A DNA stretch of 64,000 nt, taken from the IMG/VR virus record IMGVR_UViG_3300042894_007218. One strand, given 5' to 3'. The position numbers and the translations under genes were made by a program. Of the stretch, positions 1 through 64,000 are shown in pieces. Numbering within the stretch: the first letter of the stretch is position 1; every line of letters starts with the position of its first letter. Under the pieces are notes generated by a model. That model was given only the letters and a program-made list of their open reading frames with translations. It did not search any database and was not told where the DNA came from. This DNA is from an uncultured virus (IMG/VR IMGVR_UViG_3300042894_007218). Taxonomy: Duplodnaviria > Heunggongvirae > Uroviricota > Caudoviricetes.

Positions 1-14
1 GGAAAGACAGTCAA

Positions 15-3000
15 ATGACATTTGAATATTACAGTCTAAATCCAACAACAGATGCGACTAAAGTTTTAATGACTACAACTTTTTCTTATTCAAGTAATAA
101 TGCTGTATTCAATGTATCTACTTTTTCGGCTTTCAGAATAAGTTATGATTTTATTCAGACTGGTCAATATTTTCCTGATATAGATGCTATAAAATCTTTA
201 GCACCTACTATTTCTGACGAAGGTCATAGTAGATTTTATAGCATTGGTCTAACTGCAATATCTGCTCCAACATACTCTTATGACCTTTATTTTTATGATT
301 ATTTAATGGTTGCTAAGCTACCAACAACATATCCTGTTCAAGTTGGTGATGTTATAAGATTTGATAGTAATGTTGTAGAAGGCAATTTTATTGTTAATAA
401 ATTAGCAAATTTGTCTGGTGATAATTATGCTTATATGTTCACTGAGTTTGATAATGCGATTCTAAAAGAACTGACGGCATCTTTTTCGATTACATTAACA
501 AATTTGAACTACTATAATAATTCTACTGAATTATCTGATAGATTTAACTTACATCCAATTTCAAAGGCATATAGTTTAAGTTATGATGCTACTAATTCTG
601 TTGCTGAAATTTCTACAGAATTTAATAATTTTACATCTTACTATAATTTAGCAACTAATGTAAACACTCATTATTCACAGTTTACAATGTCATACACTTC
701 CGGATTTTTAAAATTTGGATATTCGCCTACTTATAATCTTTTAGATTACTTAGAGTCAATAAACGAACTGGGTGATCCAAATCCTAAATTTTATGCAACA
801 AAAGAGTATTATGCGATGCCTGATTTAAGAGACATTCCAATGCCTGGCCTGAATTCATTTACTTTTAGTGTGGCTTATGTCGATTATAATGGTATGACGG
901 CTGCTCAGGGTCTTACTGTATCTAATAGACAAGATAATAAAATATTATTTGGGCAACAATTAGAGTTTGAGTGGAATAGTATATTCATTAATACTTTTAT
1001 TGATATTAATTTATATGCAACTTCTTCTGTTACTACAACCGAAAGAGCACTTGTTACAAAAAAATATCGAGCACTTGATGAAAATGGTGAGGAGTATTTT
1101 GTAATTGAATTGCATAAGAGATTAAATTATGCAGTTAATGTACCATTATATAAAATAGACATAATATCTCGAAGAAAGTTGTATCAAATTAGTGATGATC
1201 TACAACAATTAAATCTTATTCAAAGACCTGTGAAATCTAAAGATTACTTAGCTGGATCTGGACCGAATATTTGGTTTGCTGACTATACTCAGTTTGAAAG
1301 AGAAATGAATTTCAAAGTAAATACCGATTCTTATGCTAAGGTTTTATTAAGTGATGTTGATACTTTAGAATCAATCAGTGCTGTTCTTTACACTGATTAT
1401 AAAAACGAATATGCGATGAATGTAACAAGACTTGGAAAAGAAGTGACTGTTCCTATTCTTAATACTGCAAATTTTGCTGGTAATTTATTTATATCTTGTT
1501 CGGAAAAACATGGTTTAAAAGACGAAGAGGGTGTTGTGTTGGAGTTTACGGGTCTTACTGGCTCATCGGCTTTTGTGAATCAACAATATTTCGGATATCA
1601 CCCGATTAAAAAAGTTAATGAGTATAATTTTTATATTAATTTCCCTTATGGTACAGTTCCACTTGTAGGTAATGATGTTGGTTTTGTTAAGTATTATAGA
1701 CAAGATCCATTCTTAGGTTATGAACCAGTTGACTTAATTGATGTTGGTGTTGATAAAAAGGGTAAAATTGCAATAGAACTGACAACGGAAAATACCATAC
1801 AAAGTGGAGCGACTTATAGTTTATCTGGTGTTGATTTCAGTAAATTTAGATTTAGATTAGTCGATGGTTTAAATATTGAAACTCTTGCGGCTAACTTCCC
1901 TTGGATTTATGAGGCCGAGATTTCAGGAGCAGTAATTGGTCAAAATGGTGAGGATTTAGTTTGGTACAAAGGTAGATGGGAATGTGGAAGGTGGTTCGGT
2001 GGTATTTGGCAATCTGGATATTGGAAATCAGGTGATTGGTATGGTGGTACTTGGAATTCTAGACTTGTCAAAGATAATTGGATTAATGTTGAAGTTGATG
2101 AAAGGTCATCAGGTCTTTCACATTCAACTTGGGTCAATGGTCGTTGGTATGATGGAACTTGGAATAATGGTACTTGGGCAAATGGTCGTTGGTATGGTGG
2201 TACTTGGAACGATGGTCTTTGGTATAAAGGTATCTGGAATGATGGAACTTGGAATATGGGTAAATTCAATGGTGGTATCTGGGTACTTGGTACTTGGAAT
2301 GGTGGTATATTTAACACAGATAATGAACCATCTTATTGGTTAGATGGTTACTGGTATGGTGGAGATTTTGAAAATGGTATGTGGTATTCTGGTCTTTTTG
2401 AACAAAGAAACGCAGAATCTAGATTTGGAACAAATGCTTACAATAGTAGAACAGCAACTTGGCATGGTGGTAAGTGGGTTAGTGGAAGTTTTCACTCAAG
2501 ACTAAATGTAAATGATGCTGGTCAATATGATGTTTCTGATGTTCATAAATATTCTATATGGTATACTGGTCAGTGGTTTAGTGGAGATTTTTATGGTGGT
2601 GTGGCTTACAATATGAATTTCAAATCAGGAACTTGGCATGGTGGTATATTAGAAGATATTCAGGTAATTGGACTTACAGGTTCTGCTACTTCTAGTAATA
2701 ACTACTTTACGTTGAATGGTATTTTTAAATTTGGAATTGGTGACCAAGTTACAATTATAGATAATCAAATTGGAAACACTTACTCAATTTATGGTAGTAA
2801 TACAAATCCTCAAAATTATACCGTTCTTTATACAGTTGAAGACACGTTGAATAAACACACAAATGTTTATGTAAATAGAAACATTACACTTTCTGTTAAT
2901 CCACCAGTTGATGTAGGAATTAGATTTGTTAGTGAGTTTTCAAATTGTAACTGGAAATCTGGAATCTGGACAAATGGACTATTCAATACTGGTCTTTGGG

Positions 3001-3053
3001 AAGGTGGAATTTGGTATGGTGGTGTTTTTGGTAATAATGCTGTCTGGATGTAA
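15..3053 (+). CDS. Large virion structural protein with C-terminal GxW/GxF pentapeptide repeats (may extend upstream of the window)
   Basis: 1012 aa ORF; long runs such as GRWYDGTWNNGTWANGRWYGGTW; lies among other large structural-type ORFs. Confidence 0.6.
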   Translation: MTFEYYSLNPTTDATKVLMTTTFSYSSNNAVFNVSTFSAFRISYDFIQTGQYFPDIDAIKSLAPTISDEGHSRFYSIGLTAISAPTYSYDLYFYDYLMVAKLPTTYPVQVGDVIRFDSNVVEGNFIVNKLANLSGDNYAYMFTEFDNAILKELTASFSITLTNLNYYNNSTELSDRFNLHPISKAYSLSYDATNSVAEISTEFNNFTSYYNLATNVNTHYSQFTMSYTSGFLKFGYSPTYNLLDYLESINELGDPNPKFYATKEYYAMPDLRDIPMPGLNSFTFSVAYVDYNGMTAAQGLTVSNRQDNKILFGQQLEFEWNSIFINTFIDINLYATSSVTTTERALVTKKYRALDENGEEYFVIELHKRLNYAVNVPLYKIDIISRRKLYQISDDLQQLNLIQRPVKSKDYLAGSGPNIWFADYTQFEREMNFKVNTDSYAKVLLSDVDTLESISAVLYTDYKNEYAMNVTRLGKEVTVPILNTANFAGNLFISCSEKHGLKDEEGVVLEFTGLTGSSAFVNQQYFGYHPIKKVNEYNFYINFPYGTVPLVGNDVGFVKYYRQDPFLGYEPVDLIDVGVDKKGKIAIELTTENTIQSGATYSLSGVDFSKFRFRLVDGLNIETLAANFPWIYEAEISGAVIGQNGEDLVWYKGRWECGRWFGGIWQSGYWKSGDWYGGTWNSRLVKDNWINVEVDERSSGLSHSTWVNGRWYDGTWNNGTWANGRWYGGTWNDGLWYKGIWNDGTWNMGKFNGGIWVLGTWNGGIFNTDNEPSYWLDGYWYGGDFENGMWYSGLFEQRNAESRFGTNAYNSRTATWHGGKWVSGSFHSRLNVNDAGQYDVSDVHKYSIWYTGQWFSGDFYGGVAYNMNFKSGTWHGGILEDIQVIGLTGSATSSNNYFTLNGIFKFGIGDQVTIIDNQIGNTYSIYGSNTNPQNYTVLYTVEDTLNKHTNVYVNRNITLSVNPPVDVGIRFVSEFSNCNWKSGIWTNGLFNTGLWEGGIWYGGVFGNNAVWM

Positions 3054-3069
3054 ATCACATTTTATAATT

Positions 3070-3077
3070 AATATATA
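3070..3077 (+). promoter_or_regulatory. AATATATA motif, putative phage late promoter (representative copy)
   Basis: Same motif at 6230, 13233, 14678, 15039, 62807 (+) and 21702, 26380, 28747, 32671, 33400, 59552 (-), each just upstream of a start codon. Confidence 0.55.
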
Positions 3078-3081
3078 GTCT

Positions 3082-3465
3082 ATGATTAAAAAATATTATC
3101 AATTCATAAATGAGGCTGAAGAAGCGGTTGCAGAAACAACAGAAAAAGACAGCTCAAAATTTACTGAGGTCAAAGATGAAATAAAATCTATGATAGAAGA
3201 GACTATTAAGAAGTCTGGTGGTGAATTTGTCTCATTTGTTGATGCATTCAAGAAAAATCCAGAGGATGTAAAAGTTGAAGGATTTATAAATGATTCTGAT
3301 ATTTATGATTTTTATCTTAAGTGGAGAAATGATATTGATGAAAAATTAAATGATATAAAGTTCTTTGACCAAATGCCATCTAAAAATAATAGCTTTGGAC
3401 TTTATGAATATATAATTAAAGGAACCGAAAAAGCATTCAAAGAATTTGTGAATGATTTAAAATAA
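3082..3465 (+). CDS. Hypothetical protein with N-terminal MIKKYYQFINE motif (candidate capsid-internal protein)
   Basis: 127 aa ORF; N-terminus shared with other ORFs in the window. Confidence 0.6.
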   Translation: MIKKYYQFINEAEEAVAETTEKDSSKFTEVKDEIKSMIEETIKKSGGEFVSFVDAFKKNPEDVKVEGFINDSDIYDFYLKWRNDIDEKLNDIKFFDQMPSKNNSFGLYEYIIKGTEKAFKEFVNDLK

Positions 3466-3508
3466 GGCGACAGAAAATATTATATATAGAATAAATTTAA
3501 ATCATTAA

Positions 3509-6220
3509 ATGGCTTCTACTCCACTTTATAAATTCTTAAAATCTAACGGTACAACTTTTTATGCATTTCCTGGGGCAGCTGAAGATATATCGGCGGCATA
3601 TCAGAACACAAGTTATAAAATGTACTTTTCTAAGTACGCTCTTTTAAACTTTCCAAAACAAAATTTAAATGCTGGTACACAATCTTTACCAATTTATTTT
3701 GATTTTGAAAATTCTTTTTTTAGATCAAGTAATGCAAATCCAACTACAAATTTTTCTGATGGTATAGTAGAATCTTTAAGAAATTATGTGGCAAACCACG
3801 AAGTATCTCTTAGAGAAAGTCGATTAAACAATACTCAATATTATTACGATACAAATGCTTTAGAGACAACAACGGAAAAAATATTTTGGAAGTGGTGTAA
3901 AAAACTTGGTGTCGTTGATTTTGAACCAGCTATTCCACAAGATGAATATTTTTCTAACTTAACTGAATTTGCATCAAGAAGTGTCAATGATGATGAGTTT
4001 TTCCCAGAATTTGTTTGGAAAGAAAGAGAAATAGTTGATTGGGACACTATTGCTTATTATCAAAGTGGTCAATTAGGTTATACATTTGATTTGGAAATTG
4101 AGTTTAGCGGTACTACTAATTTAAAAGTGGGTGATACTATAAATATTTATAATGTAAGTGATTCTTCAATCTATAATATGAGTTATGCTGGAGTTTATGG
4201 ACTTTCTGGTTCACAGACTTTAGATGGTATTTATACAAAAGTTTTAAAAGTTATACCAGCTGGTGCAACACAAGGACAAAAGATTATTGTTGATATTGAT
4301 ACAACACTCGGATATACTCCTGAAACAACTGGTCAGGCAAGACTAGTTTATCATAGATTGGTTCAATATATTGGTGAAGTAAACGGAGTTTCAAATGTTA
4401 ACGAAGCAAACCGTTCTTATACAGAAGTTTATGCTCATATACCAGATCACACCGGTCAAACACCTGATGTATTATTTAGAACTATGATTGATGTTAATTA
4501 CAAACCTAACATGACTTATCCAATTGTTCCAAATCAATATCAACCTGAAATTGTTGGTGCTGAATTTTTTAATTCACCAATAGTTAACACGCCTCAAAAT
4601 TATCCAGGTTCTTACTTAGGATTTTTTGATACACTTGATTTTACATATAAGACTTCAAATGGTGATGACTTAAGAAGGAGTGGTGATTATTTTGGTGTTT
4701 CTGGTGACATTAATAATCCAGTTGTTAATGGAAGTACAATAGATGGAGTATCATTAGATTTTAACACAAGTCACTATGTCAAAATGAATATTCCTGGAAG
4801 AGTTGTTACAAATTTTGACCAGTTTAATGCACTTACTGTAAATAATGAGCCACCTGTGAGTTTTGAATTCAATGCTATTCTTTGGTATTATACTGTAGAA
4901 GATAACAATGGTAATCAAAAAACAAATCTTTATGGTATTTCTTTCTTAGATCATCCAAATAATAATTTATTAGATAGTGAAATAGGTTTGAGATTTCCAA
5001 CTTATAAAAAATTAGTTGCTAATGGTGACCAAGATGGTACTTCATATGCCTTTAGTTTAAACTTAAACTTTAATATTATTAATGAAAATTTAGTAGAGCC
5101 GTATAATCCACAGGCAATAAATTCACTTTTTAGTATGAATTTATTTAATGATGCTATGTCTAAATTGTCGTCTACAAATGATAGTTTTTTAAATATTTTA
5201 GCAGAGCAATCTTTAATTAGAGAACAGGTAAATAATTTATCTGGTTTACTTTATACCCAGACAGATTTGAATACACTAAATGCTAGAATGCAAAATTTAG
5301 AAAATCTTCTTAGATTGTATGCGACTAATCAAATTGTTGGAAATGACACAATAGAAGTCACTACAACACCTGGTACACCACCGCTTGTTAGTATTAATAG
5401 TATTGATAAAGCTTATGGTAGAATTGATAATTTTTTAACAACTCAGTTTTATAACGCTCAGGGTGTAGTGCCTAATATAGTATCAATTCCACTTAATAAA
5501 GATTTTCTTATCAATTTGACTAATAATGATGAAGTTGAATTTAGTTTACCAAATGGTGAAAAGTTAACTTTGCTTTTAGATGGCGATCTTGCAGAAAGAC
5601 AATCTTGTGATATTTTATTGACTGCGAATGAATTTGCTTCACAAAATAAAAGATTAGATATTTATATGAATAGTAATGTTTCTGGTGGGGTTAATCAAGT
5701 ATTATTATTAGGTGATGTTGACTTACCGGTTTTCTTTAACAGCGTAACTCAATTTCAAAACTCAGCTTATCTTTGGAAAGATTTTTCTTTTGATATTGAC
5801 TTTACTCAACCTATTTCTTATTTGACTGGTGATCTTTTAGAAGTTCCATTACAGGGTAATACTCAAATTATTTACAATTCTGTTAAAGCGGGTGATGCTC
5901 TTTATTTAAATAATCTTTTTGTAGGAACTGCTTCTGTATATGATTTTTCTGGACAATATTTTGTTGATAATGTAGTTGCTTCTACGAGTTCTTATATAAA
6001 ATTAGATATTTCAAGTAATGCTGATTTTGTTGCTTATGGTGCTTCTCAATCTGGATTGACATCATCTCAAACATTTTTAATTCACGGAACATCTTCAACA
6101 TCACTTTCTAATTTACCTTATTTTTCTTTAAATAAAGGTAAAAAAATAAAAATCACAAGAGTATCAAACTCTAATGTACTTTCTGAGCGATATAAAGTTC
6201 AAATCGATGATATTATGTAA
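3509..6220 (+). CDS. Putative virion structural protein
   Basis: 903 aa, N/T/S-rich, short coiled coil, in structural cluster. Confidence 0.5.
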   Translation: MASTPLYKFLKSNGTTFYAFPGAAEDISAAYQNTSYKMYFSKYALLNFPKQNLNAGTQSLPIYFDFENSFFRSSNANPTTNFSDGIVESLRNYVANHEVSLRESRLNNTQYYYDTNALETTTEKIFWKWCKKLGVVDFEPAIPQDEYFSNLTEFASRSVNDDEFFPEFVWKEREIVDWDTIAYYQSGQLGYTFDLEIEFSGTTNLKVGDTINIYNVSDSSIYNMSYAGVYGLSGSQTLDGIYTKVLKVIPAGATQGQKIIVDIDTTLGYTPETTGQARLVYHRLVQYIGEVNGVSNVNEANRSYTEVYAHIPDHTGQTPDVLFRTMIDVNYKPNMTYPIVPNQYQPEIVGAEFFNSPIVNTPQNYPGSYLGFFDTLDFTYKTSNGDDLRRSGDYFGVSGDINNPVVNGSTIDGVSLDFNTSHYVKMNIPGRVVTNFDQFNALTVNNEPPVSFEFNAILWYYTVEDNNGNQKTNLYGISFLDHPNNNLLDSEIGLRFPTYKKLVANGDQDGTSYAFSLNLNFNIINENLVEPYNPQAINSLFSMNLFNDAMSKLSSTNDSFLNILAEQSLIREQVNNLSGLLYTQTDLNTLNARMQNLENLLRLYATNQIVGNDTIEVTTTPGTPPLVSINSIDKAYGRIDNFLTTQFYNAQGVVPNIVSIPLNKDFLINLTNNDEVEFSLPNGEKLTLLLDGDLAERQSCDILLTANEFASQNKRLDIYMNSNVSGGVNQVLLLGDVDLPVFFNSVTQFQNSAYLWKDFSFDIDFTQPISYLTGDLLEVPLQGNTQIIYNSVKAGDALYLNNLFVGTASVYDFSGQYFVDNVVASTSSYIKLDISSNADFVAYGASQSGLTSSQTFLIHGTSSTSLSNLPYFSLNKGKKIKITRVSNSNVLSERYKVQIDDIM

Positions 6221-6258
6221 TTAATTTTTAATATATACATTAAAATATTAATTTATAA

Positions 6259-7407
6259 ATGGGTGTTTGTGGTCCTTCATTATTCGGTTCGGGTAATAAT
6301 CAATACATAAAATTTGGAAACGGTGAGTTTGTAGCTATAGAAGGCTCCGGAATATTTGATAGGTTAAACTTTTCAGATATGAGAGCTCCTTACAAACAAC
6401 TTTTAAAAGGTAGAGTTGTTTTAAAAGAAGGTCAAACAAATTATCTTCTTAATCATTTAGGTTTAGGTGATAATGCTACATTTTTAGCAATCAAAGCAAC
6501 TTATGATTCTAAGTCGGTAAATCCTGATAATAATTTTGTTAATTACACGTATTATAATAATCCAGCTATAAGTTATACTTTTGCTCAAATGCTTGTATTG
6601 ACTGGTAATGGTACAAATAGAATACCTCAACTTTATTTGACTAATCCAAGTGCTGATTATAAAGTAATTATTGATGTTATGGTTGGAATTATTGATGAAA
6701 ATTATTCATTCTTTAATGACACTATAAATCAATCGGCAACTTCATTTGTTAATTTAGAATATACTGACATCAAATCACATATAGTTGGTGAATCAATTAA
6801 AGTAGTTGATACATCTGGTAGTGCTTTAGTTTATATTTTACTTGTAAATATAAATTCTATAGAAAAAACCTCTAAAATTTTAACAATAGATGATAATAGT
6901 CTTGGTACTATATTTTTAAGTTTCAAAACTGAATACGATGCTTATCAGGCACTTTCGTTATTAAATTATGTATTAGAAAATCCAAGTGTAGATATTGATG
7001 CAATATCACCTTTATCTGATGATGTGGATCCAACAATTTATTTCTACAGCACTGCTGGTGTGACTGGTAGTTATATTGAATTTAATGGGGCTACTTCTGG
7101 AGTTCCTTACAATACATCAGATGGATTTACATTCTCAACATCAATGTCTTTATCTACTTGGGGTACTGTTTCTGGTTCATTTAGTGTCTTTAATAAACAA
7201 CATTTAATTGATTTACTTGTTGATTATGTTGACGATAACAGAGACGGTCTTATGCAATTGCAAACTTCAAATATTATACTTACTGGAACCGCTGGTGTGA
7301 TAGAAACAATTACTCAAGTTGGAACATATTCATTAGGATTTGATTTTGCTGATTTAGCAAACAATACTTTAGCTGGTGTGACTATGAGTTTGTATATCAT
7401 AAGTTAA
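6259..7407 (+). CDS. Putative virion structural protein
   Basis: 382 aa, beta-rich composition, preceded by AATATATA. Confidence 0.45.
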   Translation: MGVCGPSLFGSGNNQYIKFGNGEFVAIEGSGIFDRLNFSDMRAPYKQLLKGRVVLKEGQTNYLLNHLGLGDNATFLAIKATYDSKSVNPDNNFVNYTYYNNPAISYTFAQMLVLTGNGTNRIPQLYLTNPSADYKVIIDVMVGIIDENYSFFNDTINQSATSFVNLEYTDIKSHIVGESIKVVDTSGSALVYILLVNINSIEKTSKILTIDDNSLGTIFLSFKTEYDAYQALSLLNYVLENPSVDIDAISPLSDDVDPTIYFYSTAGVTGSYIEFNGATSGVPYNTSDGFTFSTSMSLSTWGTVSGSFSVFNKQHLIDLLVDYVDDNRDGLMQLQTSNIILTGTAGVIETITQVGTYSLGFDFADLANNTLAGVTMSLYIIS

Positions 7408-7421
7408 AAAAAAATAAAAAG

Positions 7422-10400
7422 ATGGCTTATAATTATCAGAATTTTTTAAGACCGATAACTTCTACTGATAGAAATATTCAAATTCTAGATACAAATGGAA
7501 TTGTAAAATATACATTGAATCCTTTTTCAATCTTAAATGTTATGGCGTCTAATAACATATTGAGAGTGAATATAAAAGGCGGTAGAGTAATAATTATTGG
7601 ATTGTCAACTGCAAATGAGGCTAAGTTGGCTTTAAATAGAATTCAATCTCAGATTGATACATTAACTGAAAAAGTTCCTTATAATATTGATAAATCAGTA
7701 GAGAACTATATCACTGAACAAATTGGTGATATCTCTGAAATTAACGCTCCTACATTTAGTATTCACTCTGAATTAACAGTAGTTGATGGTCATTTTATTC
7801 CAGGTGCAGATGCTCTTTATGATTTAGGTACAGCAAGTTCTCAATGGAGAAGTCTTTATGTTTCAAATGACACCATATATATCGGTGGTTTTACTCTATC
7901 AATCTATGAAGATAGTTTAGTAGTTAATAGTATATCAATTGGTGGTACTTCATCTGATGTTCAAATATCTACAGAGGATGATATTTTAAGCATTGGTGGT
8001 GATTTAGTTGTTCATGGTAACTTTGCTGTTTATGGTACTACATCGACCATAGATACTGAAAATCTTTTAGTTGAGGATCCACTTTTGTTATTAGGAAATG
8101 GTGGTGTTGGTGTTCCTACTTCTGATAGTGGTTTAATCATAAATAGAGGAAGTGGAATGACACAAGGTATTATTTGGGACCAGTCTGCTTCTCAATTTGC
8201 TCTGATAAATACTACTCAATCCTCTTTAACTGAAAATACTGTATCGATATCTGGTTATTCCGATTTAAGAGCTAAAGATTTAGAAGTTCAAAGTATAAAA
8301 ATAACATCTGGTGCACAAGATGGATATTATTTAGTATCTGATGCATCTGGTAACTCTAGTTGGCAGGCACCTGCTACATCCGGTTCTAGTGGAACAAGTG
8401 GTACATCTGGATCCAGTGGTACATCTGGTAGTTCCGGAACATCTGGATCTAGTGGTTCGTCTGGAACTTCTGGAAGTAGTGGTTCATCTGGAAGTACTGG
8501 AACTTCTGGTTCATCTGGTGTTAATGGGCAATCAACTACATATTACGTTTATCAAACAAATACAAATACTACAACCGGAAATCCGGGTCCTAGTTTTATT
8601 AGATGGAATGGTAACATACAAGTAAACTCGACAGAGATTTCTTTCAATATGTTTACTATAGATAATGTTGATATTGATAATTTTCTTTCATTAATACAAG
8701 AGGGCCAATCAATACTTATTCAAGATAGATATTTTAGTGAAAACTATCAAAGATGGATTGTTACTGGCACACCGGTACAAGACAGTAGTACAGAATTTGG
8801 ATTAACTACAAATTTTTGGAACGTGCCTGTTTCGCTACAGACTGCCCTCGGTACAGGTCTTACAAACTTTGACAATGCTCAACAAGTAATTGTTGGTATT
8901 CTCGCCGCAAATGGTACTTCTGGAACAAGTGGCTCATCAGGATCTGCTGGAACAAGTGGCTCATCAGGATCTGCTGGAACAAGTGGATCAAGTGGTTCCG
9001 CAGGTACAAGTGGTTCTTCCGGTTCATCTGGTTCATCTGGTATAAGTGGTGTTGTTAGTTATGAGTTGCCGGATAATCCATCACCATCATTTACTTGGAT
9101 AAAATTAGGTAATTGGTCAACTGCTCAAAATGGATCAACACTATTGATGAAAATAGCTGCTCATAGTGGCTTCAATGCTGGTTTTGAGCAAAATCAAGTG
9201 ACTGACTTTTATTTAGCAACATCAAATGGTACAACAAACAATGCGGGTTTCTATGCAAATGGTGGAGCTTCAAGAAACACTCTTCTTGGAACTTCTTCAA
9301 CAGCACCACAAACTATAAGAGTTGTTCAGGTTAGCTTAACTTCCTATGATATATGGGGTTATTTTGCACAATGGTCTGGTAGATCTAATTATTCTGTTCA
9401 GATAAATCCAACAACTTCATGGACTAATATTTCAGCGACTGGTTCGACTCCATCCGGTACTTATTTAGATATAACACCTCAAGAAATTACTTCAGGTGGT
9501 GGATCTGGTTCTGGCTCATCAGGTAGTAGTGGGACATCAGGAACAAGTCCAACAGGAGTTGCTGTATCAACTGTTTATCCGGCTTTATTACTTGCCTCAA
9601 ATACTGTCGACCAAAATAGCGTAGGAAATGGAACTGCTATTGTTTTCCAGACAACAAGGGCATCAAATGGTTCTCTTATTACCAAGACATCAAATACACA
9701 ATTAACATTGACAGGTGGACACACCTATAAATTAGAGGCTATAATTAGAAGATTTACCTCAAGTTCTTCATGGGGTACTTTCAGGTGGTATGATGTAACC
9801 AACGCATCATATGTTGGTGTTGAAGGATTTGGTGAAGTTGTTACAAGTAGTCAAAACGTATCAGCAACCACTATCGCTACTCATATAGTAACACCATCAA
9901 TAAATACAACATATGAATTAAGACAAACAACATCAAATACAATTAGTGTTAGTGGTGGTTATGCTAGCTATGAGATTACTGAGTTAGATCCTACAATAAT
10001 GGTCAATGATGGAACGAGTGGTTCTTCAGGAACTTCTGGCACAACGCCTACTACAAGTTTATCTTTATCTGAATCATTGACAGTAACCGGAACATCATCT
10101 TTCAATGGATTAACAGTTTTACAGGAAGTTACAGAAATAATAAATTCGACACCAGCGGCTACGGCATCTGTGGTTACTTATGATTTTTCAACTGGTTCTA
10201 ATTGGTATCATTCTTCAATTACTACTAACTATACTGCTAATTTCACAAATATTCCAACAACAGATAATAGAGCAACAACTCTAACTATTGTGATAAATCA
10301 AGGAGCAACTGCTTATATTCCAACTGTTGTTCAGATAGGTGGAACACCTTCAACAATTAAATGGGCTGGTGGAACTGCTTCAGGAACAGCAAATCAAGTT

Positions 10401-10478
10401 GATATAGTCGGATTTACATTTATCAGAAGTGGTGGTTCTTGGGCTCAAGTCTTAGGACAGATAAACACTTTTGATTAA
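7422..10478 (+). CDS. Tail fibre-like protein with collagen-like G-(S/T)-S repeats
   Basis: 1018 aa; four Gly-X-Y tracts (SGTSGSSGT...); YDLG...W..LY and VEDPLLLL motifs typical of phage fibres. Confidence 0.7.
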   Translation: MAYNYQNFLRPITSTDRNIQILDTNGIVKYTLNPFSILNVMASNNILRVNIKGGRVIIIGLSTANEAKLALNRIQSQIDTLTEKVPYNIDKSVENYITEQIGDISEINAPTFSIHSELTVVDGHFIPGADALYDLGTASSQWRSLYVSNDTIYIGGFTLSIYEDSLVVNSISIGGTSSDVQISTEDDILSIGGDLVVHGNFAVYGTTSTIDTENLLVEDPLLLLGNGGVGVPTSDSGLIINRGSGMTQGIIWDQSASQFALINTTQSSLTENTVSISGYSDLRAKDLEVQSIKITSGAQDGYYLVSDASGNSSWQAPATSGSSGTSGTSGSSGTSGSSGTSGSSGSSGTSGSSGSSGSTGTSGSSGVNGQSTTYYVYQTNTNTTTGNPGPSFIRWNGNIQVNSTEISFNMFTIDNVDIDNFLSLIQEGQSILIQDRYFSENYQRWIVTGTPVQDSSTEFGLTTNFWNVPVSLQTALGTGLTNFDNAQQVIVGILAANGTSGTSGSSGSAGTSGSSGSAGTSGSSGSAGTSGSSGSSGSSGISGVVSYELPDNPSPSFTWIKLGNWSTAQNGSTLLMKIAAHSGFNAGFEQNQVTDFYLATSNGTTNNAGFYANGGASRNTLLGTSSTAPQTIRVVQVSLTSYDIWGYFAQWSGRSNYSVQINPTTSWTNISATGSTPSGTYLDITPQEITSGGGSGSGSSGSSGTSGTSPTGVAVSTVYPALLLASNTVDQNSVGNGTAIVFQTTRASNGSLITKTSNTQLTLTGGHTYKLEAIIRRFTSSSSWGTFRWYDVTNASYVGVEGFGEVVTSSQNVSATTIATHIVTPSINTTYELRQTTSNTISVSGGYASYEITELDPTIMVNDGTSGSSGTSGTTPTTSLSLSESLTVTGTSSFNGLTVLQEVTEIINSTPAATASVVTYDFSTGSNWYHSSITTNYTANFTNIPTTDNRATTLTIVINQGATAYIPTVVQIGGTPSTIKWAGGTASGTANQVDIVGFTFIRSGGSWAQVLGQINTFD
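8920..8986 (+). repeat. 27-bp tandem repeat (about 2.5 copies) in a collagen-like tract
   Basis: ctggaacaagtggctcatcaggatctg at 8920 and 8947, partial copy at 8974. Confidence 0.85.
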
Positions 10479-13215
10479 TATGTTAAGTAGACTATCATCA
10501 TTTTCTGGACCACTTTCACCATTATTTAAAATACCAGTTGGTGGATTTACAACAGGTGGTTTAATTTTAAGATATGTTATAGGAGATACCGATTCTTATT
10601 CAGGAACTGGTAGTGTTATTGACTTAGTTGGTAATTCTAATGCGACTTTGTACAATGGTTCAACATATTCTATAAATGGTTACATAAATTTTGATGGTGC
10701 TAATGATTATTTATCAACAAATACATCACTTAATTCTAAATTATCACCAGCCAATACATCAACTATTATTTCACATTTTATTTGGGTGTACCCAACAGAT
10801 AATGGTGTTATTATTTCTGAGATTGGTCAGACCACATCAAACATATTGTGGCATGACTCACAGATTGAAATAGTTGGTGGAAATTTAAAATTTGGTTTAT
10901 GGACTGGAATTGGTGGTGTATCAAGTTTAAATTCTTCAATTTCAACACCTTTTTATAATTGGCACTATGTTGGTCTTACTTATGATGGTGCTACAATGAG
11001 AGGTTATGTTAACGGTCAATTAGCAGGTACTAAAAATCTTATAAGAGATACTCCTTATAATCTGGGTAGTACTGGATTACACTATGCTATTGCCACTGCG
11101 GATACTACAAGTTTAGGTGATGGTAGTCCATCCAAAATGAAGTTAGGTGATTTTCATGTTTATAACATAGCTCTTACTCAACAACAAATTCTTAATAACT
11201 ACAATTATACTAAATCTGATTATATTTATACTGGTAGTATGTCTATTTGGATTGATGCGAATGATCCGGAAAGTTTTTCAGGTGGTTCAGTTAATGATTT
11301 AAGTGGTAATAATTACACACATACTTTAACATCTGGTGCTACTTCATCTACAATATTTGGTTTCAAATCTTTTGATTGCACCACTGGGCTTAAAAGAATT
11401 GAAGTTAATGGTACAGGTCCTACATTACCAACAACTGGATATACATATGTTGCTTGGGCAAGACTTATAAGTAATAATTTCTCATCATATAGAACTTTGC
11501 TTTATACAAATGTATCAGGTGATAAATACACACCAATTACTATTCCCAATGGAACAAATACATTAGGATGGTGGGATATTAATGGTGGTGTGTTCAGAAC
11601 TTCTGGGTATGGTCTAACATCTTCCGTTGATGTTTGGGTTCAATATGCTGTTGTTGGAGATAATTCATCACATACATATTATATAAATGATACTCAAGTA
11701 GGAAACACAATTCCTTACGGTATTGGAACGACTACACATTGGGGATTAGGTAACAATGCTTTAGCTGGTCAGCCTTTTGGGTATGTTGGAAATATGATGT
11801 TTTATAGAAAAAAATTAACTCAAGTTGAAATTAAACAAAACTATGATGCTCTGAAAAATGTTTATAAAAATGGTGATTTTGTAGTTGATAATTTAAAACT
11901 TTATTTTAATCCAGCTAGTTATTTAAGTTATCCAAGTTCTGGAACAACTGTTACTGATTTAACTGGAAATTCATTAAATGGTACTTTATCAAATATTACA
12001 TTTACAAATCCATACTTTACATTTAACGGATCTAATTCACAAATTGTCATTACTGATAATTCCTTATTAGAACCGGGATCTGGTGATTGGACTATGGAAG
12101 TTTGGATAAATGTATCTAACTTCACAGGTAGTAGAGTTGTTTTAGGAAAAATTGCTCCTGGTGGTAACTCTTCCGATATATCATATGCTATTAGAATATT
12201 AAATGGTAATATTCGAGCTGACTTTAATAGTGGTGCCTTTTCAGCAGTGAGTACCGCAAACTATGCTTTAACATTAAATACTTGGTATCAATTTACTTAT
12301 GTGTTTAATAATGTATCAAATAATAATATAATTTCGTATGTGAATGGTCAATTCTCATCAACAACAACACATTCTTATACAAGTTTACAGAATACATCTA
12401 CAAATTTACATCTTGGTTCATATAATGGAGGTGCTACATTTCAACAATGGTTTAGTGGTAAAATGGGTATAGTAAGAATATATAGTTCTGCTTTAAGTGA
12501 TTCTGATGTCTTACAAAACTACAACGCTAATGCAGAACTTTATGGTCTAGAACGTTACGATCCTCAAATAGTAACCGATGGCTTATTATTACAATTAGAC
12601 GCTAATGATAACTCTTCTTATCCTGGTGCTGGAACTACTTGGTACGATATGTCTGGTGCTGGAAATGACATGACATTAGTAGACACTCCAACATTTGTTT
12701 CTGGTGCCATTTCATATTTTGATTTTAATGGAATAAACGAGTATGCGACAGGAACTGGTGTTACCGTTCCAACAACTTCATATACTAAATCGGTTTGGTT
12801 CTGGTTGGATGCTTACGTTGTTAATAATATAGTCAGTGGTTTTAATGGTGTTGGTGGTCACTTCTTGTTTATGGGTAATTCCACAAAAATACTTGTCGGT
12901 CATCATAATCAGGGTGTTGCTTTTAACACTTATCAGTCAAGTAGTTCGATAAATCTTAATACTTGGTATAATGTAACAGTGACGTTCAGCACTACAAGTG
13001 GATTTAAAATTTATATTAATGGTCAATTGGATAGTTCACATAATATGACACTTGCTCATTTAGGTAGTGGTACCACAAACTTAGGTTCTTACTCAAATTC
13101 TGGTGATAATTTTCTAAATGGTAGAATATCGAAAGTCTACACCTATAATAAAGTTTTGAGTGCTACTGAAATTTTACAAAATTTTGATGCTGATAGATAT
13201 CAATTTGGTATTTAA
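10471..13215 (+). CDS. Tandem LamG/concanavalin A-like lectin domain protein (four repeats), probable receptor-binding or virion decoration protein
   Basis: Four repeats of L..DA....SY.G.G....DL.GN ... W......Y.NG ... Y...L...EI.QNY; start may be 10480. Confidence 0.75.
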   Translation: MINMLSRLSSFSGPLSPLFKIPVGGFTTGGLILRYVIGDTDSYSGTGSVIDLVGNSNATLYNGSTYSINGYINFDGANDYLSTNTSLNSKLSPANTSTIISHFIWVYPTDNGVIISEIGQTTSNILWHDSQIEIVGGNLKFGLWTGIGGVSSLNSSISTPFYNWHYVGLTYDGATMRGYVNGQLAGTKNLIRDTPYNLGSTGLHYAIATADTTSLGDGSPSKMKLGDFHVYNIALTQQQILNNYNYTKSDYIYTGSMSIWIDANDPESFSGGSVNDLSGNNYTHTLTSGATSSTIFGFKSFDCTTGLKRIEVNGTGPTLPTTGYTYVAWARLISNNFSSYRTLLYTNVSGDKYTPITIPNGTNTLGWWDINGGVFRTSGYGLTSSVDVWVQYAVVGDNSSHTYYINDTQVGNTIPYGIGTTTHWGLGNNALAGQPFGYVGNMMFYRKKLTQVEIKQNYDALKNVYKNGDFVVDNLKLYFNPASYLSYPSSGTTVTDLTGNSLNGTLSNITFTNPYFTFNGSNSQIVITDNSLLEPGSGDWTMEVWINVSNFTGSRVVLGKIAPGGNSSDISYAIRILNGNIRADFNSGAFSAVSTANYALTLNTWYQFTYVFNNVSNNNIISYVNGQFSSTTTHSYTSLQNTSTNLHLGSYNGGATFQQWFSGKMGIVRIYSSALSDSDVLQNYNANAELYGLERYDPQIVTDGLLLQLDANDNSSYPGAGTTWYDMSGAGNDMTLVDTPTFVSGAISYFDFNGINEYATGTGVTVPTTSYTKSVWFWLDAYVVNNIVSGFNGVGGHFLFMGNSTKILVGHHNQGVAFNTYQSSSSINLNTWYNVTVTFSTTSGFKIYINGQLDSSHNMTLAHLGSGTTNLGSYSNSGDNFLNGRISKVYTYNKVLSATEILQNFDADRYQFGI

Positions 13216-13244
13216 TCTGGTTTTATAGTTTTAATATATACTTT

Positions 13245-14264
13245 ATGATGATTAAAAGATATTTACAATTTATCAATGAATCTGATCAATTCAATTTAGG
13301 ACTTTATTTAACTGAACCTACTCAAGATGGTAGTTGCTTATGTGATGATGAGTATGTTATGAATATCATTAATCGTTATATCAATGATAATCAAGAACTT
13401 TATGGTGGTGAAGATATCAATCAAGATATTGATTTAGAAAATGCGGTCAATCTTTTAGATGATAGAATCAAATTAGAAATAAAACAACAAATTGATGAAT
13501 ATTTAGAAATGGGAATTGTGGAAAAAGAGCCACAAATACATCCATCTACTGATACTACAGAACTTTTAGGTGAATCTGTACAAGTTCAATCTGAGATATC
13601 TGTTGCCGGTAAAGGTATTTTTACATCATTTTTAAAGTCTTTAACAGCACTTGGTCAGAAAGAATCAAATCTTAATTGGGATTTATGTCCTGATGATTTT
13701 TTACTTTATTATTATTTTCCGAATTTAGAATCTGAAGTAGTAAAACAAATCTTTTCAAGATTTAAGTCGCTTACTAGATACTTACATTTAGTGGATTATC
13801 AACAAAATAATTTAAATCTATACTTTGGTGTTAACACTTTTGGTGAATTTGAATACGGAATACAATATGAACAAAGATTTCCAATTGGTCAATTTAAATT
13901 ATCACAGTCTGTAATAAAATGGTTGTTGTCTTTAGAATCTAAATCAGCTCAGTCTTTGAAAAAAGAAATAGTTAATTTAAACTACTTAGATTTATTAACA
14001 CTTGGTCAAATTAAAAGAGATATGACAACATTCACACCTGGCTATTTCGAAAAGAGACTGTATCCAATGTTAAGAGATAGAGTAATTACTTTTGGTTTCT
14101 ATGGTATTGGTCGTTGGGACAATGGAAAATTAGATGAAGGTGAATATCAAAATTTGAAAACAAACTTTACAAATTGGTTAATGTCAAAAAAATGGGGAAG
14201 TAAAGTCCTTATAAGTGTTAAACCAGAATCTTTCTGGCTTTATTTCCATTTAAAATTAAAATAA
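13245..14264 (+). CDS. Hypothetical protein with MIKRYLQFINES N-terminal motif
   Basis: 339 aa ORF, AATATATA 4 nt upstream. Confidence 0.6.
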   Translation: MMIKRYLQFINESDQFNLGLYLTEPTQDGSCLCDDEYVMNIINRYINDNQELYGGEDINQDIDLENAVNLLDDRIKLEIKQQIDEYLEMGIVEKEPQIHPSTDTTELLGESVQVQSEISVAGKGIFTSFLKSLTALGQKESNLNWDLCPDDFLLYYYFPNLESEVVKQIFSRFKSLTRYLHLVDYQQNNLNLYFGVNTFGEFEYGIQYEQRFPIGQFKLSQSVIKWLLSLESKSAQSLKKEIVNLNYLDLLTLGQIKRDMTTFTPGYFEKRLYPMLRDRVITFGFYGIGRWDNGKLDEGEYQNLKTNFTNWLMSKKWGSKVLISVKPESFWLYFHLKLK

Positions 14265-14267
14265 GAT

Positions 14268-14648
14268 ATGAAGTTGGTAAAAAAATATGAAGCATTTATT
14301 GGTAAAGAAATTTCTCAAGAATTTGATGCTGACTTTGCGATGGCTAAAATCAAACATTTTTATAGTGAATATGAAGTTAAGGATCTTTTTGATGATGAAC
14401 TACCTAATTGGGTTGATGATTCTGTATATCAGAATTTTGAAGATGTGTGTGATTGGTTCTATGATAACTCAATAGATGATTCAGATATTAAGAAAAACAT
14501 AGCAATATCTGTTTCGGATATTGTATCTGATCAACTAATAGATTGGTATGAAAGAGAATTCAAAATTGAACTTACGGAGCCTCAAAGAGAAGAACTATCA
14601 AAAAGAATTATCAAAACATACGAAGGTATAGATCCAAACAACTATTAA
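14268..14648 (+). CDS. Hypothetical protein with MKLVKKYEAF N-terminal motif
   Basis: 126 aa acidic ORF. Confidence 0.55.
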   Translation: MKLVKKYEAFIGKEISQEFDADFAMAKIKHFYSEYEVKDLFDDELPNWVDDSVYQNFEDVCDWFYDNSIDDSDIKKNIAISVSDIVSDQLIDWYEREFKIELTEPQREELSKRIIKTYEGIDPNNY

Positions 14649-14689
14649 TTTTAATTTGATTAGAAAACTGAGTTGTGAATATATAACTC

Positions 14690-15022
14690 ATGTTTAATAT
14701 TTACCTTATTTCTTCTGAAATTAATGGTCACAAACTTCACAAAATAGGATACACCAGAAGATTGGTAGAAACTAGAGTAAAAGAGTTCAAAACAGGAAAT
14801 GCATCCGAGTTTGAAATTGTAGATACGTTCAAATCAAAATGGGGAACTAAAATAGAATCACAATTACATAGAATTTTTAAATCAAAAAAACTATCAGGTG
14901 AGTGGTTTGAATTAGATGATAAAGACATAGAACTATTTAATGAACACTGTCAAAAAATTCACGATAACTTAGAATTGATTTCTAAAAACAACTCCTACTA
15001 TCAAGAACGAGGTGATTTCTAA
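14690..15022 (+). CDS. GIY-YIG superfamily nuclease (T5orf172/Mug113-like)
   Basis: IYLI...KIGYT....R......GN...E..LH..F......GEWF motif. Confidence 0.8.
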   Translation: MFNIYLISSEINGHKLHKIGYTRRLVETRVKEFKTGNASEFEIVDTFKSKWGTKIESQLHRIFKSKKLSGEWFELDDKDIELFNEHCQKIHDNLELISKNNSYYQERGDF

Positions 15023-15066
15023 ACAACAGACATATTTTAATATATAAATAAAAAATAATTTGTGCT

Positions 15067-15339
15067 ATGAGTTCAATGAAAGAGGCGGCAATTAGAGATT
15101 ATGTTTCTCGTATTGATTTTAAAAATGATGACTGGAAACTATCTAAAATCAAAGAAGATATGCGTAAATTCTTAGGTGAAGAACCAGGAATTGACGTTAT
15201 TTACAAAAAAGATGTTATGATTAACGAAGTAACTGGTAAAGCTCAGGAGATAAAAGATATTGACAAAGTACAAATTATATTTTTTGATACTGATGAAAGA
15301 TTCAAAAAGATTGAGTTTACAGTAAATGAAATTTTATAA
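15067..15339 (+). CDS. Hypothetical protein
   Basis: 90 aa ORF in tightly packed operon. Confidence 0.55.
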   Translation: MSSMKEAAIRDYVSRIDFKNDDWKLSKIKEDMRKFLGEEPGIDVIYKKDVMINEVTGKAQEIKDIDKVQIIFFDTDERFKKIEFTVNEIL

Positions 15340-15341
15340 TT

Positions 15342-15554
15342 ATGAAGATCGAAAACTATTACTTGGATTTAGAAAAAGTTAATTCTTTGTCAACAAAAGA
15401 AGAAAAAGAACAAATACACAGATATTATATGGATATGATGCACTCTTTCACCGAGGGTAGAAATTCTATAGGAATGTCAATATTTAACACTTTAAATCAG
15501 TCTGACTATCTTAAAGAAATTAGATCTGAAAAAATTGATAAAGTATTATCATGA
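15342..15554 (+). CDS. Hypothetical protein with C-terminal RSEKIDKVLS motif
   Basis: 70 aa ORF, ATGA overlap with next gene. Confidence 0.55.
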   Translation: MKIENYYLDLEKVNSLSTKEEKEQIHRYYMDMMHSFTEGRNSIGMSIFNTLNQSDYLKEIRSEKIDKVLS

Positions 15555-15859
15555 CAGTAGATATTCTTGATTATATCGGAAAACACGAAAATGGTATTTT
15601 TGTTCTTCTTTCTATTGGATATGAAGAAGAATTTTATGAGGCAACTTTCTTTTATAGAGATACTTTCGTCGTATTAACGGTAGAAGAATCTCTTGAAAAA
15701 AAATTAGGCTGTGAGATAGAAGATTGGGATGGATACGGTAAAGTAATGTATGGAATAATTGAAAAGTTAGTTCCGTATGAAGAAATGATAACTAAAGTTA
15801 AAGATTTCAATCCTGATGAATACGGTCTTTATCTTGACGATAACTCTAATCCTGAATAA
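15551..15859 (+). CDS. Hypothetical protein
   Basis: 102 aa acidic ORF. Confidence 0.55.
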   Translation: MTVDILDYIGKHENGIFVLLSIGYEEEFYEATFFYRDTFVVLTVEESLEKKLGCEIEDWDGYGKVMYGIIEKLVPYEEMITKVKDFNPDEYGLYLDDNSNPE

Positions 15860-15909
15860 CTAAAACTTCTTTTCTAATTTAAGATATAAGTATAAAATAA
15901 TACTTATTA

Positions 15910-17610
15910 ATGTTAATTAGTGAAATTGGAATACGTGGTTATAAATCTTTTGGAAATAACGAACAAATTGTAAAACTAAATACAGAGAATGGTGAGTTGG
16001 TTCTTCTTGTTGGAAAGAACGGAAACGGAAAATCATCTCTTTTAGAATCTTTTGAATATACACTTTATGGTAAAGTGAAATCCGGTAAAACAAAAAAATG
16101 GCATAAATTGTCAACTCTTCCAAATCGTATTAATGGTGAAATGTTAAATAGAATAAAGTTTCAATCATCTGGTACTGAGGTTGAAATAAAAAGAGGAATT
16201 GGACCATCTGTATTAGATTTAATCGAGAATGGTGTAATAAATGAAAGAGCTGGTAAAGCAAATATTGATGAAAAGATAGAAAAATATATTGGCATGGATA
16301 TAGAGACATTTAAGTCATTTATATCAATGTCTATTAATGATTTCAAAAACTTTATCTCTCTTACAAACGAAGAAAAACAACTTTTATTAGATAAGCTTTT
16401 TAATCTTGAAGTAATTAATATCTTAAATGCAATATTAAAAGATATTAATAAAAACAATAAAATCAGAATGGCTTCTTTAGATTCTGAAATAAAAACATTA
16501 GATGATTCAATTGATTCAATTAAAAGGTCTATAGATAAAGCAATTGAAAAGGAAAAAGAAAATATCCAGGTTGAGATTGAAGATTTATTAACTGAAATGA
16601 ATTCTAAAAAAGATGACTATAAAATACTCAAAGAAAAAGTAGAAAAAATTAAATCCAAAGAAAATGAATTATCCGAAGAACTTGATGTTGAAAAAAGACA
16701 ATACATTAATACACAAAATGATATCAAAAATGTACAACGAGAAATTGACCTTTATGATTCGGGAAAATGTCCTACTTGTCGAACAGATTTTGATTCTGAC
16801 CACTTTATTAGTCTCAGAGCTACTCTGGTAGAAAAAAAAGAAGGTTATAATAGCGTGCTTAAAGAAATTGAAGAAAGCATTAAATTGATAAAAGAAAAAC
16901 AACAGAAATTAAAAAATTTATCTGAAAAGACTACGACTTCTTTTAATGATTTAAATTATCTTCTTAAAAATTACAAAGTTCAAATAGAAAAACTTCAACA
17001 GAAAAAACAAAAAGAATCCGGTCAAGAGTCCATCAATGTTCAAGAGTTTCAAAATACAATAGTTGAATTATCCGAAAAGAAGTCTGTTTCTCAAGAAGGC
17101 GCAACTATCTGTAAAGAAAAAGAAATGTACTATAAAGAATTAAATAGAATTTTAAGTGAAGATGGTGTCAAAAAGGCAATTATTTCAGGAATTATTAAAC
17201 CAATCAACCACTTTATTTCGGAAAATTGTAAAAAGATGTTACTTCCTTTTGAAGTAAAATTAGACGAGACATTTACTGCTGAAATTAAAAGTTTAGGTAC
17301 TGCAGTCGAACATGATACGTTATCAACTGGTGAAACTAAGAAAATTAATATCGCTATCTTAATTGCTTATTTAAAATTAATTAGAACAAAAAAACACATC
17401 AATATTCTTTTCTTAGACGAGGTTTTCTCATCAATTGACTTAGAAGGTATTGATTCAATTTTATTATTGTTAAAATCGTTTGCCAATGACTATAATATTA
17501 ATATCTTTGTAGTTCATCATGCAATTTTAAGTGAAGAAATGTTTGATAGAATTTTAAAAATCAATAAAGAGGTCTTTACTTCAATTGAAGAAGTAAGTTA
17601 TGAAAATTGA
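15910..17610 (+). CDS. SbcC/Rad50/T4 gp46-like recombination ATPase
   Basis: Walker A GKNGNGKS, coiled coils with CPTC zinc hook, signature LSTGE, Walker B LFLDE, H-loop VVHH. Confidence 0.9.
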   Translation: MLISEIGIRGYKSFGNNEQIVKLNTENGELVLLVGKNGNGKSSLLESFEYTLYGKVKSGKTKKWHKLSTLPNRINGEMLNRIKFQSSGTEVEIKRGIGPSVLDLIENGVINERAGKANIDEKIEKYIGMDIETFKSFISMSINDFKNFISLTNEEKQLLLDKLFNLEVINILNAILKDINKNNKIRMASLDSEIKTLDDSIDSIKRSIDKAIEKEKENIQVEIEDLLTEMNSKKDDYKILKEKVEKIKSKENELSEELDVEKRQYINTQNDIKNVQREIDLYDSGKCPTCRTDFDSDHFISLRATLVEKKEGYNSVLKEIEESIKLIKEKQQKLKNLSEKTTTSFNDLNYLLKNYKVQIEKLQQKKQKESGQESINVQEFQNTIVELSEKKSVSQEGATICKEKEMYYKELNRILSEDGVKKAIISGIIKPINHFISENCKKMLLPFEVKLDETFTAEIKSLGTAVEHDTLSTGETKKINIAILIAYLKLIRTKKHINILFLDEVFSSIDLEGIDSILLLLKSFANDYNINIFVVHHAILSEEMFDRILKINKEVFTSIEEVSYEN

Positions 17611-17650
17611 CGAGTTGATAATTTAATAAATAAAATAAAATTGTAAAATT

Positions 17651-17842
17651 ATGTTAATAGTAGAGGTGAATGCAAAACAACCAATTGAAAGAGCACTTAA
17701 AGTCTTAAAAAGAAAATGGGACAAATCAAAGGCTATGAAAATTCTAAGAGATAAAAAAGAATTCACAAAAAAATCAGTTAAAAGAAGAAGTGAGATTGGT
17801 AGAGCTAAGTATGTTCAAAAAAAATACAGAAGCAACGATTAA
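17651..17842 (+). CDS. rpsU: Ribosomal protein bS21 (Bacteroidota type)
   Basis: 63 aa basic; MLIV....PIERALK..KRK......LR....F.K.SV.RR......Y54. Confidence 0.85.
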   Translation: MLIVEVNAKQPIERALKVLKRKWDKSKAMKILRDKKEFTKKSVKRRSEIGRAKYVQKKYRSND

Positions 17843-18558
17843 TGAATAAAAATAAAAACTATTACTCAATCTTAGGTGTTGCAAAAGACGCAGAAGAAAA
17901 AGTGATAAAAAAATCTTATTATAAACTATCTTTTGAGCACCATCCTGATAAAGGTGGGGATCCTGTTGTTTTTGCTGAAATGACAGAAGCATATGATGTC
18001 CTTTGTTCTGAACTTAGAAAAGAGTATGATCTTAAAAGTAAATTTGGAAATGCATATAACGAATACTTTGAATTATTTGATATCAACGTTGATTTTTCTT
18101 TTGAACAGGGTAAAGATAAATTAGAACAGTTTAAAAAGAATGAGGTCTATAATATTCAAATTGAAGTTAGTGATGATTTTAAGGGTAAATTAGAATATGA
18201 AAGATGGGTCAAATGTAAAACTTGTGATGGTTCTGGTAAAGACCTTTCCTCAAAAATTGTTATAAAAGACAACGATGGAAACGTAGTTAAAGTTTTTGAC
18301 TCTGATGATGGTTGTGATTTTTGTGAAGGTTCTGGTAAAGATTGGGCTGGTAATCCGTGTCATTTTTGCCAAGGACAAGGAAAAGTTGGCATCAATCCAT
18401 GTAAGAGTTGTGATGGAGAAAAACGAATTCTTGGTAAACAAAAAATTAATGGCATCAAATTGACTGGACAAGAAACAAAAATAGACACTATGGGTCATTT
18501 TTCAAAAGATGGTATTGTTGGTTATCTTTTGTTGAAAAAAAAATTATCCACCAAATAA
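17842..18558 (+). CDS. dnaJ: DnaJ-like co-chaperone (J domain plus Cys-rich zinc finger, short C-terminus)
   Basis: NYYSILGV, HPD motif, four CxxCxGxG-type repeats. Confidence 0.85.
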   Translation: MNKNKNYYSILGVAKDAEEKVIKKSYYKLSFEHHPDKGGDPVVFAEMTEAYDVLCSELRKEYDLKSKFGNAYNEYFELFDINVDFSFEQGKDKLEQFKKNEVYNIQIEVSDDFKGKLEYERWVKCKTCDGSGKDLSSKIVIKDNDGNVVKVFDSDDGCDFCEGSGKDWAGNPCHFCQGQGKVGINPCKSCDGEKRILGKQKINGIKLTGQETKIDTMGHFSKDGIVGYLLLKKKLSTK

Positions 18559-21500
18559 AGTAATCTCCTGTGGTGTTTCAAATATACCAGTTGCTTCTAA
18601 ACTACTTGCTATACTAACACCACCTACTGAACTTCCAACACCCCCTACTGAACTTCCAATACCAGCACCTACACCTGTGTATAAATCATACTGTTGAGTT
18701 ACATCAAAACTATCTAAACCTATATTTATATTATCCAAAAATACAAAATTTGAATCACTGTAATCAATAAATGGTGCAATACCTTGAAGTGGAACTTGAA
18801 CACCAACATTAATAGTTTCTGATGTAAAGTATTTAAAGAATGGTATCATATCCACCTCGTATAGATTTAAGTTATCAATAACAAAACTTGATTGAGAAGC
18901 TCCGTATAAACCACTGCCTCTAAAATGCATAGCTAAGTGTCGTTTATTATAAAAATACTCGACTTTTCTTATTTTTGGTGTTTCTAAAAAGTTTATATTC
19001 TGATATACTGGTAAAAAGGTTGATGCAATTTGTGTATTATAAAGTCCTGCTGGCCATGTGATTTCTCTTGTTATGTAGTTAACATTATTGAAATGTATTA
19101 CCGGTTCAATAACATTTGCTCCTTTAAAACCACTGAATTTTCCAAATGTATATGGGTTTTGAGTATTTTCGTATTCTGTATTATTGACTGAGTAGGTTAC
19201 TAAATCAAATTCAATTATTGTATATCTATTTTTTTCTATTTCTGAATTCAATCTGTTGTTTACATTAAAAGTTGGATTTTGAATATCCAAAATACCACCC
19301 GATCCTATAGATTCGACTTTTAACTCTTTACCAGTTATTAGTTGCTGACCTATATCAGTTGTTCTTGAGAAAGTTATTGATACTGGACTACTCCATGAAT
19401 ATGTCCAACCTTGGTCTAAGAAAGTTTGAGCATTGGAGTTTGTTCCAGCTGGATTAAAATAGTTTTCAAATGAACTTGAATCTCCTATATAATCTCCAAA
19501 AGTTTTATACTTAGTTCCTAATTTATAATTTCTAAAAGTTACAGAAAATGAATCTCTAAAATTTGAACTTGATGAAAGAACATCATTTGTCACATATCCA
19601 TATAGATTATTCTCTGCATATGATTTATCAGATACTGAATTAATAAGTGTTTGTGGTTTTCCTACATTTGATGCTGAAGTCTCATCATAATATAAATCCA
19701 TCCAGGAATTATAAATAAAAACGGTATCTGGTTCCAATGATTGGTTTGATGTGGCTTTTGATATGTTTGAGCTTTTAAAATTCATATTTTGAATAACACC
19801 ACTGGCATTTTGTACAGTAATTTCACCTGTTTCGTTATTTGAATTTTGACCCCAATCTAAATCTGTTACTACAAGAGTGTTATGTGGTACTTCTATCACT
19901 GTTGTTTCGCCATCATATTGTGGATTGATTGATTTAATATCTTTATCAATGGTTATCACATCACCAACTGCTAATCCATGTGGAATTGAAAATGTTAGTC
20001 CTACTTTAGCATCTGAGTAAACGGTGTCTACAAATGGTGGAATTGTCACATTTGTTGACTTAAAATGACCACCTTCAAATTTTCCATCAATCCAATGAGT
20101 ATCGTTCATTGCTGTAATTAACGGATATCCTCTAAATAGACCGTAGTTCCAAACTCCAGTAAAATATCCATTTAAGAATGCTCCTGATAACCAAATGTTT
20201 TTTGTTACTTTAATTTTGTGAAATTTAGAATCTCTCTCAATTCTGAGGTAAGGAAAAGTTGTATCTGATTCTACTGTGATATAACCAATTCTATCATTTA
20301 TTCCTGAGGCCGAGGCTGCAATTATTTGTAAACTACTTTTAAATAATTTTCTATCTTCATTAATATCTATTGCTACAATATTTCCTATTGAAACAATATC
20401 TCCAACTGCAAATTCTTGAACTGATGTTGAAGGTCCTATCATTCTCCATCTCCATCTAGAATCAGACACGGATCTAATTGATAAATCTATGTCATCAAAA
20501 TCTTTTGCTACTTCATCTTCTCGCCAACCATTGTTCCATACTCCATTTTCCCATATACCAGATTTGAATTTACCATTTCCTATTTTTGAGTAAATTTTAT
20601 TAATTACAAGCGATGAAGTGGCATTTATTGTGTTTCCATTACCAACAAAAGCTGAGTAAGTTGCATTTGTTAAATTAGTTGTGATATTCGGAAGTGTCAT
20701 TGAATATAAATCATTGTTTCCTGGGTGATAACCACCTTCAATGTTCATATTACTTAACACAATTAATGATTGAGTTGCACTTTTTGATCCGATTATTGTT
20801 ATATATCTTGAGCCTTGAATTCCAAAAAATGATGCATCTATTTGACCACTATCCGTAATTTCTCCTAAAAGAGTGGAACTGTTTTTATAAGAAACAATTG
20901 ATGCCGTAGCTGTAGAGATTGGTGGTGCGTCATTAGATACGTAGATTTCTATACCATCCGTAAGACCACCCGATATTTTTTCATAGTTAAAGTAAAAATT
21001 AAAAAATTGAAAGTTCACAAATTTTGTTAAATAGTTATTTTCTCTGAAAACCGAATCTGAAAATTTTGTCTCATTTAAGCCACCAACAGGATAGTTGGAA
21101 CTTGTATCATCATCAAACCACAAATACGCGGATTGAGTTGTCGAGTCAATATATCTCCAACCTAAAGTATGACTTGTTGTACCAACTGTGTTTATTTGAC
21201 CATCATCTGCTAACATAAATCCTTGTACTTTCCAGTTTAATTCAGAGATCTCAATACCAGATACACCTGGTGCATTTGTCAGTGATGTTGCTGTTCCAAA
21301 TAATCCATTTGCTCTATAAATTGCGTAATTGGATGAGAAAACTTGAGTTGATGGACTTGAATGAAAATACATTGTCGTACTGGTTGGAAGTGGCGATGTT
21401 ACTACATTTATGCTAAATCGATCAGGCCAAGCCGGTGATATTGAAAAAGACATACCAGTCGTAATATAATCAAATTTTCTAATTGTAGTTTTGAATAAGT

Positions 21501-21696
21501 AGTTTTTATTAGTATAAAAATCTCTATATAGAAAACTTGATGGATTAGAAATAGTTGGTTCTTTCCAGATTAGTGTTGCTAAACCTGTTGTTGGAAAAGT
21601 TGATTTGACACTAAGCGCGGTTGCGCCGGAAACATTTGAGTTTTCCCAGTTAAAATTAATTGAAGGAATTATTAATCCAGAACTATACCATGCCAT
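18544..21696 (-). CDS. Large virion structural protein with GxW repeats
   Basis: 1050 aa; GKFKSGIWENGVWNNGW, HGLAVGDVITI; AATATATA upstream. Confidence 0.55.
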   Translation of the reverse strand: MAWYSSGLIIPSINFNWENSNVSGATALSVKSTFPTTGLATLIWKEPTISNPSSFLYRDFYTNKNYLFKTTIRKFDYITTGMSFSISPAWPDRFSINVVTSPLPTSTTMYFHSSPSTQVFSSNYAIYRANGLFGTATSLTNAPGVSGIEISELNWKVQGFMLADDGQINTVGTTSHTLGWRYIDSTTQSAYLWFDDDTSSNYPVGGLNETKFSDSVFRENNYLTKFVNFQFFNFYFNYEKISGGLTDGIEIYVSNDAPPISTATASIVSYKNSSTLLGEITDSGQIDASFFGIQGSRYITIIGSKSATQSLIVLSNMNIEGGYHPGNNDLYSMTLPNITTNLTNATYSAFVGNGNTINATSSLVINKIYSKIGNGKFKSGIWENGVWNNGWREDEVAKDFDDIDLSIRSVSDSRWRWRMIGPSTSVQEFAVGDIVSIGNIVAIDINEDRKLFKSSLQIIAASASGINDRIGYITVESDTTFPYLRIERDSKFHKIKVTKNIWLSGAFLNGYFTGVWNYGLFRGYPLITAMNDTHWIDGKFEGGHFKSTNVTIPPFVDTVYSDAKVGLTFSIPHGLAVGDVITIDKDIKSINPQYDGETTVIEVPHNTLVVTDLDWGQNSNNETGEITVQNASGVIQNMNFKSSNISKATSNQSLEPDTVFIYNSWMDLYYDETSASNVGKPQTLINSVSDKSYAENNLYGYVTNDVLSSSSNFRDSFSVTFRNYKLGTKYKTFGDYIGDSSSFENYFNPAGTNSNAQTFLDQGWTYSWSSPVSITFSRTTDIGQQLITGKELKVESIGSGGILDIQNPTFNVNNRLNSEIEKNRYTIIEFDLVTYSVNNTEYENTQNPYTFGKFSGFKGANVIEPVIHFNNVNYITREITWPAGLYNTQIASTFLPVYQNINFLETPKIRKVEYFYNKRHLAMHFRGSGLYGASQSSFVIDNLNLYEVDMIPFFKYFTSETINVGVQVPLQGIAPFIDYSDSNFVFLDNINIGLDSFDVTQQYDLYTGVGAGIGSSVGGVGSSVGGVSIASSLEATGIFETPQEITLFGG

Positions 21697-21700
21697 TAAT

Positions 21701-24700
21701 CTATATATTTATTTTTTCAAATTCTACATCAATTATAGAATAATTAACCATGTATCTGCCTATACTGTCTTTTGTTAATGCTACCTCAAATTGTGTGTTT
21801 AATAGTTCTTGCGCAACTACACCTCTATATTTTTGAACATCACCCTTATAATTAAATTCATAAATATTAAGTCCTGATGGTGATTTTCCAATTTGTACAA
21901 TATTTTCTTTCATAGTTATATCAGAGAATATAGGACTTGGTGCCGGGATTTGTGCTTCTTCCGTAATTAATCCACTAATAACAGAATTAGTTGAAGATTG
22001 TATTGTTGCTTCATTGTCAGTAGTATCCTGAAAAATATTCCAAAGATGACAATTTTGAGTCGATGACCAGCTCATACCTCTATAAAGAATTTCTAGTGTG
22101 AATGGATCTGTAACACCACTGTCGTAAGTAAAATAAGAGCCATACCAGTTGCCGTTTCTCCAAAGTCCATCTTCCCAGAAAACATTAAATGCGTTCATAT
22201 AGTTTGAAACACCGGATTTGAAAATCATTCCATAAGCTGTTCCAATTATAAATTTACCGTCTTGAAACTCTGATATGTAAAAATCACCACCATCAAAATT
22301 TCCATTTTCCCAGTAACAAGAAGTGTCATCCAAATTAAAAGTAGGCGTAGAGCTTCCTCCTCTTTTAACATAAGGATTAAATGAGCTATTTGTCATTTTA
22401 CCTCTTTCGAATGCACCACTTAACCACACCGAATTCCTCATATCAACTCTTGGGTGTGAAAAAGTACCAGATTCCCAAAGCATATCTTGCATTTTAAATA
22501 TTGGTTTTAATCCTTTATAACTTTTTGAACTTATTAGTTCGGTGAATATTTTTTCTTGTGTAGCATATTTATCTTTCATATCACTTACAAAACCAGTTCT
22601 CCAGTAGCCATAAAAACCACCTATAAATGAATCTACAAAGTCTGATGCATTAGAGCTTGATAAACCACCGGTAGCTGTCAAACCACTTCCATAAAAGTCA
22701 CCGCCTGTAAAGACACCATCATTCCAAAGTCTTCCTTTAAATACACCTCCATTAAAATCACCTCCATACCAAGTGGAGTTTGTAGCTGTGTCTGCTGTTC
22801 CAAATTCACCACCGTTGAAAGTACCATCTTCCCAGGTATAATCTTCTTTTGTAGTAGAGCTGCTCATGGTCCATCCAAAACCAGATAAGAATTTACCACC
22901 GTTAAAAATTCCTTCTTTCCATCTGGCGTTTGAGATAAACTGTCCATTATTAAACACACCATCATACCAAATTGCAACATTTGACGCTGTTGTTTGTAAC
23001 ATATCTGAACCAAAAACTCCTGCATTAAAAATTCCATTTTTCCAATTTATGTTAGCTTGAGTTGATTGATAATGACTTGTGTCAATTGCATAAAACGTTG
23101 CATTTTCTACAGTTGTGTAACTTACTGTTGCGTTGTAAACATGTGTATCTGCTGATTGTATCGAGTCTTCTCCAATAATACCACCTGATATAGTTCCTCC
23201 ATAAAATTTAGAAAAATAAAATTTACCATTTTTAAACTCACCCTCTTCCCAGTCACTTTTATAAAATTCACCATCTAAGAAAGTACCATTTTGCCAAGAG
23301 TATCTATCATTTGCTAAAATTAAATCTGTTGGTCCTTCTGTCCAATAGTTTTTAGTTCTTTCTGTATAGTAGTGTGGATAAGATGCCGTTGCTGAATTGT
23401 TAAAACTTTTTGAATTATAAAAAGTTCCGTTTTTAAATGTACCATTCATCCATCTTCCTTGTTTAAATACACCATTAGAGAATGTTGGTCCATTCCAGAT
23501 AGAGTTAAATATAATACCACCAACTTGTAAATCACTTCCGGTCACAAATGATGAATTCATATAAGTTGCTTTTGATAAAATATTTCCGTTATTTGAAAAT
23601 AAAGTATCAGAAATTAGTAGTTCTCTTATTCCTTCTAAGTTTACAAAATCTTTATCTGTCTCTGTATATTCTTCGTCATCTATTAAGTTTCCACTAAGAT
23701 ATGATCTTCTAAAAATACCAGATTTTATTTTTGATTTTTCAAATTTCGCTTTGTAGATATAACCCCATCTGTTATAAGTATCGGTTGTGTAAGCTAATCC
23801 ATTATTAAGTAATGATTGTATTACACTGAATGAACCTGTAACAATTTCTTGAAGTGTCAATACGCCTAATGTGTTTGAAGTAATTTTATATGTATCTGGA
23901 AGTCTTGTTACAGAACCTGTAATTGATAGAACTATTATTTCACCATCAAAGTTACCTCCGCTAATTACAACAGTATCTCCTATTTCATAGCCTAAACCAC
24001 CATATGAAACAGTGGCTACGTCAATTCCACCAGCTGTGCTATCAATATCTAGAATTAGTCCTGTTCCTGATCCACCACTTGCAGTAAGACCTGTAGATGT
24101 TGTATATCCTGAACCAGTTGCACTGATTGTGAATGAATCTATTCTACCGGCTGTATCATAATCTACGGCATTTAAGTAAACGACATTACCTGGGTTTAAA
24201 CAATTTTCACCAGCTTCTACAAAGAATTGGTCATAAAGTGTAGTAATAATTAAAGACTGACTTGAGGTAGCAACGGTTATATTGTAATATTTACCTATTG
24301 CTGGATTTGTAGTCATATTTACATCATTGTTATAATTCATATGATAACCTGAATTCCAGTTAGATGTTTCAAATAAACCACTTTCAAAGTCTGAATCTAA
24401 TATCCAAGCTCCGCTAACATCTATGATATTACCCAATGAAGTTGACATTGTTAGTGAAGATGTACCAGTTGATGTTGTGTCTGAATTAAAATTTAATCCA
24501 GGAATTTGTAGATTTAATTTATCATTCGTTGAAAAAACAATATCAATTGAATATTTTTGATTGGAGCTAGTTGCTACTATAACTGTACCACCTGATAAAT
24601 AGTTATTATATTGATAATAGTTATCAGCCGGTGACGATAAGAATGCGCCTACTTCAAATCCTCTTTTATAGAATGAATAAGTAGGAGATAAATCATCAAA

Positions 24701-26359
24701 GTATTCAGTCCACGAAGAAAATCTAAATCTCTTATCAAAAATATTTAAAGGATAGTTTGAGTTATTGTTGAATTTTAAACCTTTGAAATAAAATCTATCT
24801 CTTAATTTAAGTCTTTGATAACTTGATTGACTTATGTAGAATTTGTAAACTTTATGAGATGCACCAGTAAATGAAGGAATAAGATTGTAGTTAAATTCAT
24901 CATATCCTAAAATTTTGATTATATTATCACTTAAATAAGTTGAGTCTTTAATAATTGATAATCTGAAATTTGAATTTATTGATTTTATATTTTTAAAATA
25001 GGTATTTATTGCTCTGGTATTTTTTAATTCGGCGTTATTAATAAAACCTCCTAAAAATCTACAGCTTTCAAAACTTGCATTCTGAACTTGATTATCATAT
25101 GAAGTTGTAGCTGAAATTAAATAGTTTTCAATCAGTGAATAAGTTGGTGTTTGACCTATTATTGTATCAATTATTGTTCCGTTAACTATTGTTGAATTAA
25201 GTAATTCTGATGATATAATAAAATTATAACCTTTTCCATTGTTATTTGGCCCTGTTACTTTTTGAGACGGTAATCCATAAGTATCAAACTCGGTTACAAA
25301 ACTTTCTGGTTGAGTAAATTTAGAATCAATAACTCCAGTAAGCCATTTTGTATTAAGTAAAGTTCCATTATTCCACTTTGCTGTGCCACCTTCCCAATTA
25401 ATTCTTTTATTTGATGTTCCGAATAAACCAGTATTCCAAATACCTTTGAAATTACCATCTCTAAAGTTGGTTTTTGTAATAATTGATTTGTTATAAGTAG
25501 TATCGTTAATCCAAGTTGAATAAGTCCCAGCAATAGCATCTGGCTCTGGTGCCATATCCCAAACATAAATATAATCTTCTTTAAATTCTACTACAGACGG
25601 TCCAATAGAGTATGTAAATGTGTAGTTGTGAACTTTTATTTTATTTGATGAATACGTTGCTGAAAGTGCAATTGAAAAAGAACCTGATGTAAACTGTGAT
25701 GTAATATTTGTCCAACTGTAAGTTCCATTTTTTACATAAAAACCAGGACTACCTGTTAGACCAAGTGTTTCACCCCAACCAATTTCTGGTAGATAATCTT
25801 GATCAGCATAAATTACGTTGTTATTGTAAGGATTAAATTTATAATCAAATATTCCATTTTTTGTTGTTACTTGTCTATTGGCATGTTGAAAATCTTGTTT
25901 GTTTCTTATGTAATATACATTTACAAAATCATCTTGATTATGTTCATTGTAAGGTAGAACTCCTGTATAGTCGATGTCTAAAACAACAGCACATCTATCA
26001 ATATAAAGTATTTTATAACCATCTCTTCCCTTTTTATATTTGTCCTTTTTAATTAATTCATTGCTATCATAGTTTCCATTTATAATAAAAACTCTATCAC
26101 CAACTTTTAATCCGGAATTTACCTCTGTGTAAAATAGTGATTTTACCATACCGGTAATTGTATATGGCTCAACCCAATTTAAAAGTCTTGGACTAAAACT
26201 CTTATACAAACTTTCTGATGAAGTAAGTAGTTGAACCGGATCTTCTCCGACTAAATTATTAGTGCTAAAATTTCCAGTTGATACTGATGGATTCTCAGCA
26301 GGTGATACTAATATTGGTTTTTTGAAGAAAGGTTTTTTAATTGCCAGTGGTTTTAACAT
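21701..26359 (-). CDS. Large tail/virion protein with GxW/GxF repeats and C-terminal intramolecular chaperone (peptidase S74-like) domain
   Basis: 1552 aa; C-terminal FSDITMKENI...IYEFNY...YRGVVAQEL...VNYS; ..G.GY..GD fibre repeats. Confidence 0.7.
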   Translation of the reverse strand: MLKPLAIKKPFFKKPILVSPAENPSVSTGNFSTNNLVGEDPVQLLTSSESLYKSFSPRLLNWVEPYTITGMVKSLFYTEVNSGLKVGDRVFIINGNYDSNELIKKDKYKKGRDGYKILYIDRCAVVLDIDYTGVLPYNEHNQDDFVNVYYIRNKQDFQHANRQVTTKNGIFDYKFNPYNNNVIYADQDYLPEIGWGETLGLTGSPGFYVKNGTYSWTNITSQFTSGSFSIALSATYSSNKIKVHNYTFTYSIGPSVVEFKEDYIYVWDMAPEPDAIAGTYSTWINDTTYNKSIITKTNFRDGNFKGIWNTGLFGTSNKRINWEGGTAKWNNGTLLNTKWLTGVIDSKFTQPESFVTEFDTYGLPSQKVTGPNNNGKGYNFIISSELLNSTIVNGTIIDTIIGQTPTYSLIENYLISATTSYDNQVQNASFESCRFLGGFINNAELKNTRAINTYFKNIKSINSNFRLSIIKDSTYLSDNIIKILGYDEFNYNLIPSFTGASHKVYKFYISQSSYQRLKLRDRFYFKGLKFNNNSNYPLNIFDKRFRFSSWTEYFDDLSPTYSFYKRGFEVGAFLSSPADNYYQYNNYLSGGTVIVATSSNQKYSIDIVFSTNDKLNLQIPGLNFNSDTTSTGTSSLTMSTSLGNIIDVSGAWILDSDFESGLFETSNWNSGYHMNYNNDVNMTTNPAIGKYYNITVATSSQSLIITTLYDQFFVEAGENCLNPGNVVYLNAVDYDTAGRIDSFTISATGSGYTTSTGLTASGGSGTGLILDIDSTAGGIDVATVSYGGLGYEIGDTVVISGGNFDGEIIVLSITGSVTRLPDTYKITSNTLGVLTLQEIVTGSFSVIQSLLNNGLAYTTDTYNRWGYIYKAKFEKSKIKSGIFRRSYLSGNLIDDEEYTETDKDFVNLEGIRELLISDTLFSNNGNILSKATYMNSSFVTGSDLQVGGIIFNSIWNGPTFSNGVFKQGRWMNGTFKNGTFYNSKSFNNSATASYPHYYTERTKNYWTEGPTDLILANDRYSWQNGTFLDGEFYKSDWEEGEFKNGKFYFSKFYGGTISGGIIGEDSIQSADTHVYNATVSYTTVENATFYAIDTSHYQSTQANINWKNGIFNAGVFGSDMLQTTASNVAIWYDGVFNNGQFISNARWKEGIFNGGKFLSGFGWTMSSSTTKEDYTWEDGTFNGGEFGTADTATNSTWYGGDFNGGVFKGRLWNDGVFTGGDFYGSGLTATGGLSSSNASDFVDSFIGGFYGYWRTGFVSDMKDKYATQEKIFTELISSKSYKGLKPIFKMQDMLWESGTFSHPRVDMRNSVWLSGAFERGKMTNSSFNPYVKRGGSSTPTFNLDDTSCYWENGNFDGGDFYISEFQDGKFIIGTAYGMIFKSGVSNYMNAFNVFWEDGLWRNGNWYGSYFTYDSGVTDPFTLEILYRGMSWSSTQNCHLWNIFQDTTDNEATIQSSTNSVISGLITEEAQIPAPSPIFSDITMKENIVQIGKSPSGLNIYEFNYKGDVQKYRGVVAQELLNTQFEVALTKDSIGRYMVNYSIIDVEFEKINI

Positions 26360-26429
26360 CTAGATGAAAAAAGTTTTATTATATATTAATTTTTAAAGAG
26401 TTTCTATAGGTTATCAAACTTAATTTAAC

Positions 26430-26437
26430 TATATTTG
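26430..26437 (+). promoter_or_regulatory. Bacteroidota sigma-A -7 element (TAnnTTTG)
   Basis: TATATTTG upstream of the sirtuin gene; no clear -33 box. Confidence 0.5.
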
Positions 26438-26446
26438 TAAAATAGT

Positions 26447-27157
26447 ATGCAAAAGAAGAAAATTTTAATATTTACCGGAGCTGGAGTATCAGCTGAAAGT
26501 GGTGTTGCTACATTCAGAACTGGTGATGATGGTTTGTGGTATAATCATAAAGTAGAAGATGTTGCTACTCCAGATGGTTGGCGTAGAAATAAAGAAAAGG
26601 TTCTTGATTTCTATAACATGAGACGTGCTCAAATGAAAGATGTTGAGCCTAATTTAGCACATCAAATAATTGTAGATTTAGAAAAAGACTTTGATGTTAC
26701 CGTTGTAACACAAAATGTAGACAATCTACACGAAAGAGCGGGTTCTACTAAAGTCATACATTTACATGGTGAATTGACTAAGGTGAGGTCCACTTTAGAT
26801 CCTACTTTAATTTATGATTGGGTTGATGATTGTAATTTAGGAGATAAGTGTGAAAAGGGTTCTCAGTTAAGACCACATATTGTTTGGTTTGGTGAAAATT
26901 TAAATCCTAAATTCATTGAAAGGTCCGAAGAAGTGGCTCGTGAATGTGATATTTGTGTCATTGTAGGAACTTCTATGAAAGTGTCACCTGCAAATGAAAT
27001 TCCATTTTTGACAAAAGAGAAATGTCAAATTTTTTATATTGATCCCAATGATGTTGATTTTTATGTTCCTGAGTTCAGAGGTCGGTATTTTAATCATATT
27101 AAAGAAGTTGCTTCAGTTGGAATGGAAAAAGTTAAAAACGATTTAATAAATTTATAA
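26447..27157 (+). CDS. cobB: Sir2/CobB NAD-dependent deacylase
   Basis: TGAGVSAESG..TFR, TQNVDNLHERAGS, HLHG, RPHIVWFGE, VGTS. Confidence 0.92.
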   Translation: MQKKKILIFTGAGVSAESGVATFRTGDDGLWYNHKVEDVATPDGWRRNKEKVLDFYNMRRAQMKDVEPNLAHQIIVDLEKDFDVTVVTQNVDNLHERAGSTKVIHLHGELTKVRSTLDPTLIYDWVDDCNLGDKCEKGSQLRPHIVWFGENLNPKFIERSEEVARECDICVIVGTSMKVSPANEIPFLTKEKCQIFYIDPNDVDFYVPEFRGRYFNHIKEVASVGMEKVKNDLINL

Positions 27158-27159
27158 TT

Positions 27160-27357
27160 ATGAAAAATAAATACGGTAACTATTATGATGTAAATGATGT
27201 CTCCATAGATTATGGTCAGTATATTGATATTAATGAATACATGAGTGAATATTATAATAACTGGTCCGAGACTAAACCATCAGAAACCGAAGATGAAAGA
27301 ACAGCTCGTGAAAAAGCTGAAAAGAGGAATGATAAAATTGACCAAATCTTAGGATAA
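27160..27357 (+). CDS. Small hypothetical protein, C-terminal RNDKIDQILG motif
   Basis: 65 aa ORF in operon. Confidence 0.55.
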   Translation: MKNKYGNYYDVNDVSIDYGQYIDINEYMSEYYNNWSETKPSETEDERTAREKAEKRNDKIDQILG

Positions 27358-27926
27358 TGGAGTGGTTAATTGCTTTTTCTATAGTATTACCATTTTTTTT
27401 GATATTTCTATCAATTCCTTCTTGGGTAGCTATTTACAAAATAGGTTTGAAAGAATATATCAAAAGATGGAAGTCTATTTCTTTACTTAAAAAAGGTTTA
27501 ATTTTATCTTACAAAATAGAGAAAAATCAAACCTTAAATTACAATTATCCTAATGGTAAAGTTAAGACAGTTACTTCTAAAGTTGTAGATTATTATTACC
27601 CAATCTTTAAAGATAGTGATGTTATAATAGTTCAAAGTTCTGAAAGTTCTTTCTCAACAACTCGACTCCGTAACATAAATATGCTCCTCGTACATGTTTT
27701 ATTTAATCGCAAAGTTGATGGTAGATGGATTGAAAATACAACCGAACTTAAAACTAGTCAATGTCCTTGGCAACAGTTGTGGATTGATATGGTTAAAAAG
27801 AAATTGATTAAATTAAGAGAAACTTCTATAAAATTAGAAAATGTGAATAAATTAGAAGAAGTTATTTATTCTGATTTATTAGAAATAGATAGAGATAACA
27901 AAATTAATTTGATATTAAATGAATAA
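27357..27926 (+). CDS. Membrane-anchored hypothetical protein, C-terminal RDNKINLILNE motif
   Basis: N-terminal hydrophobic helix; 189 aa. Confidence 0.55.
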   Translation: MEWLIAFSIVLPFFLIFLSIPSWVAIYKIGLKEYIKRWKSISLLKKGLILSYKIEKNQTLNYNYPNGKVKTVTSKVVDYYYPIFKDSDVIIVQSSESSFSTTRLRNINMLLVHVLFNRKVDGRWIENTTELKTSQCPWQQLWIDMVKKKLIKLRETSIKLENVNKLEEVIYSDLLEIDRDNKINLILNE

Positions 27927-28107
27927 AGAAACTTTAGACATTTTTGGTAAAATGCTTTCTGGTAAAAAACAGATTATTTTAGGTAAGTCTCGACAAACTG
28001 GTACTAGTTGGACTAGTTCTTCTTTAGCTGCCTGGAGACATATTCATGAAAAATACGAAAGAGCTCAATGTAGAAGAGAAAAAATAAAAAAAATATTTAA
28101 TAATTAA
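27919..28107 (+). CDS. Small hypothetical protein with KSRQTGTS segment and C-terminal REKIKKIF motif
   Basis: 62 aa ORF ending at a terminator. Confidence 0.5.
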   Translation: MNKETLDIFGKMLSGKKQIILGKSRQTGTSWTSSSLAAWRHIHEKYERAQCRREKIKKIFNN

Positions 28108-28138
28108 AAAAACCTCTCAAATTTTGAGAGGTTTTTTT
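28106..28138. terminator. Bidirectional intrinsic terminator
   Basis: A7-cctctcaa-att-ttgagagg-T7 between convergent genes. Confidence 0.85.
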
Positions 28139-28139
28139 A

Positions 28140-28724
28140 TTATTTTTTAAATCCACCTTTTGCTGTTTTTTGGTACCCAAAATACATTATGAACCAATAG
28201 CCATGTTGTTGTTCAAATCTATAAACCATTTCAGGATACTTTTCTTTTATCATATTGGAAAGTTCGACTCCTAATTTATTCGCATATTCCACTGTTTCTG
28301 GACCTTCTGTAAAATTTTGTCCAAATTTGCGTGTAATTTCTTTTCCATCTTTTTGTAAAATTTTCTCCACTTCATTTCCCGGAACAGCAACCATCACAAA
28401 TTCTTCTTTTTCATTGATGTGTAATTTTACAGGAACAGAACCAAACTCACCAGTTGAGACTTTATTAATTGTTGATTGTTCTCTATCACCACCTTTCCAC
28501 TGATAAGCATTCTTTTTATTAGGACCAACAGACAATCCGGATTTAACCATACCTTTGTCTGCTAATTCTTTTAATTTCTGATCAGATATTTTTTCTTCAA
28601 TTTCAACAGGAAATCCTTTGCTTTTAAAGAAAGAGTACATTTGTTTAGACATTTGTTTTAATTCTAAAATATCTTCTTTAATTAACTCATAATTAAAATT
28701 TTCAAATAATTTAATATGTTTCAT
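28140..28724 (-). CDS. Hypothetical protein with MKHIKLFENF N-terminal motif
   Basis: 194 aa; AATATATA upstream. Confidence 0.6.
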   Translation of the reverse strand: MKHIKLFENFNYELIKEDILELKQMSKQMYSFFKSKGFPVEIEEKISDQKLKELADKGMVKSGLSVGPNKKNAYQWKGGDREQSTINKVSTGEFGSVPVKLHINEKEEFVMVAVPGNEVEKILQKDGKEITRKFGQNFTEGPETVEYANKLGVELSNMIKEKYPEMVYRFEQQHGYWFIMYFGYQKTAKGGFKK

Positions 28725-28801
28725 ATTTTTATTTTATTTTCTGATTTATATATTAAACTTTTACAATCAATTTTTATATTATCAATATCAAATTTTAAAT
28801 T

Positions 28802-29722
28802 ATGGCACAAATAGAAATTAATGTAAGTGGTAGAATTCCAAAGTATTTTTTTGGAGTATTAAGAGAAGAGTATAGAGATGAAGTAAAAGAAGCTCTTCAA
28901 TATTGTAATGAAGATGTAGAAACGGAAAATGATTTTTTAAATTTAATTTTTTCTCTTACTTTAGATGGTTGGGGTGATCCTCAAGAAGATCTTTTTAATG
29001 CAATTAGTAAAGAAGATTTAGAAAAACTTCCAAAATTTAATGAATTAGTAAATGATTTTATTGAAAATGGTGGTAGTCATTTTGAAATGATAGATTGTCT
29101 TTTTGATAATCCTGATTTAAGTAAATACGGATCTTACTATGGTATATCTTTCTTTGAAGATGATGCTCAAATTTCTGTTTTAGTAGATGATGAAACTGTG
29201 ATAGAAGAAACTTCTCTTAAAGAATTTTATAATGGTGAGACATTTTGGGCTGAGGAAGTAGAAGAAGGAACAGAAGAATACAATGATGTTCAAAGAATAA
29301 ATGAATTTAAATCAGCAAATTCTGACTTTGGTTTTGACGCAGAAGATGATTACTATAACTGGAATAAAAATGAATCGGGTGCTACATTTCTTTCTTGTGA
29401 ATTGATGTATCCTGAATTAGAGGAATTTACAGAATCACACCCAAGAGAAGAACAAGTAACTATTTATTTTGATGATATAACTACTTGGTCTTTTTATATC
29501 GATACTGAAGATGAAGAGTTTGATATGAAGAATTTAACTTTTGTGAGCTATCCGGGAGCTGAAGAGTTTAGAAATAGTGCTTGTGATATAGTTTTCAGTC
29601 ATCTTTTCTATAAAAATGAACTTATTCAACCAGATGAGAACTGGATTAGAGATAAGGGAATTACACTTATATATGGTGAAAGTAGAGGATTGGATAGATT
29701 GGATTTTTTCCTTCATGGATAA
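28802..29722 (+). CDS. Highly acidic hypothetical protein
   Basis: 306 aa, strongly D/E-rich. Confidence 0.6.
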   Translation: MAQIEINVSGRIPKYFFGVLREEYRDEVKEALQYCNEDVETENDFLNLIFSLTLDGWGDPQEDLFNAISKEDLEKLPKFNELVNDFIENGGSHFEMIDCLFDNPDLSKYGSYYGISFFEDDAQISVLVDDETVIEETSLKEFYNGETFWAEEVEEGTEEYNDVQRINEFKSANSDFGFDAEDDYYNWNKNESGATFLSCELMYPELEEFTESHPREEQVTIYFDDITTWSFYIDTEDEEFDMKNLTFVSYPGAEEFRNSACDIVFSHLFYKNELIQPDENWIRDKGITLIYGESRGLDRLDFFLHG

Positions 29723-29723
29723 C

Positions 29724-29757
29724 AAAAAAAAAGAGGTCTAATGACCTCTTTTTTTTT
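29724..29757. terminator. Bidirectional intrinsic terminator
   Basis: A-tract-gaggtc-taat-gacctc-T-tract between convergent genes. Confidence 0.85.
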
Positions 29758-29761
29758 GTTT

Positions 29762-30487
29762 TTAGTAATTCATAATTATATACTCTGTTCCCATTATAGT
29801 TTTTTTATATTCAAATCTACAATTAGGATATAATTCTTCTATACCATCGAAGTAATAATAAGAAAGAGCAAATCTTCCTTTTATGTTATTTAATATATCT
29901 GCTAATTCATAATGTGATTTCTCATTAAAATCGTGATTAATATAATATTTTTCTTTACCCATATATGGTGGATCTAAATAAAAGAATGTTTCTTTCGAAT
30001 CGTACTTATTAATTATTTCTTTATAATCTAAGTTTAATATTTCTGATATTTTATCGAGGTGTGGTTTATATGCTCGCCATTTTAATTTAAAAACTTCAAA
30101 TTCAACATCACCTCTCCAAGAGTTTTGGCCAATACTATTAGGAGCAGAACAGGTTAGTGTGACAAGCCAATTTATTGCTTTAGTCATATTATCTGTTTCT
30201 GTAAATATTTCTTTTATAGACTTTTCGTAATAATCTTTGTCAACCGTGATTCCTTTAACAATTTCAATAAATCTTCTATCATTTTTTAGCAAATTGAAAA
30301 GATTGTAGTTTAAGTAATTTACATCGTTATAGATAAATTTGACACCTCTGTATTTGCTAAAATCTAAAGAAAAGAAAACTCCAAACATTCCAGAAAAGGG
30401 TTCTACATAAGTAGAAATATCTTTTGGAATATTTGGAGTTATAAAACTAGCAAATTTTGACTTCTCACCTAAATAAGGTATCAACAT
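29762..30487 (-). CDS. D12-class (Dam-like) DNA adenine methyltransferase
   Basis: PYLGEK, YVEPFSG, YNDVN, FFYLDPPY, FALSY. Confidence 0.88.
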   Translation of the reverse strand: MLIPYLGEKSKFASFITPNIPKDISTYVEPFSGMFGVFFSLDFSKYRGVKFIYNDVNYLNYNLFNLLKNDRRFIEIVKGITVDKDYYEKSIKEIFTETDNMTKAINWLVTLTCSAPNSIGQNSWRGDVEFEVFKLKWRAYKPHLDKISEILNLDYKEIINKYDSKETFFYLDPPYMGKEKYYINHDFNEKSHYELADILNNIKGRFALSYYYFDGIEELYPNCRFEYKKTIMGTEYIIMNY

Positions 30488-31594
30488 TTACTTTTTAAAT
30501 TCTTTTTTGTCATTTGAGATATAGAAGTTATTGAAGTTATAGTATTTTTCATAAACTTCTAATACTTTTTTAAGATTTACTTCATCTAAAATATCATAGA
30601 CAGACCAACCGGTTGGATTTATCCATTGATTTACACTTTTATATCTTAGAATTTCATCTTTTTTCATTCTGACTGAATAGTAATCTTTAACTAAATTAAA
30701 TCTGTCTTTTGTTAAATATTTTTTAGGATTTTTAATAACACCTTCTACAGCATCAACAACAGCATTAAAGTTTTTATTTGATGTTTGTGTTGATATTGAG
30801 TTAAGACCTTGTTGGTTCATTCTACTTTGATAACAATGAACGTAATAAACTAATCCTCTTTTTTCACGAATTTCTTGATAAAGTGGAGATTTCAAACCTA
30901 ATGATAGCATAGCATTGATAAAATGAACATAAGCAAAATCTTCATTAATAACTGGAGAAAGAATGGCAATCGAAGTTTTGTCTTTCCAATCGTTATTTAA
31001 TTCTAAAGGAACATTGTGATTTCCGTAAGAAAGAGGTTTAATAATTGTTCTGTCTGCAAAATCTAAAGTAGGATTTTTATAATCTTTTTTAGAAACATTA
31101 ATAATCTTTGTTGGTTTTGCATATTGAAGTTCAAAGAAATTTAAACAATCCATGAATTTTAATTTTTCTAAATCCTCTTTTAAACCGATTGGATCATAAT
31201 CACCAAATAGTTTTCTTGAAAGATTTAACATATGACATTGAGTTTGTTCGTTGAAAGAATCCATATATTCTTCTAAAACAATATTTCTTTCATTTTCAAA
31301 CTCAGCCTTTTTAACATTGAATCCACCAAGTAAGTCCATAAACTCACCTTTCCATTTATTAACTTTATCTTCCAATCCTGTTAAATAAAATACGATTTCA
31401 TTTGAAGAGGTATAAGCATTCCATTCTATTCCGTCACGGTCAAAATCTTCCTGTAAGTGGTCAAAATTTTTGCACATTAAGTGTTCCATCAAATGAGATA
31501 TCCCATACCATCCTTTCTTTTCTAAATTTGTGGAACCTTCATATACCACATAAAATCCTGAAAGGTCTGTTTGGCTTTTTAAATTAGTTATCAT
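30488..31594 (-). CDS. M16 family zinc peptidase
   Basis: G.SHLMEHL inverted zinc motif, NAYTS, ERNIVLEE, S.LYQEIREKRGLVY. Confidence 0.9.
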   Translation of the reverse strand: MITNLKSQTDLSGFYVVYEGSTNLEKKGWYGISHLMEHLMCKNFDHLQEDFDRDGIEWNAYTSSNEIVFYLTGLEDKVNKWKGEFMDLLGGFNVKKAEFENERNIVLEEYMDSFNEQTQCHMLNLSRKLFGDYDPIGLKEDLEKLKFMDCLNFFELQYAKPTKIINVSKKDYKNPTLDFADRTIIKPLSYGNHNVPLELNNDWKDKTSIAILSPVINEDFAYVHFINAMLSLGLKSPLYQEIREKRGLVYYVHCYQSRMNQQGLNSISTQTSNKNFNAVVDAVEGVIKNPKKYLTKDRFNLVKDYYSVRMKKDEILRYKSVNQWINPTGWSVYDILDEVNLKKVLEVYEKYYNFNNFYISNDKKEFKK

Positions 31595-31610
31595 TTTGTG
31601 TTTTTAATTT

Positions 31611-32666
31611 TTAATCTTCTTTGAACGTACCCCAAATAATTAAATCGTCAGTATCTGTTAGTTCAATATCTAAAGAGAATCCTTCCATTTGTTTTACAAA
31701 TTCAGCAGAAGCCATTTCAATATCACTATGTTTTACTTCTTCAATTCCATTTAGTTTAAGTATTTCTAAACATAATTTATCTATATCAATGATAATTCTA
31801 TCTTCTTCTATAATAGAAAAATCATCTAATTTAAATTGTCTTATTAAACCTCTTATTTCTGCTCTGGTCAACATGTTGTCAATACCAAGACTTTGTTTAG
31901 GTTCTTTGAATGATATAGCATATAGTATTCTACTACAAATTGATGAAAATTCTTCTTCAATATATTTTTGCAAATCACTCATAGCTTCTTCTTTAAGCCA
32001 TTCTTCATCTATTTGACATTGTTTCATCCAAAGTTTTCCATATTCAGTTTGATGATAACCATATCTGTATCTAATAAAAGCTTCTGAATAATCTCCGCCA
32101 TTTTCCCATCCATCAATATCTCCCCAACCGTGCCCACCAAGTCTAACAATACTTGTATCAAGTCCTAATTTTTCAAATAGTTTATAAAGATAAACGTCTT
32201 GAACAGCTCCTTGACTATCTAATCGAGCACCAACTGAAAATGGTTGAAGAATTGTATCATAATCATCTCTACTAAAATTTGACCAAGTAAAAGATTTCAA
32301 TTTTTCCTTTAGACCTTCTACTATACTTTTCAATGGTTCTCTATTAATTGGAAAACTCCCTCCTTTATAAAAATCTTCTAAATTGTATCCACATCTCATA
32401 TTATTTTCTTCAGAGAAAAGATCTTTAATCTCTTCTAAAGAAAATCCTTTTTCATCAAAATGTTTTTGAATTTTCTGAAAATCTTGTTCTGGATTTCTAT
32501 TTATTCTTTTACACATATCAGAGTAGCTATAATTGAAGTCAAATCGTGAATAATCTAATTCTAAAATCTGATTCCAAAATTTACCTCTTTCTATTAAAAC
32601 TTCTAATAAATCATCTGTGATTTCTACACTTTCGTTTATGAATTGACTATATTTTCTTAATTTCAT
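31611..32666 (-). CDS. Hypothetical protein with MKLRKYSQFINES N-terminal motif
   Basis: Start moved from 32693 to 32666 because AATATATA lies 4 nt upstream and the family motif begins there. Confidence 0.6.
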   Translation of the reverse strand: MKLRKYSQFINESVEITDDLLEVLIERGKFWNQILELDYSRFDFNYSYSDMCKRINRNPEQDFQKIQKHFDEKGFSLEEIKDLFSEENNMRCGYNLEDFYKGGSFPINREPLKSIVEGLKEKLKSFTWSNFSRDDYDTILQPFSVGARLDSQGAVQDVYLYKLFEKLGLDTSIVRLGGHGWGDIDGWENGGDYSEAFIRYRYGYHQTEYGKLWMKQCQIDEEWLKEEAMSDLQKYIEEEFSSICSRILYAISFKEPKQSLGIDNMLTRAEIRGLIRQFKLDDFSIIEEDRIIIDIDKLCLEILKLNGIEEVKHSDIEMASAEFVKQMEGFSLDIELTDTDDLIIWGTFKED

Positions 32667-32682
32667 ATAGTATATATTAAAT

Positions 32683-32709
32683 AAAAAACCCACCGTTTTT
32701 GGTGAGTTT
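32683..32709 (-). terminator. Intrinsic terminator
   Basis: Minus strand aaactcacc-aaaaac-ggtgggtttttt after the 32720-32977 ORF. Confidence 0.65.
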
Positions 32710-32719
32710 CTAATATTTT

Positions 32720-32977
32720 TTACATATCCTCTTCGGGTAGCTCACCTTCTAAAGCAAGATAAACTTCTTTGAAATCATCAATAGTCCAATTTGGGTAGTA
32801 TTCCTTTAATGCTTCCATCGAATATTCATCACCTATAATTATGTTGTAATATTGGTCTTTTGCCATATTCCACAAACCAGGCATTTGTTGATATTTTGCA
32901 ATAACTTCTTGTGTAGTTTTTTCACCACTATTCTCATAAATCTTTGAAAATGATTCAAATGTTTTAATATTCTTCAT
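32720..32977 (-). CDS. Hypothetical protein with MKNIKTFESF N-terminal motif
   Basis: 85 aa ORF. Confidence 0.6.
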   Translation of the reverse strand: MKNIKTFESFSKIYENSGEKTTQEVIAKYQQMPGLWNMAKDQYYNIIIGDEYSMEALKEYYPNWTIDDFKEVYLALEGELPEEDM

Positions 32978-32985
32978 TTTAATTG

Positions 32986-33357
32986 TTATTTTTTAATTTT
33001 ACCTGGCCAAACAATAGGTTCATTTGGTTCTATACCAAAAAGTTTTCTAACACTCATAGCAACATCTTCTTCCATATTTTCAAAGTCATTATCTATTCTG
33101 TGCCATCTTTCCATAATATCTCTAGCTTCTTTTCGTAACTCTTCAATATCTCTTTGAATTTTACCATCTGCTACTTCACCACCATAGTAGTGTTGACCTG
33201 GTCCTTCATATTGGTTACCTCTTGACCATGATTCTATTTCATTTCTCAATTCATGAATACCCCCTTCGATATTTATTAGTCTTTTTGACCATTTCTCAAT
33301 GTTTTGTGCTTCTATTGCACTTACAAACTCCTCGTTAAATTTTCTTAAATATTTCAT
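32986..33357 (-). CDS. Hypothetical protein with MKYLRKFNEEF N-terminal motif
   Basis: 123 aa ORF, AATATATA upstream. Confidence 0.6.
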   Translation of the reverse strand: MKYLRKFNEEFVSAIEAQNIEKWSKRLINIEGGIHELRNEIESWSRGNQYEGPGQHYYGGEVADGKIQRDIEELRKEARDIMERWHRIDNDFENMEEDVAMSVRKLFGIEPNEPIVWPGKIKK

Positions 33358-33417
33358 ATTTATTTATCTTTTTTATAGATTTCATATTCTTAATAAGATT
33401 ATATATTAAATTTAATA

Positions 33418-34404
33418 TTAGAATTTTCTATTCTTGAGATGTTCTATAAAATTAAATGAATTGTCTTTATTTAGATTAATCATATCATCTGTAACTTCAA
33501 TTTCTTTTAAAGTTGAAAGGTCTAACTTCTTTAAGAAGTAAAGCTCTGAAGCGTCTTTATAATCTTCACTAATGTATATTTTAGAAGGTATATTGTATTC
33601 AGAAAAGAAGTATTGAAGTATAGCAGATGTTCTTAATCCAACTTCATCATTATCTGAAAAGAATTTAATCATCTTAGGTTTCTTTTCCAATAATTGATAC
33701 AATTGAATTCCCGACCACATAGCTGATGAACAAGAAACCGATTTCTCACCTAATTCATAAATAGCCATTGTATCAAAAATACCTTCTGTAATCCAAAACT
33801 CATCACCTTCTTCGATTTCGTCTAATCCCCAAACAGGAACATCTGGACAAGCTAATGTATATTTAAGAGTTCTTGTAGAACCATTACTTTCTAATCCAAC
33901 TTTTCTAACTGCACAATTGATAAGGTTTTCATCTGAATCAAAAAGTGGGATAACAATTCCACCATTTTCGATTGCATCATCTAAAAAACCTGTCATTGTT
34001 GGATGAACAGTAGCTCCAATGTTTTCCAACTGTTTTCTTTCTTTAATTTGAGATAGTCCAAATAGCCTCCATTTCCACATAACTTCTTGGTCAACTCCTC
34101 TATCTAATAGAAAATGTATTTCATCATAAGAAAATTTTCCAACATTTAAATAGAAGTCCTCTGATAATTCTTTTAAATCTTCGGGTCTTACTAAAATATC
34201 ATTTGTATTTTGGTTTATTTCTTTAATATTAACTTCAACCATTCTATCATCTGATTGAAATTTAGATTTTGATTTTTTGAGTATTTTTTCTAACTTTGAT
34301 AACTTAAATGGATTTATATTTTTTGGTATGAAATTTTTAACAACTCCATTTACAGAACGGTTGTTGTAAAGTATAAAACCAAGTTCTTCTAAATTCCAAT
34401 TCAT
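33418..34404 (-). CDS. DNA primase-like TOPRIM protein
   Basis: L..RG, IVIPLFD, ITEGIFDTMA, FSDNDEVG, KDASE; no obvious N-terminal zinc finger. Confidence 0.75.
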   Translation of the reverse strand: MNWNLEELGFILYNNRSVNGVVKNFIPKNINPFKLSKLEKILKKSKSKFQSDDRMVEVNIKEINQNTNDILVRPEDLKELSEDFYLNVGKFSYDEIHFLLDRGVDQEVMWKWRLFGLSQIKERKQLENIGATVHPTMTGFLDDAIENGGIVIPLFDSDENLINCAVRKVGLESNGSTRTLKYTLACPDVPVWGLDEIEEGDEFWITEGIFDTMAIYELGEKSVSCSSAMWSGIQLYQLLEKKPKMIKFFSDNDEVGLRTSAILQYFFSEYNIPSKIYISEDYKDASELYFLKKLDLSTLKEIEVTDDMINLNKDNSFNFIEHLKNRKF

Positions 34405-34423
34405 TAAAATGGTAGTGAATTAT

Positions 34424-34454
34424 TTTGTTTTGTTTATAAAAAGTTATATATTTG
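34424..34454 (+). promoter_or_regulatory. Bacteroidota sigma-A promoter
   Basis: TTTG (34424-27), 19 nt spacer, TATATTTG (34447-54). Confidence 0.7.
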
Positions 34455-34471
34455 TAAAATAAAGTCTCAGT

Positions 34472-35095
34472 ATGATAAAAGTAGGATTGTCTGGTAATCG
34501 TTATTCTGGTAAAAATAGAGTTGTCAGTTTGTTTAAGCAAATTGGAATACCCGTATTTGAAGCGGACGTAATTTTAAAATTTATTTTAAATCACAATTAT
34601 GAACTTCAAGCAGAAATTGCTGATAGAGTTGGTAGAATATATTTCAAAGATGGTAAAATAAATGTTGATAAAGTAAAATCTGATGGTAAATTTTCTCAGA
34701 TATTAGAAATAGTTGAGCCTGAATTGTATAGGGTTTGGGAAAGATATTTAGAAAAAAATAAAAAAGCAATTTATTGTATTTTTCACTCTTCAATTCTCTT
34801 TGAAAGAGAGTGGAATAAAGCTATGGATATGAATATCTCTGTATTTGCGCCATACTCTGATAGAGTTGAAAGATGTAAATATTTAACTAATAAATCAGTA
34901 TCTTCAATTTATTCACTTACTAAATTAGAAATGGATGAATTGGATAAAAATAAAATGTCTGATTATGTAATTCATAACTACAATAATGATAGTCCATTCT
35001 ATGGTGATGCTTTAACTCAAGTCAATAATATTGATAAACAAATTATAGATAAGTTTCTTAAACAAAGTATGACCGAGAAAGAATTTGCACTATGA
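34472..35095 (+). CDS. coaE: Dephospho-CoA kinase-like protein
   Basis: KVGLSGNRYSGK, G.PVFEAD, LFE, SDYVIHN. Confidence 0.75.
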   Translation: MIKVGLSGNRYSGKNRVVSLFKQIGIPVFEADVILKFILNHNYELQAEIADRVGRIYFKDGKINVDKVKSDGKFSQILEIVEPELYRVWERYLEKNKKAIYCIFHSSILFEREWNKAMDMNISVFAPYSDRVERCKYLTNKSVSSIYSLTKLEMDELDKNKMSDYVIHNYNNDSPFYGDALTQVNNIDKQIIDKFLKQSMTEKEFAL

Positions 35096-35532
35096 AAAGA
35101 AGAATAAGAATGAAATTACTTTCTGAGTGTGAAAATAAACTTCAAGTTGTTAAGTTGATTAAAGACTGTACTGAATTAGGTCTAAAAGATTCAAAATGGA
35201 TTGCTGACGAAATGTTTAACTATATTGGCTTAGTCAAAGAAATTGAGTTAAGAGAACCTTATATAAAAGAAGGTAAAACTTTTAATCCTTATGAAGAATT
35301 TACAAAAAATATTCAAACTTTCGGTCATTTTCATGTTACCGGTGGTTTATCTTGGGAAAGAGATGCAAAAATGTTAGGCATTGGTGTTGGCGATGTAGAG
35401 GATTATGCTAACTTTGTATCTGAGTATATGAGTTATAATAACTCTGATGAAAATAAAATTATTTTAGAAGTTCTTTTTTCTAAATTAGATAAGAAAGACT
35501 TAGTTGAATTAGTAAATAAAATTAAAATATAA
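35092..35532 (+). CDS. Protein with ribosomal L7/L12 C-terminal-domain-like segment
   Basis: KLQVVKLIKDCTELGLKDSKWIAD resembles the L7/L12 motif KI.VIK.VR..TGLGLKEAK..VE. Confidence 0.55.
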   Translation: MKRRIRMKLLSECENKLQVVKLIKDCTELGLKDSKWIADEMFNYIGLVKEIELREPYIKEGKTFNPYEEFTKNIQTFGHFHVTGGLSWERDAKMLGIGVGDVEDYANFVSEYMSYNNSDENKIILEVLFSKLDKKDLVELVNKIKI

Positions 35533-35538
35533 ATAAAT

Positions 35539-35934
35539 ATGGCAAATGCTTGGATACACTCAAAATCTTCAGCTCGTCGTTACGGAGGAGAACCAGAAGA
35601 TTACTTAAATATACACATGAAAATGGATTGTTCAAAAGCTTATGTTGCTGATAACAGGCACCGAGCACTTACTCATACTAATTTTTGGATACATGAAGTA
35701 ATGATTCCTATTTTTGGTTATATGATAAAAAACTCATCCGGTAAAGACGTATCTGTAAAGGATGTTTGTGAACAACACATCTTAGAGGATTTTGGAATGC
35801 GTTTCATTCCAACTGCTCAGGATTACTTAGAAAACATGGAATTTAAAGATTGGATGCAAAATGGCATCAAAGGTCATCCAAGCTCGTTTGAGAAAATATC
35901 ACAAAAAGGAAACATCAAAGTAAATTTAGATTAA
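35539..35934 (+). CDS. Conserved phage protein (DUF6915-like)
   Basis: H..SSARRYGG..EDY..IH..MD.SK....D.RHRAL.H, EQHILED...IPT..D. Confidence 0.65.
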   Translation: MANAWIHSKSSARRYGGEPEDYLNIHMKMDCSKAYVADNRHRALTHTNFWIHEVMIPIFGYMIKNSSGKDVSVKDVCEQHILEDFGMRFIPTAQDYLENMEFKDWMQNGIKGHPSSFEKISQKGNIKVNLD

Positions 35935-35935
35935 T

Positions 35936-36718
35936 ATGTCAATTAAAAGAACGTTTGTAACTTTTGCGGATGGTGATAAATATGAAAAACTAGCGCAAGT
36001 TTTAAAAGATAGTATTAATTCTTTTTCAGAATATGATATTGAAATCTATAATAAATCTGATTTCAATTTGACATATGATGTAGACTTTAGTAGTAGTTTT
36101 GGTTACTTATATAAAATTCTATCTTGTGTAAAGGCCTTAGAAAATTATGATGAGGTTGTTTGGATAGATACTGATTGTATAGTGACTAATTATATTGATA
36201 AAATCTGGTTTGAAAATTTTCGATTGAACCAGTATCCGTTACTACCAAAGTATAGATTTTATATGTTTCATAAAAGACCGGATAATCCAAAAGTGAGAGA
36301 AATTAGTTTCAAAAAACTAAACTTAGACTACATCGATGGTGATTATTTACAGGCTTGTTTCATGTTTTTTAATAAATCAAGTTTAGATTTTTTTAATGAA
36401 GTTTTAAGTATCTTTTCAAATAAATTTACTATTAAAGAATTTCCACTTGGTGATGAAACAATAATAAATTGCCTTTTGAGAAAATATGAATTTGATGATA
36501 ATTTAGGTTATAAGTTTATGTGTACACATCACTTTAATGGAACTCGAATGAAAAACTTTGTTAAATCTTCTAATAGTTTAGATTATTTATCTATCTTTGA
36601 GGAATTTAAACCAAAAGATAACTTTTTTGAAAATATATTATTTTTACATGGTTCGAAAAATGTTGATTTTCATAGAGAATTGCTAGAAAAATTAAAATTA
36701 AAAATGGGAAAAATATGA
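35936..36718 (+). CDS. GT-A fold glycosyltransferase
   Basis: VVWIDTDC (DxD), GDET..N, FLHG.K. Confidence 0.65.
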   Translation: MSIKRTFVTFADGDKYEKLAQVLKDSINSFSEYDIEIYNKSDFNLTYDVDFSSSFGYLYKILSCVKALENYDEVVWIDTDCIVTNYIDKIWFENFRLNQYPLLPKYRFYMFHKRPDNPKVREISFKKLNLDYIDGDYLQACFMFFNKSSLDFFNEVLSIFSNKFTIKEFPLGDETIINCLLRKYEFDDNLGYKFMCTHHFNGTRMKNFVKSSNSLDYLSIFEEFKPKDNFFENILFLHGSKNVDFHRELLEKLKLKMGKI

Positions 36719-37440
36719 TAGTAATTTCTAAAATAGCAAATAAAAAACTTCTTAAAGGTCACCGATATGAAGTACAACAGCTTTGGAATGCTGGTAATAA
36801 TCAACGATGGGTTGAAGGTAAAGTGCAATTAGTTGGATTTGGAAAATACTCTGTTGATAGCTTTACTGATACAAATGGAAATCCTTTACCCAATACAAAC
36901 TATGTTTCTACGCAACCTCAAGTTGAAAGATTTATCAAATATGAAAACTGTAAAGTTGGTGAAATCCTTGTTTGTAATTCTGACCACTACAAAACACTTG
37001 CTAAAGGTTCGATGTATAAAATTGAAAAATTGGATAAAGTAGAAACAGAAGTCAGTGGTTGGGGTGGTAACAAATGGATTAGAAGAGAAGAGAGTATAAA
37101 ATTTGAAGGTATAAATAGAAAACTTAAATTCAATGGTTGGGCTTTCAGAAAATTAACACCTGAAGAAACTAGAGACATTTCACTTGGTTCAATTCTTACC
37201 GGTGAAGAACCAGATATTGTCAAAACTACCGCTATCAGAAAAATTGATATGTCTGTAAATAAAGAAAAAACACTTATGGAAGTTATCGCCAAAACATTAC
37301 TGGATGAAAACCGACATCATCTTACTATTATAGAGTGGTCTTGTCAAAAAACAGGTGAGAAACTAAGAATAAAACCTGATGATTTCATAGACATACTTGA
37401 TATGAAATTATCTGATATATTGGATAAAATAGAAAAATAA
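36715..37440 (+). CDS. Hypothetical protein
   Basis: 241 aa ORF, ATGA overlap. Confidence 0.55.
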   Translation: MIVISKIANKKLLKGHRYEVQQLWNAGNNQRWVEGKVQLVGFGKYSVDSFTDTNGNPLPNTNYVSTQPQVERFIKYENCKVGEILVCNSDHYKTLAKGSMYKIEKLDKVETEVSGWGGNKWIRREESIKFEGINRKLKFNGWAFRKLTPEETRDISLGSILTGEEPDIVKTTAIRKIDMSVNKEKTLMEVIAKTLLDENRHHLTIIEWSCQKTGEKLRIKPDDFIDILDMKLSDILDKIEK

Positions 37441-37452
37441 AAACAAATAAAT

Positions 37453-37944
37453 ATGAGCTTTGAACAAAAATTAGAGAAATTAAAAGAAAGACAATCACAA
37501 ATTAGTGATATTAAAAAAGAAGTATTAGATTTATCATCTGGTATTTTTGAAGACTTCTACAAATATATTTTTGAGAAGTATCCTACATTAGAATCTTTTG
37601 GTTGGAATCAATATACTCCCTACTTTAACGACGGCGACGCGACAATTTTTTCTGTAAATACAGACTATATTTCAATAAATGATGAATACGTTGATGAAGC
37701 TAAATGGATATCTGAGGTAAATGTTATCAATTGGGGAAACTACGATAGAGTAAATAAAACTTATGTCGGTAGAGTTGAAGAACCAAACCCAGATTATGAT
37801 CCTGTATTGGCTGCTGCATCAAATGAGATTGTAGATTTCTTAGGTCGATTTGACAATGATTTTTATTTAAGTAAGTTTGGAGACCACGCTGAAATTACTG
37901 TAACTAAGTCTGAAATAAAAATCTCTGACCATGACCACGATTAA
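37453..37944 (+). CDS. Conserved phage hypothetical protein
   Basis: W.QYTPYFNDGD motif, FGDH, ends HDHD. Confidence 0.6.
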   Translation: MSFEQKLEKLKERQSQISDIKKEVLDLSSGIFEDFYKYIFEKYPTLESFGWNQYTPYFNDGDATIFSVNTDYISINDEYVDEAKWISEVNVINWGNYDRVNKTYVGRVEEPNPDYDPVLAAASNEIVDFLGRFDNDFYLSKFGDHAEITVTKSEIKISDHDHD

Positions 37945-38218
37945 AATACTTTTGTTTAGTTTTCTATTTAGTTTAAGTCTTTATTCACAAGACACCACTA
38001 AAATTAAAAGAGAATATTTAATGACTGGAATTTTTTCAGCAACTGCTTCAATTCTACCTTATCATGTTGCTAAAGAAACTTATGTGTATAATAAAGAAAA
38101 TACATATTCTTATATTTTTACCGGTGTCTGGTTTTCTTTTGGATTGGCGTTAGATATCAATGCGACTTATAACTTCATACAATATCATAAATTAAAAAAG
38201 AAATCCGTATCTTTGTAA
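37931..38218 (+). CDS. Small membrane/secreted hypothetical protein
   Basis: Signal-peptide-like N-terminus and hydrophobic segments. Confidence 0.5.
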   Translation: MTTIKILLFSFLFSLSLYSQDTTKIKREYLMTGIFSATASILPYHVAKETYVYNKENTYSYIFTGVWFSFGLALDINATYNFIQYHKLKKKSVSL

Positions 38219-38219
38219 A

Positions 38220-38447
38220 ATGAAAAAGAACGATATCGTTATTTGTGTTACGGATAAAATGTATGGTCAAAAGCAGACTCTTAAAATAGGTGAACAATAT
38301 ATTATCGTTGATGTAATCGAAATGTCTGAGAAAAAGATAGTTAATGTTTGTGATATGAATAAGAAACAATGTGGATTATATGATGATAGACATTTTATAC
38401 CTTTAGATGTTTGGAGAGAATTTCAACTAAGAAAAGTATTAAACTAA
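38220..38447 (+). CDS. Small hypothetical protein, C-terminal REFQLRKVLN motif
   Basis: 75 aa; TATCTTTG at 38208-15 immediately upstream. Confidence 0.55.
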   Translation: MKKNDIVICVTDKMYGQKQTLKIGEQYIIVDVIEMSEKKIVNVCDMNKKQCGLYDDRHFIPLDVWREFQLRKVLN

Positions 38448-39187
38448 TGTATAATAAAATTTATGATTTTTGTAAAGTAAGAAATGAGGGAAATATCTTT
38501 CAAAACTCTAATATACCAACACCAAGAGCTCAATTTCTTATTGATTTAATCCAATCAGAGGGAATTGATTTTGAATTGGATAAATTCAATGCATCCGGAA
38601 CCTTTGGTTATAACATTATAATGAAAGGTTCTTCAGACCGAATGGTTGTTGCTCATCACGACATAGTAAATCCTCTTATTGATAATGCCAATGATAACTC
38701 AGCATCCTGTATCAATGCTATAATGATAAAAAAATTAATGCCGCATATCAATATTGTTTTATTAGATGGTGAAGAGTGTGGTGGAATAGGAAGTCAAAGA
38801 CTTTCAAATCAAATTTTAGATGGTCATTTTGGCCATATCGATTGGGTTTTAAATTTAGAACTCACTGGTCGAGGTGGTAAGTATTTTTTTATCGGAGAAT
38901 ATCCTGGAAAACTTCACGATCATATCAAATCAATTTTTCGTTGTCCTGTTGTGAAAACGCCTTATAATGATTCTGTTACTTTAAGAAGAAATGGAATAGA
39001 TTCTTGTGTCATAAATCCATTACCACCATTAAAAGAAGGTACTTCAAATGTCAAATGGAATGATGATACTTACTTAGATTTTTCTATGTTGTGGAATTGT
39101 CACTCAAAAAGAGATACTATTGATACAATCTCTCCTATTGATATGAAAGAGTTTGTTGAAGATGTTGTGTTGAAAATATTAAATTAA
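38447..39187 (+). CDS. M28 family metallopeptidase
   Basis: VVAHHD, ANDNSAS, DGEE.G..GS, LNLE, HS..D; start moved to 38447 (TAATG overlap). Confidence 0.78.
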   Translation: MYNKIYDFCKVRNEGNIFQNSNIPTPRAQFLIDLIQSEGIDFELDKFNASGTFGYNIIMKGSSDRMVVAHHDIVNPLIDNANDNSASCINAIMIKKLMPHINIVLLDGEECGGIGSQRLSNQILDGHFGHIDWVLNLELTGRGGKYFFIGEYPGKLHDHIKSIFRCPVVKTPYNDSVTLRRNGIDSCVINPLPPLKEGTSNVKWNDDTYLDFSMLWNCHSKRDTIDTISPIDMKEFVEDVVLKILN

Positions 39188-39427
39188 ATTCCAGATTTCA
39201 CTTTCTACGTCTTTTTGTAAGATAGAATGGTCTTCATTCATCAAAGTTATTAAGTTAGACATTTTTGTCTCTAAAACAGACCAATCTGAATGGTTTAAAA
39301 ATTCAGAATAATCTTGGTCATATAATAAATTGTCGATTGGAAATACAAATTTACCTGTTCCATTTATGAAAATCAATTTGCACATTTCAACAAATTTTAA
39401 TTTTATGTCTAACTCTGAGTTTATCAT
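39179..39427 (-). CDS. Hypothetical protein
   Basis: Start moved to 39427, 4 nt after TATATTTG on the minus strand. Confidence 0.5.
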   Translation of the reverse strand: MINSELDIKLKFVEMCKLIFINGTGKFVFPIDNLLYDQDYSEFLNHSDWSVLETKMSNLITLMNEDHSILQKDVESEIWNLI

Positions 39428-39447
39428 ATCACAAATATACAAAAAAA

Positions 39448-39939
39448 TTAGAAAATATCAATAAACTTTATGATATCATTTCCTTTTTTTCCAGGAAGTA
39501 TTGTAACTACTTTGACTTCATAAATTCCATCAGCATATTCATCAATATCAAAATACATAATAATAGAAAAGTTGTATTCTGATGAGTAAAGTGTATATCT
39601 ACCTGTTGTGTACAATTCTTTTCCGACCATATCTGGAAATATCTTATTAAATTCGTTTTTAAAATACTGATTAAATTCTTCTACACTTATAAATGAAGTT
39701 CTATCCTGAATTCTTTTTGTTAGATTATGTGTAGCTGTGTCATTCCAGAAAATTTCGAATTGAATTTTTTTATTATTTACTCTTTTCTTAAGTGTTATAA
39801 ATTTTACTAATTTTTTACTAAGGTCAAACTCAGCATCTTTTATCTTTTTCATTTGTGATGCTAATTCTGAATCTCCTTTTATGTTTAGGATATCAGATAA
39901 TCTTGCTTCTAAAAATAGTTTGAATTTTGTATAAATCAT
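39448..39939 (-). CDS. Hypothetical protein with MIYTKFKLFLE N-terminal motif
   Basis: 163 aa ORF. Confidence 0.55.
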   Translation of the reverse strand: MIYTKFKLFLEARLSDILNIKGDSELASQMKKIKDAEFDLSKKLVKFITLKKRVNNKKIQFEIFWNDTATHNLTKRIQDRTSFISVEEFNQYFKNEFNKIFPDMVGKELYTTGRYTLYSSEYNFSIIMYFDIDEYADGIYEVKVVTILPGKKGNDIIKFIDIF

Positions 39940-40553
39940 AATATAGTTGAAATATAATATTGTTTATCCAGCTCCTCTGGTGTTGGACTCTTTTCATTCC
40001 AATCTGGAAGAGCCTCAATCAATTCATCAATATTTTTAGCCTCTAATCCACCGGAAATATCATCCTTATGTTTAAGTATATTAACATGATCGCAGTCTGG
40101 AAATACATAAAGTGGTAGACCACTCATTTTAGACAAAATAGCAGAGTGTTTAAGTGGAACTTTATCGTCTTTTCCACCGTGAATTATATATCCATTTGCT
40201 CCAGTAATTTCATCGCCTTTAAGTTGAACTGTAGTCCAGCCTCTTAACCAAGCCGGTGCTACTAAGTACAATTTCTTTGGAAGTTCAGCACCTTTTGCTA
40301 CTGATTGTATAAGAATTGCGCCTCCTCTTGAATAAGCTATAAGTGTATTGATATCCTTCTGATCGAGATATTTTATGGCTAAATTTTCATCTTCTTTGGT
40401 AATTTTTGGCGAGTCAGAAAAACTCGGACAACCACTATCTTTACCGGGTGTCCATTCCAATTCACATTCCGGAAGTTGCATATCATCTGGATCCATCATA
40501 TAACCGTGAAAAGCCACTTTATTGAAACTTTCAAATGTTTTCAAATACCTCAT
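39936..40553 (-). CDS. Alpha/beta hydrolase with MRYLKTFESF N-terminal motif
   Basis: FHG, nucleophile elbow AYSRGG, IIHG.KDDKVP, DH. Confidence 0.75.
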   Translation of the reverse strand: MRYLKTFESFNKVAFHGYMMDPDDMQLPECELEWTPGKDSGCPSFSDSPKITKEDENLAIKYLDQKDINTLIAYSRGGAILIQSVAKGAELPKKLYLVAPAWLRGWTTVQLKGDEITGANGYIIHGGKDDKVPLKHSAILSKMSGLPLYVFPDCDHVNILKHKDDISGGLEAKNIDELIEALPDWNEKSPTPEELDKQYYISTIL

Positions 40554-40564
40554 TTTCTATATAT

Positions 40565-40594
40565 AAAAAAACCTCAGATAAAATCTGAGGTTTT
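40565..40594 (-). terminator. Intrinsic terminator after S1-like gene
   Basis: aaaacctcagat-aaa-atctgaggtttt inverted repeat with flanking A/T tracts. Confidence 0.8.
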
Positions 40595-40613
40595 CATTAA
40601 ATCAAAAACTTTA

Positions 40614-41714
40614 TTAAGCAACTGTAAGGAAGATTTTTCTAGCAGTTCTGTCTACAGATAGAACTCTAACTTTCAAGTTTTGTTCTGGTTCAAACTTAAC
40701 TTTCCCTAATTTGTCCATTTCTGAACTGTGTATAAGACCAACTGTTTCTTCATCAAGATTAACAAGTGTTCCAAACGGTTTGGTGTCTTTTACTTTACCC
40801 TCGATAATTTGACCGTTTTTAATGTTATCCCAAAGAGATTCTCTTAAAACCTGTGTCAAAATTAACTTAGGTATGTGTCTATCTTTGATGATTTCTTTGA
40901 TGTAAAAAGTAATCTCAAAGCCAGGTTTGATTTCGCTAATACGGTCAGACCAATCTGGATTGATATTAGCTTTGTGAATCATTCCTGTAAGACATTCGTT
41001 GAACTCAACGAATACTCCAAATGGAGTTGTTCCTGTAACGTGACCATCATAGGCTACGTTATATTCGAGTGATTTTACAGCATCTGGAATTAATGATTGT
41101 AAGTATTTTCTTCTACTTACGATATAAGTTCCTTCTTGCTCTGAGTAAGACTCAATCATCACTTCGAATGTTTGACCAACGATTGAAGTTGGGTCATAAA
41201 GTTTATTGATACCAGCAATTGTGTTAGGCATAAATGCTGGAAGAGTTACACCACCGTGTAAAATTTCAACATCATATCCAGCTGGATTCAATGATTTAAT
41301 GTGTGCTGTTACAGAAGCACCTTCTTCAAGTGACTTCAAATTTTGGTGTGCTCTTGATTCATAGAGTTCAGCGATACTTCCTTTGATAAAGAAATCATCA
41401 TTGTTTACATCTATAACAAGCACATCAATAAAGTCGCCTATGTTAACATTTTTTAAGTATTTAGCTTCGGATGCTCGGCTTTCGATTCTGATATCATCCT
41501 TATACCCGGTAACACTTAAAACATATTGGTTTGCTGAAATACCTGTGTATTCAGCAGATACAATGTCGCCTGAATTAGGTATCGACATTTTGATAGAATT
41601 GTAAAGCTTAGAAAGTTCTTCATGTGCTTTACCTTTTTGTCTTGCTTTGAACGATGTGTCGTCGAACAAAAAGTCAAGATCTGGGTTTCCGATTACTGTT
41701 TGTGTCATATTCAT
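40614..41714 (-). CDS. Ribosomal protein S1-like protein (about four S1 domains)
   Basis: GHVTGTTPFGVFVEF...TGMIH, GKVKDTKPFGTLVNL...GLIHSSEM, IVSRR. Confidence 0.8.
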   Translation of the reverse strand: MNMTQTVIGNPDLDFLFDDTSFKARQKGKAHEELSKLYNSIKMSIPNSGDIVSAEYTGISANQYVLSVTGYKDDIRIESRASEAKYLKNVNIGDFIDVLVIDVNNDDFFIKGSIAELYESRAHQNLKSLEEGASVTAHIKSLNPAGYDVEILHGGVTLPAFMPNTIAGINKLYDPTSIVGQTFEVMIESYSEQEGTYIVSRRKYLQSLIPDAVKSLEYNVAYDGHVTGTTPFGVFVEFNECLTGMIHKANINPDWSDRISEIKPGFEITFYIKEIIKDRHIPKLILTQVLRESLWDNIKNGQIIEGKVKDTKPFGTLVNLDEETVGLIHSSEMDKLGKVKFEPEQNLKVRVLSVDRTARKIFLTVA

Positions 41715-41772
41715 ATTTTTAAAAGTTAAAATTTCTATATTAATTAGTTATAAAAGTTGAAGAAAATATAAA

Positions 41773-42159
41773 TTAAAATTTATATTTTCTTTTGAAACCT
41801 CTTGCTAGCATATAGTCTCTAAGGCAAGCGGCTTCTTCATATTTTTCTTGTTTCAAAAGTTTGTCCAATTCTTGATTTAATTCTTTCTCAGTCTCTTTTG
41901 GACTCTTTGGTTTAATTTGATTTGGTTCCAATAGTGATTGGAAATAATCATCCATTTGAGATATTGATGTGAAGTTAAAACTCTTAGAGTTTTTTGTAAG
42001 ATCCAACTCTGATAACTTTGAGCTATTAAGAATATCTTTAATGAATTTATTATTTAAACCTTCTTTTTCTATTAAAAACTTTGCTAAATGATAAGGTCTG
42101 TTTTTGAATAATTTAAGAAGTGTGACTAAATTTTTATAGATGTCATCTTTTTTACTCAT
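41773..42159 (-). CDS. Protein with C-terminal UVR (UvrB/UvrC) motif
   Basis: L..LLKQEKYEEAACLRD. Confidence 0.6.
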   Translation of the reverse strand: MSKKDDIYKNLVTLLKLFKNRPYHLAKFLIEKEGLNNKFIKDILNSSKLSELDLTKNSKSFNFTSISQMDDYFQSLLEPNQIKPKSPKETEKELNQELDKLLKQEKYEEAACLRDYMLARGFKRKYKF

Positions 42160-42188
42160 ATTGTTATTTGATAAAAGAGTGATTAAGT

Positions 42189-42875
42189 TTATAATTTATC
42201 AAAGTAAATATTAAAATAATATTCATAGTTATAAGTTTCACTCGGTTTTTCTTGTTCAAATATTATTGTTATTTTAGATTCATCAGAAGCTGTTTCTGTT
42301 TGAATTTTATTCATTTTTTTATCAGATGTTAATTTTGAATTCCATACATTTTTCCACTTGAGAATATTTTGATTTCTTAAATCTTTATAATCTACAAGTA
42401 ATTCTACTCTATTTAGCTTATACCTATTTCTAACGTTTGTAGTGATATATTTTCTTATAGCAACATTGACATCTTTTTCCAATGTCATGTTATTTTTTAA
42501 ACCTTCAAAGGTTCTATATTTTTTTAAAGACGAAAAAACAAAATCGTTAAAAATTTGATCTAAATTAATATCTAATATCCACTTTGTATTTTTATTCAAT
42601 TGGTATTGTGGTTGAGATTTATCCAAAGTCAATGTGTGGTTATTTTGTTTGTTTGTTGAAGAAGAATATACTATTGATGTCAATGATGATTCAACTGAAA
42701 GGTCAAGTTGCTCATTTGTATCTTTTTGATAGTATATTATATCTTGATTAACAATCTCGATAAAATCTTCTATTTCTAACATTTTTGCGCCAAAAAAATT
42801 AGATTCTTCAACCATATTGAAGGTACCATATACTTTGTTAATTTTAAATTCTGGTGATATATATGTTCTTCTCAT
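42189..42875 (-). CDS. Hypothetical protein, probably structural
   Basis: Start moved to 42875 (MRRTYISP), directly after the upstream stop. Confidence 0.55.
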   Translation of the reverse strand: MRRTYISPEFKINKVYGTFNMVEESNFFGAKMLEIEDFIEIVNQDIIYYQKDTNEQLDLSVESSLTSIVYSSSTNKQNNHTLTLDKSQPQYQLNKNTKWILDINLDQIFNDFVFSSLKKYRTFEGLKNNMTLEKDVNVAIRKYITTNVRNRYKLNRVELLVDYKDLRNQNILKWKNVWNSKLTSDKKMNKIQTETASDESKITIIFEQEKPSETYNYEYYFNIYFDKL

Positions 42876-42876
42876 T

Positions 42877-45800
42877 TTATAAGTTATAATTTTGGTTTTG
42901 ATTTGATTGCACTGGTTGACCAATTGACGTTGTAGAAATTGAACTTAAACCAAAGTTTTCTAATTGTGTAATAAACTGTGGCTTATTTGGTACAGTTTTG
43001 TTATGATATTGTAAATCCCAAGTTGATCTGAATATAAAGAAGTCTTCAAAATCATATCCAAATTCATTTAACATTGGATACATTGATTTGTAGTCAACAA
43101 GTTCATTTAATTTTAAGACTGAGCCATTTTCATTAACTTTTCTAAATTTTCTTTCTTTAATAATACCAAAGTCGGTAAGTGTTGTATCAAATTTATAATT
43201 ACCTGGTAATGAGAATTCAGATTCTTTTGAAAAGATTTGAATATCATAAAAAAGTGGCATGTAATAACCTGTATATCTGTAAAGTATATCATATTGATAA
43301 TTTTTATTACCGTGTAAGTTTTCAAATACTTTTGGTGGAAATTTGTTATCAGTTATTGAATAAGCAATTGGAACTCCACTATACCAATTTAATTGGTCTA
43401 ATGTTTTAATCTTTGAGTTGTTCAACTTTTTTAATGGTTTCAATTGCGATGGTGTTTCAAGTGCGATATAATTCAGTGACTTTAATTTCACTCTCAATTC
43501 ATCTGGTGTTTCACACTTCAGAATGTACGGTAAATTAGTAATGCTGCTATCATAACTATAAGTTGAAATATTTCCTACTTCATCTATTACTGTGTATTTT
43601 ACATAATCAGTAAATCCGTATTTATTTGATAGGTCATTAATTGCTTGAATAAAGTTATAAGCTGTTAGTTTGCCATATAGTTCTGAATAAATTGCATCTC
43701 TTTCAATATTTTTAATATTCGGAAGAGTATTATCATTAATCGCTATGTTAACGAAAACATTTTTCCATTTTTTATTTATGTAGATATTTATACCATTTTC
43801 TAAAGTTGAATTTGTGAAATTACTTTGACAAATATAATATCTATTATTCATCTCAATTATTGGATTATTTGTAGATGTGTAGACTAAATTAGTATCAGGA
43901 ACTAAACTATACACTTTTGTCCAGTAAGGCGATGAACCTGGTGTCTCACCCGCTTCAATACTTAGTGCGTTTGATATGTAGATTGTTTCATTGTGTACTA
44001 CAAGCTCATTCGAAGTTAGTTGATAAATCGTACTAGGATTCCATATGTTTATAGGTTTCCATTTTGGATTACTTGGCTCGGTTGTTTTTTGCCAGAATTG
44101 TTTAAATGTTTTTGTCGCGTTTAATGTTTCATACCAAGGTTTTATATATTCTGGTGAAAAATTATTACTTGCTGTTAATGACTCGTACCAATCGCCTTTA
44201 AATAAAACGACATCACCTAAGCTATAACCTACAAAACTTTTGGCTATTTCTGGGTTCCAAAAATCAACACCCGTTAGATCGTAATGATAGTAATATTCTC
44301 CATTATTGAAAATATAGTCTCCTATTGAATAGGTTACGCCTAATAATCCAACTGATTTTTGTGGTGACCAAAAAATGTTTCCAGTTGGATCATAGTAATC
44401 CCATTCTGTTAGGTTGTGAGGTGCTGACTTTATTTTCTTACCCCAAAGTTGTACTATAGGTTTTTGTGAAGTTATCTCATCAATATAAACATTTGATGTG
44501 TAAAGAACATCTTCAAAAACTACTATTGATGAAGTTGCGTATTCTTTATCCATCTGCCATTGTTCGGCAGTCTTCCACTCTAAATCATTTGAGGTAAAAT
44601 TATCTGTGTGACATATACTCCCTGTGCAACCAATTGATAAAGACTTTGATTTAAAATATGAATTATATGAAAGATTAGCAATGCTTACATTAACCCAACC
44701 ACTACCCACTGGATAGTCACCTGTTTCATCTAAGTAAGCTAATTGTGAAGATGGTGTACCTGATATAAATGTTGTCCAAAGTTTCCACTTTGTGTCTATA
44801 TCATCCCAGAGTGCATAAGCAACAGGTGATGTGTTTGAATAAAGAGTATAGTAAAATTTAGAATTATAGTATGTATTTGATTTAGTTGCAATATATTCAA
44901 TTGAATTAGTTGGTTGTGTTAGTGTAAAATAAATTGGTGCAGTAGTTAAATCATCATTTAAAGCAATACTATTATCAAAGTCCCAATTAGGCTCGTCATA
45001 AATTGTATAACTTCCTGTGAAACAATTTGATGTTATTTCTACTACATCACCTGGATTTAAAGTTTGTAAATAATATTGTGGTATAGAAATTCTATTTTCG
45101 AGTTTAGAAAAACAAACATCACAAAGTGATAAAGTTCCAGCAATTTGATTTGTGACTTCATCTACTATTACTAAATAGACATATGGCATCGATACTGTTG
45201 CTGATACTACTTTATATGAAGTTGTTGCGCCAAGAATATTCAAATACCATCCAACGTAATTTGTTAGAGTTAAGTCATCTGAAAAATAAGAACCACTTGG
45301 TGCATTCCAAGTCAACATACAACTTGGTGGTGTGGCGTTAAAACAAACTGTGTCTATAATCTTTTGTTGAATTTCTAAATTAAAACAAGTTTCTTGTGTA
45401 AAATCTTCTTTGTTTTCCGATAACAATATCGAAAATTTATAATCTTCAAAGGTGTTTGAGTTTTTCACATTTATATTTTCTATCTCACCTGATGAATTTA
45501 ATTTAACGCTTTCAACATCATATAATCTAAATTCAATTCCTCTAAACAAAGAGATATTTGGTATAGCGGAATCTCCTTTATTAAATTGAGAAAACTTTTT
45601 AACATTTTTTGAAATTTGACCAGCGTTGAATTTACTCTTTCTTTCAAAGAATGAAGTAAAGTAATCAAATGAATAAGTTGCAGATGAAGTTCCTACTGAG
45701 TATGTTGATATATTTAAATATTTATCTAACTCAAATTTGTAAGAATTGTCAATACTTACATCGTTTATTTTTTCCACATGTAAACTGTGATGTAAATAAG

Positions 45801-47676
45801 ACCACGTTGATGAATTTATACTATAAAAATAATCTAAATTTCTCTCAATTCTTTTTGGTTCTGGATCAAATGGATTTGTAGTTCTATTATAATCTTCAAA
45901 TATTAAAGAATTATTTAATAGATAAGGAACATCATTTCCTGACAATGAGTTTTGATATGCCCATCTACAATAAACAGCATTTTTTCTCCATATTACAGAT
46001 AAATCCTCATTTTCGATTTTGAATGTTTCTAAGTTTGCTGTGTATTCAGACGCAACTGGTATGTTTACTACTTCATCATTAAATATAAAATCATCTAATT
46101 CTTTTGGATTAGTGTCTGTTGAATAATTTTCAAGATACATTTTTGTTTCGTCGGTAAATGTCAACTCACTTTCTTTTTCATACTCAAATTTTGAATATTC
46201 AGTGTCTACAATTCTATCATCAAAATCCTTTATATCTGAAAATTTTAACTTATAGATACTAAATTTCTTTGGCGGATTGTTAAAATCTACTACAAAACTC
46301 ACTGTAAATTCATTTCCAGAAACTTTATATTTATAGTAATTTTCTGTGAATGTGAACGAGTAGTCGCTGTTCAATTTTAGTACACCATTATCAATTATTA
46401 GATTATGATAAATTCCGTTAACTTCAATTATCCACACATCTGCTGAATCAAAATCACTAATTATAATATCTTGTGAGTCATAATCAATTAGTGAATTATC
46501 TGTATCTATAATACCATAGTTTTTATTAATTTCAGATTGTTTTCCTGTTAGGTCTAAATCGGATAAAATTCTATATTTTATTAAATAGTTTTCTACAACT
46601 TGTTCTTGATTAAAACCATTTGATTGTACTGGTTGTAAAGTAGAGCCAGTGCTTTCTGTAAATCTTTCTACTTGATAATACTCACCGTTGTATTCTACAT
46701 AAAAGGGTCTGTTTGTTGAAAAACCTTCAACAAATGGATCTTCATTTGTTGGTGAGAAAAGAATATTATTTTCTAAAATAACTACGTCGCCTTTTAAAAA
46801 TGGAGTAATATATGGTGAAATAGTTTTTACCAATTCCATATCATCTAAGTAAAAACCAAAGTATCTATTTAAAGACCATTTTTTTACAGTCTCTGGAGTT
46901 GATGGTGTGTCATCAAATAGAAAAGAAAAATTAATGATATTTGGAAATACAACTTTATTAGTTTTCCAACAATCAAATACAAATTTTTCTAATTCAAAAA
47001 TTTCCTTTTCTTCATCAAGTATATCATCTATGAATAAAGATTTAGTCATATAGCCACCTCTATCATAGTCAATACCATTCCATTTACAAAATTCTAAACT
47101 TCTAAAATCTATTTCTATCGGTGTGTCTGGAAAATAAGAATTATTTTTAAAATTTAATTCTAACCACTCTCCCAAAACTGAAGATTTTTCTAAATCAAAT
47201 AGTTTTACTGTTTTAAATTTTCTAAGAATTTTTTCTGAAAAATTACTTTTTGTTAATAATTCAATACCAGCTCCATCAACTCTAAAAATTATAAACTTTT
47301 TTGGAAGTGAGCTAGGATTTATATAAAGTGGTGCAAAATACTCGTATTCTTCAATATAATTTTTATTATTTATGATATTTCTTGCGCCATATTGATAAAT
47401 CTCATCATATTGAATTTCATAACTATCAATCATAGTAGAGTTATCATCATCATACTTTATCTCATATGCTAATTCTGACGGAAAATCTTTAAAGAAGTAA
47501 CTGAAAAGTTCATCATAATAATTTTTTTTATTGAACTTAACTTTTTTAAATCTTGTGGCTGATAAATTTGCATTAGAGTCAATACTATCCATGCTGAGTT
47601 CATAATTTGAATCAACCATTATTTTTAGATTAGTAGTTAACCCTACATTAGTTCTTAGTATGCCAAAACTCTTCAT
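42877..47676 (-). CDS. Very large virion structural protein with W....Y..G..V repeats (possibly CBM5/12-like)
   Basis: 1599 aa; aromatic repeat modules in the C-terminal half. Confidence 0.55.
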   Translation of the reverse strand: MKSFGILRTNVGLTTNLKIMVDSNYELSMDSIDSNANLSATRFKKVKFNKKNYYDELFSYFFKDFPSELAYEIKYDDDNSTMIDSYEIQYDEIYQYGARNIINNKNYIEEYEYFAPLYINPSSLPKKFIIFRVDGAGIELLTKSNFSEKILRKFKTVKLFDLEKSSVLGEWLELNFKNNSYFPDTPIEIDFRSLEFCKWNGIDYDRGGYMTKSLFIDDILDEEKEIFELEKFVFDCWKTNKVVFPNIINFSFLFDDTPSTPETVKKWSLNRYFGFYLDDMELVKTISPYITPFLKGDVVILENNILFSPTNEDPFVEGFSTNRPFYVEYNGEYYQVERFTESTGSTLQPVQSNGFNQEQVVENYLIKYRILSDLDLTGKQSEINKNYGIIDTDNSLIDYDSQDIIISDFDSADVWIIEVNGIYHNLIIDNGVLKLNSDYSFTFTENYYKYKVSGNEFTVSFVVDFNNPPKKFSIYKLKFSDIKDFDDRIVDTEYSKFEYEKESELTFTDETKMYLENYSTDTNPKELDDFIFNDEVVNIPVASEYTANLETFKIENEDLSVIWRKNAVYCRWAYQNSLSGNDVPYLLNNSLIFEDYNRTTNPFDPEPKRIERNLDYFYSINSSTWSYLHHSLHVEKINDVSIDNSYKFELDKYLNISTYSVGTSSATYSFDYFTSFFERKSKFNAGQISKNVKKFSQFNKGDSAIPNISLFRGIEFRLYDVESVKLNSSGEIENINVKNSNTFEDYKFSILLSENKEDFTQETCFNLEIQQKIIDTVCFNATPPSCMLTWNAPSGSYFSDDLTLTNYVGWYLNILGATTSYKVVSATVSMPYVYLVIVDEVTNQIAGTLSLCDVCFSKLENRISIPQYYLQTLNPGDVVEITSNCFTGSYTIYDEPNWDFDNSIALNDDLTTAPIYFTLTQPTNSIEYIATKSNTYYNSKFYYTLYSNTSPVAYALWDDIDTKWKLWTTFISGTPSSQLAYLDETGDYPVGSGWVNVSIANLSYNSYFKSKSLSIGCTGSICHTDNFTSNDLEWKTAEQWQMDKEYATSSIVVFEDVLYTSNVYIDEITSQKPIVQLWGKKIKSAPHNLTEWDYYDPTGNIFWSPQKSVGLLGVTYSIGDYIFNNGEYYYHYDLTGVDFWNPEIAKSFVGYSLGDVVLFKGDWYESLTASNNFSPEYIKPWYETLNATKTFKQFWQKTTEPSNPKWKPINIWNPSTIYQLTSNELVVHNETIYISNALSIEAGETPGSSPYWTKVYSLVPDTNLVYTSTNNPIIEMNNRYYICQSNFTNSTLENGINIYINKKWKNVFVNIAINDNTLPNIKNIERDAIYSELYGKLTAYNFIQAINDLSNKYGFTDYVKYTVIDEVGNISTYSYDSSITNLPYILKCETPDELRVKLKSLNYIALETPSQLKPLKKLNNSKIKTLDQLNWYSGVPIAYSITDNKFPPKVFENLHGNKNYQYDILYRYTGYYMPLFYDIQIFSKESEFSLPGNYKFDTTLTDFGIIKERKFRKVNENGSVLKLNELVDYKSMYPMLNEFGYDFEDFFIFRSTWDLQYHNKTVPNKPQFITQLENFGLSSISTTSIGQPVQSNQNQNYNL

Positions 47677-50600
47677 TATTTAACCTGTATATTTGTAGCT
47701 TGTGTTGTTTTCTTTATAATAACTTTGTTTCTGTTTATATTGAATTTTAAAGTAAATATAAACGGTCTATTTTCAGCCTCGTTTTCTAATAAAAATTTAA
47801 CCTTCTTAATGTGTTTTACAGTTTTTTGAGAGTTATTTAAATTAATATACTGGTAGTTTAGACCTGTCTGATTAGAGTCTAAAGCATTCATTTTAAAGTA
47901 AATATTAAGTGGTAAAACAATTGAACTAGTGTCACCTGGATTAATTGTTTTAACTTTATCAGAATTTGTTTCTGTAATTAATTCCAAATCTTTAACTACT
48001 GGGTGAATAGATGTTAGCAATTTATTAGTAGATGCGACCGACACAGTAGTATCAATCCATTTTGCTGGGTCTAATAGCGATTTATTATTTCCAACAAATG
48101 ATAATATTGATGTCTCTGCATATCCTACATTGTATTCTGTTGATGAAAGAATTGATGTGATTGAATTAGAGTTATTTGTTGAAAATAAATTTCCTACATT
48201 TTCTGATAATTTTGAAACTGTGTTGGAAGTAATTGAATCGTAATTTACCATCCATAAAAATTGATTACTTAATTGTGTTCTAGTTTGACCTGTGATGTCT
48301 GATGTTATTAATTCATCTTGATCATTTACAAAGAATGTTTGAGGTGCTGTAGTATTGTATACGTCTGGATTTTGTAAATATGTTCTATTTGAAAGTAAAC
48401 CAAGAGCTGATTCTTGTGCTTTGTTTCTTACTTTTATTACAAAGTCTTTTATTACATAAATACCGTTTTCATAAATTCTACCAGATGGTACACCTTGACC
48501 AGAGAATTTGTCTAAATAGTCTTCACATTCAATATTGAATATAGTTTCAGAACCATTACTAATAATAAATTCTTGATTATTTCTAAGAACAACAACTTCA
48601 AGTTCGCCTTTAGCTCTTCTGATTTTCTCTTCTAAGGATATAATTCTATCTTGAAGTGATTTTAAATATTCAAATAAGTCAAGTGCGACACCATTTTCGT
48701 CTTTAAAACCTGAAATAATTTTTGTTGCATCGTGATGAAACACTTTACTGTTTATCGTAATTGTATCCGATAAGTGTTCATCAAGTCCTTTTGCTGAAAG
48801 TTCATTAGACATACTTACTTTTAAATCCTCCTTAGTAGCCTCTTGGAGTATAAAGTCATTTTCATTTATAACATTATTTAAGTCATCTGGAAAATCTACT
48901 GTAAGAATTTCTGACCAGTCAGATTCAACCGGTGACTCTGGCCAACCAACTTCTGAAATTGACTTTACTCTGAATTCAACTCTTTCTCCCTGTTGAATTG
49001 AAATATCAATTTGATTAATATTTGGTGTTTCTGCACTTTCCAAATCTTCAATTTCCCAAAAATATTCACCAGTTGACGGATCGAAAGTTCTTTTTCTTGC
49101 GTCTGTTTTGAATTCTGTCCAGTTTGAAAAGGCTGCTTTAGATTGGAGACCATCAACTTGATATTGTTCAATTGGTGTTTCTTGACCACTTTGACTTACA
49201 TATCTGTATTGAACTCTAAATTGAACAATCTCTTGTGGTTTAGTTCCTCTTGTGGCAACTGCTTCTGGCATAGACCAAAATCCTCTAACTCTAAATTTCG
49301 GCTCAGTTTTACTCTGTGGATTTTTTGCCAAAGTAATTATTTCCTGAGCTAATGTTGCTAACAATTTAGATTTAGAATCTTTTTTCTTAGTTAAATCTTC
49401 TATTTCTAATTTTGATTGTTTCTTTTGATTCTCGTTAGCAAACTTTACAAATTTCATCTTTTTATTTCTATCTGTAATAGCAGCATCAATTTGACTTACT
49501 TCAGACTTTAATGAGTTTTGATAGTTATATTTTTGTTTAATTAAATTTGCATCCGGTGTATCAGTTAAATGTTTATTAATTTGAACAACTTTAAAATTGT
49601 CTAAATTTAATGTTGGTGAAGTTGGTGTACCTGCTAATGAATTGGGTGTTTTTTTAGCAACTAAGTCTTTAAGTGCAATTCCATAATCATACACATAGTC
49701 TATATAGAATTGTTCCATAGTTAAACCGTTAGCCGGAGATTCTGATGAAAGTCTTAAATCATTTGTATAGAAACCTGTTCCTAAACTCCATCTTTTAGCA
49801 ACTAAATTATTGTCCGCGTTAACTGGTTTTACGAAAATAACATTTCTTTCATTATAGCCAATACTTACTTTTACTAATTTAGTATAAACTACCGGTGAGT
49901 AAATTTTAAGAGTTCCTATTCCAACTGGAATTGGCTCAATACCTTCAACTCTTTCAAATCTTGCTCTTGGATTAGATTCAGCTGTTGATATTTCGATTAC
50001 TTTATAACGAGTAGCCGATTTTGCTGTATTTATAATTACTTCATCACCTAATGATAATTGTTTTACTTCTGTTGAATCAACTACAATATAATCTAATCTA
50101 TCTAAAACATACCATAGTTTTCTGTTAATTCTATCTTCTTGTATTCTTAATACGGAAAATTCACCATCATAAAGTAAATTATTTGGCTCTAAATCAAATA
50201 CTTGTTCATCAAATTTTGGATTTAACGGTTCAACAAGTCCGTTTGTTGTTGTGTGCCATTCTTCGAATTCAGCGTAGACAATATTCGAATTGTTTCTAAA
50301 TCTATCATTAAAGCTATTTAAGGCAGACTGACCAAGTGGTGTCAAAGTACCATCAACATTTTTTGCAAAATCTACAATAAATCTTCTAACTTGACACTTT
50401 CTAACATTATCTTCAATTTTTCCAGATAAATCAATTTCAACAGAAACCATTGGATCCATCAATGCGTCAAAAAACCAATTTGGTGTTGATTTAAAATTTT
50501 CAAAAGTACCTAAAGTTCCGATTGGTAGGGGTTCTCTATTTAAGTCAACTGTTATAATTTTCTTAAATTTATTTTGATTTGATGTCTGTATCATCGCGCC

Positions 50601-50843
50601 AGCCGCATCTATACTATAAAGTGAATTGATATTGTTGTTAAGTCTATCTATTTCAGCTTTCAGTGATGTAAATGAAGGCATAGTGAAGTTTCTTAAAACA
50701 CCCTCATCATCTATTATTTGTACACTAACAGTTGAATCTGGTGTGGTTGTCGCTGAATCTATTTTTGATAAGATATCAACTATGTTTTTATTAAAAGTAA
50801 TTACTTGATCAGCTACTCTGGGAAATGAACTTTGAATTGCCAT
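47676..50843 (-). CDS. Large virion structural protein with coiled coil and FN3-like segment
   Basis: 1055 aa; EFRVKSISEVGWP...SDWSE. Confidence 0.5.
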   Translation of the reverse strand: MAIQSSFPRVADQVITFNKNIVDILSKIDSATTTPDSTVSVQIIDDEGVLRNFTMPSFTSLKAEIDRLNNNINSLYSIDAAGAMIQTSNQNKFKKIITVDLNREPLPIGTLGTFENFKSTPNWFFDALMDPMVSVEIDLSGKIEDNVRKCQVRRFIVDFAKNVDGTLTPLGQSALNSFNDRFRNNSNIVYAEFEEWHTTTNGLVEPLNPKFDEQVFDLEPNNLLYDGEFSVLRIQEDRINRKLWYVLDRLDYIVVDSTEVKQLSLGDEVIINTAKSATRYKVIEISTAESNPRARFERVEGIEPIPVGIGTLKIYSPVVYTKLVKVSIGYNERNVIFVKPVNADNNLVAKRWSLGTGFYTNDLRLSSESPANGLTMEQFYIDYVYDYGIALKDLVAKKTPNSLAGTPTSPTLNLDNFKVVQINKHLTDTPDANLIKQKYNYQNSLKSEVSQIDAAITDRNKKMKFVKFANENQKKQSKLEIEDLTKKKDSKSKLLATLAQEIITLAKNPQSKTEPKFRVRGFWSMPEAVATRGTKPQEIVQFRVQYRYVSQSGQETPIEQYQVDGLQSKAAFSNWTEFKTDARKRTFDPSTGEYFWEIEDLESAETPNINQIDISIQQGERVEFRVKSISEVGWPESPVESDWSEILTVDFPDDLNNVINENDFILQEATKEDLKVSMSNELSAKGLDEHLSDTITINSKVFHHDATKIISGFKDENGVALDLFEYLKSLQDRIISLEEKIRRAKGELEVVVLRNNQEFIISNGSETIFNIECEDYLDKFSGQGVPSGRIYENGIYVIKDFVIKVRNKAQESALGLLSNRTYLQNPDVYNTTAPQTFFVNDQDELITSDITGQTRTQLSNQFLWMVNYDSITSNTVSKLSENVGNLFSTNNSNSITSILSSTEYNVGYAETSILSFVGNNKSLLDPAKWIDTTVSVASTNKLLTSIHPVVKDLELITETNSDKVKTINPGDTSSIVLPLNIYFKMNALDSNQTGLNYQYINLNNSQKTVKHIKKVKFLLENEAENRPFIFTLKFNINRNKVIIKKTTQATNIQVK

Positions 50844-50889
50844 TTTATTTTCTATGATTTTTTGTTATATATTAATTTTCACTAGTTTC

Positions 50890-50920
50890 TTTGATGTTAG
50901 TTTATTAATTTTTATATTTG
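50890..50920 (+). promoter_or_regulatory. Bacteroidota sigma-A promoter
   Basis: TTTG (50890-93), 19 nt spacer, TATATTTG (50913-20). Confidence 0.7.
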
Positions 50921-50925
50921 TTATT

Positions 50926-51162
50926 ATGAAGATTTGGACAGTAACATTTAATGATGGTGGTTGGTATAGTTCTCGACCAGAGTATCAAACAGTGGCTGAA
51001 ACAGCACAGGAGGCTATCAATAAAGTTTTAGAGGAAAATGTGCAATATAAAAATGGATATGACGCTTGGGCTGTAGAATTCAAAATTCCCGGATATGTTA
51101 TTGAAGTTTATGATGAGAGAACATATAAACGTGAAAAGAATTTTAAAAATCTTGATATTTAA
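50926..51162 (+). CDS. Hypothetical protein
   Basis: Start moved to 50926, downstream of the promoter; ends REKNFKNLDI. Confidence 0.55.
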   Translation: MKIWTVTFNDGGWYSSRPEYQTVAETAQEAINKVLEENVQYKNGYDAWAVEFKIPGYVIEVYDERTYKREKNFKNLDI

Positions 51163-51185
51163 AATAAATTTACTATCTTTGTATT

Positions 51186-53045
51186 ATGATTAATGATTTA
51201 AAAGAAAGAATTGTAAAAGCTAATGAGGCTTATAGATTAGGTAGTCCAATTATCTCTGATAAAGATTATGACCAATTGGTTGAAGAATTAGAGTTACTTT
51301 CTCCTGGTGATGAATTACTCACTAAAGTAGGTCATGTAGTTGCTGACGAAACACGAAAAGCAAAACTACCAATTGAAATGGCTTCAATGAATAAAATTAA
51401 ATCGATGGATGATATCAATGATTGGTGTCGTCTTAAAGGCATTTCTAAAAACGAAGTAGTTATTATCACTCCAAAATTTGATGGTTTGTCTCTTTGTGTA
51501 AATGAGTTCAGTGATGATGCTTTTACAAGAGGTGATGGTCAATTTGGTCAAAAATCAAACGAGCATTATAAATTAATCAATAACCATCTTTATGATATTG
51601 ATGGTGAAATGGATGTATTTGCGCCAATTGATTGTGAATTTACTTATGGTGAAGTTATGATGTCTAAAAAGACATTCACTGATAAATATTCAGCTGACTT
51701 TGCTAATCCTCGAAATCTTGTCGCTGGCCTCTTAAACTCTAAAGAAGCAACTCAATCTTTAAAAGATTGTAACTATATTAAATATGGTGCTATTTTTAGA
51801 CCAGATTTAGTAGATAAAATATCAACAAAACAAGAAGTATTGGATTACTTAAATCAATATCAAAAAGTTAAAGTTCAATATCATGTATGTAAAATCTCTG
51901 AACTAACAGAAGATTTACTTATCGACTTATTTCATAAATTCAGTGTTGATTATGAAATTGATGGTCTTATTATCGAAATCAATAATTTATCTTTACAATA
52001 TACATTAGGAAGAGAAACTTCTTCTAACAACCCTTGTTACGCAAGAGCTTTCAAACATCCTTCTTTTGAGCAATCCGCTGAAACTGAAATCATTGGTATT
52101 TCTTGGAATATTTCTAAACAAGGTTATCTTAAACCTACTTTACACGTTAGTCCTGTTAAATTAGACGGTGTTACTGTTTCTAATGTAACTGGTAACAACG
52201 CTCGTTTTGTAAAAGATATGGGTATTGGAGTTGGTGCAAAAGTTATTGTAAAACGTTCTGGAATGGTTATTCCAATAATTGCTGATGTTATTGAGACAGT
52301 TGAGTTTCAAATGCCTGATGTTGATAATATCAATTGGAATGAAAATGGTGTTGAATTGGTTACTTTAACCGAAACAGACGACCAAAAATTAAAAAAGAAC
52401 ATTTCTTTCTTTGAGATTTTAGAGGCTGACAATGTTTCTGAAGGAGTTATCACACAATTATGGGAAGCAGGATATAAAACAATTTCAGATATTCTAAAAT
52501 TGACAACTTCTGATTTAGAGAAAATTGATCGTTTTGGAAAACGAAAAGCTCAAATTGTTTATGACTCAATACAAAAATCTGTTACAAATGTTCAGTTGTC
52601 TAAACTACAACATGCTACAGGTATCTTTAAAGGATTGGGTAGTAAGAAATTGTTGTTGTTAGAAGATTTTGTTACTAAGCCAACTGTTGACCAAGTTATG
52701 TCAATCGAAGGATTTGCTGAGATTTCTGCTAAGTCTTATGTTGATAGTTATGATGAATTCTTTAACTTTGTAAAAGACTTACCTGTCACAATTTCTCAAA
52801 AAGTAGAAGTTGTTAAAACCGGAACAGATTTAGAAGGAAAACAATTTGTATTCACTGGCGTTCGTCGTAAAGATTTAGAAGAGGTTATTGAATCTCGTGG
52901 TGGGAAAATCGGTGGTTCCGTATCTAAAAATACGACACATTTGGTTATGAAGGCAATTGGTTCTGGTTCTTCTAAAGAAAAGAAAGCGATTGACTTGGGA
53001 GTTGAAGTTATCACAGTTGAACACTTAGAAGATTTGTTGAAATAA
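51186..53045 (+). CDS. ligA: NAD-dependent DNA ligase
   Basis: Y....PIISD..YD, KFDG, TRGDG, GE, NPRN, DG, AFK, RSG.VIP, HhH repeats, C-terminal BRCT (VFTG...GSVSK.T). Confidence 0.93.
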   Translation: MINDLKERIVKANEAYRLGSPIISDKDYDQLVEELELLSPGDELLTKVGHVVADETRKAKLPIEMASMNKIKSMDDINDWCRLKGISKNEVVIITPKFDGLSLCVNEFSDDAFTRGDGQFGQKSNEHYKLINNHLYDIDGEMDVFAPIDCEFTYGEVMMSKKTFTDKYSADFANPRNLVAGLLNSKEATQSLKDCNYIKYGAIFRPDLVDKISTKQEVLDYLNQYQKVKVQYHVCKISELTEDLLIDLFHKFSVDYEIDGLIIEINNLSLQYTLGRETSSNNPCYARAFKHPSFEQSAETEIIGISWNISKQGYLKPTLHVSPVKLDGVTVSNVTGNNARFVKDMGIGVGAKVIVKRSGMVIPIIADVIETVEFQMPDVDNINWNENGVELVTLTETDDQKLKKNISFFEILEADNVSEGVITQLWEAGYKTISDILKLTTSDLEKIDRFGKRKAQIVYDSIQKSVTNVQLSKLQHATGIFKGLGSKKLLLLEDFVTKPTVDQVMSIEGFAEISAKSYVDSYDEFFNFVKDLPVTISQKVEVVKTGTDLEGKQFVFTGVRRKDLEEVIESRGGKIGGSVSKNTTHLVMKAIGSGSSKEKKAIDLGVEVITVEHLEDLLK

Positions 53046-53084
53046 TGAAAACATTAGATTAAATTATTATAAAAATAAATAAAC

Positions 53085-53588
53085 ATGGGCGCCGACATAC
53101 ATTTTTATGTAGAAAGATGGACTTCATCAAATGATTATGAGGGACCAAGAGACTTATCAGAGGATAGAGAACAAAAATTAAGTGAAGTTTTAGAAGATAT
53201 TCCGTCTAAATTTAGATGGGTATCTGCTGATAAATGGGTTTGTGATGATGGTCAATGGGAAGTTCCATATCATTTAGAGTATTATAATGGTAGAAACTAC
53301 TATCTTTTTAGTATCTTAGCAGATGTAAGAAATGATGGTGGTGTAGAGCCTATTAATTATCCTAAAGGTATTCCGGATGATGCTTCTTCTGGTTACCTTT
53401 ATAAGTTTGACCAATGGGATGGAGATGCTCACTCACATTCTTTCTTTACTTTAGAAGAATTATTGAACGTAGATTGGTCAGAATATGAATCAGAATACAT
53501 TGGTGATTTTATGGAAACTTTAGAAAAAATGACAAAAATTGATAGTGATCCAAGTAATGTAAGATGTTGTTTCTTTTTTGATAATTAA
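53085..53588 (+). CDS. Conserved phage hypothetical protein
   Basis: MG.DIH, RNY.LF..LA.VR, G.P.D, HS.S..TL.EL, ends FDN. Confidence 0.6.
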   Translation: MGADIHFYVERWTSSNDYEGPRDLSEDREQKLSEVLEDIPSKFRWVSADKWVCDDGQWEVPYHLEYYNGRNYYLFSILADVRNDGGVEPINYPKGIPDDASSGYLYKFDQWDGDAHSHSFFTLEELLNVDWSEYESEYIGDFMETLEKMTKIDSDPSNVRCCFFFDN

Positions 53589-53693
53589 CGACATGGAGAC
53601 TAAACTTTTTGGATATATACAATATAATTATAATATAAACGGCAAATTAACGGCGATGGCGGCTTACAGTCAAAAGAAAAATTAACGGCAACT

Positions 53694-54293
53694 ATGGAAG
53701 CAAAAATGAAATCATTTGCTGAGCAAGAAAAATTGTTCAGAGAAAAAACAGGGAAAGAATTTACACAACTTTATTCTAAGTATTATCCCAAATTAATCTA
53801 CTTTACAAATCGTATTTGTAACGACCCTCAAAAGGCAGAAGATTTATCGACAGACTCTTTTATGATAGCACTCGATAAAATCGAAAAATACGACAAAGAA
53901 AAATCTCAATTTTCTACGTGGCTATTTACAATAGCAAAAAACTTAACTTTACAAGACTTAAAAGTTGAAAAAAGGTCTATTTCATTAGACATCGAATTTG
54001 ATGAAGAAGGAACAACAATGAAAGACTTCATCACAGAAGAAGAATCTGATTTACATGTTCAAGATGTATCTGATAGAAAAGCTGAAATTATGAAAAAACA
54101 TATGGATACTCTAAAAGAACCATATAGAACAGTAATTGAAATGCGTGAAATCAAAAAGATGGCTTATAAAGATATTGCCGACCAGTTAGGTAGAAACCTT
54201 TCAACAATCAAATCACAAATTAGAAACGGAAGACACATTTTAATTTCTCAAACTAAGAAAGAGTTTGATGATATTGATGAAATGTATATGTAA
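53694..54293 (+). CDS. RNA polymerase sigma-70 family factor, ECF type
   Basis: AEDL..D.F, FSTWLFTIAKN, region 4 YKDIADQLG....TIKSQI..GR. Confidence 0.88.
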   Translation: MEAKMKSFAEQEKLFREKTGKEFTQLYSKYYPKLIYFTNRICNDPQKAEDLSTDSFMIALDKIEKYDKEKSQFSTWLFTIAKNLTLQDLKVEKRSISLDIEFDEEGTTMKDFITEEESDLHVQDVSDRKAEIMKKHMDTLKEPYRTVIEMREIKKMAYKDIADQLGRNLSTIKSQIRNGRHILISQTKKEFDDIDEMYM

Positions 54294-54319
54294 TAATAAA
54301 CTCTTAAAATTTAAATAAA

Positions 54320-54886
54320 ATGGCGGAAAATTTACCCCTACCTAAAAAACGTGACTTGTTTTTTACTAAACAAGTTGACCAATCATCAATTGGTGAACTT
54401 ACTCAAAAAGTAATTGAAATTAACCAAGATGATGAACATTTAAAGAAGGTGTATTCTATTTATAATTTAGAATACAAACCTGAACCAATTAAAATTTATA
54501 TCGACTCTTATGGTGGTGCGGTGTATCAATGTTTTGGATTACTTTCTGTAATTGAACGAAGCGCAACTACGGTTCATACTATTGTTACTGGTTGTGCTAT
54601 GAGTTGTGGTTTTCTAATTCTTATTTCTGGACATAAAAGATTTGCTCATAAAATGTCAACACCTCTTTATCACCAAGTTTCAACTGGTTTCTGGGGTAAA
54701 GTTCAGGATATGGAAGAAAAATTAGAAGAAACAAAACGACTTCAAAAACAAATTGAAGATTACACTACTGATAAAACAAAAATTGGTAAAAAGAAACTAA
54801 AAGAAATTTTAGAGAATAAAAAAGACTGGTATATGTCTTCTGATGAAGCTCTAGAACTCGGAGTAGTTGATGAAATTTTAAAGTAA
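54320..54886 (+). CDS. clpP: ClpP-like protease subunit
   Basis: IYIDSYGG, GCAMSCG (catalytic Ser), LYHQ, DWYMSSDEALELGVVDEI. Confidence 0.85.
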   Translation: MAENLPLPKKRDLFFTKQVDQSSIGELTQKVIEINQDDEHLKKVYSIYNLEYKPEPIKIYIDSYGGAVYQCFGLLSVIERSATTVHTIVTGCAMSCGFLILISGHKRFAHKMSTPLYHQVSTGFWGKVQDMEEKLEETKRLQKQIEDYTTDKTKIGKKKLKEILENKKDWYMSSDEALELGVVDEILK

Positions 54887-54891
54887 AAAAT

Positions 54892-56184
54892 ATGAATATT
54901 GAAAGTATTGTAAGAACAGCAGTGGAAAGAATTAAATCAACTTGGGGTTTGCCTGAGCAAGGTTTTATTGCCGGAGGATCGATTGCCAATTTAGTTTGGG
55001 AATTAGTCTCCGGTAAAAAAGCCGTTGTTAATGATGTTGATGTTTTTTTGTTTGATGGTGTTGTCGATGGAATAGATCCATCTGATAAAAAATCTCTTTT
55101 CAAATATCAAGAAAAAGAAACAAAATTTTGGGAAGATTATACCGGAATGAGATACTCTTCTATCACAAAAGACTTTTATACTATTGAAAGTTCCGAACAC
55201 GAAGGAATGTTCAATAAGGTAAAGTATAAATCTAATAAACCAGATACTGATATTATTCTTAGGTCTTTTGATATCAATGCAACAAAAGTTGGTTATTCAA
55301 TCGAAGAAGATAAGTGTTATTGGACGCCTGAGTTTGAAGAATTTTTAAATACCGGCGAGTTGAAGGTTTGTAATACTATGACACCTGCCCATACCGCAAT
55401 TAGAATTGTTAAAAAACAAAAAGAATTAGATTGTAAATTAGACCACTTTGAGATTGATTTGCTTAAACATGCAATTGAACATAGATTTAGTGATGCAATT
55501 CGTTACAAATTTAAAAGTAGATATTTTGACATCTATAATCAACATATTGACGTATTGGAAAAAGATTTTCTAATTAAAAGAGATAATTTTACAGAAGAAT
55601 ACATACGATTAAACTTCAATGAAGAGACCTGTATTTATTATTTAGAGTCGGTAATCAATTCCACTACACTTGATGATAATGTTGAGTTTGTTTATGGAAG
55701 AGAAGTTTTTAATGATGAAAATTTAAGAAAAATTCATACTACACAAGAATTTCTTTTTTATATGAGAAATATCTATGGTAAAGATATTCTTCCGGAATTG
55801 TGGTCAAGACTTTATTTTTTCTTTACTGATAAATCATATGTAGATTGTCAACCAACTGAAGAGGAATTAGGTCTGATTAGTAGATTAGGAAAATATGCTC
55901 CTAACTCTATTGATAATTTAAAAGGAAAAAAATTATCTGAGCAGATTAAATTAGTTAAATGGGTTTTAGAAAAATATGAAGAGGACCCAATTGTTGCAAT
56001 TTCAATTTTAGAAAAACACAAATTATCTCAAGAACTTTTAGATGAACACGATTTATTTTTACTTGAACTTACAGTTAGAAAACAGATAGTTAATGATACT
56101 CGTGGCAAGGTAAATAAGGTTTTAGGTATAAATGAGAAAATAAAAGAAGATTCACCTATAAACAATCCAGACTGGTGGGACTAA
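54892..56184 (+). CDS. Nucleotidyltransferase-fold protein (CCA-adding/poly(A) polymerase head-like)
   Basis: FIAGGSI, NDVDVF (DxD), FDINA, R..K motif. Confidence 0.55.
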   Translation: MNIESIVRTAVERIKSTWGLPEQGFIAGGSIANLVWELVSGKKAVVNDVDVFLFDGVVDGIDPSDKKSLFKYQEKETKFWEDYTGMRYSSITKDFYTIESSEHEGMFNKVKYKSNKPDTDIILRSFDINATKVGYSIEEDKCYWTPEFEEFLNTGELKVCNTMTPAHTAIRIVKKQKELDCKLDHFEIDLLKHAIEHRFSDAIRYKFKSRYFDIYNQHIDVLEKDFLIKRDNFTEEYIRLNFNEETCIYYLESVINSTTLDDNVEFVYGREVFNDENLRKIHTTQEFLFYMRNIYGKDILPELWSRLYFFFTDKSYVDCQPTEEELGLISRLGKYAPNSIDNLKGKKLSEQIKLVKWVLEKYEEDPIVAISILEKHKLSQELLDEHDLFLLELTVRKQIVNDTRGKVNKVLGINEKIKEDSPINNPDWWD

Positions 56185-56224
56185 AAAATTAATAAATAAC
56201 AAACAAAAAATAAAAATAAAAATT

Positions 56225-56548
56225 ATGGTAGCATATATAACCGAGTTAAATGAAGAAAATTATGATAATTTCACTAAAGAAGATTTAGTGTTGGTTGATA
56301 TTTGGGCAAATTGGTGTAATCCTTGTAAAGTAATATCCCCTATAATTGACCAGGTTTCATCCGATTATGTTGGTAGATTATCAGTTGGTAAATTAGATGC
56401 TGATATCGCTCGAGACCTACTTGTAAAGTTATCTGTAAGAAATATACCAACTCTATTATTATATAAAAATGGAGAGATAGTAGAAAGAAATACCGGAATG
56501 GTAACAAAAGAAAAAGTTGAAGAGTTAATTAATAATCATTTAAATTAA
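56225..56548 (+). CDS. trxA: Thioredoxin
   Basis: LVDIWANWCNPCK, IPTLLLYKNG. Confidence 0.9.
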   Translation: MVAYITELNEENYDNFTKEDLVLVDIWANWCNPCKVISPIIDQVSSDYVGRLSVGKLDADIARDLLVKLSVRNIPTLLLYKNGEIVERNTGMVTKEKVEELINNHLN

Positions 56549-56553
56549 TTTTA

Positions 56554-57096
56554 ATGAATTCTAAAAAGGATTTACTTGACTTAATTAATAAATCACCACT
56601 TACACTTATTGGTTACACCTTTCAGGATGAAAGAATTAAAGACGAATTGATTTCTAATTTTAACTATGTTGAGATTAAAGAAATTAATTCGTCTTTTTCT
56701 TTTAAGTCATTTTTAAGAAATGAGAAATTAAATCATATTTTAGATAGTGGTAAAAAGTTTGATTATATTCTTTTAGACTTAAATAATATCCTTCCGACAT
56801 CATATGACCCATCTAAAGTTTTTAGTAGAGTTGGTTTTATTAAAAATGTTCTTGAAAAATTAAGAGAAAGAGTATGGGTAGAAGGATATCCTCAATATAA
56901 AATAATTGTAACTTCACCACTTAACAAAACTTCAGATAAAGATGAAATAGGTAGTTTTGTTGGAGGTAACCAACCTATTTATATGGCTGATTTGGTTGTT
57001 GTACTAAAAGACGAGATAGCCAGAGTTATAAAGAACAGAGATGGTGGTGAAGGTGATTATATTCTTTATAATACTAAACAAAGTTTAGAAATTTAA
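56554..57096 (+). CDS. Hypothetical protein, possibly a degenerate DnaB/RecA-fold fragment
   Basis: ILLD, ADLVVVL...KNRDG resemble the DnaB C-terminus; no Walker A. Confidence 0.4.
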   Translation: MNSKKDLLDLINKSPLTLIGYTFQDERIKDELISNFNYVEIKEINSSFSFKSFLRNEKLNHILDSGKKFDYILLDLNNILPTSYDPSKVFSRVGFIKNVLEKLRERVWVEGYPQYKIIVTSPLNKTSDKDEIGSFVGGNQPIYMADLVVVLKDEIARVIKNRDGGEGDYILYNTKQSLEI

Positions 57097-57109
57097 TTAT
57101 ATTTGTTAT

Positions 57110-57544
57110 ATGAGTATAGTAAATAATAGAAAAGCATATTTTGAGTATCATATTCTTGAAGAATTTGAAGCTGGAATTGTGCTTTTAGGTTCGGAAGTAA
57201 AATCTATCAGAATGGGTAATGTTACCTTAACTGATTCTTTTATTTACTTAAAATCTGGTGAAGTGTGGATTAAGAATTTTAAAGTTGCAAGATATAAACA
57301 AACACATCTTTCTGAAAAACATGAAGACAATAGAGAAAAGAAATTGTTACTTACAAAGACACAGATTATAAAAATATCTCGAATGATGGAAGATAAAGGT
57401 GTAACTTGTGTTCCGCTTCAAGTCTTTACTAAAAACAATAAATTAAAAGTAAAAGTTGGTGTTGTGAAGGGTAAGAAACTTTATGATAAAAGACAGTCTA
57501 TCAAAGAACGAGATATCAAAAGAGAAATGCAAAGAGGTTTATAA
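57110..57544 (+). CDS. smpB: SsrA-binding protein SmpB
   Basis: NRKAYFEY...EAGIVLLGSEVKSIR, R.KKLLL, GKKLYDKR. Confidence 0.93.
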   Translation: MSIVNNRKAYFEYHILEEFEAGIVLLGSEVKSIRMGNVTLTDSFIYLKSGEVWIKNFKVARYKQTHLSEKHEDNREKKLLLTKTQIIKISRMMEDKGVTCVPLQVFTKNNKLKVKVGVVKGKKLYDKRQSIKERDIKREMQRGL

Positions 57545-57545
57545 T

Positions 57546-57926
57546 ATGAGTAAACGAGAAGACTATGAGCAGTTATTATCTGAACTGAAATCAGCTCAAA
57601 ATGAAGAAGATGTCATTAAAAGCATCACCAATATAATTAAAGGATTTACTTCTGATTATTACAAAAGTGACCTTTATGAAAATCCATATTTTAATTCATT
57701 GGTTCCGGAAATAAAAGAAACTATTTCTAATGAGTTGATTGATATAAAATCCACTCTTAAAGAGGAAATCGCAGCGATTAACAATGAGATTATGAATTTA
57801 AATAGTAAGGGTATAACTTCTATAAATGACCCGGATATTTCAAAACTTCGACAATTAAAAAAAGATTGTTTACTACTTATAAAAGAGTTGGATGATAGAC
57901 TAAATGATTTAATTCATTTATATTGA
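57546..57926 (+). CDS. Hypothetical coiled-coil protein
   Basis: Start moved to 57546, just after the smpB stop. Confidence 0.5.
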   Translation: MSKREDYEQLLSELKSAQNEEDVIKSITNIIKGFTSDYYKSDLYENPYFNSLVPEIKETISNELIDIKSTLKEEIAAINNEIMNLNSKGITSINDPDISKLRQLKKDCLLLIKELDDRLNDLIHLY

Positions 57927-59546
57927 TTTTAAAAAAGTTCTTATTCTGTTTATCTTTTCTAAATCTTTTTTATAATCATCGTCTGAATATTGGTCTTTAT
58001 ATTGATCGTAGTAATATTCCATTTCTTCTGGATATCTAAATCCACTCATACATTCTCTTACTTTATAGTCTAGTACGTTTCTACTCATTTTTATGAAATC
58101 ATAAACAGATTTAATTTTTGTTCTTAATAACCAGAGTTCGTCAATTGAGTTAATTTTTTTCTTTGTTAATGTTTGATTAATTTCTAAACCTAATTTAAAT
58201 AATTCATCATATATTTTTTTGAGTTTACTATCACCTTTTATGAATTTCTTAGTTTCTTGAAATTTCACCAACTGTTCATAGTAATTTTTTGTTCTGCTTT
58301 TATATTGGTCTTTAATCCTATTTACATAATATGTTTTATCACTATCATCCGCATCTACTAAATTATAGAGGTAATCAATGAAAATTGATATGTCTGACCA
58401 GTCAGGTCTTTGTAAGTAGATAGAGAAATAACTAAATTCTTGTGCTAAGTGTTTATTGACAATTTTTTCCAGTTCAAAAAATTCAGTTTCTGTAATTTTT
58501 AAAGACACGACTAATTTTTGAATATATCTTTCAATATTCATTTTTTTAATTTCTGCATCAGTCATTAACTTAGTTGCACCTTCTTTTTCTGATCTTCTTT
58601 GTTGTTTTGTTTCAGATGGTTTTTCAAAATATGGAGCATCCGATTCAGGATTTATTAAATCATCAAAATAAAGAACAAGTGCAAAATCAGCCTTTTCTAA
58701 GACAGAAGTTGTCATAGAACTACCTCTTCCCCAATTACTAAATGAATACCTATTACTTAGTGGTAAATTCCATTCAAATGGATCTTTTTCCTCTTCTGGT
58801 TGATCTTCGTCTTCATTTTTGACTGGTGGTTCTATATAATGTATTTCTTGATCGGATGGTCTCCAAAAGTGTAATTTGCGGTGGTCGTTACCCATCTCAT
58901 CATTATCAAATAACCACCAACTTAACTCACCATATTGTGTGTAGTTTCTCCAATCAGAACCATCAGGTATTGAGCCTGGTGATACATTTTGAATAGCGTA
59001 TGTTCTATTATTATCTGGTTTGTCTACATAGATTTTTGCTAGTGTTATTGATCTTCTAGATGAAGAATCAAATTGACCAATAACTGTATCACCAGTTTTA
59101 AGTTCGTAGTAATTAGTTACAGGCCAAATTTCACCGGTTGTAGTAATATTTTCTTTTATATGGTCCATATCAGATTCATTAAACTTTTGAGTATCTCTAA
59201 AACCGTGATTAGTTGAGTATGATTGATTTCTATCTCTTCTTTGATTACCAGTTGCTGTGGTTCCTAAAAATCCATCTTGTAGTGAAAACCAAAATTTTAA
59301 TACCCAGATACCTTTTGAGTTGGTAACATCTTTGTCATTCTTTAAAAGTAGTGCTTTTTTTGCATTTAAATATTTTATGTTTTCGTCAGAAATTTGGTCA
59401 ATTGGATAATCAACATTTGTCATAAAATCTCTCAATGTAGAAATAAAACTATCCGAAGATTTTGTTCCTACTTTATCTTTAAGGAATTTTAGAGTACTAG
59501 ATATACCTTTTGCTTTGAAGGCTTCGTATAACTTTAAATATTTCAT
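57918..59546 (-). CDS. Hypothetical protein with MKYLKLYEAF N-terminal motif
   Basis: 542 aa; AATATATA 5 nt upstream. Confidence 0.6.
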   Translation of the reverse strand: MKYLKLYEAFKAKGISSTLKFLKDKVGTKSSDSFISTLRDFMTNVDYPIDQISDENIKYLNAKKALLLKNDKDVTNSKGIWVLKFWFSLQDGFLGTTATGNQRRDRNQSYSTNHGFRDTQKFNESDMDHIKENITTTGEIWPVTNYYELKTGDTVIGQFDSSSRRSITLAKIYVDKPDNNRTYAIQNVSPGSIPDGSDWRNYTQYGELSWWLFDNDEMGNDHRKLHFWRPSDQEIHYIEPPVKNEDEDQPEEEKDPFEWNLPLSNRYSFSNWGRGSSMTTSVLEKADFALVLYFDDLINPESDAPYFEKPSETKQQRRSEKEGATKLMTDAEIKKMNIERYIQKLVVSLKITETEFFELEKIVNKHLAQEFSYFSIYLQRPDWSDISIFIDYLYNLVDADDSDKTYYVNRIKDQYKSRTKNYYEQLVKFQETKKFIKGDSKLKKIYDELFKLGLEINQTLTKKKINSIDELWLLRTKIKSVYDFIKMSRNVLDYKVRECMSGFRYPEEMEYYYDQYKDQYSDDDYKKDLEKINRIRTFLKSI

Positions 59547-59563
59547 AAAACTATATATTAAAA

Positions 59564-59594
59564 ATTGTTTATTAAAAACTTTTTTTTAACTTTG
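59564..59594 (+). promoter_or_regulatory. Bacteroidota sigma-A promoter driving the structured RNA/yqeY unit
   Basis: ATTG (59564-67), 19 nt spacer, TAACTTTG (59587-94). Confidence 0.6.
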
Positions 59595-59602
59595 TATAAA
59601 AT

Positions 59603-59997
59603 TAAAGAGACATCAAAACAAGAGTTTCGAGAATGCGTAAAGAAACAAGTTATCAAACTTCAAACGCTTATGTGTGAGTTTTGATGTAATTATGGTGGTA
59701 AGTAGCTGACAAATAAATTAACACTCTTATTAAAAATCAGTGAACCACCTTGTATGATATACTATATGATAAAATACAAGAGTGTAGATATTGAAATTTG
59801 TGTTGGATGAATATATCTGTAATTATTAGAAAAAACAAACAACACAAAGAGAGATTTAAGAGCAGAATGGTAACACTGCTCAACCAAGGCGAAAGCACAT
59901 TAAAAGGCAATCCTAAGTGATGAGGTCACTAAAAGTCAAGATACTATAGGTTCTAGGGTTCCGACCATACTTGACAGGCGTTCCAAAACTCTCTTTA
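59603..59997 (+). ncRNA. Large structured non-coding RNA of unknown class
   Basis: No long ORF; many helices, two candidate pseudoknots, GNRA/UNCG loops, complementary 5' and 3' ends. Confidence 0.65.
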
Positions 59998-60020
59998 TTT
60001 AATAAAGAAAAATTAAAAAA

Positions 60021-60455
60021 ATGATAAAAGAACAAATTAACAAAGATTACATGACAGCGTTCAAATCAAAGAATACTGTTGCCAAAAATTTACTTTCAGT
60101 GGTTAAAGGTGAAATACAAACTCAAGAAAAAAATACTGGAGTTGATAATTTGTCTGATGAAGATGTACTTAAAATTCTTCAAAAGTCTGCTAAGTCTTTA
60201 CGTGAAACTATTTCATCTTTAGAAAAAACACAAACAGGAATGTATTTTTCAAATGATTTAGTTTCAGCAAGAGAAGAATTGAGTATTATTGAATCTTATC
60301 TACCAAAACAAATGTCTAAAGAAGAAGTTACTCAAAAAGTTACCGGTCTTATAAATTCAGGTATCACTCAAATGGGCGCTATTATGAAGGAATTTGCTCA
60401 ACTACCCGCTGATAAAAAAATGGTATCAGAAGTAGTAAAAGAAATCTTAAATTAA
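60021..60455 (+). CDS. GatB/YqeY domain protein
   Basis: I..D...A.K, L.DEDV..IL.K..K, E..IIESYLPKQMS.EE, MG.IMK. Confidence 0.85.
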   Translation: MIKEQINKDYMTAFKSKNTVAKNLLSVVKGEIQTQEKNTGVDNLSDEDVLKILQKSAKSLRETISSLEKTQTGMYFSNDLVSAREELSIIESYLPKQMSKEEVTQKVTGLINSGITQMGAIMKEFAQLPADKKMVSEVVKEILN

Positions 60456-60458
60456 TAT

Positions 60459-61715
60459 ATGTATATCAATTTTACTGAAATTATTGAAAGGTGGGGTAAA
60501 CCTAAAGGTGTCGTCCATATTGGTGCTCACCTTCTTGAAGAAAGAGAGGAATACTTAAAGCACAATCTTACAAATACTATATGGGTAGAGGCAAATCCTA
60601 CTACTTATCAACAAATATTAAATCTTAATATCAGTAACGAAGAAAAAGTTTTTAATCATTGTATCACTGATAAAGATGATGAAACACATACTTTTCATAT
60701 TACTAATAATGGTCAATCCTCATCAATTTTAGATTTACAAAAACACGAAGAATATCATCCGCATATTTTTGTTGTTGATAACATCGAAGTTCAATCTAAA
60801 AGAATGGATACATTAATTAACCAGTATTCTATCGATATTTCAAACTATGATTTTCTTAATTTAGATATACAGGGTGCTGAATTACTTGCTTTGAAGAGCT
60901 TTGGTGATTTAATAAATAATTTCAAATATATTTATACCGAGGTTAATATAAATTATCTTTATAAAGATAATGCGTTAATGTCCGAAATAGATGATTATTT
61001 AAAAAAATATAATTTTATACGAGTGGAAACTGTTATGACTGAAGCTGAATGGGGTGATGCTCTTTATGTTAAAGAAGACATCACTGATAATAAAAAACTA
61101 ATTTTTGATGTTGGCGCTCACCATGGTTTGTTTACTGATGTGTGTAAGGAGAGATTTCCTGATGCTAAAATTATTTCAGTTGAAGCAAATGAAGAACTGT
61201 GGGGTAATCTACATCTTAAGTATGAGTTCGATCCAACTGTAGTTGTTATAAACTATCTGGTTTCGGATGTAACTGCGGATTTTAAAACTTTTCATATTAG
61301 TAATTATGACCAAATTTCAACTGCGTCAGAAGACTGGATTGAAAATTCTAGATTTAGTGGTCACAATTTTGATAAAAAAGTCGGTGTTGTTACTGTAAAT
61401 TTAGACAGTTTAATTAAAATTTTTGGTAAGCCTGATCTAATAAAAATTGATGTAGAAGGTTATGAGTATGAAGTCATTGGTGGTCTAAATCAAAAAGTAG
61501 ATGAAATTTGTTTTGAGTGGGCAGAAGAGCAGTATGAGAAAATAAATTTAACTTGTCAAAAATTACAACAACTCGGATATAAAAATTTTGGATATATACT
61601 TGGAGATGAGTATTTAAAAAGACCTGATACATTCACCACTTGGGAAACTTCGGATTTTCACAACATAGTCAAACCTGAAGAAAAAGATAAATGGGGAATG
61701 ATTTGGGTCAACTAA
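60459..61715 (+). CDS. Tandem FkbM-family methyltransferase (two domains)
   Basis: HIGAH...VEANP...LDIQGAEL and DVGAHHG...VEAN...IKIDVEGYE. Confidence 0.82.
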   Translation: MYINFTEIIERWGKPKGVVHIGAHLLEEREEYLKHNLTNTIWVEANPTTYQQILNLNISNEEKVFNHCITDKDDETHTFHITNNGQSSSILDLQKHEEYHPHIFVVDNIEVQSKRMDTLINQYSIDISNYDFLNLDIQGAELLALKSFGDLINNFKYIYTEVNINYLYKDNALMSEIDDYLKKYNFIRVETVMTEAEWGDALYVKEDITDNKKLIFDVGAHHGLFTDVCKERFPDAKIISVEANEELWGNLHLKYEFDPTVVVINYLVSDVTADFKTFHISNYDQISTASEDWIENSRFSGHNFDKKVGVVTVNLDSLIKIFGKPDLIKIDVEGYEYEVIGGLNQKVDEICFEWAEEQYEKINLTCQKLQQLGYKNFGYILGDEYLKRPDTFTTWETSDFHNIVKPEEKDKWGMIWVN

Positions 61716-61730
61716 AAAATAATTGTTTTT

Positions 61731-62234
61731 ATGTTGAACTATGTTGAGATATTTCAAAAATATGGACAGCCTAATGGAGTGATACACTGTGGTTGTCAAT
61801 TATTTCATATCAGAAAATTATATTTAGCTTATGGTCTGTTTAATACTATATGGATAGAACCTCAACAATTTTTTTATGAATATGGTTTAAATTTGATTAA
61901 CGGTACTGACGAAAAGTTGTATGATTATCAACTAACTTCTGAAAATACGTTATCAAAATTGTTTACACAAGAAAATCTAAATATAGAAAATTATAATTAT
62001 ATACATTTATCTTTACCTATCTATATTAGTGGTTTGGATATTTTCAACTCAAATATAGATAATTTTAAATATATTAGTATAGAGGTAACTCAAAATATCC
62101 AACATGAACACACAGATTTAAGTATTGTCAAAGAATGGTTTGAAAAAAGAAGGTACAAACTAATTGAAAGAAAATCAGTTGATAATGTCGGACAATTGTT
62201 TTTTGTTAAGAAAAGAAAATATACTAAAAAGTAA
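61731..62234 (+). CDS. Degenerate FkbM-like methyltransferase paralog
   Basis: N-terminus mirrors the upstream gene (YGQPNGVIHCG..NTIWIEP, FKYISIEV) but lacks the DxxG.E motif. Confidence 0.5.
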   Translation: MLNYVEIFQKYGQPNGVIHCGCQLFHIRKLYLAYGLFNTIWIEPQQFFYEYGLNLINGTDEKLYDYQLTSENTLSKLFTQENLNIENYNYIHLSLPIYISGLDIFNSNIDNFKYISIEVTQNIQHEHTDLSIVKEWFEKRRYKLIERKSVDNVGQLFFVKKRKYTKK

Positions 62235-62457
62235 ATTCATCAAATCTTGAAATGTGATTTTCACTGACTTTTTCAGGAAGACCTTGATGTTTAGTTTTGG
62301 CAAAATCTCTCAATTTTTTTAAACCCTTTCTTTTCCCTTTTTTCAAAAATGACTTTGCTAATTTCTTTACTGATGGTGATGCATCTTCCATTTCGCCTTT
62401 TGCCCAAGCGTATGCCATGCCCATTAATCTTTGTTGTTTTTTTGAAGTTGATGGCAT
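62224..62457 (-). CDS. Small basic protein (DUF3008-like)
   Basis: MPS.SK.QQR.MG.A, L.DFA.TK..GLPEK. Confidence 0.55.
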   Translation of the reverse strand: MPSTSKKQQRLMGMAYAWAKGEMEDASPSVKKLAKSFLKKGKRKGLKKLRDFAKTKHQGLPEKVSENHISRFDEFTF

Positions 62458-62502
62458 GGAAAGTATAAATTTTTATTATATATAAAAAAATAATTTAATA
62501 TT

Positions 62503-62715
62503 ATGTCAAAATTGAGAAACGGTGGAATTATTTCCAAAGAAGAATATGTAGGTAAAACATTACAAGAAGCAACTAAATACGCAGAAGATGGTGGTTTTGT
62601 TACTAGAATAGTTGAAACAGATGGTCATGCAAAAATGTTAGATATGTCTGTAAATCCAAAAAGATTAAATTTTAGAGTAAATAAAGAATTTGTTACCGAC
62701 GTATTTGGTGGATAA
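62503..62715 (+). CDS. Small protein resembling peptidase inhibitor I78/I13 fold
   Basis: YVG....A.......RIV......M.....RLN..V....V....G. Confidence 0.45.
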   Translation: MSKLRNGGIISKEEYVGKTLQEATKYAEDGGFVTRIVETDGHAKMLDMSVNPKRLNFRVNKEFVTDVFGG

Positions 62716-62731
62716 AATAATTTAATAAAAA

Positions 62732-62763
62732 TTTGGTAGATTTAAAACATTTTACTAATTTTG
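62732..62763 (+). promoter_or_regulatory. Bacteroidota sigma-A promoter for the leader/tRNA operon
   Basis: TTTG (62732-35), 20 nt spacer, TAATTTTG (62756-63). Confidence 0.75.
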
Positions 62764-62820
62764 TATAAGATAATGACAAATAATTAAAAAGAGAGTTTAA
62801 CAATTCAATATATAACAACA

Positions 62821-62922
62821 ATGAGAGCAATTCGCACACATAAGCATTTTAGTAAATCGTCGAAGTGGTTTAGTCACTCCGGTTCGGTACTAAAAGAGTA
62901 TTGCTCAAATTTAGAAGTGTAA
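62821..62922 (+). CDS. Attenuator leader peptide MRAIRTHKHFSKSSKWFSHSGSVLKEYCSNLEV (33 aa, not in the ORF track)
   Basis: ATG at 62821 in A-rich context, TAA at 62920-22; codons 5-20 match the downstream tRNA set. Confidence 0.8.
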   Translation: MRAIRTHKHFSKSSKWFSHSGSVLKEYCSNLEV

Positions 62923-62947
62923 TAACTTATAAAAGACAATATAATTT

Positions 62948-62980
62948 AACCCGAACCTCGAAAGAAGTTCGGGTTTTTTT
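62948..62980 (+). terminator. Intrinsic terminator/attenuator directly upstream of the tRNA array
   Basis: aacccgaac(62948-56)/gttcgggtt(62967-75), GAAA loop, T7 tail; 5' arm also complementary to 62881-87. Confidence 0.88.
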
Positions 62981-62995
62981 ATTAATAAAAAAATT

Positions 62996-63068
62996 GGAAT
63001 GGTGGCAGATTAGGTAATTGCGCTGGACTGAAAATCCAGAGGAGTGGGCTCGATACCCACCCGTTCCA
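62996..63068 (+). tRNA. tRNA-Phe(GAA)
   Basis: Acceptor ggaatgg/ccgttcc; anticodon arm ctgga-ctGAAaa-tccag; no encoded CCA. Confidence 0.9.
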
Positions 63069-63078
63069 CAAAAAATAT

Positions 63079-63154
63079 GATCTCGTAGCTCAGCAGGTTT
63101 TAGAGCACCTCACTTTTAATGAGGGGGTCGTGGGTTCGAGCCCCACCGGGATCA
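63079..63154 (+). tRNA. tRNA-Lys(TTT)
   Basis: Acceptor gatctcg/cgggatc; cctca-ctTTTaa-tgagg; GGTTCGA T loop. Confidence 0.93.
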
Positions 63155-63156
63155 CT

Positions 63157-63229
63157 GTGAATGTAGCTCAATTGGTAGAGCGCTTGATTGTGATTCAAGA
63201 GGTAGCGGGATCGTAACCCGTCATTCACC
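63157..63229 (+). tRNA. tRNA-His(GTG)
   Basis: Acceptor gtgaatg/cattcac, discriminator C; cttga-ttGTGat-tcaag. Confidence 0.9.
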
Positions 63230-63233
63230 AAAT

Positions 63234-63304
63234 ACGTCATACAGACAAGGTGTCGGTCAGGTCTCCAAAACCTCGACGGCTGGGTTCAATTCCTAGATGG
63301 CGTG
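63234..63304 (+). tRNA. tRNA-Trp(CCA)
   Basis: Acceptor acgtcat/atggcgt; aggt-ctCCAaa-acct; ctggg-ttcaatt-cctag; atypical D arm. Confidence 0.8.
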
Positions 63305-63309
63305 CTAAT

Positions 63310-63382
63310 AGTTTCATCGTCTAACCGAATAGGACACACGGCTACGAACCGTGAAGTGAGAGTTTGAGTCTTTCTGAAACTA
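63310..63382 (+). tRNA. tRNA-Arg(ACG)
   Basis: Acceptor agtttca/tgaaact; cacgg-ctACGaa-ccgtg; atypical T loop tttgagt. Confidence 0.8.
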
Positions 63383-63390
63383 CAAAATAA

Positions 63391-63477
63391 GGAGAGTTGG
63401 TAGAGTGGTTGATTACACCGGTCTTGAAAACCGGAAAACTTGAAAGGGTTTCCAGGGTTCGAATCCCTGACTCTCCT
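63391..63477 (+). tRNA. tRNA-Ser(TGA)
   Basis: Acceptor ggagagt/actctcc; ccggt-ctTGAaa-accgg; long variable arm; GGTTCGAATCC. Confidence 0.93.
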
Positions 63478-63488
63478 CTAAATTTTAC

Positions 63489-63569
63489 GGAGAATAAACT
63501 AATCTGGTGATTAGAGCCGCCTGCTAAGCGAGTTGCACGTACATTTGTGTGGGGTTCAATTCCTCTCCG
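63489..63569 (+). tRNA. tRNA-Ser(GCT), apparently with a damaged 3' acceptor strand (possible pseudogene)
   Basis: cgc-ctGCTaa-gcg, long variable arm, gggg-ttcaatt-cctc; 3' side is too short to pair with both the T stem and ggagaat. Confidence 0.6.
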
Positions 63570-63570
63570 C

Positions 63571-63999
63571 TTATACTTTTGGTTTTTCAACAATAAATTC
63601 ACCATTAATATCATATAAACCACTACTTAAGATATAGTCATCGTGTCTTTCGCCAATTACTAACCAGGATATTTCATCAGATGAATTCGAATTAATACAG
63701 TTTATTTGTAGTTTATTTCCAATTACGATGCCTTTTACTGCATCCCATCCAGTCTCATTTGAGGTGAAACATTGGAAGTTTTTATTTAATGCAAGTAATG
63801 TACCTTCTGTCATATTAAATTGCTCATCTAAATTAATTTCAATAAATCCATTTACTAACTGTGATTTACCTCTGTATATGTTATTTGCCTGTGGTGCTTC
63901 TACAAAAGAGTGTAATAAAGTATGTGTTTCTTTTAGTTGTGGAAGAGGGTGGTCAATTTGAAATGTACCCGCTGCCTTTGAAAGTGTTCCATTAACTCT
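63571..63999 (-). CDS. C-terminal part of a tail fibre-type protein (gene starts beyond the window)
   Basis: Open from the window edge: ...GTLSKAAGTFQIDHPL...LLHSFVEAPQANNIYRG...WLVIGERHD, a typical fibre C-terminal module. Confidence 0.65.
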   Translation of the reverse strand, partial: RVNGTLSKAAGTFQIDHPLPQLKETHTLLHSFVEAPQANNIYRGKSQLVNGFIEINLDEQFNMTEGTLLALNKNFQCFTSNETGWDAVKGIVIGNKLQINCINSNSSDEISWLVIGERHDDYILSSGLYDINGEFIVEKPKV

Positions 64000-64000
64000 C

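Follow-up and report, generated by a model that had tools for sequence, protein, structure and literature searches.

The third largest ORF-free stretch (counting ORFs of at least 100 aa) in the window, that is, the whole 64,000-nucleotide DNA of an uncultured virus analysed here (IMG/VR record IMGVR_UViG_3300042894_007218), lies near smpB and just upstream of yqeY. The original prediction, which took it for the largest gap without a gene, placed there a structured RNA of ~400 nt. The locus raises two questions: whether this stretch is an RNA gene, and what its product might do beside smpB and yqeY.

A conserved RNA gene upstream of yqeY

Positions 59601-59997 on the plus strand of the window are a genuine conserved non-coding RNA gene (Table 1). 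The homologue search recovered 40 distinct full-length copies, found in large viral contigs and in lake or marine contigs, 61-88% identical to the window copy and with a fold that covaries among them; the predicted structured RNA between its two neighbours is confirmed. The RNA is about 390 nt long, its start being placed by a promoter motif and its end by the last conserved helix and a T-rich run. A 24-mer served to fish 41 metagenome copies and is invariant among those 41 by construction; it varies in four copies retrieved with other patterns (L076, L077, L082 and L179). In bacterial and archaeal genomes, an exact-match search with an invariant 20-mer of the RNA gave no matches. Two candidate homologues (L025 and L027) were rejected, having only a 21-mer in common with the RNA and being tRNA arrays of unrelated, GC-richer contigs. 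The carriers are one clade of huge phages, with hosts probably among Bacteroidota. A short version of the RNA, ~225 nt, is found in LR756502.1, where the core alone is kept and the 5' pseudoknots are absent.

The motif TAnnTTTG, which we take to be the Bacteroidota -7 box, occurs in the matching position in 30 of the 40 copies and fits the promoter of its own proposed for the RNA; scans for sigma-70 promoters and simple terminators yielded nothing beyond chance. Compared with the neighbouring genes, the RNA is abundant in RNA libraries: library contigs from four studies span only the RNA (59640-60013), and in run X15 the contig depth is 45-195 over the RNA versus 2.3 over a flanking gene and 0 over yqeY, these data being contigs, which cannot give transcript ends and in which the non-coverage of yqeY is not counted as proof.

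Table 1. Features of the RNA locus and the two neighbouring genes (positions in the window).
Feature	Positions	Strand	Evidence or remark
smpB, 144 aa, full length	57110-57544	+	PF01668, E 1.8e-52
Promoter-like motif TAACTTTG (TAnnTTTG)	59588-59595	+	invariant alignment columns
RNA gene	59601-59997	+	ends approximate; conserved across 40 distinct full-length copies
Variable 5' domain, closed by H1 (59610-19 with 59678-87)	59610-59687	+	covariation
Pseudoknot A	59694-59785	+	covariation, four helices
Pseudoknot B	59786-59846	+	covariation, helices 6 and 7
Conserved 3' core, closed by AAGAGAG 59847-53 with CUCUCUU 59989-95	59847-59995	+	covariation
Hairpin GAGCAG/CUGCUC, invariant loop AAUGGUAACA	59860-59881	+	stem covaries
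Variable hairpin, loop GAAA or GAUGA, longer in some copies	59887-59898	+	copy comparison
Tertiary helix AAUCC 59909-13 with GGGUU 59956-60	59909-59960	+	100% paired
Hairpin AGUGA/UCACU, loop UGAGG	59916-59930	+	covaries in L082 (AGUGG/CCACU)
Helix GUCAAG 59935-40/CUUGAC 59970-75 around a variable linker and hairpin	59935-59975	+	covariation
yqeY, 144 aa, directly downstream of the RNA	60021-60455	+	PF09424, E 2e-21

Fold and coding capacity

The fold comprises 77 base pairs and contains at least four pseudoknots. Covariation was assessed on 40 distinct homologues for the whole RNA and on 45 core copies for the 3' core. In the alignment of 40, 92.9% of the cells are paired versus 37.0-44.5% when the partners are slid, and 38 pairs covary versus 26.7 +/- 1.8 in shuffles, with none of 500 shuffles reaching the observed value. 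The single-sequence fold has -89.4 kcal/mol and z -3.06 on the plus strand; z is -1.83 on the minus strand. Every helix listed in the original prediction can be located in the sequence at the coordinates given there, ttgtat 59750-55/atacaa 59774-79 lying in a poorly aligned part, and covariation backs H1, the outer stem of pseudoknot A (59694-98/59745-49), 59860-65/59876-81, 59916-20/59926-30 and 59935-40/59970-75. Both of its candidate pseudoknots are retained, with some trimming of the second.

In H1, eight of the ten pairs have changed on both sides. Inside the 5' domain, the hairpins GUUUC 59624-28/GAAAC 59642-46 and AAGUU 59647-51/AACUU 59656-60 and a possible loop pairing, GCG 59635-37/CGC 59665-67, were seen by eye; the inner elements of this domain vary among subgroups.

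Pseudoknot A has the stems GGUGG 59694-98/CCACC 59745-49 and GCUGA 59705-09/UCAGU 59737-41, and its loop ACACUCUU (59721-28) pairs with AAGAGUGU (59778-85), with two-sided changes. Its four helices (helices 2-5) are paired in 95.5%, 87%, 97.5% and 100%, each with both-side changes, and the joints UAAGUAG and UGAA are invariant. The stem of pseudoknot B, AGAUAU 59786-91/AUAUCU 59813-18, covaries within the second predicted candidate (59785-91/59813-19), five of its six pairs having changed on both sides; the loop UGUGUUG 59799-805 covaries with CAACACA 59840-46 (both-side changes in three of seven pairs), and the predicted helix 59797-805/59840-48 is therefore the second pseudoknot.

All seven pairs of the helix closing the 3' core have changed on both sides, yet it is paired in 75.9% on the 40-homologue alignment. 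Three partners had been suggested for the 3' end (59603-10, 59621-36 and 59846-53), among which the last, as 59847-53, is the one that covaries. The hairpin at 59860-81 has a 10-nt loop and not the predicted GUAA cap; bases 59868-74 of this loop can instead form pairs with the candidate partner GUUCCA 59980-85, U59871 being bulged (97-98% paired, both sides invariant). The stems GGGU/GCCC, GGAC/GUCC, GGUU/AACC and GC/GC were seen in the variable hairpin. At its third pair, the tertiary helix has UG (25 copies), UA (14) or GC (one). By eye, this helix extends to seven positions, with position 6 mismatched and C59962-G59907 as position 7. The helix GUCAAG/CUUGAC is 100% paired, with both-side changes in four of six pairs. 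The hairpin predicted inside it (ggt-UCCG-acc) exists with a better pairing, GGUU 59949-52/GACC 59963-66, which leaves GGGUU 59956-60 as the loop that pairs with AAUCC. A covariance model (R1) was built on the 3' core.

No conserved ORF crosses the RNA, and no convincing tag frame was found. Two short frames have their ends within hairpins, (C/R)NYG(G/S)K followed by a stop (59685-59705) and KGNPK followed by two stops (59903-59923); both overlap base-paired, covarying positions. Protein coding was rejected: indels of the variable hairpin (59887-59898), with lengths that are not multiples of three, interrupt the longest frame through the core (MVTLLNQGESTLKGNPK), and the AUG of this frame is not conserved.

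Linkage to smpB and search for tmRNA features

The smpB gene was found in 11 of the 11 carrier records searched, on the same strand as the RNA and 2-3.5 kb upstream of it; this count covers records other than those behind L042, L059, L082 and L085. In the divergent L082 and L085, the SmpB frame stops at base 333, with the RNA within about 10 nt after it and no yqeY behind the RNA, and in LR756502.1 the RNA is ~3.9 kb from smpB and directly upstream of yqeY. The tmRNA model RF00023 exceeded its cut-off in none of nine carrier records (W01, W02, G001-G006 and G013), four of which are at least 91% complete. Model R1, in turn, found the RNA in none of the four other SmpB-encoding huge phages tested, three of which (Lak-A1, Lak-B1 and LR756504.1) have a tmRNA that exceeds the Rfam cut-off and the fourth (LR756501.1) a tmRNA interrupted by a group I intron and located about 330 nt from yqeY, a neighbour common to the RNA. 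Across these 13 huge-phage records the pattern is one of mutual exclusion between the RNA and canonical tmRNA. To our knowledge, SmpB has no well-established job without tmRNA. Since the RNA is found only in SmpB phages without tmRNA, it may be a new partner of SmpB; as the carriers belong to a single clade, only a few evolutionary events may underlie the linkage as well as the either/or pattern.

A separately encoded tRNA-like piece was considered as well and rejected: the sub-threshold RF00023 matches of 130 nt that relatives have 4-6 kb downstream proved to be tRNA genes with a 60-70-nt insert and no G3.U70. All four tmRNAs found by Rfam or by inspection in related huge phages were missed by ARAGORN; published ARAGORN-based counts of phage tmRNAs are therefore likely to be too low.

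Searches of the window region and 16 homologue loci with RF00023 and the permuted models RF01849-RF01851 gave no match at E up to 10; checked on five Bacteroidota genomes, the tmRNA models scored 110-139 bits in all five. ARAGORN reported no tmRNA, nothing consistent at relaxed thresholds and no tRNA-like domain at 80%. A tRNA-like fold at 59911-77, called only at the 70% threshold, was poor, stood among dozens of false calls and was not retained. The family profile gave nothing significant by nhmmer against five Bacteroidota tmRNAs (best within-tmRNA E 80) or three phage tmRNAs (E 1.1). Pairwise local alignment to five tmRNAs raised only one copy, L169, above shuffles (28 versus a maximum of 25), and was set aside given the non-significant profile searches. 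The motif TAAGTARGCT, which follows the tag in tmRNA, has no match in the RNA and its sole match in the window is at 44731.

The structural comparison is mixed. The acceptor-like helix 59956-62/59907-13 is internal, being closed by a 42-nt loop, and its 3' strand is followed by UAAG and not by CCA, in agreement with the predicted lack of canonical tmRNA ends. In 14 of 40 rows, A-U stands in for the G.U at position 3 of this helix, and in one row G-C does. No T-arm was found beside the acceptor-like 3' strand: the hairpin found there, whose loop is GAAA or GAUGA, lies 7-10 nt from the helix, with AUUAAAAGG between them. The tmRNA 5' motif GACCGGNNTTGACAGG, present in four of the five fetched tmRNAs, has one match in the window, at 59963-78 (+), with two mismatches (0.04 expected), a resemblance that was noticed first and tested afterwards and whose UUGAC part covaries as a helix strand, unlike a single-stranded D-loop. 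A ring of pseudoknots with a long interrupted helix, as in tmRNA, is present (pseudoknots A and B, the closing helix and the loop-tail pairing). The order of elements also fits a circular permutation of tmRNA: first would come the 5' knot, then the stop-codon hairpin, the knots, a strand of the long helix, the 3' strand of the 7-position helix, the 42-nt loop, the 5' strand GGGUUCC, the stretch resembling the 5' end of Bacteroidota tmRNA and the other strand of the long helix.

Possible roles and comparison with known systems

Our tentative main reading, to which we give a probability of about 0.45 on sequence comparisons, is that the RNA may be an SmpB partner in the place of tmRNA. Among the three roles offered by the original prediction, the very divergent SmpB partner draws the most support, from the 11 smpB-linked records, the adjacency in L082 and L085 and the either/or pattern; the tests that define a tmRNA speak against it, and the phage SmpB could also work with host tmRNA. 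As an SmpB partner, the RNA would be a stable, separately promoted molecule acting in trans with the phage's own SmpB, where related phages use tmRNA. Its 3' core (~150 nt) would be the putative SmpB-binding, tRNA-like part, with a compact double-pseudoknot fold made of the long interrupted closing helix and the 7-position helix stacked on a 4-bp helix. The 5' pseudoknots, which one relative lacks, may form an accessory ring, in line with the description of PK2-PK4 of tmRNA in PMC3968760. From these comparisons we infer SmpB binding, action on the ribosome and descent from tmRNA by circular permutation.

A more specific proposal, which we consider doubtful, is a circularly permuted tmRNA descendant in which a new breakpoint separates the long helix from the first pseudoknot, the T-arm is missing, and a pseudoknotted acceptor arm is closed by, or cut in, the conserved 42-nt loop. 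Together with the phage SmpB, and perhaps YqeY, such an RNA would enter stalled host ribosomes and either add a very short non-degradative tag or release them without a tag; if true, this would be a phage-made ribosome rescue that spares the phage's unfinished proteins.

It is possible, if somewhat unlikely, that the RNA acts in trans independently of SmpB, either directed to tRNA or the ribosome together with YqeY or structural in the manner of ROOL and GOLLD, with smpB a mere neighbour in an island of translation genes. This would agree with the absence of significant similarity to any tmRNA and of the features that define one, with the tRNA genes 3 kb downstream of the RNA and with the gene order in LR756502.1; the yqeY gene follows the RNA in 38 of 40 copies (all except L082 and L046), a linkage at least as tight as that of smpB, and in a single clade a shared gene order can be inherited. 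However, an RNA unrelated to SmpB leaves unexplained why it is exactly the carriers that have no tmRNA and yet keep a full-length SmpB, and why L082 and L085 keep the RNA right after smpB without yqeY; the ROOL and GOLLD models do not match, and yqeY is present also in the four tested huge phages without the RNA.

A cis-acting leader of yqeY, whose fold would sense a ligand, tRNA or protein and set read-through or translation, is improbable. This part of the original prediction fits the adjacency (38 of 40 copies): in 32 of the 40, the yqeY match starts 35-76 nt from the GUUCC motif, and the window has no further TAnnTTTG between the RNA and yqeY. In L030, L047 and others, a GC hairpin that covaries, with a T-run after it, precedes yqeY and could be an expression platform; lying between the RNA and yqeY in one subgroup, a hairpin and T-run are also counted against a leader. 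So are the copies without a downstream yqeY (L082/L085 and L046), a tRNA gene between the RNA and yqeY in L037/L040, and RNA-library contigs that end before yqeY in four runs (contig data only). No terminator/antiterminator alternative is supported, as the 3' strand covaries with 59847-53 alone, and four or more pseudoknots over 390 nt would be far larger than known leaders. A T-box was rejected: the UGGUGGUA stretch lacks conservation, its covariation is with an internal partner and Rfam gave no match.

Least probable of all is an SmpB decoy, a non-chargeable tRNA-like RNA that would shut down host trans-translation by tying up host SmpB or blocking stalled ribosomes: the lack of a chargeable end and of a tag, the core-only version in LR756502.1 and the gene of phage DS6A noted in PMC4131195, which cites work in which a molecule of this kind, almost restricted to the tRNA-like domain, was a strong inhibitor of tmRNA, perhaps by SmpB titration, would suit it, but the phage's own full-length smpB beside the RNA would counteract titration.

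If the RNA is a partner of SmpB, the SmpB system can use an RNA without canonical tRNA-like ends. One-piece and two-piece tmRNA would then be joined by a third design for such an RNA, and phages could be adjusting the host's ribosome rescue to their own advantage. Otherwise, the RNA is a new large class with solid covariation, common in lake and marine huge phages.

Against Rfam 15 (4227 models), the window has only five tRNAs at the gathering threshold, the RNA region at E up to 10 has two chance-level matches only, and 16 homologues have no common match; because there is no Rfam match, the RNA is by model not a ROOL, GOLLD, tmRNA, RNase P or group I intron RNA. ROOL and GOLLD are large ornate phage RNAs near tRNA genes, and the RNA resembles them in being large and ornate and in its place in phages near tRNA genes. 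Only size and phage origin favour the proposed ROOL/GOLLD-like style. The RNA is smaller than ROOL and GOLLD and has a specific linkage to smpB and yqeY. Some details recall what we take to be features of RNase P RNA, namely a P4-like long-range pairing with a bulged U after ACAG and joints GUAAG/UGAAC similar to J11/12-J12/13. RNase P RNA was rejected: RF00010 matches none of the whole records of five relatives at E up to 10 and nothing in the window, and the order of elements differs.

From two-piece tmRNA (RF01849-RF01851) the RNA would differ in its breakpoint, judging by what we presume to be the gene layout of these forms. Two-piece forms have fewer knots, according to sections of PMC3968760. 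The gene of mycobacteriophage DS6A is described in parts of PMC4131195 as hardly anything beyond tmRNA's tRNA-like domain; like the RNA described here, in particular its core-only version in LR756502.1, it is a phage RNA tied to the SmpB system with no coding function, whereas its tRNA-like domain is recognisable (PMC4131195), in the present RNA neither a T-arm nor acceptor ends can be recognised, and the phages carrying this RNA also encode SmpB.

Compared with tmRNA itself, the RNA has no model match, T-arm, free-ended acceptor stem, CCA, conserved position-3 G.U or convincing tag frame, and its putative acceptor strands are joined by a highly conserved 42-nt loop instead of a variable spacer. 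It is like tmRNA in its length of about 390 nt, its series of H-type pseudoknots, the dispensability of the pseudoknot part, a conserved domain closed by a long interrupted helix, a gene beside or near smpB and its abundance in RNA libraries.

Locus and fold of the RNA gene

That the RNA gene is a real feature is strongly supported. The gene-free stretch around it, which had been described as the largest in the window, is the third largest by a simple criterion (ORFs of 100 aa or more); two other stretches without such an ORF, 15023-15550 (528 nt) and 37945-38410 (466 nt), have no Rfam match at the gathering score. The adjacent 542-aa ORF, whose start lies 40 nt from the promoter motif of the RNA, is transcribed in the opposite direction; in the window it separates smpB from the RNA, and it is missing from L082 and L085, the only carriers compared. 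Just 3' of yqeY lie a gene for a double-domain FkbM-type methyltransferase (60459-61715) and, after it, a shorter ORF that seems related (61731-62234). The translation-gene island also includes a 430-aa ORF (54892-56184) with weak similarity to nucleotidyltransferases (PF06042, E 9e-4, below the cut-off), which may encode an enzyme for CCA addition or tRNA repair.

Features of the RNA, its neighbourhood and the split tmRNA gene of a related phage
Feature	Position	Strand	Remarks
smpB	57110-57544		PF01668, E 1.8e-52
542-aa ORF	57918-59546	minus	no Pfam or PHROG match
Gene-free stretch with RNA	59547-60020		between 542-aa ORF and yqeY
Variable 5' domain			closing helix 59610-19/59678-87
Pseudoknot A	59694-59785
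Pseudoknot B	59786-59846
Conserved 3' core			closing helix 59847-53/59989-95
Hairpin	59860-81		loop can pair with GUUCCA 59980-85; both sides invariant, so candidate pairing only
Tertiary helix	59909-13 with 59956-60		AAUCC with loop GGGUU of small hairpin 59949-66
yqeY	60021-60455		PF09424, E 2e-21
Five tRNA genes	62996-63478
LR756501.1 split tmRNA gene	L197:440-1060, about 718140-718760	minus

For the plus strand the folding energy is -89.4 kcal/mol (z -3.06), a value matched by none of 100 shuffles; for the minus strand z is -1.83. Covariation among homologs was found in an alignment of 40 full-length copies, for which 77 pairs in 14 helices were supplied as the structure for counting. Standard pairs fill 92.9% of the cells, compared to 37.0-44.5% after a shift of the 3' partners by 1-3 columns; both-side changes occur at 38 pairs (26.7 +/- 1.8 in shuffles) and in 245 cells (89 in shuffles), neither value being reached in 500 shuffles. 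In the 45-sequence alignment of the core, 98.9% of the cells are paired, compared to 18.6-38.3% when slid. The helices of the original prediction stand as drawn in all cases but one, the inner ggt-UCCG-acc hairpin, which was redrawn, and covariation supports both pairings offered there as candidate pseudoknots; the second one, tagatat/atatctg, forms the hairpin stem within pseudoknot B. The 5' domain is unlike between subgroups. In the tertiary helix, 25 rows have UG as the third pair, 14 have UA and one has GC; the helix could reach a length of seven positions and would then be stacked on the 4-bp stem of the small hairpin. At position 59940, contigs of two RNA-library runs (X15 and X18) continue after GUCAAG with about 26-30 different letters and then rejoin at GAGAGGTT, apparently a variant of the family whose variable linker has gained a hairpin, like that of locus L050.

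Relatives, promoter motif and transcription

In a distant BLASTN search of phage records, a single entry matched: LR745206.1, from an uncultured phage (634,780 bp), with 77% identity over 69% of the query. Using exact conserved words, we found the RNA on seven IMG/VR contigs (75-483 kb) and on 41 metagenome contigs; the latter copies were fished by a 24-mer, so that its invariance among them is by construction, and it varies in copies found through other words. A looser pattern yielded more divergent copies (L076, L077/L087/L088 and L082/L085), and a profile search identified a short copy in the 642-kb phage LR756502.1, only about 225 nt long, in which the core alone is kept. Among the 40 distinct full-length copies, identity to that of the window is 61.4-88.3%, and the DNA runs containing the RNA stretch come from lakes and other fresh water. 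In bacteria and archaea (185,579 species, one genome per species), no exact copy of an invariant 20-mer of the RNA was found. Two viral contigs of higher GC content have a spacer of about 125 nt separating tRNA genes (L025:677-803 and L027); all that it has in common with pseudoknot A is a 21-mer, GGTAAGTAGCTGA-AAATAAA, which may be a coincidence or a small module present in both.

The invariant TAnnTTTG at 59588-95, which we read as a putative Bacteroidota -7 promoter box, is present at the matching place in 30 of the 40 copies; the ten others form one subgroup, whose upstream DNA lies mostly outside the excised stretch. This reading agrees with the Bacteroidetes hosts predicted for the largest huge phages (PMC7162821). 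Contigs from four RNA libraries of four studies span 59640-60013 only and in none of them cover yqeY; in run X15 the depth is 45-195 over the RNA versus 2.3 for the contig over a neighbouring gene, values that, coming from assembled contigs, reflect presence and relative abundance and not transcript ends.

Known RNA classes, SmpB and candidate roles

The RNA, originally regarded as an orphan, is absent from Rfam 15: at the gathering score, a search of the whole window with all 4227 families finds five tRNAs and nothing else. At E up to 10 the RNA region has two chance-level matches, and no Rfam match is common to 16 homologous loci. ARAGORN detected no tmRNA in it, standard or permuted, even at lowered thresholds, and no conserved protein frame was found. 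RNase P was rejected, as RF00010 finds nothing in the whole records of five relatives. The accessible portions of the literature on huge-phage and other phage tmRNA, SmpB and permuted phage tmRNA yielded no description of the RNA.

All 11 searchable carrier records encode smpB, on the same strand and 2-3.5 kb upstream of the RNA throughout; in L082 and L085, which come from contigs of 198 and 225 kb, base 333 is the last of the SmpB frame, some 10 nt separate it from the start of the RNA, and yqeY is absent downstream. The tmRNA model RF00023 has no match over the cut-off in any of nine carrier records, while its sensitivity control, five Bacteroidota genomes, scored 110-139 bits in every case. 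The comparison set comprised other huge phages with SmpB related to that of the window. Here tmRNA exceeds the cut-off in Lak-A1 (54.0 bits), Lak-B1 (47.3) and LR756504.1 (65.2), and in the 735-kb phage LR756501.1 a group I intron interrupts its T-loop (RF00023 21.1 bits, Intron_gpI 96.1 bits), the acceptor after the intron pairing GGGCUCG with CGGGUCC and having G3.U70. Model R1 of the RNA's conserved core, which gives 74.5 bits in the positive control LR756502.1, finds no RNA in these four phages. By these R1 and RF00023 results the RNA and tmRNA are mutually exclusive in 13 SmpB-encoding records, which may rest on a single evolutionary switch, since the carriers form one clade.

The three tmRNAs over the cut-off (L185, L186, L187) are 357-410 nt long, that of LR756504.1 having an unusual 8-nt T-loop; the LR756501.1 gene has its own TAnnTTTG motif and a long tag frame ending LVLA. 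ARAGORN overlooked all four, the first three at default settings, and counts of huge-phage tmRNAs based on it may be too low; the huge-phage paper (PMC7162821) used ARAGORN to assign tmRNAs. In three relatives, tRNA genes of about 130 nt (L192:159-288, L193:176-306 and L194:155-282) lie 4-6 kb downstream of the RNA; they have a 60-70-nt insert within the D-arm region, the acceptor GGGGAUG/CAUCCCC and a normal T-arm, and their scores are 31 bits with the tmRNA model and 45 bits with the tRNA model.

The best single explanation, with a probability of roughly 0.45, is that the RNA works with SmpB in the place of tmRNA; among the three original readings, this one is favoured. A rather unlikely alternative is a trans-acting RNA that belongs to the translation-gene island and is unrelated to SmpB. 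A leader of yqeY, also proposed originally, ranks lower and is improbable. Of 40 distinct copies of the RNA having at least 150 nt of downstream DNA, 38 have yqeY after them (exceptions L082 and L046). A search of five other huge phages found yqeY in every one, far from tmRNA in three of them and only about 330 nt from it in LR756501.1. Least probable, by analogy with the idea attached to the DS6A element (PMC4131195), would be a decoy for SmpB.

Comparison with tmRNA

A motif from four fetched Bacteroidota tmRNAs, GACCGGNNTTGACAGG, which was chosen after the resemblance to tmRNA had been seen, has one match with two mismatches in the 64-kb window (0.04 expected), within the RNA and on the right strand. 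Its UUGAC part covaries as a strand of helix 59935-40/59970-75, which counts against tmRNA, because a single-stranded D-loop would not covary in this way. Profile searches revealed no significant similarity of the RNA to Bacteroidota or phage tmRNAs. Unlike tmRNA, it has no T-arm and no free or CCA-bearing acceptor end, and a G.U at position 3 is not conserved; its only frames ending in hairpins are two very short ones, both overlapping paired positions. Given these differences, the null searches and the caveats on the motif and the frames, we do not file the RNA as a tmRNA.

Most likely it is a new kind of SmpB-associated RNA, which resembles tmRNA in its size and pseudoknot chain, in the long interrupted helix closing its conserved domain, and in an order of elements that fits a circular permutation of tmRNA. 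The dispensability of its pseudoknot part is a further likeness: in tmRNA, tagging does not require PK2-PK4, and the number of knots is reduced in two-piece forms (PMC3968760).

Follow-up and report, generated by a model that had tools for sequence, protein, structure and literature searches.

A predicted leader-peptide attenuator whose codons match the tRNA array behind it in a large Caudoviricetes phage

A large freshwater phage probably makes tRNAs when the matching codons are decoded slowly, by means of a tiny gene spelled in those codons and a switchable terminator, as judged from its sequence. The locus occupies positions 62732-63569 (+ strand) of a stretch of 64,000 nt, here termed the window, from an uncultured Caudoviricetes virus (IMG/VR IMGVR_UViG_3300042894_007218). 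On the strength of sequence comparison and fold modelling, it is predicted with good confidence to be a ribosome-mediated (leader-peptide) transcription attenuator, the output of which is the tRNA array behind it.

A preliminary description of this DNA had listed a promoter, a AATATATA box, a 33-codon ORF, a terminator and a tRNA array, and all of these elements were found where it had placed them (Table 1). Its interpretation of the locus as an attenuator gained support from the finding that the 5' arm of the terminator alternatively pairs with a segment of the ORF and that both sides of this pairing change together. No published account of codon-matched leader control of phage tRNAs was found in the literature searched.

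The leader, its control codons and the tRNA array

Promoters of Bacteroidota are characterized by a TTTG at -33 and a TAnnTTTG at -7, which are about 19-21 nt apart. The segment 62732-62763 agrees with this consensus as it is generally known, the start site being a prediction, and both promoter boxes were also found upstream of homologous leaders. The window contains 12 instances of TTTG-N18-22-TAnnTTTG where 5.0 are expected, and one of 100 shuffles attained that count. Further downstream, the 5'-UTR boxes form nearly invariant columns ahead of the homologous leaders (alignment A1). Two interpretations of AATATATA were discarded: as a general phage signal it displayed no enrichment (17 in the window versus 12.8 expected), and a role as the -10 box of a leaderless mRNA was rejected on account of the variable spacing (4 to 7 nt) between box and ATG.

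Table 1. Positions of the features of the locus in the window.
Feature	Position	Strand	Details
Bacteroidota-type promoter	62732..62763	+	TTTG 62732-62735, 20 nt gap, TAATTTTG 62756-62763
Conserved 5'-UTR boxes	62786..62814	+	AAAAAGAGAG then TTCAATATATA; AATATATA at 62807-62814
Leader ORF, 33 codons and stop	62821..62922	+	reads MRAIRTHKHFSKSSKWFSHSGSVLKEYCSNLEV
Control-codon block, codons 5-20	62833..62880	+	R T H K H F S K S S K W F S H S; highest F/K/H/W/R/S score in the window
Outer segment 1:2 pairing	62827..62831 with 62900..62904	+	GCAAU with AUUGC, MFE fold
Segment 1 core, UUUUAGUA	62847..62854	+	pairs with 62888-62895 in MFE fold
Segment 2	62881..62904	+	GGUUCGG 62881-62887, UACUAAAA 62888-62895, GUAUUG 62898-62903
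Segment 3	62937..62957	+	CAAUAU 62937-62942, CCGAACC 62951-62957; antiterminator partner of segment 2
Intrinsic terminator	62948..62980	+	stem 62948-62956 with 62967-62975, T run 62974-62980, -15.2 kcal/mol
tRNA-Phe (GAA)	62996..63069	+	ARAGORN default; Rfam 61.1 bits
tRNA-Lys (UUU)	63079..63155	+	ARAGORN default; Rfam 66.6 bits
tRNA-His (GUG)	63157..63229	+	ARAGORN default; Rfam 62 bits
Probable tRNA-Trp (CCA), atypical	63234..63305	+	ARAGORN at 90% thresholds only
tRNA-Arg (ACG)	63310..63383	+	ARAGORN default; Rfam 50.4 bits
tRNA-Ser (UGA)	63391..63478	+	ARAGORN default; Rfam 59.7 bits
Doubtful tRNA-Ser (GCU)	63488..63574	+	ARAGORN 63495-63574, 80% thresholds only; Rfam 63488-63569

Seven tRNAs had originally been proposed, of which five are firm and Trp-CCA is probable, while Ser-GCU could be kept only as doubtful. 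The Trp-CCA gene was matched in Rfam by the tRNA-Sec model only (25 bits); a homologue was found in L002/L044, and comparison with the L002 homologue by eye revealed a compensatory change in the acceptor stem. The Ser-GCU gene, which is possibly degenerate, scored 33.1 bits with the tRNA-Sec model, under the gathering score, and the ARAGORN thresholds of 80% that recovered it also yielded one spurious call.

The claim that 15 of the 16 codons from 5 to 20 specify Phe, Lys, His, Trp, Arg or Ser holds at the amino-acid level, as does the statement that the later codons are poor in this set (3/13 of codons 21-33). In a six-frame scan of the 64 kb, which comprised 47,933 stop-free stretches of 16 codons, a value of 15/16 was attained by two stretches, both in the leader ORF, and 14/16 by four, three of them inside it. 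Under strict wobble the seven anticodons read 14 of the 16 codons, the exceptions being ACA and TCC, and codon 2 (AGA) lies outside the reading range of Arg-ACG. At the base composition of the window, an open frame of 33 codons has a chance of about 0.06.

A viral pattern scan returned 27 loci, 17 of which carried a small ORF, the other 10 being chance matches in long ORFs or without an ATG. Together with the window, L001 and L002, these make up 20 leaders of the present type (class A), 16 of them distinct, and thus 19 other phage loci carry a promoter-leader-terminator-tRNA unit like that of the window. The ATG is invariant and the frame open in all 16 distinct homologues. All 20 leaders precede F/H/K/W(/R/S) arrays, and the 150 ARAGORN calls downstream of them comprised 148 for Phe, His, Lys, Trp, Arg or Ser and two untyped ones.

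The codon match is softened by several codons that do not follow the array. Ser codons are present with or without Ser tRNAs behind the same leader, some Asn, Thr and Gln codons are conserved regardless of the downstream tRNAs and are retained although the leaders' own arrays serve none of these amino acids, and the Arg codon CGC also occurs in relatives whose Arg tRNA sits behind a separate leader. The proposal that CGC at codon 5 marks arrays without a separate Arg/Ser leader was rejected, as L005, L010 and L027 have both. Among the class-A homologues, the numbers of variable columns at the three codon positions are 8, 8 and 9-10; the third-position excess that ordinarily marks a selected protein is missing, which is expected of a leader, yet is no proof of coding. 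A functional micro-protein was rejected because there is no third-position bias and because the window and L020 use a different frame for segment 2.

Contigs of RNA libraries, which carry no end, strand or level and may stem from DNA, also cover the locus and its relatives. A 200-nt contig of library X15 is identical to 62755-62954, the leader only, and its first nucleotide precedes the transcription start that the promoter would predict. In library X16, where DNA is equally a possible source, one contig of a relative joins the leader ORF to tRNA-Phe and another runs from the upstream gene into the leader; X17 contains pieces of a relative, which may again derive from DNA, and no matching contig was present in X20.

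Terminator, antiterminator and the proposed switch

The T run of the terminator is separated from tRNA-Phe by 15 nt, which leaves no space for a separate promoter. Pairing of the terminator amounts to 95.8% across the class-A alignment, and seven of its nine pairs have changed on both sides. When leaders of all classes are taken together, terminators are present in 27/27, with energies from -12.6 to -27.9 kcal/mol, and the T run lies 8-24 nt ahead of the first called tRNA in 19 of the 27.

Segment 2 has two possible pairing partners, segment 1 and segment 3, the latter of which overlaps the 5' arm of the terminator. The antiterminator helix of class A (140-146:231-237) is 94.2% paired with five of seven pairs changed on both sides, a covariation drawn from about four lineages; its covariation score was reached by none of 500 shuffles, and slid controls were 27-45% paired. 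In the window the duplex of segment 2 with the terminator arm amounts to -12.8 kcal/mol, which 4 of 300 shuffles reach. The corresponding duplex was matched by at most 7 of 300 shuffles in 13 of the 27 leaders, and Fisher's combined p, which comes from related sequences, is 7e-15; the signal is uneven, the complementarity falling within the shuffle range (more than 25/300) in 13 leaders. The nucleotides of segment 2 are kept although its frame in the window and L020 differs from that in the other 14 sequences. The segment 1:2 helix, a putative anti-antiterminator that overlaps the control codons, is 94.5% paired across the 16 sequences; none of its pairs is compensatory, and the pattern used in the search had predetermined its 5' side.

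Fold modelling with parts of the leader masked was consistent with a switch. When codons 1-16 were masked, at least 5 nt of the terminator 5' arm paired upstream in 20/27 leaders, and when the ORF was masked through its stop codon, this pairing was left in 1/27. In MFE folds of ribosome-free truncated transcripts, the antiterminator was already present in 21/27 leaders, and the segment 1:2 helix was not required for it. The edge of a ribosome paused at the stop codon of the window is estimated to fall about 2 nt short of segment 2, so that termination in the fast state would depend on kinetics.

None of the known leader, riboswitch and sRNA families in Rfam reached threshold at the locus, and the leader families (Thr_leader, Trp_leader, His_leader, Leu_leader and others) gave no match at the gathering threshold. 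The best leader match, Thr_leader, attained 22.9 bits against a gathering value of 55 (E=0.17) and lay mostly over the terminator hairpin, while the scan of 62300-64000 yielded no T-box or other riboswitch match up to E=1. The Rfam rows for sX4, YrlA, plastid and tmRNA_permuted were dismissed as weak matches over tRNAs.

From these elements the following mechanism is proposed. Transcription would start at the Bacteroidota-type promoter, and a ribosome would translate the 33-codon leader, in which nearly all of codons 5-20 are predicted to be decoded by the downstream tRNAs for Phe, Lys, His, Trp, Arg and Ser. During slow decoding the ribosome would occupy segment 1 (62827-62868) and thereby free segment 2, which may then pair with segment 3, so that the terminator would be blocked and the polymerase would read into the tRNA genes. 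During fast decoding the ribosome would travel across segment 2 as far as the stop codon, whereupon segment 3 would pair with segment 4 (62967-62975 and the T run), and the transcript would end 15 nt before tRNA-Phe. The new tRNAs would relieve the stall, which makes the proposed circuit a supply-on-demand feedback loop.

Paired leaders and arrays in related phages

Four records of related huge phages contain 50-68 tRNA-model matches each, in blocks that are sorted by amino acid. Every tRNA block examined in these records possesses its own small ORF, spelled in the codons of that block, and a terminator; the tRNA-Met units of the relatives are leaderless. Besides class A, the leader classes belong to Asn/Leu/Val/Ile/Thr/Met, Pro/Asp, Gln, Glu/Tyr, Ile-UAU/Gly/Ala and Arg/Ser, and are exemplified by MTTMNLNMTMNLTLNVV before an Asn/Leu/Val/Ile/Thr/Met block, NPQPQDQDP before a Pro/Asp block and QQIQQQQ before a Gln block. 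In G001 a single merged Glu/Tyr/Gly/Ile/Ala array is preceded by a single merged leader, MNTLIYIGYIAEGGYEAGSF. A pattern scan for class C gave 14 matches, three of which were leaders (two of them on contigs already seen) and 11 of which had no tRNA downstream.

A comparison of small-ORF codons with array anticodons in relatives had been suggested as a check, and the co-variation proved to be strongly positive, both among the 20 homologues and in the four genomes. For 26 leaders in these four genomes, the true leader-array pairing was the sole best of 5040, 720, 5040 and 720 permutations, respectively, and the result was identical at the amino-acid and the codon level in each genome. The match is frame-specific: at the codon level, leaders match their own arrays with a mean of 0.44 in frame versus 0.11 and 0.10 out of frame, and the true frame scores highest in 27/27 leaders. 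Behind the ATG, open frames of 16-43 codons are found in all 27. A start of the form M-(K/T/R/N)-(T/N)-(I/L/M/T)-... is common to all leaders, and hence each of them has a match of 0.26-0.63 to the Asn/Leu/Ile/Thr array as well.

This pairing bears directly on the first alternative, factor-dependent antitermination, in which the conserved leader RNA, acting as a put/nut-like site or being targeted by a phage protein, would cause RNA polymerase to disregard the terminator, and the ORF would not be sensed. Conservation of the 5'-UTR boxes (AAAAGGGAG.. and TTTAATATATA) extends to every tRNA unit, the leaderless tRNA-Met units among them, which indicates that some shared non-translational signal exists, and a segment 1:2 helix devoid of covariation support would likewise agree with such a scheme. 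Nevertheless, it leaves unexplained why the ORFs have a block-specific codon spelling in the reading frame only, and why the ATG and the open frame have been kept in 16/16 class-A and 27/27 leaders overall, and it is accordingly regarded as unlikely.

The second alternative, a leader that is translated and sensed as proposed above but acts through Rho loading or RNA processing and stability, or with a reversed polarity in which stalling lowers tRNA synthesis, appears still less probable. The fold model, which cannot separate the ribosome-free state (21/27) from the stalled one (20/27), leaves room for it, and intrinsic termination is less well studied in Bacteroidota. It is opposed by strong hairpin and T-run terminators in every one of the 27 leaders, mostly placed just before the first called tRNA as given above, and by the position of segment 2 directly 3' of the control codons, which is the layout that gives stalling-induced read-through.

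T-box-style sensing without a ribosome, where the naked codon string would pair with anticodons and stabilise the antiterminator, could account for the codon-level match between leader and array anticodons. Apart from the negative Rfam scan, a non-exhaustive look disclosed no acceptor-binding bulge like that of a T-box, and 13-16 contiguous in-frame codons between a conserved ATG and a stop are the signature of translation rather than of a single specifier loop, which renders this explanation highly improbable. Equally improbable is that the leader forms a separate small gene or small RNA, equipped with a promoter and terminator of its own, while the tRNAs arise from constitutive leak-through and match its codons by coincidence: the contig restricted to the leader would suit this view, as would the trans action that terminated leader RNAs reportedly can have in other bacteria (PMC6614838), but 6-7 leader classes in each genome show the match, with a unique best pairing, the peptide is without third-position conservation, segment 2 lies in another frame in 2/16 sequences and the antiterminator covaries with the terminator. 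Ribosome-mediated attenuation of the tRNA array remains the preferred reading.

Known systems and meaning for phage biology

As leader-peptide attenuation is understood in enterobacteria, it is represented by trpL, hisL, leuL and pheL and by the multivalent thrL and ilvL. The phage locus shares with them a short ORF in which control codons abound, a terminator that follows closely and an alternative helix involving the terminator 5' arm, and, as in the thr and ilv leaders, one peptide would sense several amino acids. In contrast with the enterobacterial systems, its output consists of tRNA genes rather than biosynthetic enzymes and up to six amino acids would be sensed; moreover, it is phage-borne, has a Bacteroidota-type promoter, displays no sequence or structure homology in Rfam and assigns a putative role to the 1:2 helix. 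The pheM leader attenuator of Escherichia coli controls pheST, the phenylalanyl-tRNA synthetase operon, and offers a further parallel, in that a leader peptide responds to the availability of charged tRNA and regulates a decoding component that serves the same amino acid. Whereas its output is a synthetase for one amino acid, the phage output would be tRNAs, which feed back directly on the sensed step. T-boxes need no ribosome: they bind uncharged tRNA directly by a single specifier codon, and their targets are mostly synthetase and amino-acid genes in Firmicutes. Similarly to them, the phage locus would link tRNA status to terminator read-through by an antiterminator; unlike them, its sensor is likely a translated multi-codon ORF.

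The tRNA sets of phages have been viewed as codon-usage helpers or as counter-defence against tRNA-cleaving host systems. These accounts treat the content of the sets, and none was found that deals with codon-matched leader control or with amino-acid-sorted arrays. Large phages carry many tRNAs, up to 67, and phage genes for the repair of tRNAs cleaved by host defence have been described (both PMC7162821); in the main text of that source, the strings 'attenuat' and 'leader' have 0 occurrences.

A broader and more tentative proposal, which may or may not prove correct and is held with less than even confidence, is that huge phages with predicted Bacteroidota hosts operate all of their tRNA genes as a modular 'decoding-demand regulon', in which one codon-matched attenuator per block replaces only the limiting tRNAs. 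The multi-block picture is drawn from the four related huge-phage records, the present phage being represented by its 64-kb window. The 50-68 tRNA genes would be arranged in 6-7 amino-acid-sorted blocks, some of the attenuators would act in series, and the phage would read the limiting host tRNAs codon class by codon class. The initiator-like tRNA-Met, which could not be sensed by elongation, would be the sole unit driven without a leader. Causes of depletion could include anticodon nucleases or other tRNA-targeting defences, host anticodon nucleases being a purely conjectural trigger.

Leader-peptide attenuation is the textbook coupling of amino-acid synthesis to decoding speed. Here, in a viral setting, its logic appears to govern the tRNA genes directly, each amino-acid group apparently having a sensor of its own. 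Should this hold, the amino-acid sorting of the tRNA arrays in these phages would be explained, and phage tRNAs would gain a regulated, feedback-controlled role instead of a constitutive one. Such a leader would also constitute a compact natural sensor of codon-specific decoding speed, which might be reused in Bacteroidota. Meanwhile, the question of whether phage tRNAs are a response to the depletion of host tRNAs becomes directly testable.

Leader unit and tRNA array of the window

The features on which the preliminary description had built an attenuator, namely a promoter, a AATATATA box, a 33-codon ORF, a terminator and a tRNA-Phe gene, were all found in the window, where 15 nt separate the T run from the start of tRNA-Phe. 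The upstream element fits the Bacteroidota consensus and is presumably a promoter of that type. The AATATATA motif shows no enrichment in the whole window (17 occurrences vs 12.8 expected), and the conserved 5'-UTR box pair is common to all tRNA-unit promoters in the window and in stretches L030-L047, including leaderless Met units. The 70-aa ORF upstream, for which no Pfam family was found, keeps its relative place in L001 and L002 (stretches of two GenBank records), in which other genes are inserted between its homologue and the leader.

Features in and around the leader unit of the window
Feature	Position	Strand	Basis or property
418-aa ORF upstream of the tRNA unit, two FkbM-type methyltransferase stretches	60459-61715		Pfam Methyltransf_21, 103.6 bits
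70-aa ORF upstream of the leader	62503-62715		
Putative Bacteroidota-type promoter	TTTG 62732-62735; TAATTTTG 62756-62763	+	sequence, pattern scan
5'-UTR box pair AAAAGGGA(G/C).. + TTTAATATATA	62786-62814		
AATATATA box	62807-62814	+	sequence
Leader ORF, 33 codons, ATG start, peptide MRAIRTHKHFSKSSKWFSHSGSVLKEYCSNLEV	62821-62922	+	translation
Segment 1:2 helix	UUUUAGUA 62847-62854; UACUAAAA 62888-62895		in MFE
Antiterminator, ORF side	GGUUCGG 62881-62887; GUAUUG 62898-62903		
Antiterminator, partner side	CCGAACC 62951-62957; CAAUAU 62937-62942		terminator 5' arm and bases before it
Terminator hairpin and run of seven T	62948-62980	+	-15.2 kcal/mol
Trp-CCA gene, probable	63234-63305		ARAGORN, 90% thresholds only
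Ser-GCU candidate, doubtful	63488-63574		ARAGORN, 80% thresholds only

Seven tRNAs had been claimed behind the leader, of which Phe-GAA, Lys-UUU, His-GUG, Arg-ACG and Ser-UGA are firm, being called by ARAGORN under default settings and confirmed by Rfam at 50-67 bits. Trp-CCA is probable and Ser-GCU is doubtful; these two scored 25 and 33 bits, respectively, with the tRNA-Sec model of Rfam only, and the setting that recovered Ser-GCU also yielded a spurious call. Compared by eye with its homologue in L044 (4387-4480), the Ser-GCU candidate looks shorter at the T-stem/acceptor junction, possibly as a gene in decay. Ten loci carry a leader of the window's type (class A) with Arg-ACG in reach, and in eight of them Arg-ACG has a second Arg/Ser leader in front; the window and L016 have none, so the array of the window is compact and lies under one leader.

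Leader codons 5-20 read R T H K H F S K S S K W F S H S, and our recount agrees that 15 of the 16 specify amino acids of the array (F/K/H/W/R/S); under strict wobble the seven anticodons read 14. Scanned in all six frames, the 64 kb gave 47,933 16-codon windows free of stops, of which two reached 15 of 16, both inside the leader ORF.

Leaders and their arrays in related phages

The same layout was detected by distant BLAST in two records from uncultured phages, LR745206.1 (634,780 bases) and LR756502.1 (642,428 bases), and a scan with the conserved-core pattern returned 27 IMG/VR loci, 17 of them with a small ORF; the other 10 were rejected as chance matches within long ORFs or as lacking an ATG. 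Together with the window and the two GenBank records, the 17 loci constitute a class-A set of 20 leaders (16 distinct). The peptide core H-K-(H/N)-F-S-K-x-x-K-W-F-(S/R) is conserved among them, of which only the flanks count as free evidence, because F-S-K...K-W-F-S was fixed by the search pattern. ARAGORN made 150 calls downstream of the 20 leaders: 148 fall to Phe, His, Lys, Trp, Arg or Ser, two with a four-base anticodon stay untyped, and none belongs to any other amino acid. Four-base-anticodon calls inside arrays (ggaa in L015 and L020/L037, gtag in L033, acat in L041) may be artefacts or frameshift-type tRNAs. Some tRNA-Lys (UUU/CUU) calls measure 82-89 nt (e.g. L001 4844-4930, 4934-5017 and 5023-5109; L002 3825-3911), a length that implies a long extra arm, unusual for Lys.

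The leader ORF looks like a leader and not like a micro-protein. Its ATG is invariant and its frame open in all class-A homologues, while variable columns are spread evenly over the codon positions (8, 8 and 9-10), so that no peptide is seemingly under selection. The nucleotides of segment 2 (62881-62904) are kept, and the window and L020 read them in a different frame from the other 14 sequences.

Four related huge-phage records contain 50-68 tRNA-model hits each, around which 18 stretches were retrieved. Their tRNAs are grouped by amino acid, and each block examined has a terminator and, close to the promoter, a small ORF of its own that is spelled in the amino acids of the block.

Leaders of other classes and the tRNA blocks behind them
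Leader	Block
MTTMNLNMTMNLTLNVVNITL..	Asn, Leu, Val, Ile, Thr, Met, Arg-UCU
..NPQPQDQDP..	Pro, Asp
MTTTQQIQQQQINQTD	three Gln tRNAs
..SYESYYEEG..	Glu, Tyr
..ISIAVIGNGAGAI..	Ile-UAU, Gly, Ala
..SKSSSRSSS..	Arg-ACG, Ser

In G001 (one of the four records), Glu, Tyr, Gly, Ile and Ala are merged into one array, with a single merged leader MNTLIYIGYIAEGGYEAGSF. Codon boxes fit as well: AGA occurs in the leader of the Arg-UCU block and CGC in the window leader before Arg-ACG, and ATA precedes Ile-UAU as ATT precedes Ile-GAU. The preliminary description had proposed examining whether small-ORF codons follow the arrays in related phages; across 26 leaders the true pairing was the single best of 5040, 720, 5040 and 720 permutations in the four genomes, at both the amino-acid and the codon level and with codons 2-20 or the whole ORF. 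These genomes are related and hence do not represent four independent trials, the test being valid on its own within each. The codon match to the own array averaged 0.44 in the reading frame vs 0.11 and 0.10 in the other two, and in 27 of 27 leaders the reading frame scored highest. Some codons fall outside this pattern and count against the attenuator reading: shared N-terminal leader codons are those served by the Asn/Leu/Ile/Thr block, class-A leaders hold conserved Asn, Gln and Thr codons without matching tRNAs in their own array, and their Ser codons occur whether or not Ser tRNAs lie under the same leader.

The Gln leaders (L033 3139-3189; L036 4429-4500; L042 2434-2487; L047 2938-2991) have no promoter or AATATATA box of their own and sit within the Pro/Asp/Gln array, whose upstream Pro/Asp leader also has Gln codons, and the two look like attenuators in series. 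A tRNA-Met(CAT) stands straight behind the same promoter and box in L031 (2871-2943), L035 (2613-2685) and L040 (2075-2147), with neither small ORF nor terminator; its mismatched 1:72 pair marks it as initiator-like, which fits the idea that elongation cannot sense an initiator. Endonuclease ORFs that lie within an array or separate a leader from its array (L037 4133-4699, HNH by Pfam HNH_4, 36.6 bits; L039 3176-3718; L008 1313-1954, GIY-YIG-like below cut-off) are probably homing elements.

Terminator and antiterminator

A strong terminator (-12.6 to -27.9 kcal/mol) follows all 27 leaders; in 19 its T run lies 8-24 nt ahead of the first tRNA called, and in the other eight the two are kept apart by an ORF or by a tRNA-like stretch without a call. 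In A1, the alignment of the 16 distinct class-A leaders, the terminator is 95.8% paired, with both sides changed in 7 of 9 pairs. The first antiterminator helix is 94.2% paired, with both sides changed in 5 of 7 pairs; its covariation score was matched by none of 500 shuffles, and slid controls were 27-45% paired. These changes trace back to about four lineages, e.g. CUUGG/CCAAG (L003, L013, L024) and AUUCGA/UCGAAU (L002). Over all classes, 13 of 27 leaders have an antiterminator duplex that at most 7 of 300 shuffles equalled, and in another 13 the duplex was no better than chance (>25/300). The segment 1:2 helix, a putative anti-antiterminator that would join the control-codon region to segment 2, is 94.5% paired, one side being fixed by the search pattern, and shows no compensatory changes among the 16 class-A leaders.

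Transcripts of the 27 leaders cut just past the terminator 5' arm were folded in three masking states. The arm paired upstream in 20 with the first 16 codons masked vs 1 with the ORF masked to its stop, by which the model tells a ribosome held early from one that has run through; the unmasked value (21) gives no support for a separate state without translation.

The stretch is present in lake-water and other freshwater metagenomes, and three RNA libraries yielded contigs over the leader. A contig of 200 nt (run X15), identical to 62755-62954, starts upstream of the start site that the promoter would predict and ends inside the terminator 5' arm, and a contig of a relative links leader ORF and tRNA-Phe. 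No conclusion was drawn from these contigs, as they do not reveal transcript ends, strand or level and their libraries may contain DNA.

Proposed control of phage tRNA genes by a leader peptide

Huge phages carry up to 67 tRNAs, and the five genomes >634 kb have Bacteroidetes as predicted hosts for their replication, according to PMC7162821, in whose main text neither 'attenuat' nor 'leader' occurs. A full-text search, judged at abstract level, retrieved no publication in which a leader peptide controls tRNA genes or the tRNA arrays of phages; an attenuator whose output is the cognate phage tRNA genes is new as far as found. Rfam gave no matching leader or T-box family at the leader (top, Thr_leader, 22.9 bits vs a gathering score of 55). 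The window leader would work like a multivalent leader-peptide attenuator, and it belongs to no curated leader family.

The anatomy of the unit, its conservation, the codon-array pairing, its frame specificity and the covariation of terminator and antiterminator are shown and lend comparative support to the attenuator reading; that the ORF is translated, that ribosomes stall, which way the switch turns and what sets it off in nature are inferred. A ribosome slow on F/K/H/W/S/R codons would hold segment 1 (62827-62868), and segment 2, thereby freed, would capture the terminator 5' arm and let polymerase enter the tRNA genes; a fast ribosome would run over segment 2 and allow the terminator to form. 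Most probably, stalling leads to antitermination and read-through into the tRNAs and fast translation to termination, with feedback by the products, since the tRNAs made would relieve the stall.

Follow-up and report, generated by a model that had tools for sequence, protein, structure and literature searches.

Leader-peptide attenuation is the textbook mechanism for the control of amino-acid biosynthesis and of a few related operons. Some of these leaders are multivalent: those of thr and ilv carry mixed control codons, as does the leader described below. The pheM leader of Escherichia coli pheST places the phenylalanyl-tRNA synthetase operon under attenuation and responds to the level of charged tRNA. 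T-box riboswitches bind uncharged tRNA directly; they are untranslated, and their hallmarks are the specifier loop of Stem I and a conserved T-box sequence. No description of the leader-peptide attenuation of tRNA genes was found in the literature searched.

The window analysed here is the whole 64,000-nucleotide stretch of DNA from an uncultured lake virus of the Caudoviricetes (IMG/VR record IMGVR_UViG_3300042894_007218). Close to one of its ends, a short open reading frame precedes an intrinsic terminator and an array of seven tRNA genes (Table 1). The element is probably a ribosome-mediated (leader-peptide) transcription attenuator gating a phage tRNA operon. The evidence is all computational and consists of the helices, their conservation and covariation, the match between codons and tRNAs, the geometry of the locus, and the generality of the arrangement over tRNA blocks. 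The same device as in the operons cited above thus appears to control tRNA genes, in phages, the leader testing the very tRNAs that are encoded downstream.

The leader and its tRNA array

The element is conserved in at least 32 distinct sequences, found on contigs of uncultured huge phages, each of which has the leader ATG, Trp as codon 16 of the leader, a strand 2 and a terminator followed by a T-run. The frame is open through codon 20 in all 32, and the search patterns partly force the invariance of codons 10-12 and 16-17. A metagenome pattern scan returned at least 119 stretches, mostly chance matches, and yielded at least 16 new distinct true leaders. A scan anchored on strand 2 retrieved 20 loci, consisting of 8 known leader contigs and 12 unrelated ones, with no new variants. 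Six short-ORF candidates (L080, L094, L132, L142, L147 and L157) were dropped, having neither the upstream motif nor strand 2 nor a terminator. In a search by neighbouring genes, two of four loci (L039, L042) carry a 70-aa gene with no leader nearby.

Table 1. Coordinates of the leader, of its alternative strands and of the tRNA array in the window
Feature	Positions	Strand	Basis
Promoter-like motif: TTTG (62732-35), 20 nt, TAATTTTG (62756-63)	62732..62763	+	promoter function inferred
ATATATA, conserved, ending 7 nt before the start codon	62808..62814	+	candidate promoter element, processing signal or translation-initiation context
Leader ORF, 33 codons and stop, MRAIRTHKHFSKSSKWFSHSGSVLKEYCSNLEV	62821..62922	+	listed ORF; predicted translation
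Strand 1, 5' side of the protector hairpin: 62825-31, 62847-54, 62855-59 (62864-67 not conserved)	62825..62867	+	folds
Control-codon block, codons 5-19	62833..62877	+	run count, ribosome-position profiles
Strand 2; GGTTCGG 62881-87 pairs with strand 1 or the terminator 5' arm	62880..62906	+	duplex matrix, pair counts, folds
Small apical hairpin, leader stop codon (62920-22) in its loop	62910..62933	+	folds
Strand 3	62935..62957	+	pair counts, folds
Strand 4: terminator 3' arm 62967-75 and seven-T run 62974-80	62967..62980	+	folds, homolog pair counts
tRNA array, seven genes, putatively regulated	62996..63574	+	ARAGORN, Rfam
tRNA Phe-GAA	62996-63069	+	default ARAGORN and Rfam tRNA
tRNA Lys-TTT	63079-63155	+	default ARAGORN and Rfam tRNA
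tRNA His-GTG	63157-63229	+	default ARAGORN and Rfam tRNA
tRNA Trp-CCA, non-canonical	about 63234-63305	+	relaxed ARAGORN threshold only
tRNA Arg-ACG	63310-63383	+	default ARAGORN and Rfam tRNA
tRNA Ser-TGA	63391-63478	+	default ARAGORN and Rfam tRNA
tRNA Ser-GCT, non-canonical	about 63495-63574	+	relaxed ARAGORN threshold only

Codons 7-19 of the leader form a run of 13 in a row, each of them cognate to one of the seven downstream tRNAs, while the next longest cognate run in the six frames of the 64 kb is 8. With a background cognate fraction f of 0.214, f^13 amounts to about 2e-9. Codons that vary among homologs encode residues that are chemically unlike and nevertheless drawn from a small set (R/S/N/F at position 5, S/N/H/F/T at 14, K/S/F at 15). 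Synonymous changes are also observed (AAA/AAG, TCG/TCA/TCT, AGT/AGC and CGC/CGT). The arrays behind all homologs contain only Phe, His, Trp, Lys, Arg-ACG and Ser tRNAs, with Asn in three. The regulatory codons are tied in this manner to the regulated products, Thr and Asn codons excepted: Thr occupies codon 6 in 18 of the 32 homologs and Asn codons are common, yet no tRNA-Thr was found in the homolog arrays, and tRNA-Asn was detected in three loci only, at a relaxed threshold. In one variant leader (L041/L081), Ser and Thr replace Lys and His, the array showing no matching change. In the window, the Trp and Ser-GCT tRNAs give weak matches to the Rfam tRNA clan (25 and 33.1 bits). The leader itself was also considered as a degenerate tRNA, GGTTCGG being T-arm-like; this candidate was rejected, as 62820-62990 gave no tRNA-clan match at E up to 10.

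Upstream of the leader, a motif of the form TTWG-N17-23-TAnnTTTG can be observed at most 120 nt before the ATG in 25 of the 30 homologs whose sequence extends far enough upstream; random 120-mers drawn from the window contain it in 1.3% of cases. Its copy at 62732-62763 is similar to the Bacteroidota -33/-7 consensus. A sigma-70 promoter scan was uninformative (14 sites for 11.3 expected). The ATATAT element is present in 30/30 homologs, its end lying 5-8 nt from the ATG in 28 of them, and in relatives it is also found directly 5' of a leaderless tRNA-Met. Contigs from the RNA libraries of three studies cover 62746-62954 at a depth of 3-5, and one relative's RNA-library contig spans the leader to tRNA-Phe; such contigs are blind to RNA ends and may include DNA carry-over, and the uncovered stretches carry no weight.

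Alternative helices and their covariation

A sequence-only reading of this region had proposed that strands 1 and 2 fold into a long interrupted hairpin, that strand 2 can pair instead with strand 3, and that strands 3 and 4 form a terminator. All the complementarities that it listed are present and are recovered in the RNAfold structure. The letters match for gagcaat 62825-31 with attgctc 62900-06, ttttagta 62847-54 with tactaaaa 62888-95, and aatcg 62855-59 with cggtt 62880-84. The fourth sub-helix (agtg 62864-67 with cact 62875-78) is equally present in the window but is not conserved, only 45.3% of cells being paired over the 32 homologs. GGTTCGG 62881-87 is indeed complementary to CCGAACC 62951-57. 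The terminator pairs 62948-56 with 62967-75, is followed by T7 (62974-80) and leaves C62957 unpaired. The terminator 5' arm belongs to the same strand 3 segment that partners strand 2, and the antiterminator and terminator are mutually exclusive.

The 2:3 helix, claimed at 7 bp, proved to be the core of a longer, extended structure of about 19 kcal/mol. The extension pairs AAA 62893-95 with UUU 62945-47 and GUAUUG.UC 62898-906 with GACAAUAU 62935-42, and it encloses the apical hairpin 62910-33, whose loop contains the leader stop codon. Strand 3 thus contributes GACAATAT 62935-42 and TTT 62945-47 in addition to its 7-nt core, and the strand 2 parts TACTAAAA 62888-95 and GTATTGCTC 62898-906 have either strand 1 or 62935-47 as partner. 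Over 62800-62985, the minimum-energy structure combines the long 1:2 hairpin and the terminator (-40.0 kcal/mol, z -3.65), a stability equalled in 0/200 dinucleotide shuffles. Folded alone, the 1:2 hairpin (62821-62910) reaches -20.6 kcal/mol (z -2.41, matched by 5/200 shuffles), the antiterminator (62876-62960) -19.4 kcal/mol (z -4.10) and the terminator (62944-62982) -15.5 kcal/mol (z -4.64), these last two being matched by 0/200.

Strand 2 and the terminator 5' and 3' arms co-vary over five sequence types. The duplex of strand 2 with its own terminator 5' arm has a mean energy of -12.6 kcal/mol, versus -5.7 for cross-type pairs and -5.0 with shuffled strand 2, and the own arm is the best partner of strand 2 in 5/5 types. 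Covariation was scored on two alignments: A1, the first MAFFT alignment, and A2, in which the 3' half alone was re-aligned with MAFFT and fitted to no structure, and where strand 2 of L015, L032 and L105 and the 5' arm of L007 are misplaced. On A2, 93.9% of the 212 cells of the 2:3 helix are paired, as compared with 4.7-63.2% when partners are slid. The same alignment contains 24 double-change cells versus 6.9 +/- 2.6 in shuffles (reached by 0/500), all 24 coming from six sequences of one lineage; four pairs show a change on both sides, a count reached by 209/500 shuffles. On A1, the 2:3 covariation score shows no excess (0.094 versus 0.106 in shuffles, reached by 458/500), which is attributed to a MAFFT register that is inconsistent between strands for one lineage. 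For the terminator, 99.7% of 288 cells are paired on A2, and 8 of the 9 pairs are changed on both sides; A1 understates this pairing at 91.3%.

The 1:2 protector stands as a predicted fold, but its covariation is one-sided or weak. From 5' to 3' along strand 1, its sub-helices are paired across homologs in 76.8%, 93.8%, 74.6% and 45.3% of cells. Four pairs show a change on both sides, as many as in 405/500 shuffles, and the best helix, TTTTAGTA/TACTAAAA, has no double changes.

Ribosome position, proposed mechanism and rival explanations

The competition between folds was computed with a ribosome assumed to mask the mRNA from 15 nt upstream of the first A-site base to 12 nt downstream of it. 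When the RNA is cut before strand 4, all 32 homologs have a P(2:3) of 0.81-1.00 if the A site is on the Trp codon, and all 32 have 0.00-0.05 if the ribosome has moved on by five codons. A ribosome stalled on the control codons is thus modelled to cover strand 1 and free strand 2 in every homolog, and the proposed tie between the three-helix competition and the control codons of strand 1 is borne out by the comparison with relatives. In the window, an A site anywhere in codons 1-16 gives a P(2:3) of 0.85-0.87. The caveat that stalls at the last control codons would probably fail to antiterminate was well founded, since the value falls to 0.75 for codon 17 and to 0.05 for codon 18. With the A site at codon 7 or beyond, the inner 1:2 helix no longer forms, and productive stalls are predicted at about codons 7-17 (62839-62871).

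Dominance of the terminator with strand 1 blocked had been named beforehand as a refutation of this mechanism. It is formally observed at equilibrium: in the full-length RNA of the window, the terminator has P 0.95-0.97 at every ribosome position, and with the block at the Trp codon it keeps P >=0.90 in 28 of the 32 homologs. The refutation is nevertheless not accepted, because the test does not discriminate: the textbook attenuators hisL and trpL of E. coli, folded with the same script, are likewise dominated by their terminators at equilibrium, and their truncated RNA forms the antiterminator only with a ribosome on the control codons. Terminator dominance at equilibrium implies that the switch must be kinetic, a property that is not reliably computable.

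The proposed mechanism presupposes that a promoter lies upstream, that the leader is translated, that ribosome and polymerase are coupled tightly enough in the presumed Bacteroidota host, and that a physiological trigger exists. Transcription would begin upstream and the 33-codon leader would be translated. Fast decoding of codons 7-17 (H K H F S K S S K W F) would let the ribosome pass over strand 2 to the stop at 62920, or strand 1 would re-pair with strand 2 behind it. By either route strand 3 would be left free for strand 4, the terminator (62948-75 and T7) would form, and RNA polymerase would halt 15 nt short of tRNA-Phe. If any matching charged tRNA is scarce, the ribosome would stall on strand 1 and leave strand 2 unpaired; strand 2 could then pair with the emerging strand 3 in the extended antiterminator (62881-62957), which would block the terminator and allow polymerase into the genes for Phe, Lys, His, Trp, Arg and Ser tRNAs. 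The output would be the tRNAs whose shortage slowed the ribosome, that is, a negative feedback on decoding capacity.

Rather unlikely, though it retains attenuation and differs from this best explanation only as a variant, is a two-state device in which the ribosome is the sole protector and the 1:2 hairpin has no regulatory role. Untranslated RNA would then read through, and an unstalled ribosome would give the terminator by masking strand 2 or by sitting at the stop codon inside the antiterminator. The weak covariation of 1:2 agrees with this variant, as does the position of the stop codon in the apical loop of the extended antiterminator, with 21-38 nt between stop and terminator 5' arm in 32/32 homologs. 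In addition, when ribosome-free RNA is truncated ahead of strand 4, the 2:3 pairing is already favoured in roughly half of the HKFSW homologs (mean 0.50, range 0.00-1.00) and in most of 29 leaders found before other tRNA blocks, so that the protector can work only as a kinetic trap. Against this variant, RNA that does not yet include strand 3 folds with strand 2 on strand 1 in 32/32 homologs (P 0.60-0.97). Refolding out of the protector into the antiterminator would have to overcome an estimated barrier of 14.0 kcal/mol in the window and of no less than 11 kcal/mol in 30/32. Moreover, the changes in the TTTTAGTA/TACTAAAA helix retain U-A or U-G pairs, and GCA at codon 3 accompanies ATTGC in 8/8 sequences.

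Two further readings dispense with attenuation by a leader peptide. The 33-codon ORF could be an ordinary small gene, encoding a functional micropeptide or nothing functional, or part of an upstream transcript, ending at its own terminator, with the tRNA array expressed independently and the 2:3 complementarity incidental. The strength of the terminator, which dominates every equilibrium fold, the conserved N-terminal half of the peptide, and the ~1 kb with an ORF that separates terminator and first confident tRNA in L007, L019 and L020 would suit such a gene. This reading is nonetheless very unlikely: the first tRNA follows the T-run by 9-31 nt in 27 of 31 loci (15 nt in the window), which therefore leaves no room for a separate promoter, and beyond codon ~19 the nucleotides are conserved while the reading frame drifts. 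It would also have to accommodate the co-variation of strand 2 with the terminator arms in five types, the confinement of chemically unlike residues to the tRNA-cognate set, and the 29 unrelated leaders that obey the same codon logic before other tRNA blocks. Even less probable is a translation-independent RNA switch in which uncharged tRNA (as in a T-box), a protein or a small RNA chooses between 2:3 and 3:4, the ORF being incidental. The alternative helices do exist with or without translation, the leader has no Shine-Dalgarno sequence, and its conserved UGGU could, speculatively, pair with a tRNA 3' end. Yet, at E up to 10, 62720-62990 has no match to the T-box or to any other Rfam family, apart from a sub-threshold Thr_leader; the ATG is invariant and some third-position changes are synonymous; and the residue-tRNA match shared by otherwise unrelated leaders can be explained only by decoding.

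Other tRNA blocks and comparison with known systems

The arrangement is not restricted to a single array. In six related genomes, 29 further units made of a leader and a terminator were found before or inside other tRNA blocks, and every one of these leaders is enriched in the amino acids of its own block, for instance with a Gln run ahead of tRNA-Gln or SRSRSSRS ahead of Ser/Arg tRNAs. The cognate-residue excess is +0.281 for own arrays versus -0.010 off the diagonal, and in a permutation test over 36 leader-array pairs the observed sum was reached by 0/20,000. In 28 of the 29, strand 2 lies just 3' of the cognate block; in one (L197), the 2:3 pairing is absent in the automatic test. The leaders fall into seven classes of unrelated sequence, and all that they have in common is the correspondence between the residues they encode and the tRNAs downstream.

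It is tentatively suggested that the attenuator belongs, as a single unit, to a decoding sensor that spans the genome, works amino acid by amino acid and switches on only the matching replacement tRNAs, as an inducible counter-defence and a self-limiting tRNA supply. With each tRNA block behind a leader written in its own codons, the phage might detect which host tRNAs become limiting during infection, whether the cause is a mismatch in codon usage, host shut-off or an anticodon-nuclease defence of the host that cleaves, for example, Lys, His, Arg, Ser or Trp tRNAs. If tRNA genes are indeed under such attenuation, this would explain how the 30-70 tRNA genes of huge phages are controlled and would mean that phages monitor decoding capacity codon by codon. 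Leader composition would then predict array composition and provide a sequence rule for annotating such units in metagenomes. A testable hypothesis follows, namely that depletion of host tRNAs, or an attack on them, induces the phage tRNAs as they are needed, and multi-codon sensors of this kind could act as natural reporters of tRNA availability.

Among the described systems, T-boxes likewise sense tRNA status and oppose a terminator to an antiterminator upstream of translation-related genes, but the evidence here favours decoding, and the T-box covariance model finds no match in 62000-64000 at E up to 10. The pheM leader likewise brings a component of the translation apparatus under leader-peptide attenuation; it differs in controlling a synthetase, in responding to a single amino acid and in belonging to a cellular genome. 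Compared with the leaders of amino-acid operons, the present one regulates tRNA genes in place of biosynthetic enzymes, so that its output replenishes the sensed molecule. It also samples six amino acids, is encoded by a phage and lacks a Shine-Dalgarno sequence, and it belongs to a set of differently spelled units per genome, some of them inside arrays. Its best Rfam counterpart in this group, Thr_leader (RF00506), scores 22.9 bits against a cut-off of 55 (E 0.2) over 62902-62983, mainly on the terminator, and thus stays below threshold. The architecture nevertheless resembles that of the enterobacterial amino-acid leaders trpL, hisL, pheL, leuL, thrL and ilvL: a short, presumably translated ORF that carries the regulatory codons, a predicted 1:2 helix beside the 2:3 and 3:4 ones, an intrinsic terminator before the regulated genes, and a stall that would free strand 2. 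Run through one and the same script, E. coli hisL and trpL behave qualitatively like the window.

Competing folds and cognate codons in the tRNA leader

The sequence-only reading proposed that three mutually exclusive helices compete in the leader: a protector (strands 1:2), an antiterminator (2:3) and a terminator (3:4). All the complementarities that it listed were found in place. The observation is confirmed, and the computations support its interpretation as a switch, with amendments concerning a longer antiterminator, an unconserved sub-helix, weak protector covariation and an uninformative equilibrium test. The RNAfold minimum free energy structure of 62800-62985 combines the long 1:2 hairpin and the terminator (-40.0 kcal/mol, z -3.65, with 0 of 200 shuffles as stable). 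When the segments are folded alone, protector and antiterminator are predicted to be nearly isoenergetic, as expected of a switch. The proposed pairing of GGUUCGG (62881-87) with CCGAACC (62951-57) was recovered, and its extent exceeds the seven base pairs initially described. The separate fold extends it by AAA 62893-95 with UUU 62945-47 and by GUAUUG.UC 62898-906 with GACAAUAU 62935-42, enclosing an apical hairpin (62910-33) whose loop contains the leader stop codon. Rfam assigned no family to the leader: the sole match was Thr_leader, at 22.9 bits against a cut-off of 55 and over the terminator, and no T-box or tRNA-clan match was returned.

Features of the leader region in the window, with energies for segments folded alone
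Feature	Coordinates	Strand	Details
YqeY-like protein	60021-60452		Just upstream of the tRNA region; Pfam PF09424, E 2e-21
Protein with two FkbM-type methyltransferase stretches	60459-61712		Upstream of the tRNA region; PF05050, E 1.6e-29
70-aa gene	62503-62715		Conserved beside the leader in relatives; no Pfam match
Leader ORF, 33 codons	62821-62922	+	MRAIRTHKHFSKSSKWFSHSGSVLKEYCSNLEV; within the last 1.3 kb of the window
1:2 hairpin	62821-62910	+	-20.6 kcal/mol, z -2.41, shuffles as good 5/200
Antiterminator	62876-62960	+	-19.4 kcal/mol, z -4.10, shuffles as good 0/200
Terminator, folded segment	62944-62982	+	-15.5 kcal/mol, z -4.64, shuffles as good 0/200
Terminator, hairpin and seven T	62948-62980	+	3' of the leader ORF
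Trp-CCA tRNA, non-canonical	about 63234-63305	+	Relaxed ARAGORN threshold, missed by default; Rfam 25 bits (tRNA-Sec model), sub-threshold
Ser-GCT tRNA, non-canonical	about 63495-63574	+	Relaxed ARAGORN threshold, missed by default; Rfam 33.1 bits (tRNA-Sec model), sub-threshold

The tRNA array of the window starts 15 nt past the T-run. Default ARAGORN and Rfam identified five tRNAs (Phe-GAA, Lys-TTT, His-GTG, Arg-ACG and Ser-TGA). With the two non-canonical genes of the table, standard wobble rules give seven tRNAs reading 14 codons. Across the 38 ORFs of the window with 150 aa or more, these account for 21.4% of all codons. In the leader, codons 7-19 (CAT AAG CAT TTT AGT AAA TCG TCG AAG TGG TTT AGT CAC) are 13 cognate codons in a row, and codon 5 (CGC) is likewise cognate; the next longest cognate run in the six frames of the 64 kb is 8.

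Conservation among related huge phages

A blastn search of phage records matched this region solely in two uncultured huge phages, LR745206.1 (634,780 bp, 74.0% identity) and LR756502.1 (642,428 bp, 80.7% identity), and in both of them leader, terminator and tRNA array have homologs. Bacteroidetes hosts are predicted for the five genomes above 634 kb in a paper whose main text contains neither 'attenuat' nor 'leader' (Al-Shayeb et al. 2020, PMC7162821). Pattern scans of viral and metagenome contigs, and a search with the neighbouring 70-aa gene, provided at least 38 distinct candidates, of which 32 were retained, including the window; 6 of 38 were excluded, being devoid of upstream motif, strand 2 and terminator. 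Scanning for strand 2 in place of the codon block returned eight known leader contigs and 12 unrelated matches, so that the leader family seems confined to this phage group. DNA of the window is present in lake-water metagenomes from several studies.

Among the 32 homologs, chemically unlike residues replace one another within a small set (codon 5 R/N/S/F/L, 6 T/K/S, 14 S/N/F/T/H, 15 K/S/F), synonymous changes (AAA/AAG, TCG/TCA/TCT, AGT/AGC) are frequent, and in some lineages an indel past codon 19 shifts the frame while the nucleotides of strand 2 are still conserved. Together these changes mark selection on the codons read, and not on the peptide. Codons 10-12 and 16-17 do not vary, in part because the search patterns require them; L041, a locus found via the neighbouring gene, has them as well. 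The arrays behind all homologs hold solely Phe, His, Trp, Lys, Arg-ACG and Ser tRNAs, often in multiple copies, except for a tRNA-Asn in three loci at relaxed threshold. Many leaders contain Thr and Asn codons, for which most arrays have no tRNA. Lys and His codons have been lost from the L041/L081 leader (KHSTFSKSTSWFSTT), and its array retains the Lys and His tRNAs.

The relatives also contain some unusual tRNA genes. In their arrays multiple tRNA-Lys copies lie next to one another, and several are 82-89 nt long (L001 3344-3609, L002 2325-2594, L005, L008, L018 and others), much above the standard class I length, which could reflect a long variable arm or an insert. ARAGORN also assigned four-base anticodons (ggaa, acat, gtag), hence eight-base anticodon loops, to tRNA-like genes in L011 2589-2659, L015 1916-1990, L184, L193 and L182 (record 406869-408120); these may be frameshift-reading tRNAs or artefacts of prediction. 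Anticodons CTA (labelled Pyl) and, at relaxed threshold, TTA were predicted for tRNAs at L191 (G002:C1:120000-121900, about 1631) and L015 (+364 from the leader ATG), possibly stop-codon suppressors hinting at recoding in that phage.

There are five sequence types of terminator (5'-arm cores CCGAAC, CCAAGT, CTCGAAT, CTGAATC and GCTCGAAC), and in each type strand 2 is the matching complement of the 5' arm, and thus nearly a copy of the terminator 3' arm. The duplex between strand 2 and its own 5' arm has a mean energy of -12.6 kcal/mol (range -9.2 to -15.4), versus -5.7 for cross-type pairs and -5.0 +/- 2.3 for shuffled strand 2, and the diagonal of the energy matrix is best in 5/5 types. Covariation was scored on a MAFFT re-alignment of the 3' half (A2), which was not fitted to any structure. 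There, 93.9% of the 212 cells of the 7-bp 2:3 core are paired, versus 86.2 +/- 1.0 in shuffles and 4.7-63.2% with slid partners; double-change cells number 24 versus 6.9 +/- 2.6, and the covariation score is 0.344 versus 0.211, none of these three values being reached by any of 500 shuffles. All 24 double changes occur in six sequences of a single lineage and may therefore stem from few evolutionary events. Neither the pairs changed on both sides (4, reached by 209/500 shuffles) nor the further pair types (9, reached by 478/500) exceed the shuffles on A2. For the terminator, 99.7% of 288 cells are paired and 8/9 pairs are changed on both sides (0/500 shuffles). In the first full-length alignment (A1), 2:3 shows no excess covariation (0.094 versus 0.106, reached by 458/500 shuffles) and terminator pairing is understated; MAFFT had aligned the two strands of the double-change lineage in different registers.

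The protector is plausible, with weak covariation. On A1, pairing reaches 76.8%, 93.8%, 74.6% and 45.3% of cells in its four sub-helices and 76.8% in the whole structure, versus 33.6-47.6% with slid partners. The agtg/cact sub-helix, proposed as part of the protector, is not conserved across homologs. Changes in the TTTTAGTA/TACTAAAA helix affect the 3' side alone (A/G), preserving U-A or U-G pairs; two pairs of the basal helix show double changes, and codon 3 GCA is accompanied by ATTGC in 8/8 sequences. Pairs changed on both sides number 4, not above shuffles on A1 (405/500 reach it). Strand 1 is also constrained by coding and by the search patterns.

The motif TTWG-N17-23-TAnnTTTG lies upstream of 25/30 leaders, versus 1.3% of random 120-mers, and of the 27 leaders with TAnnTTTG all except one have its end 38-58 nt ahead of the ATG. 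It resembles the Bacteroidota promoter consensus, which fits the predicted host phylum and the absence of a Shine-Dalgarno sequence at the leader. An ATATAT motif ends 5-8 nt before the ATG in 28/30 leaders. The conserved AAAAGGGA..TTTAATATATA motif, located 5' of the leaders' ATG, also occurs about 20 nt before a leaderless tRNA-Met (L183 about 1540-1575, L195 about 1460-1492, L182 about 1840-1870), which in these loci is followed by a Tyr/Glu leader; it may be a phage promoter or processing signal. In 27/31 loci the first tRNA starts 9-31 nt past the T-run, so that the arrays would depend on terminator read-through. In three studies, RNA-library contigs span the leader at a depth of 3-5, with RNA ends not resolvable and DNA carry-over possible. 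A 370-nt contig of a relative, from lake metatranscriptome run X16, joins a leader to tRNA-Phe (compared with window 62820-63072), with 8 differences over 54 nt of leader and a diverged 128-nt stretch between the two; it is compatible with read-through RNA or, equally, DNA carry-over.

Ribosome position and the choice of fold

Folding was computed with an assumed ribosome footprint running from -15 to +12 nt, counted from the first base of the A-site codon. The sequence-only reading had named a terminator that stays dominant with strand 1 blocked as an outcome that would refute the switch. Such dominance does occur at equilibrium: on full-length RNA, terminator probability is 0.95-0.97 at 34/34 ribosome positions in the window, and at least 0.90 with the block at the Trp codon in 28/32 homologs (lower in L003, L015, L052 and L065). 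However, with the identical script, the established E. coli hisL and trpL attenuators (NC_000913.3) also keep it at 0.9 or more at every position, and form their antiterminator only on RNA cut before strand 4, with a probability of about 0.5-0.7 with the ribosome at the His/Trp codons and 0 near the stop. The equilibrium test is therefore non-discriminating, and the choice between terminator and antiterminator must be kinetic.

On window RNA cut before strand 4, antiterminator probability is 0.85-0.87 with the A site at codons 1-16, 0.75 at codon 17, 0.05 at codon 18 and about 0 at codons 19-27, bearing out the caveat of the sequence-only reading that stalls at the last control codons would probably not antiterminate. 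On such cut RNA it is 0.81-1.00 at the Trp codon and 0.00-0.05 five codons further in 32/32 homologs; ribosome-free RNA gives a mean of 0.50 (range 0.00-1.00). While strand 3 is still to be transcribed, the pairing of strand 2 with strand 1 has a probability of 0.60-0.97 in the 32 homologs. The direct-path barrier from protector to antiterminator, a heuristic upper bound, is 14.0 kcal/mol in the window; across the 32 homologs its mean is 17.4, and it is at least 11 in 30/32 (8.8 in L007, 4.0 in L032). With strand 2 so engaged and this barrier high, the protector can, in the model, act as a kinetic trap. In minimum free energy folds of the window, the inner 1:2 helix is kept with the ribosome at codons 1-6 and lost from codon 7, so that the productive interval, codons 7-17, matches the conserved cognate block. 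In 32/32 homologs 21-38 nt separate the stop codon from the terminator 5' arm; in the window this codon falls within the apical loop of the antiterminator, so that a terminating ribosome should hinder antiterminator formation.

Other leader-terminator units and classical attenuators

LR745206.1 has 61 Rfam tRNA matches. Its tRNAs and those of five more large records were mapped, and the clusters were scanned automatically for a terminator with tRNAs 3' and a 15-55-codon ORF 5' of it, using neutral tie-break rules. In these six records, 29 further units were detected, whose leader peptides track the tRNAs 3' of them: MTTMNLNMNMNLTVVLNTLCIRR... precedes Asn/Ile/Leu/Val/Thr/Met/Arg-TCT (and Cys) tRNAs, ...VNPQPQDQDP... 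Pro/Asp/Gln, ...YYYEE... Glu/Tyr, ...AIIGGGAGA... Ile-TAT/Gly/Ala, MKTTMTITISRSRSSRSLPLVV Ser/Arg and, inside an array, MRTTTQYQQQQQINPTD three tRNA-Gln genes. For residues 2-22 in 36 leader-array pairs, the excess of cognate residues over background is +0.281 for the own array versus -0.010 for other arrays; the own array ranked first in 16/36 pairs, and 0/20,000 permutations reached the observed sum. In 28/29 units the cognate block is closely followed, on its 3' side, by a complement of the terminator 5' arm, the automatic test finding none in L197; across the 29, the mean duplex z versus shuffles is -2.7, and below -2 in 18. Attenuator-like units occur inside arrays (L185 1933-1984, L194 1786-1837, L201 2137-2188, L182 44638-44686, L188 3628-3697). 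The internal Gln units comprise a 16-23-codon ORF with 4-7 Gln codons in a run and a terminator directly 5' of tRNA-Gln, without the upstream promoter motif.

The testable sequence-level defining features of an attenuator were found, the protector being a plausible one among them. The folding models and codon content support a candidate leader-peptide attenuator of tRNA genes. Such attenuation did not appear in a full-text literature search whose coverage excludes most subscription journals. The candidate would work like a classical attenuator, with three differences: its targets would be tRNA genes, several amino acids are sampled, and it apparently belongs to a differently spelled set of units within huge-phage genomes.
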